NCBI GenBank assembly: GCA_046482545.1
Contig: JAWOEX010000021.1
Span: forward strand, 160,001-224,000
Source of the DNA: Candidatus Thorarchaeota archaeon
GTDB taxonomy: Archaea; Asgardarchaeota; Thorarchaeia; Thorarchaeales; Thorarchaeaceae
DNA length: 64,000 nucleotides
Direction: 5' to 3'
In this document: piece by piece, positions 1-64,000 of the stretch
Position numbering within the stretch: position 1 is the first letter of the stretch
Layout: each line of letters begins with the position of its first letter
Program-made: the position numbers and the translations under genes
Notes under the pieces: model-generated
Told to the model about the DNA's origin: nothing
The model's database searches: none
What the model saw: the letters and a program-made list of their open reading frames with translations, nothing else

Positions 1-54
1 TATAATACTGAATTTCAAAAGAAAAAGGTGCTGTTCCTTTATTGAGGTAACATA

Positions 55-480
55 ATGGACTTTCGCAGTGTCGTGAATCCGGACAATAAGAAAGAGGAAT
101 ACGAAACGATTCCACAGAGAGAGAACCGAAAGTGTATAAACTTGGCACCACTCAAGGGTATGCTTGAATCTGATCCTGTGCGCTCGAAAGTCCTGAAATT
201 GCTCATCGAAGATGGGGGATGGGTCAGCACAACTGATTTGTTGAAGGCAGCAAGAAAGACAAGACCTCTGATTGGTGCAGTAACGATTGGAACTATCCTC
301 AATAGCATCAATGAACTCGTTGCATCAAGGCTGGTGCTAAGCCGCACGTCACTCGCTTCAGGAATTGAATGGGCCGAATGGAGAATGAATCCAGATTGGC
401 TTGGACCCACTCGCAAACTTGTGCAGATGCTAAGCAGACGTCAGCGGCGAATTGACCAGCAACCAGCCAACCGTAGGTAG
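55..480 (+). CDS. Hypothetical protein, probable winged-helix DNA-binding fold
   Basis: 141-aa ORF; helix pattern 'VRSKVLKLLIEDGGWVSTTDLL...TILNSINELV...EWRMNP' resembles a wHTH with a C-terminal wing. Confidence 0.45.
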   Translation: MDFRSVVNPDNKKEEYETIPQRENRKCINLAPLKGMLESDPVRSKVLKLLIEDGGWVSTTDLLKAARKTRPLIGAVTIGTILNSINELVASRLVLSRTSLASGIEWAEWRMNPDWLGPTRKLVQMLSRRQRRIDQQPANRR

Positions 481-552
481 CCAGATAGTAACGACCACAA
501 ATAGCAATTTATCAACTATTCAGTAATTGTTTTTGTTTAAAAGATGTTCAAT

Positions 553-598
553 TTTACTCAATTATGGGTAGTTTACTTACATTGAGTAAACTATATAT
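553..598 (+). promoter_or_regulatory. Overlapping inverted repeats abutting the TATA box of the ECF S-component gene (candidate operator)
   Basis: TTTACTCAAT(553-562)/ATTGAGTAAA(581-590) and TAGTTTACT(569-577)/AGTAAACTA(585-593); TATATA at 592-597, about 25 nt before ATG 621. Confidence 0.45.
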
Positions 599-620
599 CC
601 CGGGTATTTTTCATTGAGGT

Positions 621-1250
621 ATGCAATCTGATGAATCATCCACAGAAAAGGACATTGAAGATTACGACGATTTTGTCGATAATGGCGATTTCACTCTGAG
701 GACTAAGAAGATAGCAGTCGCAGGAGTACTGGCGGCACTCTCAGTAGCAGTAGCGCCTATTGCACAAGTCATCCCCAGAATTCCCGGATGGCAGATAGCA
801 TTATTTGACCCCGTATCTATATTCTGGATTATCGCGTTCTTGATAGGGGGCATTGAGGTAGGTGTGACTAGTATGACGGTTGGTACAATCGCCTTGTTCT
901 TTTTTGATCCGTCAGCACCCATAGGACCATTGCTCAAATTTGCTGCAACAGCCCCTATGATAATCATACCGTGGCTGGGAATGAAGGTTGGAGATACTGA
1001 AACCGCTGGAAAGGGGCTCGATAATCTTAGAAATTATGCAGCGCTGATGGTCGTTGGCACTATTATCAGACTTGTCATAATGATTCCGCTGAATCTCATA
1101 ATTGTACCCCTCTTTTTTGGAATCGACAATACTGCCTTCCTGATTACATATGCTATCATATTGAACATAATCCAAGCATTTTGGGATACTGTTATCCCCT
1201 ACGGGATAGTGCACAAAACTACTCTTTTTGAAGAGTTTGGTCTCTGGTAG
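621..1250 (+). CDS. ECF transporter substrate-specific (S) component, RibU-like
   Basis: 'TKKIAVAGVLAALS' start of TM1, 'IALFDPVSIFWIIAFLIGG', about 6 TM segments. Confidence 0.7.
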   Translation: MQSDESSTEKDIEDYDDFVDNGDFTLRTKKIAVAGVLAALSVAVAPIAQVIPRIPGWQIALFDPVSIFWIIAFLIGGIEVGVTSMTVGTIALFFFDPSAPIGPLLKFAATAPMIIIPWLGMKVGDTETAGKGLDNLRNYAALMVVGTIIRLVIMIPLNLIIVPLFFGIDNTAFLITYAIILNIIQAFWDTVIPYGIVHKTTLFEEFGLW

Positions 1251-1350
1251 CTCGGATGATTCGAGGAGGGGCACCCAATAATGGTTTAATAGGGTAATCT
1301 GCCACTTCAGGTTAGCTCGGTAATCAATACGTGTTCATGAGGTTATTTGG

Positions 1351-2166
1351 ATGGTCAGACGCTGTGAATTCTGCGATAGCCCTGTCCCGGCTGATGCCAC
1401 TATCTGTCCGATTTGCCATGAAGAGATTGCAGTAGAGACTCTCGAAAGAGTCCTACCCATGCTGAAACGCCCTGAAACAGCCGAGATCAAGGCAATGGGA
1501 CCACTAAAACGACTCTACGGAATAGTCAGACGGCCTGCAACTGCGTTCAGAGACATAGCTCAGCGGCCTGATACTGTTGGTCCATTCCTAATCATTATCA
1601 TGAATGCGGCAGTTATGGCTGGCTTCTTTTTGGCTGTATCATCCAAGTTCACTGTAACTATAGTTGTAAACCAAACGTCCGGGCAAACAGGCACAAGCAG
1701 CATCCTATTCACCGACTATGGCAGCACCTTTCTTCTTTCCTCACTGCTCTCAATATTGCCGAACATATTACTAGGAATGGTATTCCTTCTGCTTGGTTCG
1801 ATTTTTGCTCATCTAGCTTTCAAGGTCACAGGGGGAAAGGGTAGCAAAGGAAAAACCGTGTCTGTTGTCGGGTATAGCATGTTTCCAGTGGTGTTGATAC
1901 GATTAGTGGGTCTGATACTGATACTGATGTTCATGCCAGCAGTTAATGTGAATAACCCTAGCACATGGAGCACCACCATTCAGCAAATCTATGATTCAGG
2001 AATGTGGCTTATTCTCGATTATTTGACAACCGCTTCATTTGTGTGGACCGGTTTCTTGCTCGTTTTTGGGATCAGGGAAGCCCACGATACGTCAACAATC
2101 TGGGCATTTGTAGTCGCAGTCCTATGCATGATTGTTTTGGGTTGGACTTTCTGGCAGGTGCACTAG
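1351..2166 (+). CDS. Zinc-ribbon + Yip1-domain membrane protein
   Basis: N-terminal CxxC-x10-CxxC; Yip1-like 'IVRRPATAFRDIA', 'KVTGGKGS...SVVGYSMFP', 'LLVFGIREAH'; about 5 TM. Confidence 0.75.
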   Translation: MVRRCEFCDSPVPADATICPICHEEIAVETLERVLPMLKRPETAEIKAMGPLKRLYGIVRRPATAFRDIAQRPDTVGPFLIIIMNAAVMAGFFLAVSSKFTVTIVVNQTSGQTGTSSILFTDYGSTFLLSSLLSILPNILLGMVFLLLGSIFAHLAFKVTGGKGSKGKTVSVVGYSMFPVVLIRLVGLILILMFMPAVNVNNPSTWSTTIQQIYDSGMWLILDYLTTASFVWTGFLLVFGIREAHDTSTIWAFVVAVLCMIVLGWTFWQVH

Positions 2167-2169
2167 GCT

Positions 2170-3105
2170 TCATAATATGATGCCGTAAAGCGGAATGATA
2201 ACAAAGGCAACCAGACCGATAAGCGCTCCAACTTTATCTAATGTGCTACCAATAAGGAGACGGCGATCATTACTTGGACCAGTAAGAGGTGTGGTTGCTG
2301 CACCAGTAACAACTGCAGCCCCGGCTATGAGGAGGAGCCATAAATCCCAACTGGCAAATCCTAAGAACCATATCAGAGAATAGCACACAACCCCGATCAT
2401 ATTCAACACTGCAGCTACTCCAGCAGCTACCTTGTACCCATAAACACGGGCCACCGTTCTGACATCTCTGAGCTTGTCGCCCTCTACATCTTCCGAGCCT
2501 TTGATAGTCTCTCGAGCTTGAAGAATCATGAAAGCAGTAAGGAAGAATAGCCACGAAGGAATTGGTATGAAAAGATGTCCTATGGCTTCGCCATAGACGA
2601 ACGAACCATAGATGATACCAAAAGCAAAGGAAAACGCCACCATGAAATTGCCTGCAAGACCAAGCTCCTTCACCTTAGAAGCATAAGCGTAGCCGACAAT
2701 CTGGAAAACGATTACGATAAGAGTGCCAAGAGGGCCATTCAGCCAGGCAAAAACAATGCCAAGCAAACCGAGAAAGACAACATACGCCCAAGCTTGTCGG
2801 ATGGTCATTCGCTTGCTCGGGAGCACTCTTTCAGGCCGATTTATTCTGTCAACTTCTACGTCAAAGATATCATTGATTACATTCCCTGCCGCTGCCACAA
2901 AGAAGTAAGTCAGGTAGCCGAAGAGAAATGTATCTGCAAATGAGATAAGGGGGGAATAAACAGGCATTGATTTGTAACCCATAGCGATACCTGCTAGAAC
3001 GGTTAAGCCACCAATGAGACAGTTCTGTGGACGAATAATCGAGATTAGAGCAATGGGGTCGAATCGGTTTGTTGAATCTGATTCGGTGATGTCATCCTCG
3101 GACAT
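2170..3105 (-). CDS. Digeranylgeranylglyceryl phosphate synthase (UbiA prenyltransferase family)
   Basis: 'NVINDIFDVEVDRINRPERVLPS' and 'RETIKGSEDVEGD' Asp-rich motifs, multi-TM. Confidence 0.85.
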   Translation of the reverse strand: MSEDDITESDSTNRFDPIALISIIRPQNCLIGGLTVLAGIAMGYKSMPVYSPLISFADTFLFGYLTYFFVAAAGNVINDIFDVEVDRINRPERVLPSKRMTIRQAWAYVVFLGLLGIVFAWLNGPLGTLIVIVFQIVGYAYASKVKELGLAGNFMVAFSFAFGIIYGSFVYGEAIGHLFIPIPSWLFFLTAFMILQARETIKGSEDVEGDKLRDVRTVARVYGYKVAAGVAAVLNMIGVVCYSLIWFLGFASWDLWLLLIAGAAVVTGAATTPLTGPSNDRRLLIGSTLDKVGALIGLVAFVIIPLYGIIL

Positions 3106-3215
3106 AGCTAACTAGTTCTCCACAAATAGCCCGAACTTGAGTTCCGATTAAAGCTTATCGGCAGGAAGTCTCCCAAAGAGTTTTCTTCAACAGATTCATA
3201 TCTCTACTGGACGTA

Positions 3216-4220
3216 CTATTCCCCGAGACCTTGAATTAACTTCTTTCCCATATCTGTCAGCGATATTAGACCTTCCTGGAGAAGAGCCGTTAATCGTTCC
3301 AAATTGATGCTATCGCCAATTGATTGCCCCAGCCTCAGCAAGCCAATCTGATTCATCTCAAATAATAGCTGTATCAGCGCTCCTAATCTGTAAATTCCAA
3401 GGATGCCAACGCATTTTGTAAGCGCTCGCTTCACTCCCTCAACAACACCTTTTCGAGGGTCATCATATTCGTTTAATGCAGACTCTATCTCTAGAAAAGT
3501 ACAACACATCGTCTTGCTGTTCTCATCAGGCGATTCCAGAAAATGACCAGGTGTCTCAAGCAGGAAAGGATTAGCCATATACTTTCGAATCTTGAATCGG
3601 GTAGATTCATCCGGTATTGAGTACCACGCATCTAAATGCTGATCCGAGAGTGGCTTGACCTCCAGACTAGAATCTGCATTAGAAGGACGCAATTGGGGTG
3701 CAGGTAAGAAAGAATGCCAGCCCGGAATCATCCGCAGGCCAGGACCATCCGTTTTGGAATGCCCTAACTCAAGGCGGCGTGCACAGTAATGCACGAGGTC
3801 ATAGACAGCGTGCCTTCTTCTGCCGCCAAGATATACGAATATCGGTTCGTAATCAGCTTCATGGGCTGGGACTGCTTGATAGTCGTATACATATACATAC
3901 TGTAAACAAGTACCTCCTCGCGGTCCCGGGAGATGCAGAACCCGTCCAAAAACACCAATGAACTCCGTTGACTTCAGAGCCTCCACAGTGGACTTGGGTA
4001 TTACTTCTCCAAGTGTCTTAACCAGATTTTGGTCACCAGTGGCAACGCCCTGCGTCAGAGGAAGGTGTTCTTGGAGAAGGTCTTGGTCATACTTCGCGTT
4101 GATACCGACTTCATGATTGTTGAAAGCCATCTTGTGCCGTTTGGGTTTCACTCGGAGGTACTCTCCAAATCGCTTCTCGACCATCTTTGTCATTTCCTGT
4201 CTAAATGGAACACTCAGCAA
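3216..4220 (-). CDS. Hypothetical protein with NPP1/Vps62-like motif
   Basis: 334-aa ORF (start may be a downstream Met); 'LQYVYVYDYQ...HEADYEPIFVYL' and a later 'GWHSF'. Confidence 0.5.
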   Translation of the reverse strand: MLSVPFRQEMTKMVEKRFGEYLRVKPKRHKMAFNNHEVGINAKYDQDLLQEHLPLTQGVATGDQNLVKTLGEVIPKSTVEALKSTEFIGVFGRVLHLPGPRGGTCLQYVYVYDYQAVPAHEADYEPIFVYLGGRRRHAVYDLVHYCARRLELGHSKTDGPGLRMIPGWHSFLPAPQLRPSNADSSLEVKPLSDQHLDAWYSIPDESTRFKIRKYMANPFLLETPGHFLESPDENSKTMCCTFLEIESALNEYDDPRKGVVEGVKRALTKCVGILGIYRLGALIQLLFEMNQIGLLRLGQSIGDSINLERLTALLQEGLISLTDMGKKLIQGLGE

Positions 4221-4279
4221 ATCACCTCACCCAATGACTCTTATGAGGGTTCGCTAGAAATTTCAAAGTAGGTGGACTC

Positions 4280-4792
4280 ATGAAAAGCTTTGAAGACCTC
4301 CCTAAGAGCGAGCTCCTCAAGATCATTGATGCTTATGCAAAGGCTTGGCAAGCAATGGACGGAGCTTATTTTCTAGCACTAGAAGACAAGTACGGAATGG
4401 ATACAGCAATTGAAATGGACAAAGAAGCATGGAAGATATTCTCACCTATCGAAGCAAAACGTATTATGAGAGAATTTGATGTTAAACAGAACGGCGGACT
4501 TGAATCTCTGAAAAAGGCTCTGGACTACCGTGTATATGCACGACTTAACAAACAATCTTCCGAGTTCACTGATGAGAACACGCTTCTTTTCAAAATGCAC
4601 GAGTGCCGAGTCCAAGTAGCACGCAAACGGAAGAACCTGCCTGAATTTCCCTGCAAACAAGTCGGCATAATTGAATACAGTTACTTTGCAGAAACAATAG
4701 ATCCTCGCATTCAAACCCGTTGCATTGCCTGTCCACCGGATGAACACCCCGATGATTGGTACTGTGCCTGGGAATTCACCTTGGAAGAGTGA
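4280..4792 (+). CDS. DUF6125-like (V4R/ATC-hydrolase-like) protein
   Basis: 'WQAMDGAYFLALEDKYGMDTA...W', 'CRVQVAR...FPCK', 'CIACPPD...WYCAWEF'. Confidence 0.7.
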   Translation: MKSFEDLPKSELLKIIDAYAKAWQAMDGAYFLALEDKYGMDTAIEMDKEAWKIFSPIEAKRIMREFDVKQNGGLESLKKALDYRVYARLNKQSSEFTDENTLLFKMHECRVQVARKRKNLPEFPCKQVGIIEYSYFAETIDPRIQTRCIACPPDEHPDDWYCAWEFTLEE

Positions 4793-5634
4793 TAGCGCTG
4801 CCTAGAATACGGTTCGGTCCTGCAGGCTATCCAAATGATGCCAACGGGAAACTCGATGAGGTTTTCCGAATCCTCTCAGAAGGAAATCTGAGCGCGCTCG
4901 AATATGCAGCTACCTATGGGCTGAGAATCGGTGAAAAGAAGGCTCAGAAGCTCGCCAGCTTGGCCAATCAGCATGACATAGCAATGAGCATGCACGGAGC
5001 ATACTACATCAATCTCGCATCGAAGAAAGAGAAGACGCGGAAACGATCAAAAGCCCGACTCGTGAAGGCTCTACGATTTGCACCCCTTATGGGCGTAAAA
5101 CGAATAGTCTTTCATCCAGGAACCTACGGTGGACTAGCACCCGAAGAAGCTTTTCTCGTCATTCGTGATGCGATGAGAGAAGCAATAGAAGAAGCAGGAC
5201 AAGAATCTGGAGATGCTGTACTAGCGCCAGAGGTTGCCGGGAAGAAGAACATGTTTGGTTCTCCGGGGCAAATCATAAGACTTTGTCAAGAAGTGAGTAC
5301 CACGATTCCATGCATTGACTGGGCCCACCTATACGCCCGAACCGGTGGTAACATAGGAGACAAAGACAGCTATTCCCAAGTACTGGATATTTTTGAAGAT
5401 GCTCTTGGGAATACTTTCACCGACAATATGCATTTTCATGTCAGTAGTATTATCTTCAACCAAAATGGGGAAAAAGCACATAGACCGCTTGGTGCTGAGT
5501 GGGGTCCAGACATATTACCATTGATAGAGCTAGTGCTGGAGAACGGTTACAAGCCGACTTTCATATCGGAGACGCCCACCCCAATCAGGGGAGCGTTATA
5601 TACAAAGATACTTTGCGATAAACTGAGTGAGTAA
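4789..5634 (+). CDS. nfo: Endonuclease IV (AP endonuclease family 2)
   Basis: 'RFGPAG', 'HGAYYINL', 'FHPG', 'PEVAGK', 'CIDWAH', 'HFH', 'ISETP'; start GTG 4789 or CTG 4798. Confidence 0.85.
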   Translation: MIALPRIRFGPAGYPNDANGKLDEVFRILSEGNLSALEYAATYGLRIGEKKAQKLASLANQHDIAMSMHGAYYINLASKKEKTRKRSKARLVKALRFAPLMGVKRIVFHPGTYGGLAPEEAFLVIRDAMREAIEEAGQESGDAVLAPEVAGKKNMFGSPGQIIRLCQEVSTTIPCIDWAHLYARTGGNIGDKDSYSQVLDIFEDALGNTFTDNMHFHVSSIIFNQNGEKAHRPLGAEWGPDILPLIELVLENGYKPTFISETPTPIRGALYTKILCDKLSE

Positions 5635-6982
5635 AAAAATGACTGAATACGCCTTTGTCCTCGGTAAGAATTGGACGCTTTCAATTGCAGAGCTTTTGGA
5701 ATATCTGACTGACAGGGGAATCGATTATGACATTGTAGACTATTCACGAACCTCCATCGTACTCGACCTTCACAGATATTTTGAACCCCGTGATCTTGGT
5801 GATATTCAGGAGGCCTTGGGTGGATGCTACAAAATCGGAAAAGTAGTATCCAGATTCAACAAGGATTTAGCAGTCAGGGCGTTCCCGGCAAAGGGGAATA
5901 TTCACAGAGATGCAAGAGGAAGGCTGCGTGAATGTCCGTGGGTCGATAGAATATGGGACAGGGTTAGGGGCAAGAAAATCAAGTTTGGTTTCAGCACATA
6001 TCCATTGGTGAACTATGAAAGTAAAATAGACCTGAAGAAGCTCACGCTAGGTCTCGATGAATGGACCAAAAGAAAGTTGACTGAGAGTGGAGCGAGAAGG
6101 GCGATCTATTACGCATACGATGAATCTAATCCCGATGACCCAGATGCACCTAATATGGCATTATGGCCTCAGACTGTTGCTGAACAGGAACTATACAAAC
6201 CACCGAATTCAGAGATACTCGTTCTTCTTACGACGAACAGAATGTACATTGCGAATACGATTGTGCTCTACGACTCGATGCTTCAGAAGTACCGCGATGA
6301 ATCTCGCCCGTATGTTGCAGCCGAAATTAGCACGAGTCCAAAAATCTGTAGGACTTTGCTGAATCTTGCAGGAGCTCGCAGGGGAGATACCGTACTCGAT
6401 CCGTTTTGTGGAACCGGTACACTGCTCATGGAGGCGGCCCTGCTAGGAATGCATGTTATAGGAATTGACTTGGATGGGAACACAGCACAAGGGGCACGAT
6501 CGAATCTTCAATGGCTTGAGAGAGACTTGGATGAAAAGATTGAGTATAGGATAATCAGGGGGGACGCCCGAAAAGCCGATAGATTGATTCAAGAGACGAT
6601 TGATGCAGTAGCTTTTGAACCAGAGCTCGGACCAGTTTTCGATAACCCACCACAACCAAAGAAAGCAAAATCCATCATCAGTGACCTCACCAAGCTCTAT
6701 ACACAGACACTCAATGCAGTAGCAATGAGACTGAGACCTAGTGGGCGCGTTGGAATGACATTGCCAGTTATCAATGCCGTAGGCAACCAAGTGAACGTGG
6801 ATGTCTATAAGATGACAGAAGGAACACCTTTTAGCGTTAAGAAAATGCTGAGACGAAGCCAGCTTGGCAGCCAAGAGAAAATCGACGAGCGTGTTAAGCT
6901 GTATCCGAACAGAGAGACACTGCCAGAGCGTAAAAGGGGGCAGGTAGTTCAGCGCGATGTGTTGATGCTCAGCAAAGACTAG
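5627..6982 (+). CDS. Trm11/TrmG10-like THUMP-type tRNA guanine methyltransferase
   Basis: 'SPKICRTLLNLAG...VLDPFCGTGTLLMEA' SAM motif, 'GDAR', 'AFEPELG'. Confidence 0.75.
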   Translation: MSKKMTEYAFVLGKNWTLSIAELLEYLTDRGIDYDIVDYSRTSIVLDLHRYFEPRDLGDIQEALGGCYKIGKVVSRFNKDLAVRAFPAKGNIHRDARGRLRECPWVDRIWDRVRGKKIKFGFSTYPLVNYESKIDLKKLTLGLDEWTKRKLTESGARRAIYYAYDESNPDDPDAPNMALWPQTVAEQELYKPPNSEILVLLTTNRMYIANTIVLYDSMLQKYRDESRPYVAAEISTSPKICRTLLNLAGARRGDTVLDPFCGTGTLLMEAALLGMHVIGIDLDGNTAQGARSNLQWLERDLDEKIEYRIIRGDARKADRLIQETIDAVAFEPELGPVFDNPPQPKKAKSIISDLTKLYTQTLNAVAMRLRPSGRVGMTLPVINAVGNQVNVDVYKMTEGTPFSVKKMLRRSQLGSQEKIDERVKLYPNRETLPERKRGQVVQRDVLMLSKD

Positions 6983-7812
6983 AAAAGGTATCTGATGACA
7001 TCGTCAACTATGGCGTAAGTCTCCAGCCGGTCCAAATCTCGCTTGACATATGGCATCGCATGTTCAAAAATCATCTGCTTGAATCTTTCCTCTCCTACTG
7101 TTTCTCTTGTAGTGGTAGCTACGACTTGGAGGATGTCTTCGAGTGCTTTTCGAAGAGTGCGATAGCCGATGTTATCTACATCTAGGCAGAATACATCTAT
7201 GCCGCTCCCATCAATCTCAATTTCGTCCAAAACATAGCTGTGTTTTCGCATGGGCTCAATTTCCCGAACAATGCGTGCCAGTAGATCCTTGCGTTTCCCC
7301 TTGTCCTCTTCCGCCTTGAGAATTGAATGATACAAATGACTGTAAACCGATAGACAATCCATTGCCTTCCCAGTTACTAATCGTTCATCACTCTGTTCAT
7401 ATTGGCTTACAAGCTCATCGATAAAGTGGCTAAAATCATTGAACTCCCCAGGTGCGCCATGCCAGTTTTTCAGTACAGAGGCGACATCCTTGCCTTCTTC
7501 CTTCATTCGCCGCTGAAACTCGTCTAAAGCGTACTTGAGAAGAAATCGCATGTGAGAAAGCCGGGTTGATTTAGAAATTACCATAACAAATAGCAGGTCA
7601 TCGTTGGCCACCCAAACATAGCGATTTCCTTCTGTATCAATCGTCTGCAGCTCCTCTGATGACGCCTTGTCGATGAAAGTATGAGTTGCTGAAAGGAACG
7701 GCGCGATGAGATCCATATCTATAGATACGTCTGAATACGCCCTTGCAACTAGGTAGCGTCCTGTTTCTCGTTCAATAAGCCAGACTCCGTGTATGTCTCT
7801 TCGCGCAGGCAA
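6979..7812 (-). CDS. Asgard longin/roadblock-like domain protein with C-terminal extension
   Basis: 'IHGVWLIERETGRYLVARAY...DLIAPFLSATHTF...LQTIDTEGNRYVW...LLFVMVI...WHG...FNDFSHFIDELV' matches the longin-like pattern common in Asgard proteomes. Confidence 0.65.
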   Translation of the reverse strand: MPARRDIHGVWLIERETGRYLVARAYSDVSIDMDLIAPFLSATHTFIDKASSEELQTIDTEGNRYVWVANDDLLFVMVISKSTRLSHMRFLLKYALDEFQRRMKEEGKDVASVLKNWHGAPGEFNDFSHFIDELVSQYEQSDERLVTGKAMDCLSVYSHLYHSILKAEEDKGKRKDLLARIVREIEPMRKHSYVLDEIEIDGSGIDVFCLDVDNIGYRTLRKALEDILQVVATTTRETVGEERFKQMIFEHAMPYVKRDLDRLETYAIVDDVIRYLF

Positions 7813-7907
7813 TGTAGACCTAACTCCGTAGGGTCAAACAATCATTTTTCAGAAATAAGGATATTCAGTTCACATCTCATTAAAATGTCAATGATTTGCT
7901 ATAATTT

Positions 7908-8960
7908 TCAATTTGTGCCTAGAGCCGAGATTTTCAGCTTTTCAACCATTTCCTTGTACCGGTTTCGTACTGTTACTTCTGTCACCCGGGCGGTTTCTGC
8001 AATTTCGAGCTGAGTGCGTCTGCTTTGTGTGAGAATTCCAGCAACATACAGTGCGGCAGCAGCCATACCTTTTGGATCCTTTCCCACGGTAAGGTGTATT
8101 TTCTTGGCTGCATTGAGAATATCAATTGCCTTCTTCTGTGTATTACCAGGCAACCTCAAGTCAGTCCCAAACCGCGAGACGTAGTCATGAGGTTGGGTGA
8201 TAATCGTGAGATTGAGATGTTGCAGAATAAGCCGAACGCAAAGGCTGATCTCTTTGCGCGTCATGTGAGTACAATCACAGACTTCTTCCAGCGGCCGCGG
8301 AACCTTGTGCACCCGACAGGCCAAATAAAGCGATGCAGCAACCATGCCAAGGATGGTTCTACCTCGTGTAAGATGCTTTCGAAGAACCTTCCGATAAATG
8401 ACTGCAGATGTCTCCCTTATTGAATATGGGATGCTAAGCTGGCTACTGATTCTTGATAGGTCCCCCATAGCAACAGCAAGATTTCGCTTATCTGAAGAGT
8501 GAACTTTAGTCCGGATTTGCCACTTCCGAAGGCGATGAATTTGTGCTCTGCGAGACGAACTAAGTTTCCTACCAGATGCGTCCACGTCCTTGTGTCCGAT
8601 TTCGGTGCTAAGTCCTTGGTCGAACTTCGTCAAGTCGCTCGGACTGCCCACACGTTGGCGTGCATCTCGCTCTTCAGTGCTGAAAGCCCTCCATTCCGGC
8701 CCGGTATCAATGGAATGGTCGGAAAGCACGAGACCACAGCTTGCACATGTCACTTCTCCACGTTGGTAATCAATGTGGACCTTTTTCGTGTTACAAGAAG
8801 GACAGATGTACTTGATTGCGTCAGTTTTATGTTCCCTTCTATTGGTCTTGGAGATGTCAGCCAGTCCAATCCTCTCCCTGGCAACCCTGTATGCAAGTAC
8901 AAGGGCTGCTGCCAGAAATGCGGGTCTATTGTACTTGGTATGTCTCAGTGAATGCATCAT
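7908..8960 (-). CDS. tfb: Transcription initiation factor IIB (TFB)
   Basis: Zn ribbon CPSC...CASCG, B-reader 'IDTGPEWRAF', two cyclin repeats, 'VTEVTVRNRYKE'. Confidence 0.95.
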   Translation of the reverse strand: MMHSLRHTKYNRPAFLAAALVLAYRVARERIGLADISKTNRREHKTDAIKYICPSCNTKKVHIDYQRGEVTCASCGLVLSDHSIDTGPEWRAFSTEERDARQRVGSPSDLTKFDQGLSTEIGHKDVDASGRKLSSSRRAQIHRLRKWQIRTKVHSSDKRNLAVAMGDLSRISSQLSIPYSIRETSAVIYRKVLRKHLTRGRTILGMVAASLYLACRVHKVPRPLEEVCDCTHMTRKEISLCVRLILQHLNLTIITQPHDYVSRFGTDLRLPGNTQKKAIDILNAAKKIHLTVGKDPKGMAAAALYVAGILTQSRRTQLEIAETARVTEVTVRNRYKEMVEKLKISALGTN

Positions 8961-9180
8961 GTAAAGGAGTTTTTAATGCATAACTAGTATGCGGAACCTG
9001 TACTGGCTCAAACATGAGAAAATGAAATAAAGCTTTCTACAAATTATCTAGAGTACTTAATGTATATCTAATTAAACTCACTTATATTTGAAATTCAATT
9101 GCTCTATGAAAAGTGGGGAAACAGTTCAGCAAACACTTACAGCGCTTGATTTATGAGCGGAAACAAAAGAAGAGGAACAC

Positions 9181-11097
9181 GTGACTGAGATGAAGGGCAA
9201 GAGCTCAAACCCATGGGAATCAGCACTTGATACAGTTATTGAAATTATCACCAGAGTTACCGGTTTACCGGCTAGTGAAGTGAGAAGATCGATAGAGATA
9301 CCTCCTAATCCAAAAATGGGTGATTTGGCTTCTACGGTCGCGTTTGTTCTTGCCAAGAAAGAACACAAAAATCCCGCTGAGATAGTCACCGACCTAGGTG
9401 AAAAGATAGAACAAGAAATCGCTCAAGAGTCTTTGATTGAACGAGTTGAGACAACTGGACCGTATGCGAATTTCTTCTTTGATAACAGCAAGTTCGCAGC
9501 ATTAACAATGGAGGAAGTTCAAGAAGCAGACACCCAGTATGGTATGTCCGACAAGTATTTGGGACAGCGAGCCATGATTGAATCTCCAGCTGTGAATCCA
9601 TCCAAGCCCTGGCATATCGGTCACGCTCGCAATGCAGTTCTCGGTGATACGCTTGGCAAAGTGTTGAAGGCAGTAGGATATGATGTAATTCACCTTGATT
9701 ACATCAATGATTTGGGTTTGCAGATAGCGCAGCTCACTTGGAAACTCCAAGAGATGGATGAGATTGAACCGGAAGAGAAGTATGACCATTTCCTAGGCAA
9801 GCTGTATGTGGAAGTTCAGAAAGCGTTTGAAGAGAATGCGGATGTGGAGAGGCAGGTACGGGATATCTCTAAACAGCTAGAAGATAGAGACTCAGAAGCA
9901 TCAAACAATAGTCTGCAAATCGTTCTCCGCTGTACAAAGGCACAAAATAAAACAGCATACAGACTTGGTATTTACAAAGATTACAAGATTCTTGAGAGTA
10001 CCATCGCCCACAGTGGTTTGTTAGATACCGCCAAGGAAATGATGCTGAAAAGCGAGAGTATCATGAAATTGGAGGACGGGGATAAAGCAGGGTGTATTGT
10101 TGCCAAACTCGACACCATTGAAGAGTTCGCAGATATGAAGGATCCATACAAGGTTCTTTTCCGTTCTGATGGCACACGAACATATACGGGTGCGGATGTA
10201 GCTTTCCAGATGTGGAAATTTGGTATTGTTGATGATCCATTCAAGTATGTAACATTGGAAGAACAACCAAATGGGGAGTGTGTATACAGAACATCTTTCG
10301 AAGGCGAAGATAAGGAAATCGGAGATGTGGACTTGGTGTTCAATGTAATTGGGTCCGCACAATCTCATCCCCAGCGGCTCATATACACCATTCTACACCT
10401 CCTCGGCTATGAAAAGGAAGCCAGGAATTCCCATCATGTTGCCTATGAGTTCGTAGGATTGGAAGGTGCTGATTTCTCTGGACGTAAGGGTACATGGATA
10501 GGGTATACTTGTGACGATATCCTTGACAAGACAACAAGTCTTGCACTAGAAGAGGTTGAGAAACGTAACCCTGATGAAACCGATGACTTCAAGCAGGAAG
10601 TTGCTGCACAGGTGGGAACTGGTGCTGTAAGGTACCTCTTGTTGAAAGCTTCCCCCGACAGGAGAATAACTTTTCGCTACGAAGACGCCTTGGACTTCAA
10701 TGGCGATGCGGCACCCTATCTACAGTATTCCCATGCACGGGCCAAGAGAATTCTTGAGAAAGCAAAGCAGGTTAGCACAAATGAAGTGGACTACAGCGGG
10801 CTTACATCTCCTCATGAATTGGCTTTGGTTAAGAAAATCGCCAAATTACCTGACGTGGTGCTCAGCGTAGTAGACGGTATGAAGAAGGAGGTGTGGGGAA
10901 CTACCTTTCAGACCAATATGATTGCGACCTATGCCTATGAGTTGGCCAATAGGTTCAGTAAATTCTATGATACGTGTCCGGTTCTCCAAGCGCCTGCAAA
11001 GACCAAAAGTGCGCGACTTATGCTGGTTGCCGCTTTCAAGATAACCATGGCTAATACGCTCAGGCTACTCGGGATACCTGTAATCGACAAAATGTAG
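9181..11097 (+). CDS. argS: Arginyl-tRNA synthetase
   Basis: 'NPSKPWHIGHARN' HIGH motif, 'RSDGTRTY', 'FSGRKG', 'PYLQYSHARA', C-terminal DALR-like domain. Confidence 0.95.
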   Translation: MTEMKGKSSNPWESALDTVIEIITRVTGLPASEVRRSIEIPPNPKMGDLASTVAFVLAKKEHKNPAEIVTDLGEKIEQEIAQESLIERVETTGPYANFFFDNSKFAALTMEEVQEADTQYGMSDKYLGQRAMIESPAVNPSKPWHIGHARNAVLGDTLGKVLKAVGYDVIHLDYINDLGLQIAQLTWKLQEMDEIEPEEKYDHFLGKLYVEVQKAFEENADVERQVRDISKQLEDRDSEASNNSLQIVLRCTKAQNKTAYRLGIYKDYKILESTIAHSGLLDTAKEMMLKSESIMKLEDGDKAGCIVAKLDTIEEFADMKDPYKVLFRSDGTRTYTGADVAFQMWKFGIVDDPFKYVTLEEQPNGECVYRTSFEGEDKEIGDVDLVFNVIGSAQSHPQRLIYTILHLLGYEKEARNSHHVAYEFVGLEGADFSGRKGTWIGYTCDDILDKTTSLALEEVEKRNPDETDDFKQEVAAQVGTGAVRYLLLKASPDRRITFRYEDALDFNGDAAPYLQYSHARAKRILEKAKQVSTNEVDYSGLTSPHELALVKKIAKLPDVVLSVVDGMKKEVWGTTFQTNMIATYAYELANRFSKFYDTCPVLQAPAKTKSARLMLVAAFKITMANTLRLLGIPVIDKM

Positions 11098-12447
11098 TCA
11101 ACCAGAAGTGATTCGCACGTTATCTATGACAATTGATGGCGAGACCACAGACATTGTAGTTCTCACATCCTCGCCAACGTTACTTACCCGTGAAAGCAAA
11201 TCGCGCATGTTAATTCCAATAAGGGTGTTCTTGACGGGGTGTTTAATCTCGCCCTGCTCCACATAGAAGCCTTCCATAATCATCGCGCTGAGCTCTCCCG
11301 TAGTCATGTTAGGTCGATCTGCAGTATTCCGGCACACAATAGCTCGATCCATTTCTGAAATAAAATCCTTTAGTGAGTGTCTATCAGGCTCAATTATGAA
11401 ATTGGTTGTTGAAATTGATGGCGTTCCTGAGTAAGAGCTCCTAGAAGCGTTTGCAGTATTCTCTACACCCTCCCTACTGGCAGTATACGAATTGTGAAGG
11501 TGACTTTTCAACACACCATCAGATAAAATAACGGTCTTTCGGGATGGTACGCCTTCAGCATCAAATGGGCGACTGCTTATGCCCCTCGGGATTGTCGCAT
11601 CATCAACGATGGAAATCTTTTCGGATGCGATTTGGTTTCCAATATCGTCACTTATGTAGGAACGCCCATCCTGTACTTCTTCCGCGTTCACAGCTCCACC
11701 AAAACCATATCCTATAACCCGTCCAACGGCCAGCGGTGTGAAAATAACAGGCATGTACCCTTCCTCAACCGTCTTTCCTCCCAATCCATCCAAGGCTGAC
11801 TTCCCGGCTGAGGAACCAACCCACTCGGGATTTATGTCATCTAGCGACCGGGATATTTGGTACTCATAGCTGGAATTCTGACCATTCTCAGACCTAACGG
11901 TGGGAGAACTGAACAGAAATGCAGCAGTAGATTCCTCAAAACCAGAGATGCCCAAGGAGTTCACGATTGCCCTCGAGAGAGAAGTTGCTGTAAAAGATGC
12001 CTCAACCGCTGTTCTAAACGGCTCTGTTGCCTCCAGAGAAGCATCAACAGCACGAATCAGATAATCAGCAGCTTCGTCTGGCATCAGCTCCTTGATGGAT
12101 GCATCGAAAACACCTTGGATAGTTGGGTAATCCTTGTCAAGGGCAGGCAGGGTCTCAAAGTCTGAATCGGGTAGTGATGCATGGGCAAGTGCAACAGATT
12201 CTTCGGCTATCTCACGGATATCAGCAGTGTCCAGATTTGTAACATAGGCGAATCCAACCCTCTTTCCAATTACTGATCTGATACCACAACCCATATCGCA
12301 ATCGTGGCTTGCTGCTTTAACAGAATTGTTCTCTACTTCAATCGAAACAGATTTAGAAGATGCCGTGTAGGCTTCGGCTTGATCAGCACCAAGCTTCTCA
12401 GCCAAGCTAACTGTGTCTTCAGCAATACGCACTAAATCTTCCTTCAG
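11098..12447 (-). CDS. tldE: TldE/PmbA family protein
   Basis: 'PFDAEGVP', 'NTANASR', 'EGFYVEQGEI'; no HEXXXH; directly downstream of tldD; probable CTG start after GGAGG (ORF open to 12534). Confidence 0.85.
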   Translation of the reverse strand: MKEDLVRIAEDTVSLAEKLGADQAEAYTASSKSVSIEVENNSVKAASHDCDMGCGIRSVIGKRVGFAYVTNLDTADIREIAEESVALAHASLPDSDFETLPALDKDYPTIQGVFDASIKELMPDEAADYLIRAVDASLEATEPFRTAVEASFTATSLSRAIVNSLGISGFEESTAAFLFSSPTVRSENGQNSSYEYQISRSLDDINPEWVGSSAGKSALDGLGGKTVEEGYMPVIFTPLAVGRVIGYGFGGAVNAEEVQDGRSYISDDIGNQIASEKISIVDDATIPRGISSRPFDAEGVPSRKTVILSDGVLKSHLHNSYTASREGVENTANASRSSYSGTPSISTTNFIIEPDRHSLKDFISEMDRAIVCRNTADRPNMTTGELSAMIMEGFYVEQGEIKHPVKNTLIGINMRDLLSRVSNVGEDVRTTMSVVSPSIVIDNVRITSG

Positions 12448-12449
12448 CT

Positions 12450-13835
12450 TTACATCCCTCCCACGGGTACTTTCCTTATTCGAGCATGTGGACCACCACT
12501 CATATCTGGCACCTTCTGCCCCGACTTCCCGCATGTCCCAGAATCCATTCTGAAATCATCACCAATAGCATCTATCTTGGGCAGAATATCGAGAATCTGT
12601 CCAGCGATGGATACATCGCGGACCATATCGCCAATTTCGCCATTTGTTATCTCGAATCCATGACTTGCCTGAAACATGAATTGTCCTTTAGCCGGGCTGG
12701 TGTATCCGTAATTGAAGCTGCACAGAAGAAGTCCTGTATCTGTATCCTCAACCATTTCATCAACGTTCCAATCTCCAGACTCCATGAAAGTATTGCTCAT
12801 TCGTGGCATCGGCGAGTACATGAACGACTGAGCCCGTGCAGCCCCATTTGGTGTCTTATCAAGTCGGGATGCAGTCTCCAAACTGTGGAGAAGCTCAGTC
12901 AGAAAACCGTCTTTGACAAGCGAGCGGCGGGTCGCTTTTGTCCCCTCCCAATCATAATCAAACGAGCCACGCATACCTGGCAATGTAGGATCATCAACTA
13001 TGTTTAGATTCTCAGGACCAACACGGTCACCTAATTTACCTTCCAATACTGTAGTATGCGCTGGCCAATTGTCAGCCTCACAAGCATGCCCAAAGGCTTC
13101 ATGAATCATGACCCCATTGAGAATAGGATCAAGAATGACATCATACACACCACCCTGAACAGCCGTCGATCTCAACATTTCCACGGCGAGCTCGGCGGTT
13201 TTGGTCCCGATGGTTTGAGGATATTCGTTCTCCAATTCCTCAAAGCCGCCACGACCACCATACGACTTGAAAGCGGTCCGCCGATCACCGTTCTCTTTTG
13301 CGGTCACAGAGGATATAACCCGAGGGAGGCTATTACCGAACGTAACACTGGTACCAAATGAATTTGCAACATGTAGGACACAATTGAAGTCACCATATAC
13401 TGCTCGTGAATTCACGATACGTTCATCATAATCATGAGCTTGTTTATCGATCCGTCTAGCAAGATCCACCTTTTCCGCGATAGGAGTTTCCCGGATATCT
13501 TTGGTGACTTTCATTATACACCTGTCTTGGTAGGTTGGACCATCAAGCTCAAACTTCTCAGATGCACGTTCTTCGATTGCTAGGGCCAGTTCAGCGACAC
13601 TTTTGCCACGCTCGCGCATAGTATTCGCCGTCATTCTGTTTTCCTGACCAAAAGCCCAAGCACCGTTCTTGAATGCCCTAATGCCAGCTCCACGGTTTCG
13701 TGATGTTGCAGATTTCTTTGTTACCCCATTGCTTATTTCAATAGTAGTTAGATGTGAGTCTTCTACTCTCACATCGGCAAAATCGGCTCCCACCTCGAGA
13801 GCAGCCTCAATAGCTTCGCGGGCCAAGTGCTCCAT
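12450..13835 (-). CDS. tldD: TldD family metalloprotease
   Basis: 'IHEAFGHACEAD', 'YDWEG', 'PRMSNT', 'GTCGKSGQKVP'. Confidence 0.9.
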   Translation of the reverse strand: MEHLAREAIEAALEVGADFADVRVEDSHLTTIEISNGVTKKSATSRNRGAGIRAFKNGAWAFGQENRMTANTMRERGKSVAELALAIEERASEKFELDGPTYQDRCIMKVTKDIRETPIAEKVDLARRIDKQAHDYDERIVNSRAVYGDFNCVLHVANSFGTSVTFGNSLPRVISSVTAKENGDRRTAFKSYGGRGGFEELENEYPQTIGTKTAELAVEMLRSTAVQGGVYDVILDPILNGVMIHEAFGHACEADNWPAHTTVLEGKLGDRVGPENLNIVDDPTLPGMRGSFDYDWEGTKATRRSLVKDGFLTELLHSLETASRLDKTPNGAARAQSFMYSPMPRMSNTFMESGDWNVDEMVEDTDTGLLLCSFNYGYTSPAKGQFMFQASHGFEITNGEIGDMVRDVSIAGQILDILPKIDAIGDDFRMDSGTCGKSGQKVPDMSGGPHARIRKVPVGGM

Positions 13836-13943
13836 ACGAGTCCCTCCTTATTTCAGCATTATAACTGATATGGAGTAGCAACCTCAGACCGGCTATTACT
13901 CTCGTGATACAACGGTATTTCTTGTATTTATGGCTCTGTAATA

Positions 13944-15539
13944 GTGCCACATGACCATGGAGGCCAGTTATTGAATCAAGAGACACAACCGCCTAGTTGC
14001 GAGAATTGTAGTACTGCAGAAGCCTCTCATATGTGTAAGGATTGTGGAGCGGCCATCTGTGCTGACTGCATTGAGACTGATAGCACAGAATACATTGTAT
14101 GTAGTGAATGCCATCATACAGTCAGTAGCGAGGATTCTGAGGAACAGCCAACTGAATGCCCAGAATGTGACTCTGATAATCTGAGCAAGGGGAGACGAAT
14201 GATTGAACGTTGCCCTCACTGTCACTCCACCCGACTTGTGCTCATTGAGAAACGGAGAGGAGAATTATCCAGGGAAATACGCAAATCAGTCATGACGCTT
14301 CAGTATGGTCACACCAAGCTCCGCGAGTTTGGTAGTAAATTGGACAAAGCCAAGAGAGATCTCGTATCGCTTCGAATGGCAAATTTTCTTCATTACAAGT
14401 GGCTTGAAAGTAAAATCGAACAGATTCACGAGGAAATGCCAGCCATAAAGAGAAGGATTGGAAACAAGGCAGAACTTGTTGCAAAGCAAATAGCAGCAGA
14501 GACCAAAGGACTGATGGTTTCAGAAAGCTGGAGTCCATCCCAGTTTCCCTTTATCGAAGGAGTGAGCAACAGGATTAGGGAGTTGGGAAACGGCTACAAA
14601 CACAGCGTAGATGAAGCATTGGACAAGGCAACAAGCATCTTGAAAGAAGTAAATACACAAATAGATGGTCTCAACTACTACAGAAAAAGATTCAGTAGCT
14701 TCTATGAGAACGCAGATCTTTCGGTCAAGGAATTGCCTGTATGTGCACTTCCCGAGATTAAGCTGGCTGGAAGTGACTTTCTGAAAAATGACAAAGCATG
14801 TGGCACTCTGTACATGACCAACAAACGCTTGGTATTCATCGCAGAAACTGGACATATTCGAAAGAGCATGGAAGTCATTTTCGATTTTCCCCTTGTCTAT
14901 CACACAGGATTCTCGGAAGAGGGACGACTAAGAAAGAGAATGGTAATGAAACTCAAGCAAGGTGATATCAAATTCGAATGTTCAGAACAAACCGAGAAAG
15001 TTCTTCCTGATTATATCCAGATAGCAAAACAATTCGATAGGTATGTACAAACCGACTTGGAACGGGTGCGCAAACTGGAACAACAGAAAACCAATTCTGG
15101 TGAAGTCAGATTAAAAATTGAAAGACTGGTCTACCAGCTGCTCTCCGGGAGGAGAGGTGTACAGCGCAAAGCAGAATTGAAAGATGTAACTCCGAGACAG
15201 CCACGGATTTCTTCTGGTTTTAACACAATTCGAAAGAGCTATGAGGATCGCATGAATCAAGACGATAGCGAAATAACCGATTATAGAGTAGAAGACGATT
15301 TCTTTGGCAGACTGCAAGGACAGTATCATGAATCTCGGAATAGCCGTAGAGAGAACAGGTATCAAACTCCCCCCAGTAACTTCAACGAGAAGATAAGGGA
15401 AACCATCAAAATGTTACGCAATGGACAGATAGTTCCTGAGAATTTCATAAGAAGATACAGGAGTCTTATGCGCGAGTCTTACGAGGATAGACACGGTATC
15501 CAGTCAAGAAGCTCAGATAGAGATTCTTTCAATTGGTAA
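13944..15539 (+). CDS. Zn-finger / coiled-coil / GRAM-PH-like / steadiness-box protein (candidate ESCRT-I Vps23/37-like subunit)
   Basis: Six CxxC pairs at the N-terminus; heptad-rich region; 'GTLYMTNKRLVF' GRAM/GLUE-like motif; C-terminal 'KIRETIKMLRNGQIVPENFIRRYRSLMRESY'; adjacent to ESCRT genes. Confidence 0.6.
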   Translation: MPHDHGGQLLNQETQPPSCENCSTAEASHMCKDCGAAICADCIETDSTEYIVCSECHHTVSSEDSEEQPTECPECDSDNLSKGRRMIERCPHCHSTRLVLIEKRRGELSREIRKSVMTLQYGHTKLREFGSKLDKAKRDLVSLRMANFLHYKWLESKIEQIHEEMPAIKRRIGNKAELVAKQIAAETKGLMVSESWSPSQFPFIEGVSNRIRELGNGYKHSVDEALDKATSILKEVNTQIDGLNYYRKRFSSFYENADLSVKELPVCALPEIKLAGSDFLKNDKACGTLYMTNKRLVFIAETGHIRKSMEVIFDFPLVYHTGFSEEGRLRKRMVMKLKQGDIKFECSEQTEKVLPDYIQIAKQFDRYVQTDLERVRKLEQQKTNSGEVRLKIERLVYQLLSGRRGVQRKAELKDVTPRQPRISSGFNTIRKSYEDRMNQDDSEITDYRVEDDFFGRLQGQYHESRNSRRENRYQTPPSNFNEKIRETIKMLRNGQIVPENFIRRYRSLMRESYEDRHGIQSRSSDRDSFNW

Positions 15540-15540
15540 A

Positions 15541-16167
15541 TCATATACCGAGCTCGTTCTCTAGACTTTGAATAGCTCGCTCCAGCTTATCGATTTCGGT
15601 TACCTCTCTGGTAGCAGTCCTTGTCTCCTCCATTCCTGCTGCACGATCTATTTCTTCGAACGCAGCTGTTAATTCATCCGAGCTTTCAGAACCGTCCACT
15701 GAATATCCGAGAGCATCCTCAGAAATCTGGGTTTCAATCTCGTATTCCTCGATACGTCTGGAAATCTCGTCGGTATGTTCTATGACCTCCGATACATCAG
15801 ATTCTTCACCAAGAATTTCAAGAACCTTCGATACGTCAGCCAGAGCATGATTTGCCTTTGCGTTGGTCTGTGCTCTAGTTAGATGAGCGAGTAGACGAAG
15901 CATTTGAAGGCGTGACTTCTCTACCGAAAGAACATATTTTCGAAATCGAACCATTTCTTTTGTATATGTTCGATACGCTTGTGTCCTCCCTTCTTTACGT
16001 GCCGTGATAGCTCTAGATTTGGTTTTTCGTTCCTCTATTTCTAGTTTATTCCGTTGACGCTCAAGTTGCTTGGCCATCACCCTAAGATCGCTTTTCACTT
16101 CAGCGATATTCGGCTTGTGTCGTCCCCAAGATAGCGCCTTCCTCACGGAATCGAGAACTCTAACCAT
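15541..16167 (-). CDS. ESCRT-III Snf7-family protein, Vps2/24/46 (CHMP1-3) class
   Basis: Basic N-terminal helical hairpin 'LRVMAKQLERQRNKLEIEERKTKSRAITARKEG', acidic C half, MIM1-like tail 'DKLERAIQSLE'; ATG 16167 with GTGAT RBS. Confidence 0.85.
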   Translation of the reverse strand: MVRVLDSVRKALSWGRHKPNIAEVKSDLRVMAKQLERQRNKLEIEERKTKSRAITARKEGRTQAYRTYTKEMVRFRKYVLSVEKSRLQMLRLLAHLTRAQTNAKANHALADVSKVLEILGEESDVSEVIEHTDEISRRIEEYEIETQISEDALGYSVDGSESSDELTAAFEEIDRAAGMEETRTATREVTEIDKLERAIQSLENELGI

Positions 16168-16318
16168 GGCTATCACAGGAGTTTCCATTATACCATTTTT
16201 AACACCATGTAACACGCACCTTGTCAAGAATAGAAATCGAAAGCCCATTCTCCCATTGGATTCCTAAGGTCATACATGGTTTAAAGAATGGTCTGGACCA
16301 TTCTCCAGTTGAGTTCCT

Positions 16319-17545
16319 ATGCCAAATGATGCAAGTACCATAGATGAAGGCCTCAAGCAGTTACTTGAGACCGCGGTGGATCTAGATTCCAAGGGTATGC
16401 TCAAGGAAGCAAGTGAATACTACCTGAGCGGCAGCAAGGTCCTCCTCAAACTTGCAAAAGGATCTTCTCTTCCTAGCATTCGTAAACATTACTATGAACG
16501 GGCTCAGGAATGTGTACAAAGGGTTCGAGAAATCTCAGGTATCAATGAGAATTCTAGAAACCAAGATGCAAGAAGCATATCTCATCCCCCAAGAAATACC
16601 AAGGGTGAAGACATAACAAAACCATCGCGTAGATCTGCAGAAGAGGGTGACGAAGAAACGGGAAAGCTACGGGAGATGATAAGGAGAACAATTACAACCA
16701 GAAAGCCCAATGTGGCAATGTCAGATGTTGCAGGGCTTGATGATGTGAAGAATACCATTCATGATGCTGTAGTCACACCAATAAAGCATCCCGAGCTGTT
16801 TAAGGGAAGAGCAAGACAACCATGGAAGGGAATCCTGCTCTATGGGCCTGCAGGATGTGGGAAAACTCTAATAGCTAAAGCAGTGGCAACAGAAGCTGAG
16901 GCCACATTCTTCAACGTATCTGCCGGGAACATGGTAAGCAAGTGGTTGGGCGAATCAGAACGCCTCGTGATGACTCTCTTTGAAATGGCAAGAGAAACTC
17001 AACCGTCGGTCATCTTCCTCGATGAGCTCGATTCCATAGGTGTGTCTCGGAGTGCAAGTGACTTGGGCGGCGAAAGAAGACTCAAGACGCAATTGCTCAC
17101 CGAATTGCAGGGTCTTTCCAACGACATCAATGAAAGAGTGACGCTGATAGGAGCCACAAATCTTCCGTGGGAGATTGATTTTGCCCTTCTATCAAGATTT
17201 GAGAAAAGAATTCATGTTCCGCTTCCTGATAAATCCACAAGAGAACGGATATTCGAAATCCACATGGAAGATATCGATATCACACCTGATGTCAACTATT
17301 CAGAACTAGCAGAATTAGCGAAAGGTTTCAGCGGACGAGATATTAGCGTGGCATGCAGAGAAGCCGCGATGGAACCAATTAGAGAATTGAAGGAACAAGG
17401 CAAGCTCAAAAAGGAGGAGACCATAACTGAAGTTCGTTCTGTAAACAGACGGGACTTCATTGAAGCCCTTCAAACAATAAAGCCCACCTCAAAACAAGAA
17501 CAGATCGAAAAATACTCTTCATGGGCGGAGGACTATAGCCGTTGA
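16319..17545 (+). CDS. vps4: Vps4 AAA+ ATPase with N-terminal MIT domain
   Basis: MIT 'AVDLDSKG...EASEYY...YYERAQE'; 'PWKGILLYGPAGCGKT', 'SKWLGESERLV', 'FLDELD', 'GATNLPWEID', 'RFEKRIHVPLP', 'GFSGRDI...EAAMEPIR'. Confidence 0.92.
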   Translation: MPNDASTIDEGLKQLLETAVDLDSKGMLKEASEYYLSGSKVLLKLAKGSSLPSIRKHYYERAQECVQRVREISGINENSRNQDARSISHPPRNTKGEDITKPSRRSAEEGDEETGKLREMIRRTITTRKPNVAMSDVAGLDDVKNTIHDAVVTPIKHPELFKGRARQPWKGILLYGPAGCGKTLIAKAVATEAEATFFNVSAGNMVSKWLGESERLVMTLFEMARETQPSVIFLDELDSIGVSRSASDLGGERRLKTQLLTELQGLSNDINERVTLIGATNLPWEIDFALLSRFEKRIHVPLPDKSTRERIFEIHMEDIDITPDVNYSELAELAKGFSGRDISVACREAAMEPIRELKEQGKLKKEETITEVRSVNRRDFIEALQTIKPTSKQEQIEKYSSWAEDYSR

Positions 17546-18240
17546 CTGTCAGAGAGAAGGCAAGGAAGAAAGAAGAAAAGGAAATTGAGGATAATACAAC
17601 CGTAGAAAAGGAACATGAAACTGCCACCTCATCACCGCTTTCAGATAATGAAACACAGATAAAACAAGTAGGAGCCCAAGAGTCTATAGATCGTGAGAAA
17701 GCTGAAACCAAAGTTGGTCAAAAGAGTCAGTCTTTGGAAACATTGATACCCGATTGGGGAACTTCCGAAAAAGCTGCCTGGATGTATTTACTACCTACAA
17801 CAGAAGAGGGGGTTAAAAGGTGGGCAAAGGACTGGACCGATTTCCTGATAGAGTGGGCAGACTATAACAATCGATATGTTTTCTCATTTTCAACGTTTAT
17901 CAGAGAGCCTCCCTTCTGTGAAATGCGCAACAAAAGGAAAGCTTTCTCCGAGATAGCTGAATCATTAATTCAACAAGGATTGGCTGAGTGGAGAGATGAT
18001 AGAAAGAGAAACCTTCAGCTGATGTGGAAGTCAAAGAAAGAGGTAGCAGATGATTTGTATGCGTGGGCTCTGAAGACGGGAACCATGCATCTTGACCTCA
18101 GGAGCATGGTGATAGAAGATAGCTTCGACTTTGGTGGATTGCCGCAAGAAGATATCAAAGAGATTTTTGATATAATTGTCCTGAGCGGAAGAGCTGAATG
18201 GGTAGATAAAGAGCGTGCCATGATTAAATTGAATACCTAA
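17542..18240 (+). CDS. vps25: ESCRT-II Vps25-like protein
   Basis: 'WTDFLIEWA', 'GLAEWRDDRKRNLQLMWKSKKEVADDLYAWALKTG' parallels the eukaryotic Vps25 'G.LEW.DK....LIMWR....W...IY.W...G'; 4-nt overlap with vps4. Confidence 0.85.
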   Translation: MTVREKARKKEEKEIEDNTTVEKEHETATSSPLSDNETQIKQVGAQESIDREKAETKVGQKSQSLETLIPDWGTSEKAAWMYLLPTTEEGVKRWAKDWTDFLIEWADYNNRYVFSFSTFIREPPFCEMRNKRKAFSEIAESLIQQGLAEWRDDRKRNLQLMWKSKKEVADDLYAWALKTGTMHLDLRSMVIEDSFDFGGLPQEDIKEIFDIIVLSGRAEWVDKERAMIKLNT

Positions 18241-19028
18241 CTTGCTTCCTGTGCGCTATCGGATTTTTGGTCGGAGCGTAACCCTGGGAAGTAGTATTTT
18301 CCACCACTGCTGAATCTAATATCTGCCACGGCAATTCCGGCCTCGACTAGACTGCTGAGAACTTGGCGTGCATGGTCTTCTGACCATCGAAGATTCATCA
18401 TGACTTGTTCAATGGTCACATGGCCATTTGCTGCAGCTAGATTAATCACCTCAGCTTGGTCTCCCCGCAGTTCTAGTGGGCGTAGTTCCACCACTTTGAC
18501 TCCACCTCCAAGCGTTCGAATTCCTGGAAGAAGACCATGTTCTGCAACACGGTTTACAGCTTCGATAACGTCGTTGTAGCTTACTGAATTCAGCTCTGGA
18601 ATCCTACGAACAACACGTACAATCAGTTCTGCAAGACCCATTAGACCCTTCGATGCATTTGCGGTAGCTACATCAAGAATAGCCAGGCCAATTTGATCAT
18701 AGTATTCCTCCTCGGTCATACCTCGAGGGGGGCCATTCGAACCGTCCGCGAAGAATTGTAAAAGTTCAGCAGCATCAGGAAATCTGTCTAAGATACGCTC
18801 TTCATATATGAAATCCTGTAAATCTTGGCCTCGACGGCGCATACGATCAATATTGGACTTAACATCAAGCATCAGAGCTTCTGATTCGCGTCGATAGGAT
18901 TTCACCCCAACTACTCCCATGTCATACATCTTCTTTAGCTGGTCCAAGGTAGCTATTGAAGCGTATAATTCTGATTCTACATGGAAATCCATCGGCAAGC
19001 CATCACTATCCGGAGTGTCTAGATGCAT
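18237..19028 (-). CDS. Vps28 N-terminal-like domain fused to a Vps22/36 (EAP30) tandem winged helix
   Basis: N-terminal 'SELYASIATLDQLKKMYDMGVVGVKSYRRESEALM...LQDFIYEERILDRFPDAAELL'; C-terminal 'YYDQIGLAILDV...GLMGLAEL...VSYNDVIEAV...PLELRGDQAEVINLA...GHVT...LRWSEDHARQVLSSLVEAGIAVAD...YYFPGL'. Confidence 0.8.
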   Translation of the reverse strand: MHLDTPDSDGLPMDFHVESELYASIATLDQLKKMYDMGVVGVKSYRRESEALMLDVKSNIDRMRRRGQDLQDFIYEERILDRFPDAAELLQFFADGSNGPPRGMTEEEYYDQIGLAILDVATANASKGLMGLAELIVRVVRRIPELNSVSYNDVIEAVNRVAEHGLLPGIRTLGGGVKVVELRPLELRGDQAEVINLAAANGHVTIEQVMMNLRWSEDHARQVLSSLVEAGIAVADIRFSSGGKYYFPGLRSDQKSDSAQEAS

Positions 19029-19085
19029 CGAACGAATACAGAGATAGAGACCCGCTCTTTAAGAGAGAGTATTACGAGAATTATT

Positions 19086-20420
19086 CTATGGGGTGAGGCG
19101 GTCACGATCTCTGGGTAGCAGAGAGGCTTCTCGAATATTATTTAAATTCAAGAGCTGCATGGTAAGCCGTTCCACTCCGAGTCCCAAACCACCATGCGGC
19201 GGAGCACCATACTTGAAAGGTTCCAAGTAGAACATGAAGTCCTCAGGATTAAATCCCTTTTCTTCGAATTTCTCTACCAATAAATCATAGATATGGATTC
19301 TCTGACCACCTGTCGTGATTTCCATTCCTTTGTACGTGAGGTCGAAGCTTTCGGTTAATCCGGGCTGACTCATGCTAGGCATGGTGTATGCAGGTCGTAG
19401 CTCGGAGGGGTAATGAGTTATGAAAACAAAAGGTGAACCAAATCGCTTGGGGAAAGCTTCCCTCAATATCCCCTCGCTTTCTGGATCCAAATCTTCCCCC
19501 ATGGAAATATCCTTTCCTTCCTCATTGAGGATATCCACGACTTTCTCATACTTTACCCGTGGAAATGGTATGCTAGGAACTTTGAAGTCTATTTGAAATG
19601 CTTCTCTGTTCTCTAGAAATCGCTCACGAGTCTTCGCAAAGGCATAATGAAGCATCCTTTCCTCCAACTCCATGACTTCATCCATATCTCGTATCCACGC
19701 TATCTCAATATCAAAAGATGTGTATTCATTGATATGTCGAATCGTGTTGTGTTTCTCAGCCCTGAATACAGGTCCAATCTCGAAAACCTTTCCAAAGCCG
19801 GCGAGCAGCATGAGTTGCTTGTAGAACTGTGGACTCTGAGCGAGGAATGCAGAACGATCGAAATACTTCACTTCGAAAAGGCTTGCGCCACCTTCGGTTG
19901 CTGAGGCGACTATTTTTGGGGTATGTATTTCCATGAAACCGCTTTTCTCCAGATATTCGCGGCAAAATCTAACAATATCATGCTGTAACCGAAATATCGA
20001 GTTAAGGCGAGGTTTTCTCAAATCAAGTATGCGATGATTAAGACGGGTATCCAAGTCGATGTCTACTTTCCCTTCGACTACATCAATTGGAATCCTTTCG
20101 GACTTGTTGATGATTCGTATTTCATCGGGAATGATTTCTACACCAGTATCAACCTGAGGTGCTTCCACAACTTCCCCCTTGACAGCAATCACATACTCTG
20201 GTTTCAAATCCTCAGATAGCTGGAATACGTCAGCTGGAACTCTCTTCTTCGGCAATGTTACTTGAACGGTGCCTTTCTCATCCCTCAATACCAGAAACTT
20301 GATGCTACCCTTGTCTCGTAGAATGTGCACCCATCCAAAGAGGGTTACTTCCTCTCCTTCGGTTCCAGATTGTATCTCTCTAGAGAAATGGGTCCGTTCC
20401 CAGTCACCAATGCTATCCAA
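19086..20420 (-). CDS. aspS: Aspartyl-tRNA synthetase, archaeal type
   Basis: OB fold 'LFGWVHILRDKGSIKFLVLRD', 'ATEGGA', 'LAQSPQFYKQ', 'FRAEKH', 'GAPPHGGLGLGVERL'; probable TTG start 20420. Confidence 0.95.
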   Translation of the reverse strand: MDSIGDWERTHFSREIQSGTEGEEVTLFGWVHILRDKGSIKFLVLRDEKGTVQVTLPKKRVPADVFQLSEDLKPEYVIAVKGEVVEAPQVDTGVEIIPDEIRIINKSERIPIDVVEGKVDIDLDTRLNHRILDLRKPRLNSIFRLQHDIVRFCREYLEKSGFMEIHTPKIVASATEGGASLFEVKYFDRSAFLAQSPQFYKQLMLLAGFGKVFEIGPVFRAEKHNTIRHINEYTSFDIEIAWIRDMDEVMELEERMLHYAFAKTRERFLENREAFQIDFKVPSIPFPRVKYEKVVDILNEEGKDISMGEDLDPESEGILREAFPKRFGSPFVFITHYPSELRPAYTMPSMSQPGLTESFDLTYKGMEITTGGQRIHIYDLLVEKFEEKGFNPEDFMFYLEPFKYGAPPHGGLGLGVERLTMQLLNLNNIREASLLPRDRDRLTP

Positions 20421-20526
20421 ACCATACTTATTGCACAAGTCATCAAGTCCGCTCAAACTGTACACCAGCCTTTTGTCAGCAAGAAATGTCGGGTGCAGTT
20501 GTGTTATGAGGGTTTTGTTCTTCCAT

Positions 20527-20790
20527 CTACATCGGGGCTGCAAGGAGCTCGTAGACGACTTTCCTTCCGTCATTTGCGTGCTCCTCGTCTGTCACAAGGC
20601 CTAAATCTTTAAGCCTGCTCAGGCCATAGTTGACAGTTCGAGGGGGTAGAAAGCTCTCCTCGATAATAGCCTGACGTGACATGCGCCGTTTGTTCTTTAG
20701 CAGCACATAGAGAAGTTTAGCGGAAGGAGGTAAGTCTAAGAATGAGCGCCTGGCAAACGCGATCCCACCTGATTGCTGTTGCCATGTCAC
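20527..20790 (-). CDS. Small MarR-like winged-helix regulator
   Basis: 'DLPPSAKLLYVLL...IIEESFLPPRTVNYGLSRLKDLGLV...DGRKVVY'; GTG start with GGAGGT RBS. Confidence 0.8.
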   Translation of the reverse strand: MTWQQQSGGIAFARRSFLDLPPSAKLLYVLLKNKRRMSRQAIIEESFLPPRTVNYGLSRLKDLGLVTDEEHANDGRKVVYELLAAPM

Positions 20791-20950
20791 TTTACCTCCA
20801 ATTTCTTTTGACGAAGTTTGATGAACGATGCTCATAAGGGTTACCATCACAACAAGAGAAGCAAGAAATCCGCCCCAAGCCGAGTTGATTAGAGATTTCT
20901 TTTGGCGTCGGAAGTCGAAGATAGACCATACATCGATCAAGGTGCTTCTT

Positions 20951-22297
20951 TCAATTCCTCTTCAACACCACGAGGCTTTCTCTTGAGCTCCTGTTATCTT
21001 TCATGTTCGTAGCAGGATTTACACCATATGAAAACATCCGCCTAGAGACTATGGTGTCAACAAGGGTCCCTTTATGCACCCAGCCGAGCTCCGTGAAGTG
21101 CTCAGTTAATATTTCATCAATTGGAACTGGTCGGCCTCGCATACTGGGCCGACCCACAAAGAAGAAGAGAAATGAATTGATGTCCTCGGACAGCCTTTGA
21201 AGAGCCATGGTCACTCCACGGAAATAGTTATCGTATACATCTTGAATATGGTCCTCTTGTACGCCCCTCCTCATACGTTTGTAGGTTTCAGAGTAGATGT
21301 CAGTTTCTGAAATGTCTCGGTAGGGAATCTCCTTTCTACTCAGGGTTCTCACATCTTCGTCTGAATAACCCAACCAGAATAGATCCATTTTGGCCTGCCG
21401 CATATATTCCTGAGATTGCATATAGGGTGGCGAGGTAACAAGAATATCTTTGCTCTGACCAAGATCGTAATTCAAGGAATCAATTCCAGCATGAATAATT
21501 GAATCCACTTCCCGAGGATTGAAGGTATGATATTCCTCTTGCCGCTCAAGCAAATCGGTTGTCTCTTTCTTGAGCATTGAATAGAAAAGTGCCTTCCAGT
21601 TCTTTTTCAAAATGTTTTCAACTCGCTCTTCCGACTTCGGGGACTTAGACAGCTTCATTCGGCCCATATCATCATAAGAAAAATATCTACTCACTTTCAG
21701 CAGGGGAACAGCAAGTAATTCTTTCTTGTTAGTATCGTTGATCTCATGATAGGAACCCCATACATGTTTCAGGAATTCCTTGAAAGGTTCTGCAAACCAG
21801 TAATCAAAGTTAGCCCATTCCGGATGATAGCAGGTCTCATGAACGGACAGACGATTAATCAAGTCATCAACATTATAGGATTGTGGCGGTGCAATGGCGA
21901 CTCTGTGTAGTAAATCTAGGATTGGATTCAAATCCCACAGCTCATATTCAAGACCATACAGACGCGACACGAGTCCCGTGGTCCCACATCCCGCAAATGG
22001 GTCAAAGACAGTCATATCGTCTTCTGCGTACCTTTCCAAAACGTACACAGGAACTTGCGGAATGAATTTTGCGGGGTACTTGTAAATGCCAAAAGTGGCA
22101 TAGCTAGTTGAAGGAAAATCGACCATCTCTCTGAGGGATACTTCTAGTACTTCTCCAGTTTCTGTATCGTCTTCGAGAAACTCCGTCACAAATCGCGGTC
22201 CAGCAGCTGTCGTAGAGTTATCGGCCCCGCTATCATTGTCCTTCGAATGCTCTATAGCTGGACGCTCTTCCATCTCGTCTGGCATCTCTTTTTTCAA
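20951..22297 (-). CDS. DNA amino-methyltransferase, probably N4-cytosine, alpha motif order
   Basis: 'YKYPAKFIPQ', motif I 'DPFAGCGTT' preceding motif IV 'VTSPPY'. Confidence 0.8.
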   Translation of the reverse strand: MKKEMPDEMEERPAIEHSKDNDSGADNSTTAAGPRFVTEFLEDDTETGEVLEVSLREMVDFPSTSYATFGIYKYPAKFIPQVPVYVLERYAEDDMTVFDPFAGCGTTGLVSRLYGLEYELWDLNPILDLLHRVAIAPPQSYNVDDLINRLSVHETCYHPEWANFDYWFAEPFKEFLKHVWGSYHEINDTNKKELLAVPLLKVSRYFSYDDMGRMKLSKSPKSEERVENILKKNWKALFYSMLKKETTDLLERQEEYHTFNPREVDSIIHAGIDSLNYDLGQSKDILVTSPPYMQSQEYMRQAKMDLFWLGYSDEDVRTLSRKEIPYRDISETDIYSETYKRMRRGVQEDHIQDVYDNYFRGVTMALQRLSEDINSFLFFFVGRPSMRGRPVPIDEILTEHFTELGWVHKGTLVDTIVSRRMFSYGVNPATNMKDNRSSRESLVVLKRN

Positions 22298-22458
22298 GAA
22301 AGGACCTCATTTTCGTATAGAGGCTTATTGACTTTTGAGCTTGTACCCAATCGAATCTCTTGGCCAATGTACTTGCTTTCGCTATTCATGATCTGTAATT
22401 TCCTCTTGTTGGAATTACTCATCCATCTCCGAATCAGTTGGGATTAAAAAATGCATTG

Positions 22459-22500
22459 AGATGAGGAGGGCACCAAAAGTGATGGGGTGCACCTTCATCT
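22459..22500. terminator. Imperfect hairpin downstream of the aminotransferase gene
   Basis: AGATGAGG..GCACC / GGTGC..CTTCATCT. Confidence 0.3.
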
Positions 22501-22528
22501 TCATACAACTAGTATGTAATCATTGGGA

Positions 22529-23956
22529 TTATGCCGATTCTGTTAATGCCTTGTCCAAGCGGCTCACAGCATCATCGATTTCATCTTTTGTAATCACATA
22601 GCTTGGAGTCAAGCGGATACAATTCAGGCCGGAGCCAAAAATCCAGAGCTTCTGCTTCTGGACTGCATTTCGTATCATACGGTCCCTCAGCTTCGGCGCT
22701 CGCTCTTTGGTTCTTCTGTCGTTTACCAGCTCAATGCCGACCATCAGACCTGCTCCACGGACATCACCAATTGCCTCATGCTTCTCCTTTAGTTCCTCAA
22801 GCTGCTTTATGAGATACTTGCCTTTCTCGGCGTTCTTCTCCAAGTAGTTGTTCTCTTTCAAGTGCTGGAATAGCCAAAGCGATAGCAAAGCCATTTTGGG
22901 TTCGGCGGAGAATGTCTCCGAATGTCTCGCTCGATCAGAAAACATTGGGGACGGTCCTATGGATGCGCCCATCGGATAGCCAGCACCAAGCGCCTTTGCC
23001 ATTGCAACATATTCAGGTACAACATCGTGCAGCTCTATCGCACACCACTTACCTGTTCTTCCCATCCCTGCCTGAATCTCATCGGAAACGAAGTACCCAC
23101 CATTTTCCTTTGTTACTTCATATATTCCTTTCACGGCTTTGGCCGGTGGAAAAATTAGACCACCTTCACCACACAGTGGTTCCATAACGGTGGCCGCTAT
23201 ATCGTTTCCTTCTACCTGCAAGGCGTACCTGAGTGCTTCAACACACTCAACATTACAATCGTTCACATTCTGGCCATATGGACACCTGTAACAGTAAGGA
23301 TAAGACACACGAATGACATCGACCCCCTGTGGAAAACCAGACTTATGGGTTGAATTGCTGGAAGTTAAAGCCATGGCATAACCAGTACGGCCATGAAATG
23401 CGGGTCTGAACCCTACAAAGCGAGTGTTACCGCTCAAGTCCATAGCAGACTTCATGCAACCCTCGACTGCGCGGGCACCTGATGTCGTAAACACAACACG
23501 CTTCTTATGGTCTCCAGGTACGGTTCCGGCAATCGTTTCAGCAAGTAGCGTTTGTGGGATTGCATCAAAATCCATACCCGGGAGCTCATGAATTACATCA
23601 TTAATTCGACGCTCAAAATCTAGAAAAGGCTGGAATCGTAATCCAAGTGCTCTAACTGCAATGCCACCAGTTACATCCAAATACTCTGTGCCCTCAAGAT
23701 CGTATATGTTCAATCCTCGACCGCGGCTATAATCTAAGCACCCATACACATCTCTCTGCTGGGTAGTCAGGGCAAGTATTTTAGACGCTCTCTTTGTCCA
23801 AAATTCGTTGGTCATCTTGCTTTTGTCCAACTCTTCAAACCCAAGGTCCTTCAAAACCTGAATATCCTCTTCTTCCATCGGTACAGCCGTCTCCAAGTCT
23901 GTTACTTCGTCACATAATGCGGGACATATACATTTATCGATGGCAGCCCAGCCCAT
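22529..23956 (-). CDS. Class III PLP aminotransferase (GabT/ArgD-like)
   Basis: 'TTSGARAVE', 'AFHGRT', 'MEPLCGEGG', 'SDEIQAGMGRTG', 'MAKALGAG'; true start probably about 20-27 codons downstream. Confidence 0.9.
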   Translation of the reverse strand: MGWAAIDKCICPALCDEVTDLETAVPMEEEDIQVLKDLGFEELDKSKMTNEFWTKRASKILALTTQQRDVYGCLDYSRGRGLNIYDLEGTEYLDVTGGIAVRALGLRFQPFLDFERRINDVIHELPGMDFDAIPQTLLAETIAGTVPGDHKKRVVFTTSGARAVEGCMKSAMDLSGNTRFVGFRPAFHGRTGYAMALTSSNSTHKSGFPQGVDVIRVSYPYCYRCPYGQNVNDCNVECVEALRYALQVEGNDIAATVMEPLCGEGGLIFPPAKAVKGIYEVTKENGGYFVSDEIQAGMGRTGKWCAIELHDVVPEYVAMAKALGAGYPMGASIGPSPMFSDRARHSETFSAEPKMALLSLWLFQHLKENNYLEKNAEKGKYLIKQLEELKEKHEAIGDVRGAGLMVGIELVNDRRTKERAPKLRDRMIRNAVQKQKLWIFGSGLNCIRLTPSYVITKDEIDDAVSRLDKALTESA

Positions 23957-23996
23957 TGGAGCCTAACCCCATCTGAGGAGCCGATAGTTGTCTCAT

Positions 23997-24341
23997 CTAG
24001 AACAGGAGGAGGATTGAACCTATAATTACTAGAACTGCTGCAAGGTCCCCGCGGAAAACATACATGAGTATGCCGAGCACAAGCAAAATAACCCAGTTTT
24101 TCTTCAGACGCAGAGATTTCAGATTAACCCTCGGGTTTGTCGCGAGAACTATGAGCGATAAAACGATAAGCACAATTCCCGAAATGAGAAGGTCAAATCC
24201 CCCTATAATTGGGAAATCAATACTATACAATATCACCAATCTTGACCCGAGCAAAGCGAGAATACCAAACAGGAGTCCAACAATGCCTCCTAAGGTTAGA
24301 AGTATTTCTCCAACGTTCTGCGCATCCGATTTCCGTCCCAT
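23997..24341 (-). CDS. Small 4-TM membrane protein
   Basis: 114 aa, almost entirely hydrophobic segments. Confidence 0.65.
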   Translation of the reverse strand: MGRKSDAQNVGEILLTLGGIVGLLFGILALLGSRLVILYSIDFPIIGGFDLLISGIVLIVLSLIVLATNPRVNLKSLRLKKNWVILLVLGILMYVFRGDLAAVLVIIGSILLLF

Positions 24342-24360
24342 TCTGGGTTCATCCTCTATT

Positions 24361-24723
24361 CTAAATCATCAATAGGATGCCTGCAAGAAGAATCATGAGA
24401 CCAGCAAGTGTGGCCGCGTTCAGTAACCACCCTAAGAAATTGAAACTGAGATTGCGTAGCACAATCACGATTGCTATGAAGCCGAATAGAGCTAAGAGTG
24501 CACCACTCTGTTCAATCTTCCAGTGGACAAAGCCACATGCATCAATTGATAGTGCCACCATTAGGAGAAGAGCTACAGCGAGTATAACATCAGTAATCGC
24601 TTCAATGTTACCTGCTAGAGCTCCATCAATACCACCAAGTAGCATCTGAATAGCGAATATGGACAATACTGCAGAACCCAATAGTGTGTAAGCCTGCGCG
24701 GCTCCACGTGCCTTCGTTCCCAA
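24361..24723 (-). CDS. Small 4-TM membrane protein
   Basis: TTG 24723 after GGAGA; about 120 aa hydrophobic; ends 'AGLMILLAGILLMI', similar to the neighbour's 'AAVLVIIGSILLLF'. Confidence 0.6.
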   Translation of the reverse strand: MGTKARGAAQAYTLLGSAVLSIFAIQMLLGGIDGALAGNIEAITDVILAVALLLMVALSIDACGFVHWKIEQSGALLALFGFIAIVIVLRNLSFNFLGWLLNAATLAGLMILLAGILLMI

Positions 24724-24879
24724 GTCAAATCTCTCCAAGTTGTGAGATGATACTTTAGAACAAATAGCTTTCGTTAGTATTCTCGCAAGAAAAAAGATTG
24801 ATTTGTTGTGTTCTTCAAGTAATACACGGAGTTGTATTTTGAGGAATGAGCATATCATAGAGAGTAGACCAACTACGAG

Positions 24880-25764
24880 ATGGTCGTAATGAGATATCGC
24901 GAAAGATCTTCGAGGACCGGAAGGAAGGAGCCTCAACGTCCGGTAAGATTAGATGATACAGAGGGAACCGTTGTAATTGAAGGCAAATCTTATCCGGCGA
25001 AAGAAGTTGTTCAAGCCCTTACAAACTCGGGCTATACCCAGCTGAGAACAGCGGGAAATTCACTTATACTAGGCAAAGAACGAATCATGCCAATTTATAA
25101 ATCTCGTCAGGAGAGAGCGATGGCATCCCTCTGTCATGGAAGTCTCGCGTTTTGTTGTCCTCTCTCAAAGAGATGCCCTCAAAGAGATAGGGCACTTGAG
25201 GTTCTCGGTCTTACCCCAAATCAGTATAGAAAGCTGAAGAAAGATGCTCATAGCTCCTTCATGGAAACTGCTGCCGGCATCAAAGAGGTTTCTCGGGAAT
25301 ATGAACAGGGACGAGAACGTTCGGTCAATAGACCATCTATTGATAGAGGGTATGGTAGCGATGATTACAGGCGTGATTTTGATCAGCTAGACCGTGCGAT
25401 TAGTTCCTCCGAAAGTCATGAACAAAAGGAGTACTATCACTCAAAAGAACAAGATTCTGATTACAGAAAAAGAGAATACCGACAGGCAGAGCAGGATAAA
25501 TTTGGAATGCAGTCACCATACCGTGATGATGAGCACAACGAGTCTCGTCAACGTAATAGTTGTTCGTCTGATTCGATTCAGAGGATAAGGGATGAAAGTG
25601 AAGAGAGTCTCGATGGGATAGGCGCGCTCTTCCGACAGGATGAGTCTAGCCCCTTCAGAGAAGATGCACACGACGAGGCAACGAGCCCTGCTTTCTGTTT
25701 CTGTTGTGGACGTTCAGTTGAACCTTCAAGTCGTGTATGTCCTTATTGCGGGGCACGCCTGTAG
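24880..25764 (+). CDS. Protein with methanogenesis-marker-9-like Cys motif, disordered linker and C-terminal zinc ribbon
   Basis: 'CHGSLAFCCPLSKRCPQRDRALEVLGLTPNQYRKLKK'; C-terminal 'CFCCG...CPYCG'. Confidence 0.6.
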   Translation: MVVMRYRERSSRTGRKEPQRPVRLDDTEGTVVIEGKSYPAKEVVQALTNSGYTQLRTAGNSLILGKERIMPIYKSRQERAMASLCHGSLAFCCPLSKRCPQRDRALEVLGLTPNQYRKLKKDAHSSFMETAAGIKEVSREYEQGRERSVNRPSIDRGYGSDDYRRDFDQLDRAISSSESHEQKEYYHSKEQDSDYRKREYRQAEQDKFGMQSPYRDDEHNESRQRNSCSSDSIQRIRDESEESLDGIGALFRQDESSPFREDAHDEATSPAFCFCCGRSVEPSSRVCPYCGARL

Positions 25765-25779
25765 GATTACTACAGGTTC

Positions 25780-26829
25780 CTAATAGCTAGGCATTGCATT
25801 CTCGCGATAGTCCGAATAGTTGGCAGGATACCCACGTGTTATAGCAACCCGATTTGCTCCGACTTCGTTGGCCAATGTTTTGAGTATTTGGAGTTCCTCT
25901 ATGTCATCCAAGGCCCATCTGAAGAGCGTAACATGTCCTCCTCGACGGTTGAACTCGCGAATGAAATGCAGCTCTTCAACAAGCTCCTCGTAGTTCTTGG
26001 AGCCTACTGGATCCAAGCCAGGTGTCCAAGGATATAGATTTACCATAATACTACCGGTGATATCCCTAATTCTGGAGAAATCATATCCATTATGATTCTT
26101 TGCACCTTTGACCAATCCAGTACTAGGATCAATTAGTACTTCGATAGAAAGGCGTGGTGAAGACACCTCCTCGTCACCTTGAACCGCTTCAGCATTAGCC
26201 TGTTGCAAGGCCTCAATCCCATCAACGAATTTTTCCCTTCGCCACTCATGCCATTCGTCAAGATGATTCGGGTGATCAGTGAGATATTTGTGAGAAAGCT
26301 GTTCTGGTTCAATTTTAATCTTGGATGAGAATTCCTTCCTGCAAACATCACAGAAGCAGAACTTCTCGCTAAGATAGCCAGTCCCAAGCACAAGAATTTC
26401 GTCTATAGGCAGATTGCTTAGTTCTTTCACTACCTCAGCACCATAATCCCAGATTTCTCTCCTGTTGGGACAAACGTGCTGCAGCGAAGCATTTCCTTTT
26501 GAGTCAAGAGTCTGAGATTCTTGATTCCCCGCAAATCGAGAATCGGTATAATAATTCATAGCAACAATAGTGTCTATTTCGAGAGCATTAGATAGTTCAA
26601 TCCATTCCTCAAAAAATTCAGCCATAGCATCATCCACTGGAGCTTGGTCACTCTCAAAGTAAGCTTGACCATCAGCAGCCTTCGCAATAATTGCTGCTGC
26701 ATTCATGTACGAAGCGTAATTGGACATGAATTCTCTCGCTCCTATGTCAATCTCGTTTGGATCGAAGAGTATGACAGCCTTCTCCATGAGCATCTCTCGG
26801 ATTGTATCATCAGCCATTTGTAGTTCCAC
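25780..26829 (-). CDS. Glycoside-hydrolase-like TIM-barrel protein (GHL6/GHL10-like), possibly inactive
   Basis: 'HVCPN', 'FCFCDVCRKEF', 'EWHEWRR' motifs. Confidence 0.55.
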   Translation of the reverse strand: MELQMADDTIREMLMEKAVILFDPNEIDIGAREFMSNYASYMNAAAIIAKAADGQAYFESDQAPVDDAMAEFFEEWIELSNALEIDTIVAMNYYTDSRFAGNQESQTLDSKGNASLQHVCPNRREIWDYGAEVVKELSNLPIDEILVLGTGYLSEKFCFCDVCRKEFSSKIKIEPEQLSHKYLTDHPNHLDEWHEWRREKFVDGIEALQQANAEAVQGDEEVSSPRLSIEVLIDPSTGLVKGAKNHNGYDFSRIRDITGSIMVNLYPWTPGLDPVGSKNYEELVEELHFIREFNRRGGHVTLFRWALDDIEELQILKTLANEVGANRVAITRGYPANYSDYRENAMPSY

Positions 26830-26980
26830 CTTTACCTAGTGAATATAGGTACCAGCTTTACATTCTAGCCGCTGTGCTATAAGAATTTCCTATCTTAACC
26901 GGGAACTGAAAATAGTTCTCTGAAACGAGTGAATGCACATTTGCCCGAGACGCTAATCTGCTTTCATGAAAATGGCCAAT

Positions 26981-29755
26981 TTAAAAGAATTGATCCAACG
27001 TGGTAAAGCCCAGCATTTCCTCGAAATTAAGCCCTACAGAATCCAAGACTTGTTCAAAAACACTCCTGAGCGTGTCGATGTACTTGTCTTGATCCAACCA
27101 GTATGCTGTATCTTTGGCAAGCTGGACCGGCATGACTCCGTTTTCGTCCTTTGTTTTGATGTACTCAATTATTGTTCCAGAAGATACCTCATATCCCGCA
27201 TCACGTAGCATCATAGCAGCCCGCACATGCTGTGGAGTGGTTTTGCCGTACTCATCGATTGGTTTGGTCATCTGCACCCGGAAAGCAAGGTCTTCTGGAG
27301 TATATGGTTCAGCCTTGCCTTCTAGACGATCAATAACATTGTTTACAATTTCTCGGATTTCATCCTTTGCTTCTTCAAAGCCCTCAGGATTGCCAACTTC
27401 ACTGAGAATATCAAGCATATCTCTGAAAGCTTCCTGAACAAAATCGGGAGTGTTCCGTTTTTTGCCTGTGAGACCTTTTACATCTACCCGCCCAGAGTGA
27501 TAAACACCGATGTAGTTCTTCTTGCGATCCGATAGTGCTACATACTTGTATGTCTTTTCCACCTCAAGATCAATACCGAGTTCCTCCTTCGACCAGTCAA
27601 CAAGTTCCTGCTCCTGTTCGGGGTTTGGTGCATCAAGAAATACTGAATCAGTATCCCCATAGAGAACACGTACACCCATGGATTCAGCCTTTTTCTTCGT
27701 GCGAATTATGGCATCGCGACCGTATGCAGTTACACTCTCAGCCGCAGGCATGCAAAAAAGCTCGAAATGTTGCGCCCCAGTTACGCCATATGCGGCATTT
27801 ACAAAGACTTTGAGAGCCTTTTCTACAACAGTATACCAGTTACGCATCTTTTCTGGTGTGTCATCAGTTCTACTCTTGGTTTTGAACCATTTCACACGGG
27901 CATCTCTAAAGAAACCGATAATCTGGCTGATCATTCCGGGCCGCTTTTTACATATCCAGTGGTCGGTCTCGGGCACTCGATTATCATCAGCTTTCCTACA
28001 TTCCTCATGAGGACAATCAACAGTCTCGTAGCTTATATTGTACCGCTTCATAATGGAGGGGTATAGGCTAGCAAAGTCAAGAACAGTGGCATTGAAATGA
28101 ACACCGGCCACAGGTTCAATGACAATAGCACCCTTGAATCGTTTATCTTTGATAACTGCTTCAGTTTGTGCTACATTCGCTTTCATTTCTTCTATTTCGT
28201 CTTGCCGTGGGATAAGACAGTCGCGAGTTCGATGTTCTTGTCGAAACAGAGATTGTATCCATGTGGAGATGTAGTAGCGAGTAAGGTCCTCTATCGACAG
28301 CCGGGAGATACGCATAAGAAGAATAATCAGGCGCATCACAAGATCGTCCTGATATGTAGTGATTCTGAGAGTTATATTCGCGTCTCTCCAGCAATAATGA
28401 GCGAGCTCGTAATAAGAGAGATCAGAAATCTCGTCTGATAACTCAAGTTTGCCAATACCGAGCAACCCTTGGGCTATGGTTTCCAAATTATTCCGATCGT
28501 ATGCTCCCGAAAGTGCATAGGATTGTATTGAGGGGTTCTTCAAGAACCTATAGAGATCTACATGAATCCCTCCGTCCAATAGAGCTATATCTCTTCCGAG
28601 TCTTATTGGACAGTACTTCTGCATATCGATTCTTAGACGCTTAGCTCGATGGTAGAGATAGTTTAGGTCAAATGCATCCCCAACAAAAGTCAGCACGACG
28701 GGATAATTATCAATGATTTCGAAAGCCTCAATGAGCATCTCAACTTCATTCTCAAAGTATACTAGCTCCAAGTCATCGGGGTAATCTTCCCGCTTCTGAC
28801 CCTGCTGAATTCGGTCTCGTCTGAGGACGAAGCATCTTTCTTTACCCTGATTGTCGGACATGCCGATAGCGGTAACAGGATAATTGGCTTGCGAAGCATC
28901 GGGAACCTTATTCAACATTGGAGTATAGACTTCGATATCTACAGCTAGTCTACGAATATCGGGCACTTCAATGAAAAACATTGGTGCGTACTCATCCACT
29001 ATCCTCTTGAGACCCTCTTCTTGAATGGTCTCTTCAAATCCGCTCAATGTGGTTTCATCGAGAGGTGGGGGGCTAGGTACTAAGTCTCCATTCTCAATCT
29101 TGTACACAAGACCAGGAACATACTTGGTGTCATAAGTATACGAGTTGTGGTAACGAATTCTTGCTTCCCATGCGTGATTCTCGTCATTCTGTTTCAAATA
29201 CTCCCGGATTGAATCAGAACGTCCACCAATACTAAGGGGATCTCTTGCCAAGATTTTCGTCATCTGCCGTTCCTTGTCTCTCAACAAATCATGAAGGTCC
29301 TCGACCTTTGTATCTACAAAGCCATGATGATTTACAATTCCTCGGATGCGATGGATTTCTTGGGGGGTATAATCGGTGTAGCAGTAAGGTAGATGACCGG
29401 TATTGTCGAACCAGAAGTAAATCCTTTCAGTTTCCGGGTCGTAAAGCTTCAAGATTGCTTTGGCCGTGTCACCGGCGTAATCGATTGATAGCAGATAAGA
29501 TGGTGGCAAATCATCGGGTGCTTTTCGCTCACCAATATCAAGAGTTGAAACAATACTTCTGTCCTCGTAGTCCTCGCCGTATTCATACTCATTATCTTCA
29601 CTGGCAAGCGCGATAGCTTCTTCATCAAGAGCAGTGACAGGTTCTTCTACTGACTCCTTAGGCCCTTCTTTTTTTCTTTGACGTGATTCCCGGCTCTCGG
29701 ATTTTTCATCTAATTCTGCACAGAAATCATCGAGAGTTGACTGGCTATCATCCAT
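26981..29755 (-). CDS. polB1: Family B DNA polymerase, PolB1 type
   Basis: N-terminal 'LKLYDPETERIYFWFDNTGHLPY', Exo 'AVDIEV', 'FDLNYL', 'LDFASLYPS', 'KVFVNAAYG', 'YGDTDS', 'KKNYIG', 'KGLTGKKRNTP'. Confidence 0.93.
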   Translation of the reverse strand: MDDSQSTLDDFCAELDEKSESRESRQRKKEGPKESVEEPVTALDEEAIALASEDNEYEYGEDYEDRSIVSTLDIGERKAPDDLPPSYLLSIDYAGDTAKAILKLYDPETERIYFWFDNTGHLPYCYTDYTPQEIHRIRGIVNHHGFVDTKVEDLHDLLRDKERQMTKILARDPLSIGGRSDSIREYLKQNDENHAWEARIRYHNSYTYDTKYVPGLVYKIENGDLVPSPPPLDETTLSGFEETIQEEGLKRIVDEYAPMFFIEVPDIRRLAVDIEVYTPMLNKVPDASQANYPVTAIGMSDNQGKERCFVLRRDRIQQGQKREDYPDDLELVYFENEVEMLIEAFEIIDNYPVVLTFVGDAFDLNYLYHRAKRLRIDMQKYCPIRLGRDIALLDGGIHVDLYRFLKNPSIQSYALSGAYDRNNLETIAQGLLGIGKLELSDEISDLSYYELAHYCWRDANITLRITTYQDDLVMRLIILLMRISRLSIEDLTRYYISTWIQSLFRQEHRTRDCLIPRQDEIEEMKANVAQTEAVIKDKRFKGAIVIEPVAGVHFNATVLDFASLYPSIMKRYNISYETVDCPHEECRKADDNRVPETDHWICKKRPGMISQIIGFFRDARVKWFKTKSRTDDTPEKMRNWYTVVEKALKVFVNAAYGVTGAQHFELFCMPAAESVTAYGRDAIIRTKKKAESMGVRVLYGDTDSVFLDAPNPEQEQELVDWSKEELGIDLEVEKTYKYVALSDRKKNYIGVYHSGRVDVKGLTGKKRNTPDFVQEAFRDMLDILSEVGNPEGFEEAKDEIREIVNNVIDRLEGKAEPYTPEDLAFRVQMTKPIDEYGKTTPQHVRAAMMLRDAGYEVSSGTIIEYIKTKDENGVMPVQLAKDTAYWLDQDKYIDTLRSVFEQVLDSVGLNFEEMLGFTTLDQFF

Positions 29756-29890
29756 GGACTTCTCGTCCTCAAATGTCTTGATATCATAGAACTCTAGCAG
29801 ACTGATAAGCACTTCCCAATAGCGAATGATTTGGCCCTTGCGAGTGGTTCATTAGGGATAGTTGATAGTATAGTCACCAGAGTGAAGAGT

Positions 29891-30328
29891 ATGGTTGGTT
29901 CGATTTCTACAAGACTAAACAAAATCATTGTGGCCAGACTGAAAACTGGTGAAGATATACTGGAAAAAATAGAACAGGTGGTTCGAGAGCATAACATCAG
30001 GGGCGGTGCCCTCAAACTCATTGGAGCGGTATCACATGTCAAGTTCGGCTATTTCGATCGTGGAAAAAATGAGTACAACTATTTCGAGATAGGTAATGGC
30101 GACTTGGAAGTGGTCTCTTGCATGGGCAACATCGCTAGACATGATGATGACATCATTATTCATGCCCATATGGTTGCTGCAGATAGTGACGGAAACACCT
30201 ATGGTGGACATGTTGCAGAAGGCTGTAAAGCTGGCGCAACGATTGAAGTTGTCATCTGGGCATTCGAGTCGGAACTACAGCGTACCAAGGATGAGACCAC
30301 GGGCTTACATCTGCTTGATATCCTCTAG
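29891..30328 (+). CDS. PPC/DUF296 domain protein
   Basis: 'ARLKTGEDIL', 'IGAV', 'EVVSCMGNI', 'HAH', 'YGGHV'. Confidence 0.9.
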   Translation: MVGSISTRLNKIIVARLKTGEDILEKIEQVVREHNIRGGALKLIGAVSHVKFGYFDRGKNEYNYFEIGNGDLEVVSCMGNIARHDDDIIIHAHMVAADSDGNTYGGHVAEGCKAGATIEVVIWAFESELQRTKDETTGLHLLDIL

Positions 30329-30750
30329 GCTTCACGAATTGTCTCAGCAATCTCGTTCAGCTGATCCCGTGGTTCAGGCTCATCACGATAGCCATCCGGA
30401 AATTGGAAACCAAACTCGTCACCATGATTACGTGGAATGAGGTGTATATGCAAATGGGTGACCTCTTGTCCGGCTCCTTCGCCGTTCGCGATTATATTCA
30501 GGATGCCATCGGGTTGCATAGCACGATCGATCTTTCGATTCAGGGTGATTAGCTTCTCCGAAAGATAAGACATTACAACAGGATCCACATCTAACGTATT
30601 CTCAAAATGCTTCTTGGGAATAAGCAGGCAATGACCTTTCGCTATTGGATAGATATCCATAAAGGCTAGGCACACATTATCCTCATAGACAACGCTTGTG
30701 GGAATGTCACCATCAACCATCTTGCAGAAGATACAATCTTCAGTAGTCAT
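30325..30750 (-). CDS. HIT family hydrolase
   Basis: 'CIFCK', 'AFMDIYP...GHCLLIPKKH', 'AGQEVTHLHIHLIPR'. Confidence 0.93.
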   Translation of the reverse strand: MTTEDCIFCKMVDGDIPTSVVYEDNVCLAFMDIYPIAKGHCLLIPKKHFENTLDVDPVVMSYLSEKLITLNRKIDRAMQPDGILNIIANGEGAGQEVTHLHIHLIPRNHGDEFGFQFPDGYRDEPEPRDQLNEIAETIREA

Positions 30751-30860
30751 AACTAGTCATCTAATCCAATGAAAATAAAACGTTCGAAAGACAACGCCAC
30801 AAGTCTCATTAGCCAGAGTGACGAGTACACCAGCTAAATACCTGAGCGAGTTGTTGCCCA

Positions 30861-32030
30861 GTGAGTCCAAGAAAGCTTGCCTTCTTCGATAAAACGCAAA
30901 ATGAGCGTGGAAAGCTCGATTCAACTTATTCGGAACTCGGCAAGCTTCTGCGCGAAAACGGCTTCGATGTTCAGCCGTATACTGAATACATGATTTTGCT
31001 TGATGAAATTGAAAAGGCAGATATCATGGTCTTTGGTTGTCCAAATAGTTCCAAATTGCGAAAGGAGGAAATTGGTGTTCTAGAGAAATTCGTGAAAAAT
31101 GGTGGAGGGCTCGTTCTTCTCGCCCTGTCCGGTGGTGACAAGGGACTCATGAACAACCAGTCCGAATTATCTCAAAAATTTGGAATATCATTCCAAAATA
31201 CAGCAGTAAAGGATGATAGGAACAATGCTGGACTCCCCACCATGGTTATCATTGACAATGTAGTAGACCATCCAATCACAGAAGGGGTCAATGATCTCCT
31301 ATATCCATCAGGATGTAGCCTAAAGAATTCAAAAGATGCTGTGCCAATCGCGATGACCTCAGGTACAGGTGACCCCGCTAACGCACCCATAGCAGTAATA
31401 ACAGAATATGACGATGGAAGAGTCCTGTGTATCGGGAGCTACGAAATCTGGAGAAACGGTAGCGGAATCAAGCATCAGGGAAACAAAACATTTGCTGTGA
31501 ATGCATTCAGCTGGCTTGCAGCTCAAGAAAAGCCAAGAAAACCTGCGAGCCAACAAGAACCAGAGGGAAAAATCAGGACAACGGAATCGGAATCAGTTGC
31601 GGAGTATAATAAAGTCGCTAAGGATACTGAAAATGCGCTCAAAAGGCTCATCTCTACCGTATTTGACCTGCAGGATGACATAGAACAGATGAGCGAGAGT
31701 CTTTCAGGCGTCAACGATAACGTTGAGAACCTTCGTGAGGAATTCAAAGCTTTTGCGGAGTCCACACAATCTCAGCTAGGCCTAGTCATACCAACAGAGC
31801 AATTCAGAAGTCACGAAGCAAGTACGAAAGAGGGCTTAGAAGGGGAAATCAAATCGATTGAAAAAGAGATGGACTCTATCAACAAGCTGAAAGAGCATCT
31901 CGAAAGTAGACACATATCTGGAGCAATATCGAAAGATGTCTTCAAAGAGCAGACGGAAAAGCTGACAAAAAGGCTTGAAGGGCTTGAGAAGCGCCTAAGC
32001 GAAAAACAAGACGAGCTCCAATCCGTGTAA
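30861..32030 (+). CDS. Cytosolic GIFT (GldG/IFT52-like) domain + coiled-coil protein
   Basis: 'FFDKTQNE...YSELGKLLRENG', 'EEIGVLEKFVKNGGGLVLL..GG', 'LLYPSGCSL', 'GRVLCIGS...NKTFAVNAFSWL'; no signal peptide; long coiled coil. Confidence 0.7.
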   Translation: MSPRKLAFFDKTQNERGKLDSTYSELGKLLRENGFDVQPYTEYMILLDEIEKADIMVFGCPNSSKLRKEEIGVLEKFVKNGGGLVLLALSGGDKGLMNNQSELSQKFGISFQNTAVKDDRNNAGLPTMVIIDNVVDHPITEGVNDLLYPSGCSLKNSKDAVPIAMTSGTGDPANAPIAVITEYDDGRVLCIGSYEIWRNGSGIKHQGNKTFAVNAFSWLAAQEKPRKPASQQEPEGKIRTTESESVAEYNKVAKDTENALKRLISTVFDLQDDIEQMSESLSGVNDNVENLREEFKAFAESTQSQLGLVIPTEQFRSHEASTKEGLEGEIKSIEKEMDSINKLKEHLESRHISGAISKDVFKEQTEKLTKRLEGLEKRLSEKQDELQSV

Positions 32031-32088
32031 ACACATATGGAATAGAGGTAATCCGTTTCGAGACAAGCTCTGTAGAAAGTAATCCGAG

Positions 32089-33585
32089 TTATCTATGAAG
32101 TCGTTTTATGGAAGCCAGAGGTTCTTGCAAATGCCTATAGAAGTAACGTAAGGGATTACGGAGTGCATAGAGCAAGAAAATCAACAGAAGAAAGCCCAAG
32201 TAGATGTTTCTACTTGGAATCAGTAACAAAGCAGTCATAATCAGTGGACTAATAATGCTCATGAGTCTAGGCTTAGATACAGCAACACTTGGTGAACACA
32301 TGTCGAATGCAGAGAAAATGCAGAGGAAGGGAATTAGAAGTACAAGATAATACTTGTAGATTCCACGTGGGGACCATAAGTGAACCCACATTACAAGCAG
32401 CATGGTCAGAAAGAGCAACCGCTTCCAATACGATGTGAGTTGATTGTCATTTTTCTTCTCAAAGAGCATAAGGGCGAATAGGGGCAACAGTCCTACTAGA
32501 AGGGCGATTGAGTAGTAATTCATAAGATTCACAATCTGTGTGAGTTCTGGAGGTGCACCTACCACAATGAAAAAGACAGCCAGCGTGATTGGTTGATTTC
32601 CTGCTGGTGGTGAAGACAAATCATCAAGGAGAATAGCTCCTGCCCGCTGAAAAACATAATGTAGGTAGTTGCTAGGATTGAACACATAGGGGAAAGACAA
32701 TATTATAGCGTAGAGAAGGACCAGAATTGCTACCTTTGCAAAATCAAGCAGATCCAGTTCATCACCAGCCTCTTCCTCAGATTCATCCGTCTCTTCCCTT
32801 TCGATACTTGACTGGCTGGAGCCATGATTCGGAGCCCTTTTGAGCAAGTAAGCCAGTAGAGGAAGACCAAAGAAGAAAGCTGTCTGTTTGAAGAGTGCAG
32901 CGGTTACCACAGCAAGAGTACCAAGAATCCGATGCTGTTTCATCAGCAAATAAAATCCTAAAAACGAGAAGAAAACAAAAGGAGCAGGATTGAGCCATTC
33001 GAAAGATGTATGGTAGAGTACAAGGGGATTGAGCAAATAGGTGGCAGCAGAAAGAGCGGCCCGATTTCTATTCTGTGCTAGGTAGTTGGTGATACCATAT
33101 ATCGGAAATGCTGTTATGAAGCCAAAGAATGAGATTAAGGCCCCAATTCCATATGGATGAATGGGTAGCATCGCACCGATAACGCAAAGATAGAGAAATA
33201 GCGGTGGGAAGAAATAAGGAACCGCATATTCTGTACCATTTACAACGATAGTTTCAAAGCTCTCAGTATAAGGCATGTGGCCATTGAGGAATTGTTTTGC
33301 CCACGAAACATAGTAGTAGTCGTAGTCAGCCCATCCTTCAAATTCGTAATGAAGTGTATAGCCAAGAATGTCGATGGAACCTGCTCCGTTCCATGCAGCC
33401 CGAAATGGCCTAGTTCCCTGTTCAAAATATGGTATCGCTTGACTGAATATCCAAGTCCATACTATGCCGCTAATCACTAGAACAACAAGAAACAATCTGT
33501 GAGCGGAAATTACGCCCCAAGCAGCATCAAACGACCTCCAAATCCTTGTTTGCCGCATGCCTTTTTGATTAGGGACGGTAGCCAT
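32089..33585 (-). CDS. GT-C fold membrane glycosyltransferase (GT87/PIG-M-like)
   Basis: Multi-TM; 'EGWADYDYYY', 'PY...YFFPP', 'TYLLNPLVLYHT', 'ALFKQ', 'PRGIYKYY'. Confidence 0.6.
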   Translation of the reverse strand: MATVPNQKGMRQTRIWRSFDAAWGVISAHRLFLVVLVISGIVWTWIFSQAIPYFEQGTRPFRAAWNGAGSIDILGYTLHYEFEGWADYDYYYVSWAKQFLNGHMPYTESFETIVVNGTEYAVPYFFPPLFLYLCVIGAMLPIHPYGIGALISFFGFITAFPIYGITNYLAQNRNRAALSAATYLLNPLVLYHTSFEWLNPAPFVFFSFLGFYLLMKQHRILGTLAVVTAALFKQTAFFFGLPLLAYLLKRAPNHGSSQSSIEREETDESEEEAGDELDLLDFAKVAILVLLYAIILSFPYVFNPSNYLHYVFQRAGAILLDDLSSPPAGNQPITLAVFFIVVGAPPELTQIVNLMNYYSIALLVGLLPLFALMLFEKKNDNQLTSYWKRLLFLTMLLVMWVHLWSPRGIYKYYLVLLIPFLCIFSAFDMCSPSVAVSKPRLMSIISPLIMTALLLIPSRNIYLGFLLLIFLLYALRNPLRYFYRHLQEPLASIKRLHR

Positions 33586-33586
33586 T

Positions 33587-35119
33587 TCATTTCCCCCTAT
33601 TCATCGAAATGCGACGACACGTTATCAAAATCGATTGCGGAACGAATCTTCTGATAGTTGACGTGAAACCCCTCCATATTTTCCCAATGGGACCCACCAG
33701 CAAATAGCAGAAAAGTATCAGTAAGACAAAAACGAAATAGATATTGCGAGGAGGAATCAGGATAAGCAAACTTGCAACAAATGGAAACCAAAGCATGGAA
33801 AGGGATACATTCACGTGCTCTCCGCATTGCTGAATCATAGAAGCTGATGAGAAAATAGAGAAGAAAGGAACAAACAGTGTGAAGTAGTACTTGAATACGC
33901 CTCGAGGGCCCATTAAGTGCACCCAGAACATCATCAACATCGTAAGAAAGAGGACTCTTCCAAGATAGTGCTGGACACGACCTTCATCCTTGGGCTCAAT
34001 CAGCATAAGACCCACAAATACCACAACACCAAACCACAGAAGAGCACCGCTTGATACAATCGAATCAAGAAGCATTGCTAGCTCGGGCATATCAGCAACA
34101 ACCGGGAGAACCTGCAAGCGCATTGGCTGTCCATATGATGGGGGTTCTGTAAAAGATTCTAGAGGGAACCCACCAGCCGCCAATAACAAAAAGGCAATCA
34201 TCTGAGGCTGAGCCAAATAGAACGGGAGCAATACGATAGCCGCATAAATGCAGGCCAATAGTGCGTTCTTTGCGAACCCCAAGAAATCAATCCTTTCGAT
34301 GAGATCATCCATGAAAGAATTCTCAGATTCCGCTGCGATTGGTTCTAGTTCTGGGTCTTTATCTGCCGATACAAGTCGCGGTCTGAGTAGAAGGTGAATA
34401 ATCAGGGGGAACCCAAGAAACCAAGCAGTCTGTTTAAACAAGGCTGCGGTAACAAAACAGAAAGTACCCAAGTACTTGTGATTGCGCAGGAGTAGATAAT
34501 ACCCCAGAAAGAAGGAGAATATAAAGGGAGCAGTATTTGTCCAGAGATAAGTCGTATGATACAGAGTGAGTGGATTGAGTAAATACGTTAGAGCTGCAAT
34601 CTCACCCACATGCCTGTTTGATGATAACTCGGTAGCGATTCCGTAAATGGGAAGTACGGCAAGATATCCACAGATGGCGATTAAGAGTCCTATTCCCCAA
34701 TTATCAACAGGAAATAGAATCCCCAGGCCATAGAATAGAGCAGAATATGGAGGGAATATATAGAGGCCGTTGTTGTTCTCAACCCCGTCAATGACAATAT
34801 GACCAAAATCCTCACCGTAGGGTAGAACGCCCCGCAGGATGTTATGACCCCAGTGCACATAGAAGAAACTGTAATCTGTGTAACCTTCCAGCTGATACGG
34901 AATTGTGATACCGAATAATTCGAACTCTCCTGGCGTGACACCCGGACCTAGCCAGACGCCTCGGCCTTTCCATACCGACGAATCCAAGTAATGAGATACT
35001 GCAGTACTGAAAACGCGGACCCAGACAAAGAGGCCTACCAAGAGGACCAAGACAAGAGGGCCATACTTGAAGATTAATTTCTTAGCCCGGATTCTATAGC
35101 TCATGTTCTCTTCATCCAT
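33587..35119 (-). CDS. GT-C fold membrane glycosyltransferase (GT87/PIG-M-like), paralogue of the neighbour
   Basis: 'EGYTDYSFFY', 'YIFPP', 'TYLLNPLTLYHT', 'ALFKQ', 'PRGVFKYY'. Confidence 0.6.
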   Translation of the reverse strand: MDEENMSYRIRAKKLIFKYGPLVLVLLVGLFVWVRVFSTAVSHYLDSSVWKGRGVWLGPGVTPGEFELFGITIPYQLEGYTDYSFFYVHWGHNILRGVLPYGEDFGHIVIDGVENNNGLYIFPPYSALFYGLGILFPVDNWGIGLLIAICGYLAVLPIYGIATELSSNRHVGEIAALTYLLNPLTLYHTTYLWTNTAPFIFSFFLGYYLLLRNHKYLGTFCFVTAALFKQTAWFLGFPLIIHLLLRPRLVSADKDPELEPIAAESENSFMDDLIERIDFLGFAKNALLACIYAAIVLLPFYLAQPQMIAFLLLAAGGFPLESFTEPPSYGQPMRLQVLPVVADMPELAMLLDSIVSSGALLWFGVVVFVGLMLIEPKDEGRVQHYLGRVLFLTMLMMFWVHLMGPRGVFKYYFTLFVPFFSIFSSASMIQQCGEHVNVSLSMLWFPFVASLLILIPPRNIYFVFVLLILFCYLLVGPIGKIWRGFTSTIRRFVPQSILITCRRISMNRGK

Positions 35120-35165
35120 TAACGGCTACATTAACCTTTTTTCCGGAGTAAGAGACCTCTGATAA

Positions 35166-37253
35166 CTACATGTGCAGAGTGGCGGTACTAGTCCTGCCGC
35201 TTTTTCTAACATCGATTGTAGGCACACCTTCCCACTCAGCAACATCCGTATGCGTAATCAGTAGTATCTGCTCGAAGCTCTCATCGTTGACCAGTGTCCT
35301 GACAACTGACGTTCTTCTTTGCTCATCCAAGCCGCCCAGTGGTTCATCTAGTAGAACTGATTTGACACGTGGTGCCACAGCGGGGCTCTCTTTCAATGGT
35401 CGAATACTGCTCATTGTTCTGCTAATGCCGAGTCGAAGGCCGAGGCTTATTGCGGTTCTATCTCCGAAACTGAGTTGGGACGTTTTCTTACGAGCATTGT
35501 CACGATCATCCCAGATGGCTAGAGCGAGACCAGGACCAGACCTACCTCTTGCAGCGGTTGGTTCCAGATCAATACTGGTATACTGGCCTCCAGTAAAAGC
35601 CCGTACATACTGATTCGTAGCGCCCCGAATGATGCCAATAAGTCGCTTTTGGAAAACATAGTCGGCAACGAAACCTTTGACTAATTTTCGTCGCACATAC
35701 TTAGCATGGGTATTCAATTTTTTGAGGCGCTCAATTTCTTCACCGATGTCCTTCATCTCAGATTTCTTGTTCTCAAGCTCGGATATCCGTTTATGCTCCT
35801 CGGAGATATTTTCCTCAATGGTGCCGCATTCTTTCTGTAGTGATGACAAGGTGTTGTTTAGGACGGCAATTTTCCGTTGTAATTCAACTATGCTTTCAGC
35901 ATCATGTTTCTCAAGCAAATTATCAATTTTCGCTACACCAATTTTGGCAACCGCTTGTTCCAGCTTTTCGGACAACTCATCAACTGCATCTGCAGCATCG
36001 TCCACATCCTTCTGCTTTTCCTTTATCCCTGTTACTGCATCAATGGCCTTTGTCACTTGGTCTAGTCGTGAATCAAGTTCGTCAGATTCTGATTTCAACT
36101 TGGACCGCGCCGATTCTAGATTCTCATATTTCGTTTTGCCCTTGGCGATTCTATCACGGTAATCTCTCAGAATACCTTCCTTTTCCCCTTCAGAAAGAGG
36201 TTTGGAACAGGTTGGACATACGCTCTCTCCCTCTTCATCTGTTTCAGCAGAGCCCTCGAGTGTGTTGATTTTCTCCAGCACATCTTTTCGAGTACCCAAG
36301 ATTTCGCCCATTTCGCGGTCGATTGAAGATATCTCATCCTCAATCTCTTCCATTCTTGAGCGGATTCTCTTCGATTCCGTCTTTAATGACTCGTATCGTG
36401 CCTTCACGACTTCTTCTTCAGCACTTACCAGTCCCGCGTTCTCCAAATCCTTGTCTCGTTCTGAGACCGCCCGTTCATAATCGTTTTTCTTTTCTTCCAG
36501 TTTCTTGATTGTATTACGTATCTTCTCCAGTTCACTCGATGAAGGCAGACGGGTTAACAGTTGTTTCGTGCTTGAGATTTCACCTTGTTTCTCTTCAAGG
36601 GATTCCTGAAGACGATCTTCCCGATTCTTGGTTGCTTCTATTTGTTCTTCAATATGAGATGGCTTCACATAGTCAGCTTCGAGGCTTCGGAAGCGCGCTT
36701 CAAGATCTGACTCAAGATAATCTATGTGGTCTGACATTTCGTTGAGGAGACCGATATTGTATATGTTGATTAGCAGGTCTCGGAGTACAGCAGGAGTAGC
36801 GTTTGCAATAAGAGATACCTCACCCTGGCGCACCAATAGCGTATTGAGAGCCTGCTTCAAGTCCAAGTTCAGGATACTCTCAAGCTTGCGATCCACCGAA
36901 CGGCTCTTATCTGCAAGCCTCCTCCAAGTATCCTCTTTGCGAGCAAACAGGGCCACATCAAGTCCTGTTGCCGGGTCATATGAGCGATCAATCTTGTATT
37001 CCGTACCTGCAACCTCGAACACCAGCTTGACTTTGCAGAATGACGAAGTGAAACTTATCAGTTCCTCATTCGTGAGTTCCACAGCCGAAGAGCCCCATAG
37101 ACCCCAGAGAATAGCTTCGAAAAGGCTCGATTTCCCGCTTGAGTTACGACCCCGAATGAGAATAAGACCACCAGGTAGCTCGCCCCCTTGTTCAGGAAGC
37201 TTCAAATCTCTAAATGGTTTGAAATTCTGGAGTTCAATGGAGAGCAGTTTCAT
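35166..37253 (-). CDS. rad50: Rad50 ATPase
   Basis: Walker A 'GRNSSGKSS', Q-loop 'RQGE', Zn hook 'CPTC', signature 'LSFGD', 'LLDEP..GLD', 'ITH'; follows mre11. Confidence 0.9.
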   Translation of the reverse strand: MKLLSIELQNFKPFRDLKLPEQGGELPGGLILIRGRNSSGKSSLFEAILWGLWGSSAVELTNEELISFTSSFCKVKLVFEVAGTEYKIDRSYDPATGLDVALFARKEDTWRRLADKSRSVDRKLESILNLDLKQALNTLLVRQGEVSLIANATPAVLRDLLINIYNIGLLNEMSDHIDYLESDLEARFRSLEADYVKPSHIEEQIEATKNREDRLQESLEEKQGEISSTKQLLTRLPSSSELEKIRNTIKKLEEKKNDYERAVSERDKDLENAGLVSAEEEVVKARYESLKTESKRIRSRMEEIEDEISSIDREMGEILGTRKDVLEKINTLEGSAETDEEGESVCPTCSKPLSEGEKEGILRDYRDRIAKGKTKYENLESARSKLKSESDELDSRLDQVTKAIDAVTGIKEKQKDVDDAADAVDELSEKLEQAVAKIGVAKIDNLLEKHDAESIVELQRKIAVLNNTLSSLQKECGTIEENISEEHKRISELENKKSEMKDIGEEIERLKKLNTHAKYVRRKLVKGFVADYVFQKRLIGIIRGATNQYVRAFTGGQYTSIDLEPTAARGRSGPGLALAIWDDRDNARKKTSQLSFGDRTAISLGLRLGISRTMSSIRPLKESPAVAPRVKSVLLDEPLGGLDEQRRTSVVRTLVNDESFEQILLITHTDVAEWEGVPTIDVRKSGRTSTATLHM

Positions 37254-38560
37254 TCCGTCCCCTCCTCAAGTAGATCATCATAAACAAGCTTGTCTTTGTC
37301 AGGGTTAACTGAAGCTCTTAGGGCTTTTACAGTAATCGCAACAAGTGTATCAACATCCAGTGATTCGTCCAGTTCGAGTGTGTCAAGATAATTTTGAAAG
37401 TCCTTTTCTGGGTCTTCGATAAGATACTCACTCTGGATTTCGGGATAAGCAGCTTTCACATGTTCTGTATCCTCTTGTTTTATGCTCCAAACCAGCTGAA
37501 CGAGGTTGTAACCTGACTCTTGGGATAGAAGACGCATCCTTAGCGTTTCCATGGCCATGTTGAGATCCATCGAAGTGAGCTTTGCTGAGTTGCCTTGGAA
37601 GATTAGTCTGACTCGGGCGGCTGTGTCAGGGTTCCAATCAGCTCGAATTCCCTTGTCAACAAGCCAGCCTTCTACGTGCTCGATTATGGATTCGATGGTG
37701 TCATCCTTTTCTATCTCGATTCTCTCGTTATAGACAGGACGGGAGAATTCGAGATGATGAGGATGTACGTTAGGCTTTTTGCCCGACTCCAAATCAATGA
37801 CCAAGAATCCTTTTTTGTGCTTTACTTCGTCGAATCTCCATCGTTCAGGTGAACCAGCATACCAAGCCCTGTCAGAGTACTTGTGTTGGTGATGATCATG
37901 ACCAAGAGCGATGTAATCATAGCCCACGCTGAACATCTGCTCATACAGACTCTTGTCGAGAGTCATCCCATGTGCCACCCCGATAGATAGGCGATTACTG
38001 TCTGGCTTTTGATGAGTGAGTATCCAATCGTTGAAGTTGGCTACATTATTGCTTTTTTCAAGAACCGAGTGCTCCAAGAATGGAAAGCAGTATACGTCAA
38101 GCTCATCATATGAATGGACTAAGGGTTCGCCATTGGCAAATGCTTTCTTCAAGTCCATCTGAGTGGCAACATCCAAACCGGGGATTGACATCTCCAACGG
38201 ATTCAGAAGAGAAACATCCAGAGTACGATAGAGACCGTGATTCCCTTCTATAATCAGAATGGGTACTCCGGTGCTCTTAATGAACTCCTGCATAACTGAG
38301 AGAGCAGTTTCTTGAGCAACTACGGGAGGTTGTGATGGATTGTTTTCCCAAGGTGAATCATATAGATCTCCAGCATGCACAACCAAATCAGGTAGGGGAT
38401 CCAAGTTAGCAATTTTAGCGAAAATATCTTCAAACCTATCGTAGAAATCATGTTCCAAAAGACGACTTCTGAGCTCAACACGCCAGGCGTTATGTTTGAC
38501 GCCTTCTCGGAACCTTGTGCCGAGATGTGTATCAGAAATGTGCGCTATTCGAGCTTCCAA
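37250..38560 (-). CDS. mre11: Mre11 nuclease
   Basis: 'HISDTHLG', 'AGDLYD', 'GNH', 'AHG', 'ALGHDH', 'YAGSPE'. Confidence 0.9.
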   Translation of the reverse strand: MEARIAHISDTHLGTRFREGVKHNAWRVELRSRLLEHDFYDRFEDIFAKIANLDPLPDLVVHAGDLYDSPWENNPSQPPVVAQETALSVMQEFIKSTGVPILIIEGNHGLYRTLDVSLLNPLEMSIPGLDVATQMDLKKAFANGEPLVHSYDELDVYCFPFLEHSVLEKSNNVANFNDWILTHQKPDSNRLSIGVAHGMTLDKSLYEQMFSVGYDYIALGHDHHQHKYSDRAWYAGSPERWRFDEVKHKKGFLVIDLESGKKPNVHPHHLEFSRPVYNERIEIEKDDTIESIIEHVEGWLVDKGIRADWNPDTAARVRLIFQGNSAKLTSMDLNMAMETLRMRLLSQESGYNLVQLVWSIKQEDTEHVKAAYPEIQSEYLIEDPEKDFQNYLDTLELDESLDVDTLVAITVKALRASVNPDKDKLVYDDLLEEGTE

Positions 38561-38571
38561 TTTGGCCGTCC

Positions 38572-40326
38572 TCAGATAATGTGTTTTTCAGAGTCATTTC
38601 CAGAACTGCTTTTGTAATTTCCTTTGTCACGCCTATAGATGTCATCGAAAAGGGGTATTTTCACAGGAATTGGCATTTCTCTGTAGGAGGCTGTGAGTAC
38701 AGCTTCCCCCCGCGACATGACGCGGAATTCATTCTCAAATCCTGCTATATTTACACTCGCATTTTCGATGCAGGAGGCGATTTCCCGTTCATTTCCTAAT
38801 CTCAGATTGATTTCCGTATTCATCTGACTCAAGATTACATTGTCGAGGACACTCACCTGTTGGCTAATTACCAACAGCCCAATGTTAAATTTCCGTCCCT
38901 GTCGTGAAATGTCTTTGAATACTGAACGTCCCCGCATCAGCTCAGGATTCAAAATGGATGGAGCCTCTTCAACAGTCACCTGAATGACAGGAAGGTTTTT
39001 CGGATCCATTACTGGGGAATCATTGGCGGTTCCGCTAATACCGTAGAATGACTTGGCTTTCTTTTTGACTCTCTTAAAGAGACTAGCAGGTAATCTCCTC
39101 TGGCCCTGTTTTTCGAAGTCTCCAATGTTTCCACTGCTCTTCAATGCCCGTCGAAGGTCTGAAAGCGTTCTTGTGACCACAGTTGTCAAGAGGAACTGCT
39201 CCATATCTCCCATCAGGCTGGTGTTCACAACAAGTATCCGCCCTCGTTCCATTGCTTCAAAGATATCATCCAGAATAGAATTACCGGATTTTGCAAACAC
39301 AGGAGAACGCTCAACAAATCGTAGTCTTCTCTTGACAGCACGGAATGTTCCCTTTGTCGTCCAACCCGGACAGTCCTCCATGTCGAGAATGTCCGCTATC
39401 CAATCCTCTCCAGATTTGGAATACTGCCCATCGATGAAAGCTATCATTTGACCTGTGAAATCCATGATGGAATACAGATCTCTTGGCTTGATTTCCGCCC
39501 ATAAAATGCGTAGTTCTCGTGCATACCTGCGTATTTCTCTACTTGTAGCCGCCAGATGGGTTGTAAGGTAGTAGAAATCGCCAATGACCTTTGAGCGGGT
39601 CGTATCATCCATTTCCGCAACTATGTCTTGTATTCCGCATTCATCAACGCCAGTGGCAAATTCGTCGTGAGGGTCAATACAGAAAGCCGAAAGTCTAGTT
39701 CCACTATCACCGCTTCGTGATGCCTTAAGATTGGCATCGATGAATGACTTGATCAGTACCATCATCAGGTTACTCTTCCCAGCACCAGTGGCACCAAAAA
39801 TGCCGACATGCATTGGAAAATATTCAGCCTGCATTCTTACTGGAACTTCGAGTGTAGATTCGCCAACCTGCAAATCTCCACAGTACACTTCTCCTCCCGT
39901 CTGTGATGAAAGCATCTCTCGAACCAAAGAATCTGATTTTCCAGATATCGGACGGTAAACATCAGCAAGATGATCGGGCAGCCGTCGAGGGGAATTGAAT
40001 ACCCATTTACCCCCACGCCGCTCTGCATATCCGAGCAATCTTCCTTCCACCGAGAGCAACATGTTTCGTTCGATTCCCGATAGATAAGAATCACCCTCAA
40101 CCATAAGCGTTCCAGCCACCCGAGAGAGATTCTCCACTTGTCTCAGATAATTCTCTAATCCAAGGACACGGAAGAAAAAGATTCGCTCGTTGTCATCGCG
40201 GCAGGAATACACCATAAAGATTTCCCCAACGGCGATGTCTCTATTGGTACCCATTATTCCCAAGTGGGTTTGGTTACCAGTTCCAACCTTGCCGAAATGT
40301 TCCCCAAGTTTTGCTTTATCCATCAT
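38572..40326 (-). CDS. herA: HerA bipolar helicase/translocase
   Basis: HAS-barrel N-terminus, 'HVGIFGATGAGKS', 'DPHDEF', 'VEEA', 'RQGRKF', 'ISQQ', 'SQMNT'. Confidence 0.9.
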   Translation of the reverse strand: MMDKAKLGEHFGKVGTGNQTHLGIMGTNRDIAVGEIFMVYSCRDDNERIFFFRVLGLENYLRQVENLSRVAGTLMVEGDSYLSGIERNMLLSVEGRLLGYAERRGGKWVFNSPRRLPDHLADVYRPISGKSDSLVREMLSSQTGGEVYCGDLQVGESTLEVPVRMQAEYFPMHVGIFGATGAGKSNLMMVLIKSFIDANLKASRSGDSGTRLSAFCIDPHDEFATGVDECGIQDIVAEMDDTTRSKVIGDFYYLTTHLAATSREIRRYARELRILWAEIKPRDLYSIMDFTGQMIAFIDGQYSKSGEDWIADILDMEDCPGWTTKGTFRAVKRRLRFVERSPVFAKSGNSILDDIFEAMERGRILVVNTSLMGDMEQFLLTTVVTRTLSDLRRALKSSGNIGDFEKQGQRRLPASLFKRVKKKAKSFYGISGTANDSPVMDPKNLPVIQVTVEEAPSILNPELMRGRSVFKDISRQGRKFNIGLLVISQQVSVLDNVILSQMNTEINLRLGNEREIASCIENASVNIAGFENEFRVMSRGEAVLTASYREMPIPVKIPLFDDIYRRDKGNYKSSSGNDSEKHII

Positions 40327-40343
40327 AATTCACCATCACGTTT

Positions 40344-41636
40344 CTATAGATTGTAGTCATCTCTCATTGGAGAAGTCTTCTCTGAACCCAGTTCCATTTC
40401 ATGCCGTACTTCTCTACAGACTTCTTGAGCTAACTTCACATCTTCGTAGCGTAGTTTACATTTCTCATGAGCAAGAGCCAGTGGTACAGGATATCCGTAC
40501 CAGCGAGCATCTCGGGACATGAACTCGATTTCTCTAAAGAGTTCTTTCTCATTCTTGCGAGTAGCATCTGGGTCATCCTTGACAAATATGTTGTGTAACC
40601 ACCACTTTCGATCGAAATCGATTCGAGACGGGCGATTCTCAGCAGAGAATCTGTATAGATAAGGAACACCGAGTCTTGGCGGAATGTAGGTCCTATCTGT
40701 ATAGATATGAAGGCCTCCACCCGGGTCTTCCTCGCTCGGAAGACGACAGAACCACTTTGCGTTGATGCCGTGCTCTTCTTTGGCTATCATAGCGATACGA
40801 TGTGCGAATGGAATGGTATGATGCTTGCTTACAGCACCGAGGATAACACCTTTCTGCCTAGCAAGTTCACACAACTCTCGAAGCATGAAGCCACTTGGCA
40901 TGAAAGGAAACCGTTTCTTAGGATGCGTATACACATACAAAGCTCCGTCCAATAGTAAGAATTTCGGTGAGATGTCACTAGTTAAGACATGTCTTGCAGC
41001 TGCATATTCAGAGGATTTGCGTAGCTCGTCATGGACGATGGAATTCGATAATCCCCGTTCTCCAGAAATCAGAGTGTGCATATTTTTGAGGTCGGGCAGG
41101 AATTTAGTGTATTTTGTTCCTTTCAAATCAGAAATGGATTTGATGTTTTCATCTTTTTCATAATCCCGGAAAAAAGGCAATACTAAGGTGCTCATGTATT
41201 TGCCGGGATAGATATCCTCTAGCTTCTCACCCATCTTTTTCCTTGCATCTCCTCGTATGCGGGAGTGCCAATGAGGATCCAACTTGGGCTGATCTCCCAA
41301 TTCTTGTTCGAGCTCAGAGCCAATGGGTTCGAAAGGCTTGCCGTCTGATGTGCTGGTATTAACCACTACTGTCGCTGTGCTGAATAAATGAATCCGGACA
41401 TCATCCAGCTGCATGAGACTGTCAGTTCCGGAGCCGTCAACGGCTGCAATCCTATAGTCCTCATCAAGCTTTGTGCCTGAGGGATAGGGCTCGATTACAT
41501 CAAGAAGTTCATCTCGTATTCGCTCCTCATCATGGGCGAATTCCTGCTCGTCACGGAGGTCCAGCTGATTCTGGATATCCGTAAAGAGGGTTCTAAGCGT
41601 CCGTTTGAAACCATCGGTAAGTATTTTCTCAAGCAT
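40344..41636 (-). CDS. nurA: NurA nuclease
   Basis: 'AAVDGS', 'LLLDGAL', 'GAVSK', 'GYPVPLALAH'; first gene of the operon. Confidence 0.88.
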   Translation of the reverse strand: MLEKILTDGFKRTLRTLFTDIQNQLDLRDEQEFAHDEERIRDELLDVIEPYPSGTKLDEDYRIAAVDGSGTDSLMQLDDVRIHLFSTATVVVNTSTSDGKPFEPIGSELEQELGDQPKLDPHWHSRIRGDARKKMGEKLEDIYPGKYMSTLVLPFFRDYEKDENIKSISDLKGTKYTKFLPDLKNMHTLISGERGLSNSIVHDELRKSSEYAAARHVLTSDISPKFLLLDGALYVYTHPKKRFPFMPSGFMLRELCELARQKGVILGAVSKHHTIPFAHRIAMIAKEEHGINAKWFCRLPSEEDPGGGLHIYTDRTYIPPRLGVPYLYRFSAENRPSRIDFDRKWWLHNIFVKDDPDATRKNEKELFREIEFMSRDARWYGYPVPLALAHEKCKLRYEDVKLAQEVCREVRHEMELGSEKTSPMRDDYNL

Positions 41637-41742
41637 CTAATCATCCCTTGACATAACGTGGTTTGCTCACTTGCCCTACATTTTGTATTCGTTCCGCAGT
41701 CATAAAAAGGTAGCACTCGGAATAGATGAGTGGAGACCGAGA

Positions 41743-42807
41743 TTGGGTGTTAATCTTCAGAATTTTGGCAAAAAAATCGTCCACGAAGGGATATTACAGA
41801 AAAAGACCAAGCGGGGTTCACAGTGTCTAACCTGCGGCCATGAATGCATAATACAGGAAGGAAAACTCGGGTTTTGTAAGACAAGGACCAACTCAAATGG
41901 GTCAATCTATACCCTAGTATATGGGAATATCTCGTCAATTAGCAACAATCCAATTGAGAAAAAGCCAATCTATCATTTCGCTCCCGGTACCAGGGCACTA
42001 ACCGTGGGCAGCTGGAGATGTAATGCAACATGCGGTTTCTGCCAGAATTCCGACATATCAAAGACTGCGCCAACACCAGACAACGCCAATTTCATGTCTC
42101 CCGTGTCCTTCGTTGAGGAAGCAAGAAGGCGGGGTTCACAAGGTACCTCTGTCTCTCTAAATGAAGCTGCAACGCTCATGCTGGAGTGGAACATAGAGAT
42201 GTTTGAAGATGCCAAGGAAGAAGGACTGTACAATACAATTGTGACGAATGGCTACATGAGCAAGAAGGCAAGTGAGTTGATGGTAGATGCGGGCTTGGAT
42301 GCGGCGAACATCGACATTAAGGGGTGTCAGGAAGGTGTGAAAAGGGAATGTGGCATCGACGTGGAACTGGTCTGGCAAAATGCTGTAAGAATGAAGGAAA
42401 AGGGGGTTCATGTGGAACTAACCACGTTAATGGTTCCCGGGTTGAGTGATGACCTTTCATGCATAGAATCTATAGCAGAACGGATTAGTCATGATTTAGG
42501 ACCTTCCACTCCTTGGCACATCAGCAGATATTTCCCGGCTTTTGAGTATAGCACACCACCAACTGAAATCGAAAATCTGTTCGCTGCAAAGCAGATAGGC
42601 GAAGATAAGGGGCTCCATTATGTGTATGTTGGCAATGTCTACTCCAAGAATCTACAAAATACGGTATGTCCGTCCTGTGGTAGCCTATGCTATGAGCGAT
42701 CCTCTATGGTCTCCATCAATAAGGGACTCACTGAGGACGGTTGTTGTGCATCTTGCGGTGCTGACCTCGATTTTTCAGGACTGCATGGCAAATGGGAACA
42801 GGAATGA
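41743..42807 (+). CDS. amrS: AmmeMemoRadiSam system radical SAM enzyme
   Basis: 'CLTCGHEC...GFCKTR', 'NPIEKKPIYHFAPG', 'CNATCGFCQN', 'ANIDIKG', 'PWHISRYFP', 'YVYVGN'; TTG start chosen from RBS. Confidence 0.85.
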   Translation: MGVNLQNFGKKIVHEGILQKKTKRGSQCLTCGHECIIQEGKLGFCKTRTNSNGSIYTLVYGNISSISNNPIEKKPIYHFAPGTRALTVGSWRCNATCGFCQNSDISKTAPTPDNANFMSPVSFVEEARRRGSQGTSVSLNEAATLMLEWNIEMFEDAKEEGLYNTIVTNGYMSKKASELMVDAGLDAANIDIKGCQEGVKRECGIDVELVWQNAVRMKEKGVHVELTTLMVPGLSDDLSCIESIAERISHDLGPSTPWHISRYFPAFEYSTPPTEIENLFAAKQIGEDKGLHYVYVGNVYSKNLQNTVCPSCGSLCYERSSMVSINKGLTEDGCCASCGADLDFSGLHGKWEQE

Positions 42808-42840
42808 TTTGTAGAGGGATCTGCAAACAATGCCGTAGTA

Positions 42841-43179
42841 CTAAGTCTCTTCCTCCAACGCTTCTATTTCTTGTCGAGTGGCTTCAAGCTCAGCGTCTAT
42901 GTCTTCAAGGGGGATGTAGTCTTCATCCTCATCCGCCCTGTGCGTATCTAACGTATACATGACATTGAAGCCTGCTAATGTTTTATGGAGTGCATTCGAA
43001 ATCTCCAAAATAGCATTCGTAATGTCATCTTGGACATCTTCATTATGCTCATAAACAAAATCATAGGCGCCTCTTATAGGGGTGAATCCAAGTTCGAGTA
43101 ACTTATGAATGACTTCGCTAGGTGCTGCACCTTCACTGTTGAACCATATACTGAGTCTCGTAATGAACTTCGAGGACAT
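42841..43179 (-). CDS. Conserved archaeal hypothetical protein with acidic tail
   Basis: 'FNSEGAAPSEV...LGFTPIRGAYDFVY...HKTLAG' pattern. Confidence 0.6.
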   Translation of the reverse strand: MSSKFITRLSIWFNSEGAAPSEVIHKLLELGFTPIRGAYDFVYEHNEDVQDDITNAILEISNALHKTLAGFNVMYTLDTHRADEDEDYIPLEDIDAELEATRQEIEALEEET

Positions 43180-43255
43180 TTCTTCACACTCCGGTTTTTT
43201 CGTGACAGGTGTAAGCTCACTACAGTTCCTATAAGACTTTGCTACACGTTATACT

Positions 43256-44341
43256 TCATCGTCCATGAGGTAACAAGGATAGGTCTTCATGTTCAAGAGT
43301 ATGCTGCCAGAAGTTACGACAATCGCATTCAATCTCGGTCAGCGATTCAGGATTTTGAGTCAAAGAGAATTCACTGATTGCCTTTGAAAAAGAATCATCA
43401 CATTCCCCACAGTTGTGAGGTCCGCGCCGTTTGCCGGGAGCAACAGGATCACAAATTATTCGTACATCAGGCTTTACTTCTTGTCGTGCTCTCCTCAACA
43501 CCTCGGAAACAGTCCAGAGCCAGGCTGGCCGATAATCCCGCCGATACCAAAGCCGCTCAACAACTGTGTCTTTCTGAACCGCAACAGGATTAACTGACAC
43601 GGTACTTGCACCTAAATCAGCTGCATCTTTGATGCTCTGAACACCATCCAGAAGTGCCTGCCTTTCGGTCAGAAACGGCGGCTTGATTAGAATATAGGAT
43701 CTGATGTCAAGACCGGCCAAGGTAGTGATATCCACAGCCCTCTTGAAATCTTCAAGTGTGAATCCTTTGTTGATGAAGACTTCCCGTACAACATCATTAC
43801 TGCTTTCAAGCCCAATTGCTATCTCAACAACTTTCCCCGCAAGTGTCTTGTTGATCTCCTCAAGAATAGTGGTCTTAACAAACTCAGGGCGTGATTCGAG
43901 AACCACTTCGTGTACGCGCTCATCGTCGGAGAGTATATCGAGAATCTTCCGTCGAGCCTCAAGGGGAACTTCTTCAGAGTCAAGGAAGCTTCCACTAGTG
44001 TAGATTTTAACAGAAAGAGGTGGTTCCTTATGGTCCAGCTTCATCAAAGCTTTCTCAAACTGCTTCACAAGATTGCTGGAACTTATCTGTTCTGCAGCTC
44101 CGTCCAGTAAATAGCTGCACATGGTGCAACCACCCTGAGGACCTCTTGCGTGAGAACAGCCTACGGTTGCGAGAACAACAGATAGCGCATTGCCAATTTT
44201 TCGCCCAATTTTAGCTCGCGTAACCCATGCTGCAGAAGGTTGGGTAGGATCTGAGTGTCGTCTCTTTGATAACGATCGTTCCCGTTCCTCTAATGCAGCC
44301 TGCGTCAGAAGTTCGCTCATTTCGTCCAAAGTGTACCCCAC
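43256..44341 (-). CDS. Archaeosine biosynthesis radical SAM protein RaSEA
   Basis: 'TVGCSHARGPQGGCTMCSY', 'KIYTSGSFLD', 'ESRPEF', 'KPPFLTE', 'RGPHNCGECD'; downstream of arcS. Confidence 0.88.
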   Translation of the reverse strand: MGYTLDEMSELLTQAALEERERSLSKRRHSDPTQPSAAWVTRAKIGRKIGNALSVVLATVGCSHARGPQGGCTMCSYLLDGAAEQISSSNLVKQFEKALMKLDHKEPPLSVKIYTSGSFLDSEEVPLEARRKILDILSDDERVHEVVLESRPEFVKTTILEEINKTLAGKVVEIAIGLESSNDVVREVFINKGFTLEDFKRAVDITTLAGLDIRSYILIKPPFLTERQALLDGVQSIKDAADLGASTVSVNPVAVQKDTVVERLWYRRDYRPAWLWTVSEVLRRARQEVKPDVRIICDPVAPGKRRGPHNCGECDDSFSKAISEFSLTQNPESLTEIECDCRNFWQHTLEHEDLSLLPHGR

Positions 44342-44346
44342 GTTAT

Positions 44347-46290
44347 TCAGCTCCTTTTGTGCCTTAGATGCACTGCTAGCCCATTCTCGAACTCACACAT
44401 CTCGCGCCCAGACATCTCACTTTTCCCAACAGCAATGACACATTCATCGCGGTCCAGTACGATAACCTCATCACCTGGCCTAATTACGTCATCAGCATCC
44501 TCAATACCGACAGCAAAAAGTGAACTTCCTCTTAGTTTTGAGCCGTCAAAACCAATTCTAACCGAGTATCGGCCCATCTTCGAAAGCTTCCTTCCGCCAG
44601 CATTGGTTAGAGAGAGAGAACCGTTGTCTCCTACGAAAGTGCAGACTTGCTCTCCGTCAACTTCACAAACCACAGTTCGGTATAATCGGCCCCGAAAATC
44701 AGCATCATCTGGAATGAGTAATTCCCCAGCACCTGCTCCAAACTGGTAATCTGCAGTAGCCCTGAGCGTGTCTTTGAATTCGGTTGGATTGTGATATTCG
44801 ATGTTCAAAACCTTTTTCATGTCGTAAAGTGTTTCACGAAGTGCAGCCAGAGAATTCCGTGCTGTAGCATGTCCATCGGCAATAGAGTAGATTATGCTTT
44901 GCGAAATCTCAGACTCTGCAACCTTTACTGCATCAGTATACCCTCCAGATACATGTGCTACAACAACAATTGATTCGTCGTACTTCTGAAGAATGGTAGC
45001 AAGAGCATCTGCAGCAATCTTGAGCTCCTCTTCATCCCACTCCCCTGTTACAGGAATGTCATATTGGGCAACTGGATATACCCGTTCTAGCTCACGAGGA
45101 ATAACGCCCAAAGGAGATGTTAGAATGACTTCCGAAAGCGCGGATTTTTCTCTTCCCAATCCTGCCTGTATTGCTCGTTCAAATTTCCTGTGCGATCTAG
45201 ATTCTGAATACGGCTTCTTGGCAGAACATGGAAGTAATAGTACCAGTCGCTTGTTAGTTGGTGGTGAATAACGTGATGCAACAAAGTCCCTGAAACGACG
45301 GACTGCAGGAGCGTGATATGATTCAGGGCCAATCAGGTTTAACGACCTATCACCTGTTGTTGGAGTGAACTCCTCTAGGTAGTTGTACAGTTTTCTGTCA
45401 ATCCGTCGGAGAGCAGCTGCAGAAGCAGGGCTTGAGTGTGTGAAAGCCTCAACTAGCCATCTGAGTTTCCCTCTACGTAGTGCATCAACACCCTTTGACT
45501 TGACTTGCCGGTACATATTGAGATTATGTTCAAAGAGTCTCTCTTCAAACTCAGAGCTGGATATATCTTTCACATTCGTGATTTTGGCGCAAGCATCACA
45601 AGGACAGAAACGGAGAGGAACATGATCCTCAATTCTTTCAGCATCCAGTTCCCACAATCGTTTCTTGTGGAGAGCGGCTAGATGAGCATAGCCAACATCG
45701 AAAACGTCAACACCCAGATAGTATAGTAGGGGAACCAGCCACGGTTGAATTTTGCCAAGACCGATTGTAAGCCAGTTGGAAGGTAATTCAGCCCTGAAAC
45801 GGATTCCATTGAAATCTCTTGGACCAAGATTTCCGTTGAAAGAAAATGCTGCAGCCCTTACCCCCAATCCATGAAGATCTTCAACTACGTCGAGCATGCC
45901 ATTCTTCTTCGCACCTGCAGGTACCCGCAAGATGAGACGAGCAGGGTCAATCTGTCTACTCCATTGCCGGGCCAAGTCCACTTGCCGCTCTAGCAGGTAC
46001 TGAGCCATATAAGAGATAGAATCTGATGAGTATGCCACAGATGGAAGGAGAATCATATGCTCGTGATCTTCAAGAGGGGCTACATTGGTTTCCTTGTGAA
46101 ACACAGTTGAAAGGATGCCCATATCTGGAATTTTCACATCGTTTCCTGAGTAACCAATGTGCTGAAACCCTTCTACCCCCCTATATCCTAGAGCAAGAAG
46201 AGCTGGAAGATTCACGCGGTGCTTCTCAGTCTTGTATTCACCAATTCTAGCGGGGCCATCGTGACCTTCACCAATAAGAAATTCGTTCAA
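44347..46290 (-). CDS. arcS: Archaeosine synthase subunit alpha (TGT-like + PUA)
   Basis: 'HDGPARIG', 'LLPCSAKKPYSESRSH', 'TSPLGVIPRELE..YP..YDIPVTGEW', 'DYQFG', C-terminal PUA. Confidence 0.9.
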   Translation of the reverse strand: MNEFLIGEGHDGPARIGEYKTEKHRVNLPALLALGYRGVEGFQHIGYSGNDVKIPDMGILSTVFHKETNVAPLEDHEHMILLPSVAYSSDSISYMAQYLLERQVDLARQWSRQIDPARLILRVPAGAKKNGMLDVVEDLHGLGVRAAAFSFNGNLGPRDFNGIRFRAELPSNWLTIGLGKIQPWLVPLLYYLGVDVFDVGYAHLAALHKKRLWELDAERIEDHVPLRFCPCDACAKITNVKDISSSEFEERLFEHNLNMYRQVKSKGVDALRRGKLRWLVEAFTHSSPASAAALRRIDRKLYNYLEEFTPTTGDRSLNLIGPESYHAPAVRRFRDFVASRYSPPTNKRLVLLLPCSAKKPYSESRSHRKFERAIQAGLGREKSALSEVILTSPLGVIPRELERVYPVAQYDIPVTGEWDEEELKIAADALATILQKYDESIVVVAHVSGGYTDAVKVAESEISQSIIYSIADGHATARNSLAALRETLYDMKKVLNIEYHNPTEFKDTLRATADYQFGAGAGELLIPDDADFRGRLYRTVVCEVDGEQVCTFVGDNGSLSLTNAGGRKLSKMGRYSVRIGFDGSKLRGSSLFAVGIEDADDVIRPGDEVIVLDRDECVIAVGKSEMSGREMCEFENGLAVHLRHKRS

Positions 46291-46308
46291 TTATCTATCC
46301 TCCGTAAA

Positions 46309-48954
46309 TCAGACCAAGGGCTCGTATCCTCGATAGCCTTCTATGTCAACTTGTGTGTCGGTTCCAGCAAGTATCTGTCGAACGCTTTCCAATGCGCCCT
46401 GCTTGAATAGTGGACTGTTATTATTACCACATTGATAGGAATAAGTGCATAATGGGCAGCCATCTACTGTATCGCAATCACACTTATCCAAGATAGTTTC
46501 AGACCTTTTCAAAGCCTCTTGAAGTCTTGTAAACAGCAGCTTTGAAGCACCATTTCCTCCAGGACAACCATCGTAAACGAATATTATACCACTGTCGCCC
46601 ATAGATACACCGCCGATTTCTCTCGTGCTGCCTCCGGTTAACATATCGCTTGATTCTATCACTACATGCTCTAAAGCATGGAAAGCACCGCCGTAAAGTT
46701 CTCCTGGACCCATCTTGGGTCCTTCGGCATCTTTGAGTTCCCCGTATAGATATTCGTTCACAGCAGTATCTGGCTCTGGAGCAGCGAATGCAAAACCCTT
46801 TGTCCGATATGTGTAGACTAAAGGATCTTTCAAATGAATCATATCTAGTATATCGCCACTCCGAGTCGCTTTCTTAACATAGCCATCGACCGTCTGTTTC
46901 ATTTCTAGATTGCAATAGGCCACGTCCATTCCAAGTAAGTCTTGACATTCATTGATTTTCATGATTCGCGGCATTGTGACATACAACGGACGAGTGTAGA
47001 CATTTTTCTCATCACTTTGTACCACTCGAGCCCTACCCAGTCCCGAAGTGTATCGAAAGTCGACTGACTTGTAATTCTGCCCTCCATGGAGGTAAATTGC
47101 TCCTGGATGAAGCTCTTGCGCAGCCATCGGCATTGACCGACGGCCAATGGTCTTCTTCCCGGATTTGATTTGGACAGTATCACCAATTCCCCGAATGCTG
47201 TATCCCCTCCATTTTTTCCTAGCCTGTTCATAATCAACAACTCTTACCTTCCCATCATCATTCACAGAGAGAATGCCATCCTTTTCCAGTTCTTCGAGAA
47301 TTTCCTGTTGGCGCGGGAAATGAGAAACATGCAGTTTGCCACTCATAGCCGCAGCAATAAGCTGGAAATACCCCACAACCTCGTTATCGGGCTCCATATA
47401 AGCTGCATCGATATCGGTGAAATACTTGTCAGGCTGATGTCTATAGAAAGAGGAGATAGGATCATTGTCGCGAAGAGCTAAAACCGCTACACTCTCTTGT
47501 CCTTTCCTGCCGGCCCTCCCGATTCGCTGAGTTAGCCGTGTAATGGAAGTAATCACGCTTACAACGGAGTCGAGATCCCCAATATCCACACCAAGCTCGA
47601 GGGTTGGTGTTGATACTATAATTGGAAGGTCACCGGATTTGAAGTTCTCCTCAACATCATTTCTGTACTTCTTAGATAGGCCAGCCCTGTGTACCATCGA
47701 CTTGTGACCACTTTCGTTGATTAATATGTTAAGAAGCTCGGCTTCAGTATGGGTGTTGCCAAAAACCAGTGTTTTGAATTCGCCTTCTTGGAGCTTGTCA
47801 ACAATATCGACAATCATGGTGTATTTGCTTCTCTCGCCAGGATAATACATCATAAAGTGTATCGGCCCACGTTTGGCGCTTTCTGACGCAACCAGCTCAA
47901 CCTCTGTGTTGAATATGAGCTCAGCAAACTCTTTCGGGTTGGCAATTGTTGCTGACGCACCGATTTTCTGAAAATCCCCACAGGCGATAGCTAGCCGTTT
48001 CAGGATGTAGTACAGGTTTGCGCCCATTGAGCCAGAGTATAAGTGAATCTCATCTAGGACAACATAATCAACGGTTTCCAAGAGCGGCACTAAGCGAGAC
48101 CTTTTCCAGCCTAAATGATAATGTAAGATGTCAGGATTCGTCAAGAGAATATCAGGCGGATTTGAGTAAATTTTCCGTCTCTTATATTGCGAGACATCTC
48201 CATCAAATAGGGCTGCTGAAAGACCACATACCTCGCACATTGCCGAAATCTTCTCGAACTGGTCTCGGGCAAGTGCCTTTGTGGGATAAACAAGCAGGGT
48301 CCTCACACCGGGATTTACTACAGCCTCCCGAATGTTGATTAGCAGTTTCTTCATGATAGGAAGAATGAAGCCCTCTGTCTTCCCCTGTGCAGTAGGAGCA
48401 GAGATAACAACATCATGTCCACCCATGATGAGATCATAGCAGTCTTCTTGGAATTTGTAGAGCGTTTCTATTCCTTTGTCATTGAGAACACTCTTCAGAC
48501 GTATAGGAATCTTGAGATTTTCAATGGAAGAACCGTATTCAGCATCTGTGGCCTTCATGTACCTATACGTAACCAGATAATCATGCCCCCGACGTGCAAG
48601 CTCTTCCAAGCCCGACGGCAATTCATCAAGTTCAGCCCCACCGTTTTCGATTCTTTCTTGAATTTCTTCCAGAGATTGTACTCGCTCTTTGCGAGCTTTC
48701 CTTCTTCGCCGTGAAGAACCTCTCTTTGACCTTGTTCTTCTTTTCCATGACTTCCGTTTGGGTGTGGAACCTCCAATCTTCCCACTCTTGATAGCTTCAG
48801 AGTATGCCTCATACGCGTCAAAAAGATCGCCACCCTTGATACTGAGTTCTGCATTACAGTGACCGCATCGCACGGTCCAAATGCGGCCTTTTTGGTTGAT
48901 GACGAGCTTTGAACCGCATTTAAGACAGTGGAGCACGGGCATCGGCTTCAACAA
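46309..48954 (-). CDS. Hrq1/YprA-like SF2 helicase with DUF1998 Zn domain
   Basis: 'APTAQGKT', 'YPTKALARDQ', 'TNPDILH', 'LDEIH', 'SATIANP', 'TLELGVDIG', 'QRIGRAGR', 'CDC...GCPLC...CGNNN'. Confidence 0.88.
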   Translation of the reverse strand: MLKPMPVLHCLKCGSKLVINQKGRIWTVRCGHCNAELSIKGGDLFDAYEAYSEAIKSGKIGGSTPKRKSWKRRTRSKRGSSRRRRKARKERVQSLEEIQERIENGGAELDELPSGLEELARRGHDYLVTYRYMKATDAEYGSSIENLKIPIRLKSVLNDKGIETLYKFQEDCYDLIMGGHDVVISAPTAQGKTEGFILPIMKKLLINIREAVVNPGVRTLLVYPTKALARDQFEKISAMCEVCGLSAALFDGDVSQYKRRKIYSNPPDILLTNPDILHYHLGWKRSRLVPLLETVDYVVLDEIHLYSGSMGANLYYILKRLAIACGDFQKIGASATIANPKEFAELIFNTEVELVASESAKRGPIHFMMYYPGERSKYTMIVDIVDKLQEGEFKTLVFGNTHTEAELLNILINESGHKSMVHRAGLSKKYRNDVEENFKSGDLPIIVSTPTLELGVDIGDLDSVVSVITSITRLTQRIGRAGRKGQESVAVLALRDNDPISSFYRHQPDKYFTDIDAAYMEPDNEVVGYFQLIAAAMSGKLHVSHFPRQQEILEELEKDGILSVNDDGKVRVVDYEQARKKWRGYSIRGIGDTVQIKSGKKTIGRRSMPMAAQELHPGAIYLHGGQNYKSVDFRYTSGLGRARVVQSDEKNVYTRPLYVTMPRIMKINECQDLLGMDVAYCNLEMKQTVDGYVKKATRSGDILDMIHLKDPLVYTYRTKGFAFAAPEPDTAVNEYLYGELKDAEGPKMGPGELYGGAFHALEHVVIESSDMLTGGSTREIGGVSMGDSGIIFVYDGCPGGNGASKLLFTRLQEALKRSETILDKCDCDTVDGCPLCTYSYQCGNNNSPLFKQGALESVRQILAGTDTQVDIEGYRGYEPLV

Positions 48955-49295
48955 ATCCTCCAGAAAAGGCTAATTCAGGCCGCTTATCAAATTTTGGCAG
49001 TGTATTTAGCAAGGATAGGGAGTATCAAAGGAATGAGTGCACAATCTTGTTGGCGGATGGTTTATTGGAAGCACGGAAACAGTCGGTAACGAGGAATCTA
49101 ATACAATCGGCGTGTCAATCATCAAAAAGGTTATTGAAGGCCTAGCGGGTAGATTTCGATAGAAGGTAATGAAGAAGACCCGGAGACTCCAAGCGATTCT
49201 ACTCTTAACAGAGTCTCAAAATGTTGCGCTTTCACAATGGTTAAAAGCGGTTGTGCAAGTTGTTATCACAACCGATTCGTACCGGAGATAAAACA

Positions 49296-49655
49296 ATGGT
49301 CAAAGATATTAACTCAGATCAGATTCCAGAAATAATCGAAGATAATAAAGTCGTATTCGTCGACTGCCATGCTGTCTGGTGCCAACCTTGCAGGACATTA
49401 AGCCCGATACTGGAGAATATTCACGAGAAATATAACAGCAAAGGACTGAGGGTAGTCAAACTGGATGTAGATGAGAACCGTGACTTCAGCACCAAGAACC
49501 AAATCACCGGAGTGCCCAGTGTACTTGTCTATGCTGACGGGCAGCGTGTTGTATTTGACGACGGCAACGGTAACAAGATGGATAGGCTAGTTGGTGTAAT
49601 GCCAATGGAAGTCTATGATACGATAGCCAATGAGCTGCTCGGGGAAGCATCCTAA
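49296..49655 (+). CDS. Thioredoxin (WCQPC)
   Basis: 'VDCHAVWCQPC', 'KLDVDE', 'GVPS'. Confidence 0.88.
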   Translation: MVKDINSDQIPEIIEDNKVVFVDCHAVWCQPCRTLSPILENIHEKYNSKGLRVVKLDVDENRDFSTKNQITGVPSVLVYADGQRVVFDDGNGNKMDRLVGVMPMEVYDTIANELLGEAS

Positions 49656-49715
49656 GAATATGCCGCCAACAAGCTTGATTAGGGATAGCCAGATACGTCC
49701 GAGAAGGTGAATTGT

Positions 49716-50072
49716 ATGGTCAACGATGTAACGCCACAAGCAGTAGAGCAAGCAAAAAATGAAAACAAGGTAGTACTTGTCGATTGCTGGGCGCCATGGT
49801 GCGGCCCCTGCAAGGCTTTGGGGCCAATCCTAGATGAGCTTGAACAAGAGTACATGGATAACCCCGATGTGAAATTCCTTAAAGTAAATACGCAAGAATA
49901 CAGACAATTCGCAGTAGAGAATAACCTCGTGGCAATTCCTTGTGTACTCATCTACAAGAATGGAAAACTGGCAACCTACGAGGATCCCCATAGGGGCGAG
50001 AAAACAGATCGACTTGTGGGACTGCGGCCTGCTGAACAGTACGAGCAGGTAATAGACACCCTTCTTGAATAG
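49716..50072 (+). CDS. trxA: Thioredoxin (WCGPC)
   Basis: 'VDCWAPWCGPCK', 'AIPC'. Confidence 0.9.
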   Translation: MVNDVTPQAVEQAKNENKVVLVDCWAPWCGPCKALGPILDELEQEYMDNPDVKFLKVNTQEYRQFAVENNLVAIPCVLIYKNGKLATYEDPHRGEKTDRLVGLRPAEQYEQVIDTLLE

Positions 50073-50159
50073 TTACCTTCTTGGCTTACGACGCAGGTCA
50101 TAGGTTTATTAGACAGAAGAAATATTGCCAGAATAATCAATCTGTAGAGGTCCAAGAAG

Positions 50160-50684
50160 TTGCCTATTCTTCCCTTTGGAGACACAAAGCCTGATATTGA
50201 CCCAGAAGCATACATCAGCACACAAGCAACCATCGTAGGCGATGTGACGATTAGCGAAGGGGTAAGTGTTTGGCCTGGAGCTGTGATTCGTGGAGATCGC
50301 GCTTCAGTCAGCATTGAAGAAAACTCGTGTGTGCAAGATAGCGTCGTCATACACGCACATAACGAAGAGAATCCGGCTATGATTGGGAGCCACACTGCAA
50401 TTGGCTCCAGCTCAGTCTTGCACGGAGTTTACCTAGGGGACTCGGTTGATATTGGTGAAGCCTGTGTAGTTTTTGATGGAGCAACCTTGGGAGAGGGAGT
50501 GAAACTTGCGCCAGGTTCCATAGTACCCGAAAATGTGGTGATTCCACCACGGAGCCTGAATTCTGGCTCACCTGCCTCTCAAATCAGGGAATTATCTCAG
50601 AAGGATGTTGAACGGCAGAAGACAAATGCGAAAGTCATAAGTCAAGTGTTTCAGAAACTTCGAAAGTGGCAGTTCCAGCCATAG
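50160..50684 (+). CDS. Gamma-carbonic-anhydrase-like hexapeptide-repeat protein
   Basis: 'IVGDVTI...VWPGAVIRGD', 'QDSVVIH', 'LHG', 'IPPRSL..GSPA..IREL'. Confidence 0.85.
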   Translation: MPILPFGDTKPDIDPEAYISTQATIVGDVTISEGVSVWPGAVIRGDRASVSIEENSCVQDSVVIHAHNEENPAMIGSHTAIGSSSVLHGVYLGDSVDIGEACVVFDGATLGEGVKLAPGSIVPENVVIPPRSLNSGSPASQIRELSQKDVERQKTNAKVISQVFQKLRKWQFQP

Positions 50685-50685
50685 G

Positions 50686-51840
50686 TTATAGCGTCTCACG
50701 TGTCATACTTGTCAAACGCGAACAACCATCCGCGGTGATAAGGAGCATATCCGCAATCTTAGCAGTCCCTGCCGGTTCACTATAAAACGTGGGATGAGCT
50801 GAAAAAATCATGCCCTCTCGTAACGAGTATGTACTACTGGGCGCTATCTGAGGGGGTTCTCGCAAATCCAAACCAATCGATGAACCAAGAACCCGCCCCT
50901 CTTTTTCTGTATTGAAGATTCCCTCGATGCATCTGGTTGCAAGCTTGGAAATCCGTACATGAGGTGCCATTAGCTCTTCAAGATTTAATGATACATCTAG
51001 CACACTGTTGAATAATGCCTTTTCATCTGGGTCTGGGGTTCCTGTATGTAGTGTTCTAGATATCTCAGCAAAATAACCAGAGTGGCTTACAGTTATGTCG
51101 ATTAAAACAAGGTCGTCATCACCAATGCGCTCTGCACTGGGTCGTACAAAAGGAAATCTTCCATGTCTTCCGGATAGTACTGCCGCCCTGATACCTTTGA
51201 GCTGTCCACCAGATCCTCGCATTGCTGCCTCGATTTCAACCGAAGCATCCTCCTCTGTCTTTCCCGGTACCACAATTTCTAATGCTGTCCTCAACCCAAT
51301 TTCAGCTATTCTTGTTGCCGCTTTGATTGTCTCGATTTCAGAAGGATCCTTTATCTGACGCAATCGCCACAGGTTCTTAGAAAAATCACAGAAACCAGCT
51401 TCTGGGAGGGTCTTCTTTAGAAGATTAAATTCCATCACTGAGACCCAATCCTGCTGGAAGCCAATCATGCCATCTTCTACTCCCATGTCACAAATTTCTT
51501 TGATAGCCATTTTCCACATCTGAGGACTATGGGCCAAAAACCATTCTGGCGAACCACCATCAGGGAATGTAACTACTTTTGTCATCACCAAATCGAGAGA
51601 TGAAGCTTTCCTCTGTGTTTCGGAGACAATCAAATGGGGTTGGTGACCATCAACGACAACGCACGCAACAGGAAGATTGTGCTGTGGAGGTTGGTAACCA
51701 GTAAGGTACTGGATATCCGGCTTCCGGGTCACAATAATAGCATCGATTTCTTCCACCCTCATTGAACGATGAACTTTCTCTAGTCGTTGGGGAGTAAATT
51801 CCATGATTGAAACCTCTGAAAACTGTATGTATGATTCCAA
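50686..51840 (-). CDS. Aminopeptidase P (M24) fold protein, metal ligands degenerate
   Basis: Creatinase-N 'RLEKVHRSM...DAIIVT...IQYLTGY', 'LRQIKDPSEI', 'PGKTE', 'GYFAEISRT', 'LREGMIFS'; alternative start ATG 51804. Confidence 0.8.
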   Translation of the reverse strand: MESYIQFSEVSIMEFTPQRLEKVHRSMRVEEIDAIIVTRKPDIQYLTGYQPPQHNLPVACVVVDGHQPHLIVSETQRKASSLDLVMTKVVTFPDGGSPEWFLAHSPQMWKMAIKEICDMGVEDGMIGFQQDWVSVMEFNLLKKTLPEAGFCDFSKNLWRLRQIKDPSEIETIKAATRIAEIGLRTALEIVVPGKTEEDASVEIEAAMRGSGGQLKGIRAAVLSGRHGRFPFVRPSAERIGDDDLVLIDITVSHSGYFAEISRTLHTGTPDPDEKALFNSVLDVSLNLEELMAPHVRISKLATRCIEGIFNTEKEGRVLGSSIGLDLREPPQIAPSSTYSLREGMIFSAHPTFYSEPAGTAKIADMLLITADGCSRLTSMTRETL

Positions 51841-52418
51841 AAGCGGTCTTCGCGTTGACTCTAGTGTTTCCCTTTCTAAGGGGATTTAAGCCTATAGATA
51901 ATACCTTCTGGACTCTTTGTTGCAAGCTTGTAGACTCGTAGGTGGGAAGCCTTCAAATCTCCAATATCTTGCAGTTTGACCCAAGAACCATTGACTTCAA
52001 AGAAGGTACCAACGGTATACGCTCCTGAAATCAGTTATTCTTCCATGCTAAAAATCCTCAGAGGTCTTAGTCGTTTTGAATGAGCAACATTTTCAAACAT
52101 TGTTCAAGAAGAAGAGATTAACAAGAAAAATCTCAGGATATCTATTCATATGTGAATCGCTTCGATTTGTAAGAAAGGATGACTTAGGTACATTCAGCCT
52201 AACGCGATGAGTGGGAAATGGCTGATCCGGCCATACCTCGAAAACGCAAATCCTCAATCCTCCGGAATGCTCTTTTGGCGAGTCCGTGTAAACCGGTCAT
52301 CAGCAAGCTTTCTGAATTTGAGAATGCTTTTGATACAAAACAAGCTGGAAGTATTCTAGAGTATTGGCTCAAAAGGAAATGGTCAGAATCAACTCGACAA
52401 GAAAATTGAATAGTAGTA

Positions 52419-52528
52419 TGGCGGGACCGCCCGGATTCGAACCGGGGATTACCAACTCCGCAGGCTGGTGCCTTATTCTCCTCTTTCAGAAGATAATCCT
52501 CTGAAAGTCCAGGCTAGACTACGGCCCC
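52419..52528 (-). tRNA. tRNA-Arg(GCG) with 32-nt D-loop intron (about 52477-52508) and encoded CCA
   Basis: Acceptor GGGGCCG/CGGTCCC, D stem GTCT/AGGC, anticodon arm CCAGC-CTGCGGA-GTTGG, T arm CCCGG-TTCGAAT-CCGGG; 78 nt after intron removal. Confidence 0.93.
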
Positions 52529-52612
52529 TAGGTAAATCCATTGAGAGTTTCTTATAGACCCTTCGCTGGGGAGCTAGATGAAACTCCTGCTAAATAAGAA
52601 GAATTCAGGGAA

Positions 52613-52801
52613 TCAGGCAACGGGTGTTTCAACCGGATCGACAACGGCCTTTCCATTGCACTTAGTAACACGGAGCAGATACTCTGGGGTCTGGAGCAGA
52701 AAGCTTTCACCCTCCTCCAAGTACTGAAGAACCGAGTCGCCATCAGGATTGTTGAGCTGTTTGTCGTATTTTGATACGATTCTTTCTAATTGTGAACTCA
52801 T
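52613..52801 (-). CDS. Small hypothetical protein between the two tRNA-Arg genes
   Basis: 62-aa globular-looking ORF, GGTGG RBS-like element and AT-rich upstream promoter. Confidence 0.5.
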   Translation of the reverse strand: MSSQLERIVSKYDKQLNNPDGDSVLQYLEEGESFLLQTPEYLLRVTKCNGKAVVDPVETPVA

Positions 52802-52891
52802 TAAGGTCAACCACCCATATTGTGTGTTAGTATATTTCTCAGAGATATAAAGCCCGCTCGAATGCCATGAAAAGGAGATAAGTTAGAGTGA

Positions 52892-53001
52892 TGGCGGGAC
52901 CGCCCGGATTCGAACCGGGGATTACCAACTCCGGAGGCTGGTGCCTTATTCTCCTCTTTCAGAAGATAATCCTCTGAAAGTCCAGGCTAGACTACGGCCC
53001 C
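52892..53001 (-). tRNA. tRNA-Arg(CCG) with the identical 32-nt D-loop intron (about 52950-52981) and encoded CCA
   Basis: Same cloverleaf as 52419-52528; anticodon loop CTCCGGA. Confidence 0.93.
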
Positions 53002-53039
53002 ACCGTCTCACCTTCTCAAGACCTTAAAGCATTTACCAC

Positions 53040-53558
53040 CTATTGAACGATTTTACTTTTGTTGATGAGCCACCAAGCACCTTGTTTCCCGCTACGCAGT
53101 CCTTTCTCATATTCCAAGACCTGTGAACCGGTCTCTTTCTTAGCTGCTTCATTCAATCTATGAATTCGATCTAAGATGGTTCGGCGTTTTGATTCACTTC
53201 CAAGTAACTCTTGGGCAAGTTCGGGTGTAGTAGCCCCCTCATACTGAACAAAATGTGTCAATATCTTTCGATCTAACTCATCTCTGCATATGGTTTCATC
53301 TGCTATCGAGTTCAACTGGCCCCTATACACGCTCGTTGATTGTTGCTCCTCAAGATACTCTACCCGGGTTCGGAGTTCGTCAACTTCATCTACAAGCCTA
53401 TTGACAATGGGTGGAAAATCCTCATCTAGCTTGGAAAGAATAGCATCTCTAATGAAACGCTGGCGGCCGCGTTCACCAGCAGCCCGGTCTATCCTCTGTA
53501 GAAGGTCTGGACTAAGTCGTATTCTGATACTCACTTCATCTCGATTAGACGATGTCAT
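53040..53558 (-). CDS. RHH (CopG-like) + coiled coil + winged-helix regulator
   Basis: 'VSIRIRLSPDLLQRIDRAAG...RQRFIRDAI'; 'DELDRKILTHF...TTPELAQELL...RRTILDRIHRL...GAWWL'. Confidence 0.7.
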   Translation of the reverse strand: MTSSNRDEVSIRIRLSPDLLQRIDRAAGERGRQRFIRDAILSKLDEDFPPIVNRLVDEVDELRTRVEYLEEQQSTSVYRGQLNSIADETICRDELDRKILTHFVQYEGATTPELAQELLGSESKRRTILDRIHRLNEAAKKETGSQVLEYEKGLRSGKQGAWWLINKSKIVQ

Positions 53559-53678
53559 TCCGAAGTACCATCATTTTAGTAGACACATAGAGATACGGAG
53601 ATGTCTGGTTCTTCGTGTATTCGACACAGTTATAAAAACAGTTTCCCGGTCTGGACCGAAGCACTGCGGTGATGCAAA

Positions 53679-53972
53679 ATGGGCGATAAGGAGAAAGCTC
53701 TAGAAAGAAAAAGAGCAAGATTACGGAATAGGCAGAATCCTTCGGTTACAAATGAAAAGCAAGAGAAAAGACTACGCAGTGTGAACGCCAAGTACTGGAA
53801 AATCAAGAAGGAACGAGCCGAAAGAAAAGGCATTATCTTTGAAAGAGAAGCTCCAGAGAAAGAGCCTGAGATTGAGGAAGTTGAGGAAGAGAAGGAAGAA
53901 AGACTGGTTTCGGACGAAGATTTAGATGATCTTTACACCTATGATGAGGAAATTGAAGAAGAGGAAGAATAG
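53679..53972 (+). CDS. Small charged, probably disordered protein (basic N half, acidic C half)
   Basis: 97 aa; TATA-like TTATAAAA at about 53630. Confidence 0.55.
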   Translation: MGDKEKALERKRARLRNRQNPSVTNEKQEKRLRSVNAKYWKIKKERAERKGIIFEREAPEKEPEIEEVEEEKEERLVSDEDLDDLYTYDEEIEEEEE

Positions 53973-54087
53973 ATAACAAATTGATTGCTGACCGCAAATC
54001 TGCTTTCCGTGTTCTCTCAGCCAGTTTAAACACCTCGTTCAAATGAAACATCTTATGTAGGATAAGTGCAATGATGTAACTGGTTGA

Positions 54088-56526
54088 GTGCTAATGAAAA
54101 AGACTGCTCTACTGAGTTTCTTTCTTATACTGATACTATCATTGCAGATGCCAATTGCACAGGATGCATCGACTACATCCAGTGCAAATGACATTCAGAA
54201 TTCTCTCTCCAATTCTGTTGGAGGCAATGTGCTAGTTGACGAGTCTCATACTGGTAATGCATCCGAAATGTGGACACCAGGAAATGCATCTATGTTTGGC
54301 TGGATAATAGCAGAGCATGGATACAATGTTAGTATGAACTGGAATTCATCTCTTGACAGCGGTATTCTCGACGAATACGATATTCTGTGTTTGTTCTTCC
54401 CATATATTCCGCTGACATCACAGGAGACTGATGCCATTCATACATTCGTTGAAAATGGGGGAGGTTTATTGCTGGTTGGAGTGAATCCTCTAGAGTCTAC
54501 TTGGGGATACAGCAGCTCAAATCTGAATCCGGTATCATCCGCGTATGGAATAGAATTCAACGCGGAAAGGTGGCGCGGGCGTATACTGAGAAGTGAGGGG
54601 GACTTCTCAGTAGATCACCACATAACGACAGATGTAAGCTCATTCCATTCAAATGCAGACCAGCTGAGTGGATGTACAATATCTCTGAGCGGCTCAGCTA
54701 CACCATTAGCAACGGGCGGCGCGGGAGATGTTCTTGCTGTTGCAGAAGACGGCAGTGGGAAAGTAGTAGCAATTGGATCTCTTGCCCCATTCACTCAGTA
54801 CAGAAAAAATGTCGGATGGCAAGTAGATGAAGACGATCACTCGCAGCTAACCGTCAATATTTTCGATTGGTTGGTTGGAGCTGAGCAAAGGTCAGTTAGT
54901 CTTCCAGAGAGAGCCATTATCAAGGTCGGACAAGGACCTGATTTGAATGAAACAGAAATTGCAGAGTATGAAATATTCAATGGGGCGTATCACGAACACA
55001 CAACTGCTAGTGATGGGCAAGACTCACCAAGTACAATGGCGATAAGAAACATCGAGGTGGAACAGGATTTCTGTGTGATGACAGATCATTCCTATGATAC
55101 ACCTGCTACAAACGGAATCCATGGAGCCCTAGGAATGAGAGATTTCACAAGAGAATATGGATTGGATTCGGAAATATTCATTGGAGCTGAGTTATCTGCG
55201 ATTCCGCACACAGTCGGCTTTCCCCTTACTGAACAGATCTATACCAGCAGTACGCAAACAGCTGTAGATGGAATCCATTCTCAAGGAGGTATAGCAGTAT
55301 TCTGCCACCCAACCATAGGATATCCGTACGCGGAGGTCTGGGAGAACTTTGAGGAATACGGTTATGACGCATTTGAAGTAGATAATTCCGGATATATCCA
55401 CGGCTTGGGAGAACAAGCATACTTCTGGCCTTTTATGGGAGCCTCGGATGGTCATTCTGCTGCAAAACTTGGCAGGGTGAGGAATGTGGCATTTGTAAAG
55501 AATCCAAGTGGACCAAGTGGTGCAATTACAGCACAAGACCTTGTAGATGCGGTCTTGAATCGTAGAATAGTCATTCTTGACAAGTATAACAATCTCGTTT
55601 TCGGTCAAGGTGTCTGGGTTGATCGTTTTCTATCACTTCAGGAGTCGGCTGAAACTGCTGTTGAAAATGCAGAGACTCAAATTGAGACACTTGAAAGTAG
55701 CGGATACAACATGTCACTCTCGCAGCTCTACCTCAACCACGCAAAAAGCGCCCTAGACTGGTGGAATCCAACCCGGGCACTGCAATATGCAGACGATGCA
55801 ATAGGTGACGAAGTGACCGGTATTGCATTAAATGTGAAATCTGAGTGCATTGGAGTAGTTGAAGCAAACAGCGAGACAATAGTGACTCTATCAATGTCCA
55901 ACAGGCTCGAAGCCGGAATACACCTGAATGCTACTCCTTTCGTCGGTACATCTTTGAGCTTTGAAGAGAAGTCAAAGATTCTCGCAGCAGGTTCAGGCAC
56001 TACAGAAGATGTAGATTTCATCGCTCAATCAGACAGCTACGGATATACGAAGGTCGTTTTCAACCTGAAGGACTTCAACACAACAGAGAATCTGAAACCT
56101 GTCACTCTATTGACTGGCGGGATTATTGACAGTGTCACCTCTTCAGTGGAATCTACTGACGAAGGATTGATGTTAGCCATTGATCTCCCACAGGACAGCG
56201 GCAGCAAGGATTTGATTTCGTCTGTGAATCTCACCTATTCGAATGACGGTACAGAGGAAACCATACTCATGCAATACGTGGGAGGCAAGTATAGCGTTGA
56301 AATTGGTCCATATTCAGAAGGGACCAATGTAACTATCCAAGTATCTGTCGGGGATAAACTAGGCAATACATTTCTCCTCGAGAGCAAGACGATTACAGTC
56401 ACTGGAGCGACAAGTCCCAGTTCACCCGGAATGCTTAATCCGCTGGTACTCGCCGCAATAGGTGTGACCGTAGTCGTTATCATCGCAGTTGTCTTCGTTG
56501 TTATGAGAAAAAAAGGAACAATCTAG
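54088..56526 (+). CDS. Membrane-anchored extracellular GIFT/DUF4350 + PHP-family metallohydrolase
   Basis: Signal peptide; 'VLVDESH...FVENGGGLLLVG...NIFDWL'; PHP 'HEHTTASDG', 'TDHS', 'GAEL', 'CHP', 'FEVDN', 'GASDGH'; C-terminal TM + 'RKKG'. Confidence 0.75.
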   Translation: MLMKKTALLSFFLILILSLQMPIAQDASTTSSANDIQNSLSNSVGGNVLVDESHTGNASEMWTPGNASMFGWIIAEHGYNVSMNWNSSLDSGILDEYDILCLFFPYIPLTSQETDAIHTFVENGGGLLLVGVNPLESTWGYSSSNLNPVSSAYGIEFNAERWRGRILRSEGDFSVDHHITTDVSSFHSNADQLSGCTISLSGSATPLATGGAGDVLAVAEDGSGKVVAIGSLAPFTQYRKNVGWQVDEDDHSQLTVNIFDWLVGAEQRSVSLPERAIIKVGQGPDLNETEIAEYEIFNGAYHEHTTASDGQDSPSTMAIRNIEVEQDFCVMTDHSYDTPATNGIHGALGMRDFTREYGLDSEIFIGAELSAIPHTVGFPLTEQIYTSSTQTAVDGIHSQGGIAVFCHPTIGYPYAEVWENFEEYGYDAFEVDNSGYIHGLGEQAYFWPFMGASDGHSAAKLGRVRNVAFVKNPSGPSGAITAQDLVDAVLNRRIVILDKYNNLVFGQGVWVDRFLSLQESAETAVENAETQIETLESSGYNMSLSQLYLNHAKSALDWWNPTRALQYADDAIGDEVTGIALNVKSECIGVVEANSETIVTLSMSNRLEAGIHLNATPFVGTSLSFEEKSKILAAGSGTTEDVDFIAQSDSYGYTKVVFNLKDFNTTENLKPVTLLTGGIIDSVTSSVESTDEGLMLAIDLPQDSGSKDLISSVNLTYSNDGTEETILMQYVGGKYSVEIGPYSEGTNVTIQVSVGDKLGNTFLLESKTITVTGATSPSSPGMLNPLVLAAIGVTVVVIIAVVFVVMRKKGTI

Positions 56527-56590
56527 GTAGCGAGTTGGACATAGAGCCCTCTCGCTGCCATCCCTATAGCTCGCGGACAGGAGTAGAAGG

Positions 56591-57415
56591 ATGACAAGCC
56601 TACTTGAGATTACGAAATATCTGAATGATATAGCACCGGATAGACTTTCTCTTGCTCAGCAGGAAGGGCACGTGGAAATAGGGCCACAGTCTACAATTGA
56701 ACGGGCTAGGACTACTGTTAACAGGGTTTTAGTAGCATCTTATCCTTCTGCAAGGGTCGTGACAAGCGCTACCCAGCAAAAAGCAAACCTTCTCATAACT
56801 AATAGGCCGATTTTTTCTACTCCCAAGAAACACCTTGGCGGATGGAATCTTGACCGCGTCCGACTACTGAGTAAGAATTACATATCCACATACGTTATGA
56901 GTTCAGCTTGGACAGGATTTGAGAACGGGCTCAGTGATGCACTTGTAGAGAAACTTGGCCTCACCCATAAGCAACAATTCATGACAAAGGGGGACTACGA
57001 ACCGTCTGTTCCTGCAGGTCGTATAGTTGGTACTGCGGAGACTATGAACCATTCTCGGTTTATTAACTACGTCGCCGATAAGCTGAATCTAGATTCAATT
57101 AGATTCACTGGTCAGCTGGATCAAGAAGTGGAACGTGTAGTAGTCATTCCCGGTGAACTGGTTTCAGAACGTGAAATTCTGAATGCCCTTGAGAAGAAAG
57201 CTAAGACGATATTGACCGGGGATGTGACACCACGTACGAGAATCCTAGCAACTGAACGTGGCTGTAATCTGCTTGAGTTAGGTTCTTTCGTGACGGAGAA
57301 CCCGGGTATGGAACGGCTCAACAACTATCTAAGCTTAGAATTTCCCGAATTGAAAGTCTCGTATGTTGAAGCCCAGCCGCATAGTAAGACCCTCTGTTTT
57401 GAAAAGAGAATATAG
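56591..57415 (+). CDS. Nif3/YbgI-like protein, metal ligands degenerate
   Basis: 'YLNDIAP', 'VNRVLVA', 'NLLITNRPIF', 'GLSDALVEKLGL', 'GRIV', 'LTGDV', 'TENPGM'. Confidence 0.75.
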   Translation: MTSLLEITKYLNDIAPDRLSLAQQEGHVEIGPQSTIERARTTVNRVLVASYPSARVVTSATQQKANLLITNRPIFSTPKKHLGGWNLDRVRLLSKNYISTYVMSSAWTGFENGLSDALVEKLGLTHKQQFMTKGDYEPSVPAGRIVGTAETMNHSRFINYVADKLNLDSIRFTGQLDQEVERVVVIPGELVSEREILNALEKKAKTILTGDVTPRTRILATERGCNLLELGSFVTENPGMERLNNYLSLEFPELKVSYVEAQPHSKTLCFEKRI

Positions 57416-57430
57416 GTAGTAGAAACTAAT

Positions 57431-58315
57431 CTAGCCGCGTATCATAACGACGTTCTTGTGGCGGTCCACTCCAACATGACGGGCCACTGGCCAGCATTTT
57501 GTTCTCAGGATGTGTACGACCGGACATAGTTCAGAAGTATCAAATTCCGTCATGCTCTCGTAGTTGCCCATTCCTTTCGCCACCACTAACTCAGCGGAGA
57601 AAAGCAATTCCTTGAAATCATCTGAATCACGCTCTAGATTGACTCCAATTGCCGGAGCTCCAGTATCAACCACTCTGTCGGCACATTCATCTAACCCGAC
57701 TTCCTCCGCGTCAGTCATGGTAGCATCGTTAAGAATAGGACCTCCTTTCACAACTGCGACCACTTTGGCTCCGAGATCCTGAATCTGTTCAATAAGCACC
57801 ATGTCCAACACGATTTCACCTGCGTTGTCCATCAAGTAAACGACTTCGTCAACATCCTGACATAGTCTGTAAAACTCATCGACCTCGTCAATAGCCAAAT
57901 CAGATTCTACATCATCCACCAACTCTCGAAGCACATTCAAATCGAAATCCCTCCCTGAGACATCAAACTCTATTGCATTCGCTGCAGCTGCAATCAGTGC
58001 AGCCTTCCTGAACATAAAATGAGAATCAATCTGTTCATGTACCAGTCTACGAAGAGTTGGGAGTAGTTCAAGAGCTAGCGTGTTGGATTCTTCTTTGAGG
58101 CTTTCATATGGGTCATTCCCTGTTATCTTCTGAACAAGCAAGTCTCTTTCAGTACCAATATGGCTGGGTACTGAGTTTTCATCAAGCTTCTCACCGAACA
58201 GCTTGGTGATTGCTGTTACGACCTCCATTTGTTTTTCTAAGTCATCGGTAGCAAGCTTGGCTTGGTTTACTGCTCGTTCAATGAGACAATGGACGCATTC
58301 GACGTCGACTTTCAA
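57431..58315 (-). CDS. DUF89/ARMT1-like damage-control phosphatase
   Basis: 'ECVHC', 'DPYESLK..SN', 'ANAIEF', 'DNAGEIVLD', 'PILNDAT', 'AKGMGNYES', 'KCWPVA'. Confidence 0.88.
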   Translation of the reverse strand: MKVDVECVHCLIERAVNQAKLATDDLEKQMEVVTAITKLFGEKLDENSVPSHIGTERDLLVQKITGNDPYESLKEESNTLALELLPTLRRLVHEQIDSHFMFRKAALIAAAANAIEFDVSGRDFDLNVLRELVDDVESDLAIDEVDEFYRLCQDVDEVVYLMDNAGEIVLDMVLIEQIQDLGAKVVAVVKGGPILNDATMTDAEEVGLDECADRVVDTGAPAIGVNLERDSDDFKELLFSAELVVAKGMGNYESMTEFDTSELCPVVHILRTKCWPVARHVGVDRHKNVVMIRG

Positions 58316-58372
58316 TTAGATTCCCAGTTCTCTAGCCATTCAAGTGCCTGAAAAACCAAACGGAATAGACAC

Positions 58373-59071
<699 letters not shown>

Positions 59072-59136
59072 CTATAGAGCCTGACTTCCTAATAAGTGCC
59101 TATGATAACTCGTTTCTTACAGTTTCGAACCGATTA

Positions 59137-59712
59137 TCAGGGACGAATCTGGCCGACTAATAGGCGCAGAATGGGTACCCTGACATAACCCCGCTTATTC
59201 AGTTCTTCAATGGGTTTACGCACCTCAATTTTGACATATTTGTCCGGTTCGCTCTCTCGATAATACTGCATGTAAATGTCAGAAAACTCATCAAACGTCA
59301 CAGCATCAAGGAGGCTCTTGGCTACAGAATTGGAAATTCGAATAAAGACATCTTCGTCAGAACAAGTGCCAGATTCAATCTGAACTGGACCCATAGAGTT
59401 CTTAGTGACGTTGAATCGCTCACCCATGACCATAAACTCCAGCGAGAACTCATCTGGAGCGTTCATTCCTCTCGCTGTTTCTTCACTATCGAACAAGAAA
59501 TCCAGCCGCTTCTGAAACGTGGAATGATACGGAATAGCGCCTTCCACACGATCGAGCGGCTTCTCAACAACTTCAGCTTCTTCCTCAGCCCCAATTTCTT
59601 GTTTGGTCTTGGCCTCGGCGGATGGCTCCTCTGTCACTTCTGATTCGGCTTCAACTTTTTCATCTTCTTTTTCCTCCTTACCGAGGAATTTCTTAATCCT
59701 GTCCATAACCAT
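59137..59712 (-). CDS. Hypothetical protein, acidic N-terminus + possible SCP2-like domain
   Basis: 'FMVMGERFNV...VQIESG...DEDVFIRIS' resembles SCP2 strands. Confidence 0.45.
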   Translation of the reverse strand: MVMDRIKKFLGKEEKEDEKVEAESEVTEEPSAEAKTKQEIGAEEEAEVVEKPLDRVEGAIPYHSTFQKRLDFLFDSEETARGMNAPDEFSLEFMVMGERFNVTKNSMGPVQIESGTCSDEDVFIRISNSVAKSLLDAVTFDEFSDIYMQYYRESEPDKYVKIEVRKPIEELNKRGYVRVPILRLLVGQIRP

Positions 59713-59805
59713 TTTTATGATTCTCCCGAGTTCATTTTGAACTGAATGAGCACTCAAGCAACACTCTGATTACACCACTAAAAAACATATTTTAGATAGA
59801 GATAT

Positions 59806-60027
59806 TCACGGCGAGGATATCTCTTCCTCAGAAGAAGACTCCTGAAGCTGCGATACAAGCGGGGCAGAAGTGCGTTTTTGTGTTCTTGTGCCCCACAGTT
59901 CATCAACAAGCAAGTCCCGAATAGCGATTCGAATCGCTTCAGATCGATTTGGGTACTTACTCTGTTCTACCAAGTCCTCGATACCGGTAACATACCTTTG
60001 AGGCAAACATAGTGTGACGACTTTCAT
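59806..60027 (-). CDS. Ribbon-helix-helix regulator (CopG/CdrS-like)
   Basis: 'MKVVTLCLP...IEDLVEQSKYPNRSEAIRIAIRDLL'. Confidence 0.85.
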   Translation of the reverse strand: MKVVTLCLPQRYVTGIEDLVEQSKYPNRSEAIRIAIRDLLVDELWGTRTQKRTSAPLVSQLQESSSEEEISSP

Positions 60028-60442
60028 CTGAATCCTTTGAGTTGTTTGACAAACCAAATAATGAATCGGTGTCTCACTCAGGTTGTCACTGGGATATTAC
60101 TCGCTTAGGAATTAGTAGGCCCAACAGCAGGACCAGTTCTTAGCCTTCGAACAACTTTACCAAAGCCTCTTGAAAAATCGGCTTTGTCTTCGAGCAGCTT
60201 CTTGGGATCCTCAATGATGATTGCAAATACGAATCTTGTGACATTGCAATCATTTGTATCATAGAACATTTCCGGAGGCTTAAGGAACCAATCCTTCTAT
60301 TGCTTCACAACACGCTTCGCGAAATGTCTAATCTAAACGAGTTATCAACAGTAGAAAGCACGAGTAAAGGGCAACATCCAAAGAATAGCACTTAAAGAGG
60401 GAAGGGGGTCATGGAAAGCAGATACACCTGAAGGTGATATGA

Positions 60443-60727
60443 ATGGGAAATCAAGGAAAAGTACGAGCAAGCCACATTCTTGTTGACAAGCATAGTAGAG
60501 CAGTAGAGATCATCAATAAGATTAAGGAAGGAGCCAGTTTCAAGAAGATGGCAAAAGAACACAGCGAGTGCCCAAGCAGAAAGAAAGGCGGGGATCTTGG
60601 CTACTTTACCAGGGGCAAAATGGTGAAGCCATTTGAGCAAGCTGCCTTTGACCTCACAGTTGGAGCCATGACTCAAGAACCCGTGAAAACTCAGTTTGGT
60701 TACCACATAATAAAGAGAACTGGCTAG
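60443..60727 (+). CDS. ppiC: Parvulin-type peptidyl-prolyl isomerase
   Basis: 'VRASHILV', 'FKKMAKEHSECPS..KGGDLGYF.RGKMVKPFE.AAF', 'PVKTQFGYHII'. Confidence 0.93.
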   Translation: MGNQGKVRASHILVDKHSRAVEIINKIKEGASFKKMAKEHSECPSRKKGGDLGYFTRGKMVKPFEQAAFDLTVGAMTQEPVKTQFGYHIIKRTG

Positions 60728-60759
60728 TCTGCTAGTAGGAGAGAACGAAACAATAGAAG

Positions 60760-60794
60760 TTGGACTAAGGCCCGTTTAAGGGCCCGAAGTCCAA
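60760..60794. terminator. Hairpin between the convergent ppiC and fbp genes
   Basis: TTGGACT-aa-GGCCC-gtttaa-GGGCC-cga-AGTCCAA. Confidence 0.45.
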
Positions 60795-60805
60795 GAACTA
60801 AACAA

Positions 60806-61927
60806 CTATTCTTTTTCTGGCCGTATCTCTTCTTCAGTAAAGCGATCAGCACATTTGTCTAACACTCTTGGGAGAGTAGTATACTCCATCGCTCTCTCAT
60901 CAAGCCGATGCGGCATGAAGGGGCCATGTCTCCTGAGATACTCCACAGCATCCATTGCTCGCTTCCGGGTGATGTCAAATGCAACATCCTCAAAGAGATC
61001 AACAGGACCAAGCAATTTGCCGTGGGCTACATGAAATCCTAGTCCGATGACCCGGGGAGGACCATCAAATCGTGTACATCGGGAATCCTCCAAGCTGACC
61101 GGCATCAGTGGGCCAATATGAGAGCCACGCATCCATCCCGCCACCATATGAGGTATTGTAAAGCCCTCCAGTATTTCACCCATTGCCGGGAGACCAGAGT
61201 GGCCTCTTACTATAGCCACCGGATCATCCTTGCCGATGTACTTCCCTGCGATCTGGTGGAGTTTGTCAGTGCTTACTGCGGCCGCAGGCATTCCATCATT
61301 ACGGTAGATTTTCTTGATAGTATAGCGACCAGTACTCCCCAACAAAGCCAGAAGGTCGTACGTCTCTTCAGGGCATTTCATTTCAAGGTAACAGGGTACC
61401 TCCTTCTTAATGTCCTGTATAACGAAACTGAAGCCCTCGTGAAAACTGGGATCTATGACCAAACCCGGAGTATTAAAGGGATCTGCAAAGATACGGAACA
61501 ATGGTAAACTGAAAGCACCTGGTTCCGTTTTATCTGCACAGAAAATCGCGAACGGATCGGATTTTCGTTCTTCGATGGTCATTTCCGCAGAACCGGGGCC
61601 CATACCCTTTACATTACCGCTAAAGGTATCTTCAAGCATATCCTGTCCGGCTGCATAGATTTTTCTTTTCCTAGCTTCTTCCGAACCTTTCATGAAGGTG
61701 TTCCATGCAAGCTCATGGACTTCTTCATTGTCCTCTCCCTTATCATGGGTCATAATGAGCTCAAGGTCGTCACCTGCATGTGTTACGTAGTAGTCATTAA
61801 TTATGCCATCTTCTACACCCGCTTTCATGGACTTACGTGCAATCTCCAATAGAAAATCGGGCACTATAACATGTCCAGCCAATGATCCTATGTCGGCCTT
61901 GATTACGCTAAGAGTCGTCTTCACCAT
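60806..61927 (-). CDS. fbp: Bifunctional fructose-1,6-bisphosphate aldolase/phosphatase (class V)
   Basis: 'IKADIGS..GH', 'GDDL', 'AGQD', 'GNVKGMGPG.AEM', 'DKTEPGAF', 'YIGKDDP', 'GWMRGSH', 'EYTT'. Confidence 0.95.
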   Translation of the reverse strand: MVKTTLSVIKADIGSLAGHVIVPDFLLEIARKSMKAGVEDGIINDYYVTHAGDDLELIMTHDKGEDNEEVHELAWNTFMKGSEEARKRKIYAAGQDMLEDTFSGNVKGMGPGSAEMTIEERKSDPFAIFCADKTEPGAFSLPLFRIFADPFNTPGLVIDPSFHEGFSFVIQDIKKEVPCYLEMKCPEETYDLLALLGSTGRYTIKKIYRNDGMPAAAVSTDKLHQIAGKYIGKDDPVAIVRGHSGLPAMGEILEGFTIPHMVAGWMRGSHIGPLMPVSLEDSRCTRFDGPPRVIGLGFHVAHGKLLGPVDLFEDVAFDITRKRAMDAVEYLRRHGPFMPHRLDERAMEYTTLPRVLDKCADRFTEEEIRPEKE

Positions 61928-62091
61928 TCACAGCTCGCTCCATCTATTCTTGGTCTTCCAGTATCAGGAGGGTCCCTCCTCAAATCCCATAACAGGCATT
62001 TCGAACCAACCTAGGAGGTGAGCACCCCTTTCGAGTGTTCATTATTATACACACATATAATAGTACCGCAAGAACATAAATTGTATCGAAT

Positions 62092-62994
62092 CTATGAATC
62101 CTTCAGAAGGGTTTTGATTTTAGAAGTCATCTTCAAAGCATCGTCCCAGTGCCTTTGCCAGATGTTTCGCCCGAAAATCAAGCCGGTTGCACCATTTTCC
62201 ATGCATATTCTGGCTTTCTTCAGAATATCCGCATCACTGATTTTACTACCCCCAGAGAAAATAACTAACGTTTTACCAGCTGACTTCACAACCTTCCTGA
62301 CCCTCTGTGCATAGTCCAAGTCCATCGAGTCATAAGGTGAAGGCTGGTCTGCCTTCTTCGCAGGGTCTGTATCAGGCACATTCAGTTTGACAACATCTGC
62401 ACCCAGTTCGTTGGCAACTCTAGCTGCATAATCAACCGCATACAGTGAATCCCTTCCGCCCTTCTTTTCTATGGCTTTGCCACGGGGATATGACCAGACA
62501 ATCAACGGCAATCCAAACCGAGTCGCATTCTGTCTCACTTGCCGCAGCTGTCTAAAATCTGCTACTTGATTGGGAGAACCTATGTAAAGGGTATAGCCTA
62601 CAGCGTCTGCACCAATGCGGACAGCATCTTCCACGGATGCTGTAAGTGGTGATAGGGCTTCCTCATCAGAGGGTATATTCGTTTTGCCATTCAACTTCAG
62701 CACGATGGGTATCTTTCCAGCATATTTCCCTGCGTGTTTTTCGGCAAGACCAATGTGAAGAGCAATTCCTGAGAAGCCACCCTCTATAGCCAATCGAAAT
62801 TGAAAATCGGGATTAATGCTCTCAGGATTTGTAAACATGTCAATTGGGCCGTGTTCCAAGCCCTGATCTATTGGCAGAATCAAAAGCGTGCCATTACCAG
62901 GTCCAAATTGGTACATCATGCGACGTAGCCGCGTCTGTTTTCCCATATTAAGATGGTCTAAGTTCATATCACTGGAGGTCATTCCGATATTCAC
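62092..62994 (-). CDS. fbaB: Class I fructose-bisphosphate aldolase (DhnA/FbaB type)
   Basis: 'LPIDQGLEHGP', 'LKLNGKT', 'GADAVGYTLYIGS', 'WSYPRG', 'GADVVK', 'SGGSK', 'IFGRN'. Confidence 0.9.
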   Translation of the reverse strand: MNIGMTSSDMNLDHLNMGKQTRLRRMMYQFGPGNGTLLILPIDQGLEHGPIDMFTNPESINPDFQFRLAIEGGFSGIALHIGLAEKHAGKYAGKIPIVLKLNGKTNIPSDEEALSPLTASVEDAVRIGADAVGYTLYIGSPNQVADFRQLRQVRQNATRFGLPLIVWSYPRGKAIEKKGGRDSLYAVDYAARVANELGADVVKLNVPDTDPAKKADQPSPYDSMDLDYAQRVRKVVKSAGKTLVIFSGGSKISDADILKKARICMENGATGLIFGRNIWQRHWDDALKMTSKIKTLLKDS

Positions 62995-63009
62995 CTGTAT
63001 TGATAGCCT

Positions 63010-63303
63010 CTATGGGTCCTCAACTGATAAATCATCAGATGAGGTTTCTCCTACAGGCCAAGTGCCTAGACGAGATACCCACCAGAAGAGCACTATGCCA
63101 GTATTGATGGTAAGCACCCATATTGCAGCCACAAGGAAAAACTGTGCTATGACAACATAAGCTCCTTCCGGCGGTCTTCCGTACCACAGGTAGGCAAAAA
63201 ACATGGCTACTTGAATGAGAAGCCCAAGTAGAATCATAATCTGAAAAAATAGAAGTGTCTTCTGCTCAGTAGCGAACGTTTTGAAGCGACGGCGTATACT
63301 CAA
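63010..63303 (-). CDS. Small 2-TM membrane protein
   Basis: 97 aa, two hydrophobic segments. Confidence 0.55.
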   Translation of the reverse strand: MSIRRRFKTFATEQKTLLFFQIMILLGLLIQVAMFFAYLWYGRPPEGAYVVIAQFFLVAAIWVLTINTGIVLFWWVSRLGTWPVGETSSDDLSVEDP

Positions 63304-63530
63304 GGTCTAAACCCTCTCATTACCATATGCAACCTAAGATTTAGTTCTTTTGTAGGGCCTCAGTAGGAGAAAATAGCAGCCTTCCAAGTCAACTTCATGA
63401 GAAATGTCGCCCCGCTGGAAAATTGGTCATTCTGAATGGGTTGTTATTTCGGAATCCTTATCACAAATCTTAGGGGAATGTTCGCACCTGAAAATTGACT
63501 GTCTTGACATCAGTAGATGTGACCGAAAAA

Positions 63531-64000
63531 ATGACAAAAGTAGCCTATCTAAGCAGCTACCCTCCAAGGGAATGTGGGATTGCCACCTTTACTGAGGATC
63601 TTACTACAAGCATTGATGCCCTCCACACCCTTAGCCCAGCGGCCATTATAGCCATAAATGATGAGAAATCATGGTACAGCTATGGTGAAGAAGTGATACT
63701 GCAGATAGATGAGGAGGATAAGGAGTCATATATTGAAGCAGCCCATGAGATTAACAACTCTGAATTTGACCTCATAAACGTGCAGCACGAGTTTGGACTC
63801 TTTGGCGGAGTGTGGGGAAATTATCTCCTGACACTTCTGGATAGCATGGACAAACCGAGTGTCACAACAATGCATACTACTCTGTCCCCTGATTCAAAGA
63901 GGCTGCACTCACTGGGAGAGGTGGCGATGCATAACAATGTTGTGAGAGGGATAGGAGAGAAGAGCTCTGCCATTGTTGTAATGACGCACATGGCTGCTAA
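63531..64000 (+). CDS. GT4-family glycosyltransferase, N-terminal part (runs off the window end)
   Basis: Own translation from ATG 63531: 'MTKVAYLSSYPPRECGIATFTEDL...INVQHEFGLFGG...VTTMHT'; absent from the ORF track because there is no stop. Confidence 0.8.
   Translation, partial: MTKVAYLSSYPPRECGIATFTEDLTTSIDALHTLSPAAIIAINDEKSWYSYGEEVILQIDEEDKESYIEAAHEINNSEFDLINVQHEFGLFGGVWGNYLLTLLDSMDKPSVTTMHTTLSPDSKRLHSLGEVAMHNNVVRGIGEKSSAIVVMTHMAA

Follow-up and report, generated by a model that had tools for sequence, protein, structure and literature searches.

The ESCRT locus described here is the standard five-gene cluster of Thorarchaeia. The parts list given by a first-pass annotation of the window (the whole 64,000-nucleotide stretch of DNA analysed) is correct and, as orthologous genes, the odd fusions and the absence of ubiquitin were published between 2022 and 2024, its content is largely known. 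The best explanation overall, and one that we consider probable, is that this is an ordinary Thorarchaeial cluster, pared down from the ubiquitin-ESCRT cluster ancestral to Asgard archaea and wired as proposed below.

A conserved five-gene cluster between tldD and aspS

An open reading frame check of the window identified five contiguous genes between tldD (12450-13835, minus strand) and aspS (19086-20573, minus strand), namely Znr_CC_PH_SB (plus), ESCRT-IIIA (minus), Vps4 (plus), Vps25 (plus) and a Vps28N-Vps22 fusion (minus), in agreement with the coordinates, strands and domain calls of the first-pass annotation. As the strands run + - + + -, the genes occupy at least four transcription units and do not form a single operon. 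The cluster is single-copy and conserved amid housekeeping genes, and a synteny check found its order and orientation from tldD to aspS to be identical and complete in 35 of 43 related loci, including that of AB_25 (L024), while the remaining eight stop at contig edges. Contigs from salt-lake metatranscriptomes span parts of all five genes and the flanks, mostly at an identity of at least 99%; as possible DNA carry-over, these were not counted as evidence.

For the three inner genes, Pfam domains and AB_25 orthologues agree with the initial calls. ESCRT-IIIA, of the Vps2/24/46 type (15541..16248, minus strand; probable start ATG 16167), matches Pfam Snf7 at 2e-9 and is the orthologue of ThorAB25_09000. 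Vps4 (16319..17545, plus strand; orthologue of ThorAB25_09010) has the complete domain set of its family, with MIT (14-72), AAA (172-302) and Vps4_C domains and the Walker A and B motifs GPAGCGKT and LDELD; Vps4 from AB_25 partially rescues the morphology of a yeast vps4-null mutant (PMC7240154). The Vps25 frame (17542..18240, plus strand; orthologue of ThorAB25_09020; Pfam ESCRT-II/Vps25, 3e-10) overlaps the Vps4 stop by 4 nt and encodes an acidic N-terminal tail followed by winged helices. The notion of a self-contained five-gene machine had to be abandoned, as the Vps20/32/60-type ESCRT-IIIB, the counterpart of ThorAB25_07240, is encoded remotely from the cluster (G000:C20:110767-111426).

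Hatano et al. (2022) reported an AB_25 cluster composed of ThorAB25_08990 (SB), 09000 (ESCRT3A), 09010 (Vps4), 09020 (Vps25) and 09030 (Vps22) alongside a remote 07240 (ESCRT3B), stated that ubiquitin is absent, and used all six proteins in two-hybrid assays (Supplementary Data 1; PMC9192718). The two clusters are alike in their five genes, order, orientation, flanks and remote ESCRT-IIIB, with identities, in gene order, of 51, 57, 60, 42 and 67%. They differ in description, as Hatano et al. refer to 08990 as a 'freestanding steadiness box protein' and give 09030 the plain name Vps22, and the accessible text of that paper describes neither the Vps28N fusion nor the Znr and PH domains in Thorarchaeia. 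Both outer architectures were named by Makarova et al. (2024) as Znr_CC_PH_SB (cog.011556) and SB-fused Vps22 (cog.002769), with domain architectures identical to those found here, and an ESCRT-I role and PH-domain membrane binding were predicted (PMC10936438). The novelty first entertained for this locus is thus lost, and by itself it adds nothing new, being a typical Thorarchaeial cluster whose AB_25 version has already been cloned and tested.

A Vps28 headpiece domain is fused to Vps22 in Thorarchaeia

The last gene (18237..19028, minus strand; probable start ATG 18992) is the orthologue of ThorAB25_09030 and the counterpart of the Thorarchaeial protein KXH75178 (cog.002769), residues 1-70 of which Makarova et al. 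assigned to the Vps28 N-terminal steadiness box (KXH75178.1; HHpred 99%; PMC10936438). It encodes a Vps28 N-terminal headpiece domain (aa 16-99; 18732..18983, minus strand), 25-36% identical to seven Asgard Vps28 N-termini, followed by the tandem winged helices of Vps22/EAP30 (aa 106-250; 18279..18713, minus strand; SNF8 3CUQ_A, E 3e-19). Pfam detected EAP30 at 2e-13 (aa 106-236) and VPS28 weakly (E=0.015, aa 19-75). The N-terminus matched Asgard Vps28 genes in hhalign (97.4%, E 1.5e-11), was detected by an HMM built from non-Thorarchaeial Vps28 N-termini (iE 3e-16), and yielded a model that fits the headpiece of human ESCRT-I (6VME) at 2.5 A across 85 superposed columns, supporting both the original Vps28N-Vps22 call and homology to ESCRT-I. 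[quoted passage not shown] An assembly or frameshift artefact was rejected because the reading frame of the fusion is uninterrupted in 40 further loci and also in a second Thorarchaeial family.

Among the best 150 of 355 matches to a profile of the fusion, full-length matches came from Thorarchaeia only, while non-Thorarchaeial matches began at model positions 34-137. We therefore rejected the fusion as a general Asgard Vps22 trait for the lineages examined, by means of these 150 matches and of gene-by-gene inspection of loci other than Loki-type ones. This differs from the wording of Makarova et al., who extend the SB fusion to Asgard Vps22 (PMC10936438), and a seemingly Thorarchaeia-specific fusion is a useful refinement of that survey. 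The Thorarchaeial fusions form a single clade (support 98/95). Eight loci from ubiquitin-containing lineages carry UEV-Vps23, Vps28 (N-terminal and C-terminal domains) and Vps22 (with its own N-terminal region and winged helices) in tandem on one strand; residues ~16-100 of the fusion align to their Vps28 and residues ~108-250 to their Vps22. The fusion seems to be specific to Thorarchaeia and to accompany the loss of ubiquitin, and, judging from gene order and alignment boundaries rather than a rooted test, it looks like a deletion that joined tandem vps28 and vps22, at the cost of the C-terminal bundle of Vps28 and the N-terminal helices of Vps22.

The steadiness box protein is shared with other Asgard archaea

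The first gene (13944..15539, plus strand; probable start TTG 13971, after GGAGG) is the orthologue of ThorAB25_08990 and encodes 531 aa comprising six CxxC pairs, a coiled coil, a GRAM/GLUE-type PH fold and a C-terminal hairpin. Conserved cysteines and Pfam matches place three zinc sites at aa 20-94 (14001..14225, plus strand; first site B-box-like), with C31, C39, C53, C56, C72, C75, C90 and C93 invariant and zf-B_box and DZR detected in 40 and 30 of 69 family members, respectively. A long coiled-coil stalk follows (aa 101-249; 14244..14690, plus strand; modelled helices 101-145, 152-187 and 198-249, pLDDT about 90-98), leading to the PH domain (aa 252-368; 14697..15047, plus strand; invariant R295, R306, R328 and R330), whose model matches MTMR2 (Z 12.0) and EAP45-GLUE (Z 10.0) and was the sole part reported in fold searches with the whole 531-aa model. 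After a disordered linker (408-466) comes the steadiness box hairpin (aa 478-530; 15375..15533, plus strand). Its alignment to the yeast Vps23 steadiness box is weak (E 0.08-0.45), homology being bridged via the other Thorarchaeial family (G001), and Vps23_core was detected in 10 of 69 family members; a non-Thorarchaeial Vps23 steadiness box profile detected 0 of 69 Thorarchaeial family-1 boxes at iE<1e-3, reflecting strong sequence drift. With all four elements present, ESCRT-I homology as first proposed is supported, and domain architecture and neighbourhood point to cog.011556 as the likely family.

Relatives of this protein occur in about 100 of 170 non-Thorarchaeial Asgard genomes, and in one such locus the gene adjoins ubiquitin, UEV-Vps23 and Vps28. 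We therefore rejected a Thorarchaeial invention or substitute for UEV-Vps23, and the initial idea of a dedicated stand-in for ubiquitin is not supported either. The same coexistence with full ubiquitin-ESCRT clusters makes it unlikely that, following loss of ubiquitin, the system came to work like crenarchaeal Cdv, with a CdvA-like SB protein positioning ESCRT-III in cell division or at DNA instead of sorting cargo, although both hairpins, SB and Vps28N, show a resemblance to CdvA (PMC10936438, Table S3), the G001 protein matches CdvA at E 0.014, and a single-copy cluster conserved among housekeeping genes would suit such a role. This alternative concerns output and is compatible with the wiring that we propose.

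Ubiquitin and UEV are absent throughout Thorarchaeia

The first-pass annotation had found no ubiquitin or UEV gene in the window, and this absence extends to the genome and the class. Ubiquitin was found in 0 of 87 Thorarchaeia versus 153 of 170 other Asgard genomes and UEV in 0 of 51 versus 59 of 170, and an Asgard UEV-Vps23 profile found no UEV part in 87 Thorarchaeial genomes. In this 98.9%-complete genome, Pfam searches, together with Asgard-derived queries and HMMs run on 20,121 ORFs, revealed no ubiquitin, UEV or E2, and no canonical ubiquitin/UEV/Vps28 set elsewhere; an orthologue of the cluster RING was also not found (best E 9e-4, a partial zinc-finger match), E2 and RING having been examined in this genome alone. 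A complete Vps28, including the C-terminal four-helix bundle, is likewise absent, a Vps28-CTD profile returning only two weak matches (E about 1e-3) to unrelated ORFs over 87 Thorarchaeial genomes. Two matches were treated as noise, one to UQ_con at C22 with an internal stop (E 0.007) and one to Vps28-CTD at C10:42111-42629 (iE 0.09).

A pathway dependent on another tag, in which cargo is marked by SAMP/Urm1-type proteins that the SB protein reads through its zinc ribbons or GLUE-like PH domain, much as the NZF and GLUE domains of eukaryotic Vps36 read ubiquitin, appears improbable. Above the cut-off, the genome does encode six ThiS/MoaD-family proteins, of which two pass for Urm1 as well, along with one JAB protein and two E1s of the ThiF/UbaA type, and the matches of the PH fold include EAP45-GLUE, a domain that binds ubiquitin (2HTH). 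However, all of these genes are distant from the ESCRT cluster, SAMP/Urm1-type genes are common in archaea, where they serve sulfur transfer and proteasomal tagging, and the PH likeness is generic, with about 20 unrelated PH domains scoring equally high. The two ThiF proteins, about 290-360 aa in size and one of them adjoining a MoaD-like gene, were taken to be of UbaA/MoeB type and not the cluster E1.

A modelled steadiness box-Vps28N pairing suggests a reduced ESCRT chain

A putative pairing of the SB protein with the Vps28 hairpin as ESCRT-I, part of the earlier proposal, has support from a complex model. SB(468-525) with Vps28N(13-98) scored 0.74 versus 0.01 for the best control, resembling solved headpieces; the mark applied is reached by 58 of 80 solved complexes and 2 of 110 mismatched pairs. 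Runs agreed in at least 92% of contacts, with partner pLDDT of at least 71; contacts predicted by the model include SB F501, Y505 and M509 and Vps28N A23 and T27. In both segments, conservation at the interface exceeds that of the remaining residues (0.84 vs 0.65 and 0.75 vs 0.59), buried core residues and related sequences being included in this comparison. The pass may reflect memory of solved Vps23/Vps28/Vps37 headpieces (2F66, 2CAZ, 2P22, 6VME). For Loki- and Thorarchaeia, Hatano et al. noted that the freestanding SB protein 'may interact with Vps28' (PMC9192718). The accessible text of Makarova et al. does not state the pairing with the fusion (PMC10936438), nor do the published texts, as far as accessible, state the Thorarchaea-only distribution, the deletion origin or an explicit SB-Vps28N pairing; our literature search found no paper devoted to Thorarchaeial ESCRT wiring.

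It is doubtful that the fused headpiece is mainly a homodimerisation module replacing the lost Vps22 N-terminal helices, with the SB protein acting separately, for example directly on ESCRT-III. Self-interaction of Thorarchaeial Vps22 in two-hybrid assays and suggested contacts of ESCRT-I/II with ESCRT-III that bypass Vps25 (PMC9192718) would fit this, as would the Znr gene lying beside ESCRT-III genes and away from vps22 in several Asgard genomes (L099-L103), yet the SB-Vps28N model stands well above its controls, and the eukaryotic headpiece, a trimer of hairpins, shows that both roles are compatible.

We lean slightly towards a lineage-wide two-protein ESCRT-I/II scaffold in which the ancestral Znr_CC_PH_SB docks on Vps28N-Vps22, fused by deletion between the two halves when the ubiquitin system was lost. 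In the wiring that we consider probable, adjacent vps28 and vps22 are joined with the Vps28 headpiece and Vps22 winged helices kept, and the retained Znr_CC_PH_SB would be the remaining ESCRT-I partner, its steadiness box predicted by the model to plug into the fused headpiece. The fold and conserved arginines suggest that the PH domain could anchor the complex on anionic membrane and that the zinc ribbons could bind some partner or cargo without ubiquitin. Going by structures of eukaryotic ESCRT-II and by two-hybrid data published for Asgard proteins, which include Vps25-ESCRT-IIIB contacts (PMC9192718), the Vps22 winged helices would bind Vps25, Vps25 would recruit ESCRT-IIIB, ESCRT-IIIA would come next, and Vps4 would recycle the polymer, with vesicle budding, repair or division as candidate outputs.

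The Odin/Hel/Heimdall-type cluster, E1-E2-Ub-RING-UEV-Vps23-Vps28-Vps22-Vps25-Vps4-IIIA-IIIB and sometimes Znr_CC_PH_SB, shares with Thorarchaeia the vps28-vps22 core order, convergent vps25-vps4, ESCRT-III and the Znr gene (L098, L113), whereas the Thorarchaeial cluster lacks the ubiquitin module and UEV-Vps23, has vps28 fused to vps22 and, in family 1, has ESCRT-IIIB elsewhere. Homologous SB hairpin and Vps28N are found in the eukaryotic ESCRT-I headpiece (Vps23/Vps28/Vps37; 2F66, 2P22, 6VME), and homologous Vps22 and Vps25 winged helices in ESCRT-II (Vps22/Vps36/Vps25; 1U5T, 2ZME, 3CUQ), but Thorarchaeia lack UEV, the Vps28-CTD/Vps36-NZF bridge and Vps36. Their zinc fingers and GLUE-like PH domain recall Vps36, but this module is carried by the SB protein and not by a winged-helix protein.

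Provided that SB and Vps28N do pair, a naturally ubiquitin-free ESCRT chain of six small proteins would be available to reconstitute, and it would reveal what recruits ESCRT without ubiquitin. Should the two-protein scaffold also be true, no complete ESCRT-I/II/III chain for reconstitution would be smaller than the Thorarchaeial set, and Znr_CC_PH_SB would be a ubiquitin-independent entry to ESCRT that other Asgard archaea keep alongside UEV-Vps23.

Conserved organization of the ESCRT gene cluster

The window carries five contiguous ESCRT genes between tldD and aspS, as the first-pass annotation had described: a 531-aa Znr_CC_PH_SB protein (SB, steadiness box; 13944-15539, +), an ESCRT-IIIA protein (15541-16248, -; Pfam Snf7), Vps4 (16319-17545, +; Pfam MIT, AAA and Vps4_C), Vps25 (17542-18240, +; Pfam Vps25) and a 263-aa Vps28N-Vps22 fusion (18237-19028, -; Pfam EAP30 and a weak N-terminal VPS28 match). 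As alignment starts and a GGAGG motif point to 13971, 16167 and 18992, these are probably the true starts of the Znr_CC_PH_SB, ESCRT-IIIA and fusion genes, respectively. Judged by strand, the five genes make up four or more transcription units. Thorarchaeota are the nearest named relatives. Of 43 related loci, 35 keep the order and orientation of all five genes, and the remaining eight end with the contig. In G001, a genome of the second Thorarchaeial family, the cluster is split over two contigs (loci L110 and L101), with fusion-vps25-vps4 on one and the Znr_CC_PH_SB and ESCRT-III genes on the other. Upstream of aspS lies a MarR/TrmB-like winged-helix gene (20527-20940, -) that is kept in nearly all related loci extending there; a 448-aa ORF (20951-22297, -) has the DPFAGCGT and TSPPY motifs typical of an amino-DNA methyltransferase.

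The cluster is real and was read correctly, but it is not new, with orthologous genes in Hatano 2022 (PMC9192718) and the outer-gene architectures in Makarova 2024 (PMC10936438). Hatano 2022 gives the set ThorAB25_08990 ('SB'), 09000, 09010, 09020, 09030 and 07240, describes ubiquitin as seemingly absent from Thorarchaeota, and states that the freestanding Loki and Thor SB protein 'may interact' with Vps28. Because that Thor set holds no separate Vps28, a contact of this kind in Thor would presumably be made by the fusion. Makarova 2024 puts Znr_CC_PH_SB forward as a probable part of ESCRT-I whose PH domain binds membrane, and finds that Thor Vps22 KXH75178 bears a Vps28 N-terminal SB (99%). 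Thorarchaeia have also been reported to lack UEV-Vps23 (preprint 10.1101/2023.07.25.550441), and Thor AB_25 Vps4 has been assayed in yeast (Lu 2020, PMC7240154).

Znr_CC_PH_SB is an ancestral component

Six CxxC pairs are present in the 531-aa protein. Its structure model (mean pLDDT 81) contains a coiled coil (aa 101-249), a PH fold (aa 252-368), a disordered linker (aa 408-466) and a C-terminal hairpin (aa 478-530). By fold search the PH domain, with four invariant arginines, is of the GRAM/GLUE type (Z 12.0 to MTMR2, 10.0 to EAP45-GLUE). The ESCRT-I homology proposed for this gene is supported: the direct match of the hairpin to the yeast Vps23 SB is weak (E 0.08-0.45), with Vps23_core detected in 10 of 69 family members, while the SB assignment is firmer because the SB of the second Thor family is matched by both the Thor profile (7e-8) and a non-Thor Asgard Vps23-SB profile (7e-9). 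The latter detects the SBs of 11 Znr proteins, Thor family 2 among them, and 0/69 of Thor family 1 (window 15375-15533) at iE<1e-3; the SB of family 1 has diverged.

About 100 of the 170 non-Thor Asgard genomes carry Znr_CC_PH_SB relatives, some seen as partial matches, and an SB is detectable in 10 of 11 non-Thor Znr proteins without a winged-helix fusion. The gene is older than the fusion, an ancestral component retained by Thorarchaeia and not a new stand-in for UEV-Vps23. In one Asgard lineage Znr-CC-PH is joined to EAP30 winged helices, with no SB (L107:9025-10842, +; L108:11401-13206, +), in a domain order like that of Vps36, which ties the Znr-CC-PH module to ESCRT-II. Near the Znr_CC_PH_SB gene of several Asgard lineages, after ESCRT-IIIA and upstream of ESCRT-IIIB, lies a HerA/DUF87 ATPase gene of 890-1010 aa (L099:15242-18283, -; L114:6092-8758, +; probably L100:11814-14657, -).

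A Vps28N-Vps22 fusion found in Thorarchaeia

The ESCRT-I/II identity proposed for the 263-aa protein was borne out: it comprises Vps28N (aa 16-99) and Vps22 winged helices (aa 106-250), aligns by hhalign with Asgard Vps28 (97.4%) and with the Vps22 adjoining that Vps28 (99.6%), matches SNF8 in its Vps22 part (E 3e-19), and its model superposes on the human ESCRT-I headpiece at 2.5 A over 85 columns. Among the best 150 matches to the fusion profile, full-length ones come from Thorarchaeia only, in both Thor families, and the winged helices of the Thor fusions form a single clade (support 98/95). In eight loci of ubiquitin-bearing lineages, UEV-vps23, vps28 and vps22 lie in tandem on one strand; there both halves of Vps28 are present, and the N-terminal region of Vps22 is its own, with no Vps28N. 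One such locus (L098) continues with vps25, vps4, IIIA, IIIB and the Znr_CC_PH_SB gene, the Thor gene order plus genes that Thor is missing. Given the tandem vps28-vps22 elsewhere, the Thor-only full-length matches and the single clade, the simplest reading is that one deletion in the Thor ancestor joined vps28 to vps22.

Between RING and UEV-vps23, ubiquitin-ESCRT clusters conserve a coiled-coil gene of 146-175 aa (L098:4891-5418, L111:1924-2364, L113:3445-3897, L115:3467-3994, all +) with no confident Pfam match, which was not found in G000, the genome holding the window. Several other Thor genomes have an additional EAP30 protein, about 690-820 aa long and with winged helices at its C-terminus (L109:3623-5962, +; L112:3462-5879, +); in L109 its N-terminal part gives weak matches of coiled-coil and carboxypeptidase-regulatory-like type. 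The protein, which was not found in G000, could serve Vps22 as a partner or adaptor.

Ubiquitin was not found, and ESCRT-IIIB is encoded apart

Genome-wide searches agreed with the claimed absence of ubiquitin and UEV. Asgard-built profiles found no ubiquitin, UEV, E2 or Vps28-CTD in G000 (98.9% complete), nor any UEV part or convincing Vps28 C-terminal bundle in 87 draft Thorarchaeial genomes. One search, run alike on both sets, detected ubiquitin in 0/87 of these drafts versus 153/170 other Asgard genomes, and UEV occurred in 0/51 Thorarchaeial drafts versus 59/170, the matches in other Asgard genomes serving as positive control. In G001, a protein of 228 aa (L120:1486-2172, -) has a coiled coil at its N-terminus and gives a weak Vps28-CTD match (E 1e-3); it is possibly the counterpart of KXH73277, the Thor 'BAR-SB' in Makarova Table S3.

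Ubiquitin-free is not proof of tag-free in G000, because SAMP/Urm1-type proteins, two ThiF-family E1-like (ThiF/UbaA-type) enzymes and one JAB protein are present (C38:53422-53691, -; C12:27683-27922, +; C9:260553-261434, -; C26:10160-11230, -; C38:6668-6982, +). These possibly form an archaeal ubiquitin-like tagging system, and a rival to a tag-independent pathway is that the cluster proteins read SAMP/Urm1. The genome-wide search for Vps20/32/60-type ESCRT-III found a second, B-type protein on contig C20, and the five genes are therefore not the complete machine that had been envisaged.

Predicted SB-Vps28N pairing and a proposed pathway

With Vps23 absent, the only SB found to partner the fused Vps28 headpiece is that of the Znr protein. 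A complex model of SB (468-525) and Vps28N (13-98) scored 0.74 versus 0.01 for the best control. Among 80 solved complexes 58 attain this mark, and among 110 mismatched pairs 2 do. The runs had 92% or more of their contacts in common, with a partner pLDDT of 71 or higher. As similar complexes are already solved, the score may reflect memory of them, and binding is a prediction only. In both segments, conservation is higher at the predicted interface than elsewhere. Vps28N could alternatively be chiefly a homodimerising element. Under the pairing favoured by the model, the SB would engage the fused headpiece while the PH domain would sit on anionic membrane; the Vps22 winged helices would then act through Vps25 on ESCRT-IIIB, followed by IIIA, with Vps4 recycling the assembly. 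A rival role for these proteins is in division, in a Cdv-like manner. To the published Thorarchaeial cluster this analysis makes modest additions: the Thor-only spread of the fusion among the best 150 matches, its likely origin by deletion, and model support for SB-Vps28N pairing.

Follow-up and report, generated by a model that had tools for sequence, protein, structure and literature searches.

The gene and its ESCRT neighbourhood

The stretch of Candidatus Thorarchaeota DNA analysed here (64,000 nt, termed the window) contains a gene of the Znr_CC_PH_SB family, followed by genes for an ESCRT-III protein, Vps4, a Vps25-like ESCRT-II subunit and a Vps22/EAP30 protein (Table 1). The product called for this gene in public collections is 522 aa in length, compared with the 531 aa encoded by the complete ORF. 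The true start is probably TTG 13971, which would give the 522-aa product, and not GTG 13944; this codon is preferred on the basis of the gene callers, the N-termini of homologues and a GGAGG sequence at 13959–13963, 7 nt upstream.

Table 1. Coordinates in the window of the genes discussed and of the predicted parts of the Znr_CC_PH_SB protein
Feature	Position	Strand	Basis or remark
Znr_CC_PH_SB gene	13944..15539	+	ORF list; 531 aa from GTG 13944
Zinc module, aa 19–94	13998..14225	+	Six CxxC pairs; B-box/RING-like part and zinc ribbon
Helical region, aa 101–256	14244..14711	+	AF2, three long helices
GRAM/GLUE-type PH domain, aa 262–362	14727..15029	+	Basic K307, K331 and R332 conserved
Pair of conserved helices following the PH domain, aa 364–401	15033..15146	+	AF2 models, alignment conservation
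Disordered linker, aa 405–471	15156..15356	+	pLDDT <50; length and sequence variable in alignment
Steadiness-box hairpin, aa 478–527, Vps23/TSG101 type	15375..15524	+	Family profile, Pfam, hhalign
ESCRT-III (Snf7 family)	15541..16248	-	Pfam Snf7, E 2.3e-9; tail-to-tail with the Znr_CC_PH_SB gene
Vps4 (MIT + AAA + Vps4_C)	16319..17545	+	Pfam; synteny
Vps25-like ESCRT-II subunit	17542..18240	+	Pfam PF05871, E 3.2e-10
Vps22/EAP30 with N-terminal Vps28N-like hairpin	18237..19028	-	Pfam EAP30, E 1.6e-13
IFT52-type GIFT protein, 389 aa	30861..32030	+	Pfam IFT52_GIFT, E 1.2e-13

More than 165 homologues were found, with a mean column identity of 59%, which rules out a chance ORF. In its own genome (a 3.05-Mb assembly, 98.9% complete) the gene is present as a single copy, and there are two Snf7 genes. 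Sixty-six Thorarchaeota loci were gathered with very specific peptide patterns, while the wider distribution was taken from profile searches. A broad profile, built from 74 family representatives at 50% identity, has matches at E<=1e-6 in 234 of the 251 Asgard genomes that were sampled, representing 60 of 62 genera. Full-length matches across these genomes measure 500–780 aa; the weaker matches in some families (~E 1e-7 to 1e-10) may be partial. Thorarchaeota members are ~520 aa long, and those of families taken as Lokiarchaeia, from their length, are 620–780 aa, mostly through a longer linker.

Comparison of the 66 Thorarchaeota loci, judged as far as each contig reaches, reveals a nine-gene order of ArgRS, PmbA, TldD, the Znr_CC_PH_SB gene, ESCRT-III, Vps4, Vps25, SB-Vps22 (Vps22 with the N-terminal hairpin) and AspRS. 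The ESCRT-III gene adjoins the Znr_CC_PH_SB gene in all but one of the loci (65/66). In other Asgard families, a convergent ESCRT-III gene lies directly downstream in 18 of 22 loci; of the four loci without this arrangement, two are truncated at the end of a contig. The stop codons of the two genes are 1 nt apart in the window (15539–15541). Linkage conserved in this way is unusual for convergent genes, which cannot be co-transcribed. Upstream, the ArgRS, PmbA and TldD genes (9181–13835) keep their order and orientation in ~60 of the 66 loci and, downstream, AspRS is found in 51 of the 66, so that the whole 11-kb block forms a fixed syntenic unit. The Vps25-like ORF starts within the end of the Vps4 gene, with an overlap of 4 nt (17542–17545), which suggests translational coupling and fits a published comment that vps25 and vps4 run in the same direction.

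Pfam searches gave no UEV match in the Znr_CC_PH_SB protein, and no match to UEV, Vps28 or ubiquitin in its own genome. The controls for UEV and Vps28 were both silent, so that their absence is a weak result alone and rests mainly on the literature, in which Thorarchaeota are reported to lack both ubiquitin and UEV-Vps23; the genome search fits these reports.

Zinc module, long helices and steadiness box

The initial annotation recognized zinc ribbons at aa ~19–95, and the family alignment bears this out. Twelve cysteines, forming six CxxC pairs at aa 19–93, are invariant or nearly so (58–61/60 N-terminally complete sequences in the phylum-wide alignment), and are enough for three Zn sites. 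The AF2 model, calculated on a 42-sequence alignment (mean pLDDT 78), has a zinc-rich beta region at aa 15–100. Pfam zf-B_box is matched by 23 of 74 members, an ANCHR-like BBOX by 12 of 74 and DZR by 27 of 42 Thorarchaeota members, and zinc-ribbon matches are also seen. NZF/zf-RanBP is absent amongst the 25 top Pfam families listed for family members.

The comparison made initially with the Zn fingers of yeast Vps36 does not hold. The module is N-terminal and lies outside the PH domain, which runs uninterrupted from aa 262 to 362, and it is thus unlike the NZF fingers of yeast Vps36. With neither zf-RanBP amongst the matches listed nor a genomic ubiquitin match, an NZF or ubiquitin-binding reading of the fingers is unlikely. 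In a broader form, the module could act in ubiquitin-like modification or recognition, as a RING/B-box E3-type protein or as a ubiquitin receptor like the NZF of yeast Vps36. Weak similarity by profile to RNF4 RING chains and to FYVE/B-box chains is in keeping with such a role, as is the 'RING' in schematics of related Asgard ESCRT-I proteins, where the legend to Supplementary Figure 8 gives RING, CC and PH amongst the domains drawn for ESCRT-I-like proteins (PMC9192718). The lack of a ubiquitin or UEV match in the genome (UEV control silent), the reported absence of ubiquitin from Thorarchaeota and the absence of zf-RanBP amongst the Pfam matches listed argue against it, and the family is kept in ubiquitin-containing as well as ubiquitin-free lineages; an E3-type or receptor function is considered highly improbable.

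Downstream of the zinc module, the AF2 model contains helices at aa 101–147, 152–186 and 198–249, with pLDDT mostly 88–97 and dips near 150 and 250. The long coiled coil proposed at first corresponds to three long helices (pLDDT ~90), which may pack either as a coiled coil or as an antiparallel bundle. No specific structural match to the helical region was found when the full model was compared by Foldseek and VIA. These comparisons did return DH-PH entries, in which rows extending over the helices as well show an rmsd of 7–25 Å, so that only the PH part superposes; BAR entries are absent amongst the matches listed. A BAR-PH or DH-PH arrangement of the helices and PH domain was therefore dropped.

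The linker between the post-PH helices and the C-terminal hairpin is disordered, as had been predicted (pLDDT <50 at aa 405–471 in the AF2 model). Within it is a semi-conserved motif, approximately F-R-x-x-L-E-R-x-I-G-R (aa 447–465, ~15280–15340; alignment columns ~488–505), which stands ~25 aa before the steadiness box (SB) and might serve as a short linear motif for interaction.

The C-terminal hairpin consists of helices at aa 478–492 and 498–527 and contains 'KIRETIKML...RESY' (nt ~15390–15482). Its initial reading as a steadiness box is supported by the family profile. When the profile of 74 representatives was compared with the PDB, chains of the yeast Vps23 ESCRT-I core ranked highest (2p22_A first at E 4.8e-5, then 2f66_A at 5.4e-5 and 2caz_A at 2.5e-4), and the human TSG101 headpiece was also found (6vme_B, E 8.4e-4); all of these Vps23/TSG101 matches align to the C-terminal hairpin. 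Pfam Vps23_core is matched by 18 of 74 members (best E 7.2e-6). A profile of Thorarchaeota sequences only gives weak matches to Vps23 (E 0.2–1.3) and the window protein alone reaches only E 0.25 against Vps23_core, so that the support comes from the family profile. A generic SHOCT hairpin was rejected, as Vps23_core and Mod_r are present amongst the Pfam matches listed and SHOCT is not. A 222-aa metagenomic relative, P0208, consists of a bPH_3-type PH domain and a Vps23_core hairpin (Pfam E 2.7e-4) alone, and represents a minimal PH-SB form lacking the zinc and helical parts.

The Vps22/EAP30 protein encoded nearby begins with a Vps28N-like hairpin (aa 16–76), which gives a weak Pfam match to VPS28 at aa 19–75; such SB-Vps22 fusions constitute cog.002769 (PMC10936438). 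Local hhalign comparison of the steadiness box with the first 105 aa of the Vps22 family gave a probability of 86% (E 4.8e-6, 61 columns), against 1–2% for three other helical segments of the Znr_CC_PH_SB protein used as controls. Both hairpins thus look like homologous steadiness boxes that could plausibly pair as in a headpiece, and the N-terminal hairpin of Vps22 is proposed as the partner of the steadiness box.

A PH domain of GRAM/GLUE type

In the middle of the protein, the PH-like stretch originally noticed near 14800 corresponds to a confident PH fold of seven strands and a C-terminal helix in the AF2 model, inside which lies 'GTLYMTNKRLVF' (aa 287–298, from nt 14802). Folded alone (aa 255–405, 65 sequences), this part has a pLDDT of 86. 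A profile of the PH domain found no PH chain amongst PDB sequences, and the fold therefore had to be recognized by structure comparison.

Foldseek searches of the PDB with the PH-only model placed the GLUE domain of human EAP45 first (2hth_B, E 1.4e-4, TM 0.58), followed by the MTMR2 PH-GRAM domain (~6e-4) and, at rank 7, the PH domain of yeast Vps36 (2cay_A, 1.1e-3); the PH-like domain of Lam6 and mouse GLUE (2dx5_A) were also matched. VIA alignment of the same model against 48,161 representative chains ranked MTMR2 PH-GRAM first, with GLUE ~1 Z behind, and this order was unchanged with the full model (MTMR2 12.0, Lam6 11.2, GLUE 10.4). Amongst the family representatives, Pfam bPH_3 is matched by 33 of 74 (best E 4.8e-7), GRAM by 13 of 74 (best E 4.7e-5) and Vps36_ESCRT-II weakly by 7 of 74 (best E 4.3e-5). 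With the window protein by itself, matches to Vps36 (E 0.037), bPH_3 and GRAM all fall below the Pfam cut-off. The description of a GRAM(GLUE)-like PH domain in the initial annotation therefore stands as to fold type, with GLUE at the top by Foldseek, MTMR2 by VIA and bPH_3 by Pfam; the domain is of GRAM/GLUE type, and these comparisons do not single out GLUE from GRAM or bPH_3.

Small PH proteins that stand alone, labelled by Pfam as bPH_3, GRAM or Vps36-like, are also retrieved by the family profile. Neighbours in the ESM Atlas comprise bacterial clusters of bPH_3 and GRAM type and a single cluster of eukaryotic Vps36 (score 0.83); with all scores <0.9, these are leads only. Conserved across the family are K307, K331 and R332, together with G287, T292, G303 and G327, and these residues mark a candidate ligand surface.

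It was suggested at the outset that eukaryotic GLUE had an archaeal source. In its strongest form, the PH domain found here would be the direct ancestor of the Vps36 GLUE domain, having moved from an ESCRT-I-like subunit onto a Vps22 paralogue at eukaryogenesis. The first rank of EAP45 GLUE and the seventh of yeast Vps36 in the Foldseek results are consistent with such descent, as are the weak Vps36_ESCRT-II matches, the presence of a eukaryotic Vps36 cluster amongst the nearest ESM Atlas clusters (again a lead only) and the near-universal occurrence in Asgard archaea of a family that shares its pathway with Vps36. Against this, the Pfam matches to bPH_3 and GRAM are stronger and extend to more members, the GRAM domains of MTMR2 and Lam6 score at or above GLUE by VIA, and no PH chain of the PDB is reached by sequence with the PH profile. 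In addition, the nearest sequence relatives of the domain are stand-alone prokaryotic bPH/GRAM proteins, and GLUE could derive from any of those. Direct ancestry is regarded as unlikely. A wider scenario, in which GLUE descends directly from the PH domain of this family, membrane recognition shifted from ESCRT-I to ESCRT-II by domain shuffling at eukaryogenesis and Thorarchaeota use a wholly ubiquitin-independent, lipid-triggered pathway through a two-hairpin headpiece with SB-Vps22, is held to be similarly unlikely, and an archaeal source of GLUE is at present a matter of speculation.

Relation to known ESCRT proteins and a putative role

The protein is a Thorarchaeota member of the Znr_CC_PH_SB family (asCOG cog.011556), which was named by Makarova et al. 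(2024, mBio; PMC10936438). In their description, its members combine three zinc ribbons with a coiled coil, a PH domain and a steadiness box; they considered the family to be specific to Asgard archaea, probably ancestral and likely to belong to ESCRT-I, and argued for membrane association from the PH domain of Vps36. The window protein has the cysteines for three zinc sites, the helical region, the PH domain and the C-terminal steadiness box; it shares architecture, ESCRT neighbourhood and phylum with the published family, and differs in nothing essential. The family is also the 'SB protein' of Hatano et al. (2022; PMC9192718), amongst whose yeast two-hybrid constructs ThorAB25_08990 is listed as 'SB'. 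Short motifs of ThorAB25_08990 map to the Thorarchaeota AB_25 locus, at the position of the syntenic orthologue, which is 51% identical to the window protein and lies in the same nine-gene order; ThorAB25_09030 'Vps22' is within that locus too, and the AB_25 orthologue of the neighbouring ESCRT-III has been labelled ESCRT3A (PMC9192718). Since the family had already appeared in papers of 2022 and 2024, its recognition from the window is a correct rediscovery and not a new find, and both the architecture and the analogy with the Vps36 PH domain were already known. Full-text search of the literature library used gave no more recent experimental study of this family.

The protein resembles Vps23/TSG101 in its C-terminal steadiness-box hairpin, in the helical region upstream of it and in its upstream position in the ESCRT pathway. 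Unlike Vps23/TSG101, it has neither a UEV domain nor a PTAP-type region, its N-terminus (aa 1–100) being the zinc module, and in the monomer model the PH domain and a 70-aa disordered linker separate the long helices from the steadiness box. In contrast with Vps36/EAP45, there are no winged-helix domains (PF04157 is unmatched and none is seen in the AF2 model), the PH domain carries no NZF insertion of the fungal Vps36 type, and its sequence affinity to GLUE is no better than that to GRAM or bPH_3. PH-GRAM domains (MTMR2, Lam6/GRAMD1) and bPH_3 occur alone or with phosphatase or StART modules, whereas the domain described here is combined with ESCRT modules. The initial interpretation of the protein as a Vps23-Vps36 hybrid is partly supported.

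The role that we favour, with somewhat more than even confidence, is that of an ESCRT-I-like adaptor, which would act upstream in an ESCRT pathway independent of ubiquitin. The PH domain would hold the protein on the membrane via the conserved basic patch of K307, K331 and R332, while the zinc module and helices might bind cargo or partners, or mediate self-assembly. The flexible linker would allow the C-terminal hairpin to pair with the homologous Vps28N-like hairpin of Vps22, and this pairing could amount to a minimal ESCRT-I headpiece wired straight to ESCRT-II, which would then nucleate ESCRT-III for Vps4-driven remodelling.

Several lines of evidence are consistent with this adaptor role: the AF2 domains, the PH fold matches, the Vps23/TSG101 matches of the steadiness box and the invariant cysteines; the hhalign similarity of the steadiness box to the Vps22 N-terminus, set against its controls; the fixed linkage to ESCRT-III, Vps4, Vps25 and SB-Vps22; and the lack of UEV and ubiquitin Pfam matches in the genome (UEV control silent), which fits the published absence. 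Against it, archaeal membranes are not known to contain PI3P, and the long helices do not run on into the steadiness box, in contrast with those of Vps23. In addition, the window protein alone has only the marginal Vps23_core match given above. Published observations also point to an adaptor. The free-standing SB protein of Loki- and Thorarchaeota may interact with Vps28, and Vps22 interacts with the Loki SB protein (PMC9192718); moreover, Makarova et al. placed the family in ESCRT-I and expected its PH domain to be membrane-associated (PMC10936438).

The conserved neighbour of the gene is ESCRT-III and not Vps22, which would also fit a direct link to ESCRT-III. The main functional alternative, to which we assign a minor but real likelihood, is recruitment in the manner of CdvA, by which the PH-bound protein would recruit the adjacent ESCRT-III directly, without ESCRT-II; this is compatible with an adaptor. 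Thermoproteota CdvA is likewise a membrane-binding adaptor encoded beside ESCRT-III and Vps4, with a reported SB-like helical hairpin, and HHpred similarity between the steadiness box and the CdvA hairpin was noted by Makarova et al. (PMC10936438). Direct recruitment would also agree with the convergent ESCRT-III gene being the most conserved neighbour across the phylum, with weak Pfam CdvA matches in 3 of 74 members, and with two-hybrid hints that, in Loki- and Thorarchaeota, ESCRT-I/II may contact ESCRT-III and bypass Vps25 (PMC9192718). On the other hand, the PRC barrel and the E3B peptide of CdvA are not seen here, and CdvA lacks a PH domain and a zinc module. Recruitment of this kind would have the hairpin or linker contact ESCRT-III, and not Vps22; against it, the hairpin matches best to the Vps23 and TSG101 headpieces and is similar by profile to the N-terminal hairpin of Vps22.

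Asgard ESCRT proteins bear on the origin of eukaryotic membrane trafficking, and in Thor- and Lokiarchaeia, lineages that lack UEV-Vps23, the family is the best candidate for membrane recognition. To the published description, the present analysis adds an independent check of the steadiness box and PH domain, the assignment of the latter to the GRAM/GLUE type, without singling out GLUE, and the finding that the zinc module is not NZF-like. It also adds the profile similarity of the hairpins in this protein and Vps22, and the phylum-wide tail-to-tail pairing with ESCRT-III. The remaining interest lies in the functions of the PH and zinc domains.

Elsewhere in the window, the ORF encoding a GIFT domain and a coiled coil (Table 1) was considered as a further ESCRT-I-like or headpiece subunit; this is unsupported, the protein having no Vps23_core match. 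Its coiled coil gives a spectrin-like match and a weak match to CdvA (E 0.023).

Follow-up and report, generated by a model that had tools for sequence, protein, structure and literature searches.

A single gene of a Candidatus Thorarchaeota archaeon encodes the N-terminal headpiece of the ESCRT-I subunit Vps28 joined through a short linker to the tandem winged helices (wH) of the ESCRT-II subunit Vps22. The gene lies in the 64,000-nucleotide stretch of DNA analysed here (the window; contig JAWOEX010000021.1, positions 160,001 to 224,000). The fusion is real, conserved and already in the literature (2024), and it has the appearance of a lineage-specific shortcut, not an ancestral link that connected ESCRT-I with ESCRT-II. 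Added here are the loss of the Vps22 helical domain, the unfused state of Vps22 in 21 other Asgard families sampled, with the fusion most likely a derived deletion, the repeated occurrence of such fusions and a model of steadiness-box (SB) binding.

The fusion was read from a single open frame of 263 aa (Table 1), in which the GSNGPPRG linker and the other motifs quoted in an earlier note on this DNA were found as described. Most homologues begin at M13 (base 18992), which is probably the true start. In the AlphaFold model (mean pLDDT 79.6), residues 13-90 formed a confident hairpin with short helices and residues 93-98 a linker of low confidence, followed by two winged helices. Missing at the linker are the Vps28 C-terminal domain (Vps28-C) and the Vps22 N-terminal helical domain.

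Table 1. Features of the fusion gene and its locus, with the fusion genes of two other lineages. Positions are those of the window unless another record is named.
Feature	Position	Strand	Remarks
Znr-CC-PH-SB protein	13944..15539	+	orthologue of ThorAB25_08990 'SB'; architecture of asCOG cog.011556
Steadiness-box hairpin, ~aa 478-517 of Znr-CC-PH-SB	15375..15494	+	Vps23_core E 0.25, weak; predicted Vps28-N docking site
ESCRT-III, Snf7 family	15541..16248	-	orthologue of ThorAB25_09000 'ESCRT3A'
Vps4 MIT-AAA ATPase	16319..17545	+	
Vps25 (ESCRT-II)	17542..18240	+	PF05871 E 3e-10; convergent with fusion gene, overlapping stop codons
Vps28N-Vps22(wH) fusion gene	18237..19028	-	263 aa as longest ORF; 251 aa from probable start M13
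Vps22/SNF8 tandem winged helices, aa 104-250	18279..18719	-	
Linker, aa 93-103	18720..18752	-	variable, low confidence; fusion junction
Vps28 N-terminal headpiece domain, aa 13-92	18753..18992	-	steadiness-box hairpin H13-36/H42-65 and three short helices
P0129 fusion, 'Ca. Odinarchaeia', GCA_054383955.1	L143:7001-7900		299 aa, linker ~33 aa; two contigs and a JGI relative
P0127 fusion, 'Ca. Ranarchaeia', three MAGs	L140:7001-7948, L141:3136-4083, L142:4388-5335		315 aa, linker ~62 aa

The N-terminal half had been assigned to Vps28 in the earlier note, and the assignment was upheld. The N-domain profile aligned with Asgard Vps28-N (hhalign, profile-profile) at P=99.4 and E 4.6e-21, with 35% identity over 77 columns, and an Asgard Vps28N HMM matched the fusion at E 1.5e-18. 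The AlphaFold model of aa 5-92 was placed on 6VME, the headpiece of human ESCRT-I (Z 11.7, rmsd 3.2, 86 residues; VIA), and on yeast Vps23C:Vps28N 2F6M (Z 10.3; VIA), Z values that are by themselves only middling because the fold is helical. Yeast Vps28-N matched weakly by family profile (E 0.13). Pfam VPS28 (profile 2-60) was aligned with aa 19-75 at E 0.015, below the cut-off, and a single-sequence search of the N-domain against the PDB matched nothing, so that the assignment required Asgard intermediates and structure. Profile-profile comparison of the N-domain with Asgard Vps22-N, Vps23-SB and Vps28-C gave no match; a diverged Vps22 helical domain was ruled out (hhalign P 0.1%), and a Vps23-type SB had no direct profile match (P 0.2%), where Vps28-N fits over 77 columns. 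Across 46 homologues, a dense run of invariant or near-invariant surface residues was found at aa 20-31. The headpiece fold and sequence are common to the fusion, eukaryotic Vps28 (PF03997; 6VME, 2F6M) and Asgard Vps28, but the latter two carry a C-terminal four-helix bundle, whereas the fusion has no bundle and is joined to Vps22. The bundle is absent as the earlier note had it: the Asgard Vps28-C profile found no match in the fusion, and the residues after the linker are winged helix.

In the C-terminal half, human SNF8/VPS22 matched aa 107-257 (E 9e-18), and Pfam EAP30 (PF04157) matched aa 106-236 (E 1.6e-13) with profile positions 85-218 only. The closest matches of the tandem winged helices were SNF8, not VPS36, and this part was placed on Vps22 of 2ZME, 3CUQ and 1U5T (Foldseek, VIA). 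The winged helices and a C-terminal aromatic-FPGL motif are shared with eukaryotic Vps22/SNF8 (3CUQ_A, 2ZME_A) and with unfused Asgard Vps22. Both of these have an N-terminal helical domain; the fusion does not, and the Asgard Vps22-N profile gave no match in it. Also absent before the wH pair were Vps36-type GLUE/PH and NZF domains, the N-domain being all-helical Vps28-N. Of the 'full EAP30 tandem WH' described earlier, the wH pair is therefore present and the full EAP30 is not. Nor was the Vps28 bundle replaced by the ESCRT-II subunit itself in the sense of a full subunit, as the helical domain of Vps22 is gone too. A covalent ESCRT-I/II link holds as an architecture, with both domains in one protein.

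An assembly chimera or a frameshift artefact as the source of the fusion can be virtually dismissed. A homologue search found 134 sequences, of which the 120 listed cover at least 85% of the query and are 59-87% identical to it (the query itself aside). The fusion is no assembly artefact, because both parts occur in at least 120 homologues of nearly full length, every one of those listed; the named ones are mostly Thorarchaeota, and the homologues come from many independent assemblies with identical junction and gene order. The same gene stands in genome records, among them the 3.16-Mb chromosome record CP070761.1. Independent MAGs, proposed earlier as a check, thus carry the fusion, which is not unique to this assembly.

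The cluster contains the steadiness-box gene that had been placed at the other end of the locus. Its product is laid out as Zn ribbons, a coiled coil, a PH/GLUE-like domain and a C-terminal steadiness box, and its C-terminus and the fusion N-domain were the only SB-type hairpins found in this genome. Among loci long enough, gene order was kept for Vps25 in 74/74, Vps4 in 68/68, ESCRT-III in 64/65, Znr-CC-PH-SB in 59/60 and aspS in 66/66, counts that come from kin and are not independent events. The ESCRT cluster is flanked by argS-pmbA-tldD (9181-13835) and by aspS (19086-20573), the latter upstream of the fusion. Vps25 carries an N-terminal extension of ~65 aa (17542-17745), which is charged, probably disordered and poorly conserved. 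The true start of the ESCRT-III gene is probably ~80 nt downstream of its first ATG. In the steadiness box, the first helix (15345-15380) looks shortened relative to homologues, with a Thr-Pro-Pro stretch and a 3-residue gap. A DNA-methyltransferase-like ORF with a TSPPY motif was seen, by eye only, at 20951-22297.

The fusion profile was searched against 301 Asgard genomes. Among the matches listed, those to the whole profile were all in the order of the window, and elsewhere matches started at position 33 or later; a further 340 weaker matches lay outside these. Vps22 was unfused in 21/21 other Asgard families sampled. A separate, full vps28 was located directly upstream of the unfused vps22, on the same strand, in 14 of the 21, and six of these 14 had a small Vps28C-like gene between the two, the usual Asgard order being vps23, vps28, optional Vps28C-like gene, vps22. 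The small genes encode ~100 aa each (L034:3840-4124, L035:3789-4079, L037:3870-4163, L043:762-1061, L045:3933-4253 and L054:2296-2601); stand-alone Vps28-C genes are reported in the text of Makarova et al., 2024 (PMC10936438). Pfam VPS28 was covered nearly end to end by the three Asgard Vps28s scanned. Four of five unfused Vps22s scanned matched EAP30 profile positions 2-218, and the fifth, Odinarchaeum-like, was matched only by the Asgard profile. The N-termini of unfused Asgard Vps22s form one eukaryote-like helical family and resemble neither SB nor Vps28. In the Thor protein the part up to the linker corresponds to Vps28, and Vps22 sets in shortly ahead of the first winged helix.

The fusion most likely reflects a derived deletion and not a family-wide or ancestral trait. 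It is read as a derived simplification because Vps28 and Vps22 remain two complete, unjoined proteins in eukaryotes and in the other Asgard families; the direction of change rests on parsimony, since the deep branches of the wH tree lack resolution. The same separate, complete proteins speak against the earlier suggestion that the fusion bears on how the eukaryotic complexes became linked. As a Rosetta stone it stands in a weaker sense, as an indication that these archaea use ESCRT-I and -II in a shared pathway, and not as an ancestral link.

Two further proteins with Vps28-N and winged helices, P0129 and P0127 (Table 1), were recovered among the best 150 matches of a search of 1.84 billion representatives. 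The P0129 gene follows directly downstream of UEV-Vps23, with ubiquitin and RING genes nearby. The P0127 gene adjoins Vps25, Vps4 and Snf7, with a zinc-ribbon/Yip1 gene just upstream, and a Ranarchaeia orthologue of Znr-CC-PH-SB lies ~4.5 kb away (L141:8551-10245; E 2.7e-9 to the Asgard Vps23-SB profile). Close relatives of the two were sought in 400 Asgard GTDB genomes; among the matches listed none started before query residue 40, and the best (~50% identity for P0129, ~46% for P0127) covered the wH part only. The wH domains of the Thor fusions formed one supported group (100/98), and that of P0129 grouped with a different Vps22 clade (100/100). The fusion probably had at least two origins, perhaps three, Ranarchaeia being uncertain on a long branch.

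A reversed history, in which SB-Vps22 was the ancestral or general Asgard architecture and separate Vps28 and Vps22 arose by splitting, is very unlikely and was regarded as largely refuted. The plain reading of what Makarova et al., 2024 state on cog.002769 favors it, and the Rosetta-stone reading of the earlier note corresponds to it, although in Table S3 of that work the rows of evidence for Vps22 are all on one Thorarchaeota protein and Vps22 is unfused in the 21 other families. Fusions do occur in three lineages, but their junctions differ (linkers of ~7-11 aa in Thor, ~33 in P0129 and ~62 in P0127), and in the wH tree the fused state needed 3 changes in 200/200 bootstrap trees, at least two of them forced by well-supported branches. 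A single clade of fusions was rejected by the wH tree (AU p=0.018) and not by the N-domain tree (AU p=0.165), which points the same way as the wH tree but, with its long branches, is too short for a test of origins. Splitting would in addition require the regain of two eukaryote-homologous domains, Vps28-C and the Vps22 helical domain.

The joint loss of Vps28-C and the Vps22 N-terminal helices in each of these fusions may, tentatively and with somewhat less than even confidence, mark the two as the non-covalent ESCRT-I/II bridge of unfused, Vps36-less Asgard archaea, which would make them the likely ancestral bridge from before Vps36 became specialized. A caveat is that any deletion between the retained parts takes out both domains through position alone. 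Human VPS28-C binds a VPS36 helix just before the VPS36 helical domain, which would fit such a bridge. If true, this would offer a testable answer to how ESCRT-I and -II are bridged in archaea without Vps36, a point left open for Odinarchaeota in the text of Hatano et al., 2022 (PMC9192718).

Beyond the observed domain anatomy, conservation, synteny and lineage restriction, we infer a deletion event and a series of binding steps. The Thorarchaeia form of Vps22 probably arose by in-frame deletion and acts in a chain from the PH-SB protein through the fusion and Vps25 to ESCRT-III and Vps4. The deletion would have joined the adjacent, co-oriented vps28 and vps22 of an ancestral Asgard operon in one step, keeping the Vps28 headpiece and the Vps22 wH pair and removing Vps28-C and the Vps22 N-terminal helical domain. 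Znr-CC-PH-SB, as proposed in Makarova et al., 2024, would serve as a Vps23-like ESCRT-I scaffold held at the membrane by its PH domain. Its steadiness box is predicted to pack on the Vps28-N hairpin of the fusion, giving an ESCRT-I-type headpiece. The attached winged helices would bind Vps25, by analogy with eukaryotic Vps22, and Vps25 would recruit ESCRT-III, which Vps4 would then recycle; for this step, Y2H links of Asgard proteins are reported in the text of Hatano et al., 2022. Such a chain would run without ubiquitin, UEV and Vps28-C, which the queries used did not find in this genome. It would give Thorarchaeia a concrete ubiquitin-free assembly route (PH-SB protein, fusion, Vps25, ESCRT-III, Vps4), one open to reconstitution in vitro.

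The packing of the steadiness box on the hairpin was modelled as a complex of SB residues 455-531 with fusion residues 10-95. The model had an ipSAE of 0.83 (best of 3 controls, 0.01) and passed a mark that was reached by 58/80 solved complexes and 2/110 mismatched pairs; runs agreed in at least 89% of contacts, with a partner pLDDT of 87. The pass shows likeness and not binding, because similar Vps23-SB/Vps28-N complexes (6VME, 2F6M) were already solved. At the modelled interface, invariant A23, A26, T27, E48 and L52 of the fusion meet conserved F501, Y505 and R510 of the SB protein. On this model, the syntenic SB protein is likely the partner of the fusion. A Thor SB-Vps22 interaction is not stated in the text of Hatano et al., 2022.

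The hairpin might instead mainly self-associate, replacing the lost dimerization helices of Vps22 and yielding a Vps22 homodimer with a Vps22/Vps36-like stalk, with the SB neighbor not its main partner. Self-interaction of Thor Vps22 in Y2H is reported in the text of Hatano et al., 2022, and Odin Vps28 has a minor transient dimer. Part of the dimer contact of Heimdall Vps22 is made by aa 41-47 of its helical domain, which is missing in Thor, but the wH pair could dimerize through the other Heimdall surface, aa 160-167. On the N-domain, the conserved face coincides with the modelled SB interface, and the SB gene keeps its place in the locus. Self-association as the main role was judged unlikely, and the two readings are not mutually exclusive. 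An N-domain that is a vestigial passenger of the deletion, with no binding role, is highly implausible. It would suit the long branches of the Vps28-N parts and the lack of canonical UEV-Vps23 in Thorarchaeota, but not the invariant or near-invariant surface block at aa 20-31 of 46 homologues, the high pLDDT or the candidate partner conserved in the locus.

The fusion has a clear published precedent. Makarova et al., 2024 (mBio) describe the Znr_PH_CC_SB family and give Asgard Vps22 (cog.002769) as fused to a steadiness box, unlike in eukaryotes; in their Table S3, aa 1-70 of the Thorarchaeota Vps22 KXH75178.1 are the PF03997 VPS28 N-terminal domain (SB), at HHpred 99%. An orthologue of the fusion with 66% identity and the same gene order was found in SMTZ1-45. 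KXH75178.1 appears to be this protein, judging by gene order and because KXH75181 is the ESCRT-III of that genome, three genes away. The fusion is given in the paper for the whole Vps22 family, whereas here no lineages other than Thorarchaeia and two rare ones known from MAGs were found to have it. The family-wide wording appears to rest on the Thor protein, whose rows are the Vps22 evidence in Table S3. In its passages on Vps22, the paper does not describe the loss of the helical domain, an origin by deletion or repeated origins. Hatano et al., 2022 (Nat Commun) used ThorAB25_09030 'Vps22' and ThorAB25_08990 'SB' in Y2H. ThorAB25_09030 is the orthologue of the fusion (67% identity) in the same five-gene cluster with Vps25, Vps4, ESCRT-III and the SB gene; it is labelled simply Vps22, the text of that paper makes no mention of a Vps28-N domain, and the Thor set of six proteins described there has no separate Vps28. 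A UEV-Vps23-Vps28 fusion of Heimdallarchaeia (HeimAB125_14070) also joins neighboring genes of the vps23-vps28-vps22 operon. Unlike the Thor fusion, it combines two subunits of ESCRT-I and still has Vps28-C, and Vps22 stays a protein of its own. With the fusion published, the locus by itself adds little, and for ESCRT evolution the refinements have a modest value: the published generalization that Asgard Vps22 is fused to SB seems to apply to no more than Thorarchaeia and a few rare lineages.

This genome (98.9% complete) was searched for further components. No ubiquitin, credible E2/UEV, Vps28-C or second Vps22 was found with the queries used; these searches gave a weak match at C10:42114-42629 (E 0.16). 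Vps28-C had no match at E<=0.01 in 86 genomes of the family of the window. Divergent BAR-Vps28C proteins have been reported in Thorarchaeia and would escape the Vps28-C profile used. The only Vps28-C-like match in the order (L139:1489-2181, E 3.6e-4) came from the C-terminal end of a frame of 231 aa in the sister family f2, which carries the fusion as well. Most Thorarchaeia genomes encode a protein of ~780-800 aa (e.g., L052:2462-4876) with a coiled coil and a carboxypeptidase-regulatory-like domain; its C-terminal end is a largely intact Vps22, helical domain included. It was not found in the three genomes of the genus of the window; where present, its intact Vps22 could give Thorarchaeia a second route. 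The second ESCRT-III gene of this genome (Snf7, E 2e-21) lies outside the window at C20:110881-111372, unlinked to the cluster.
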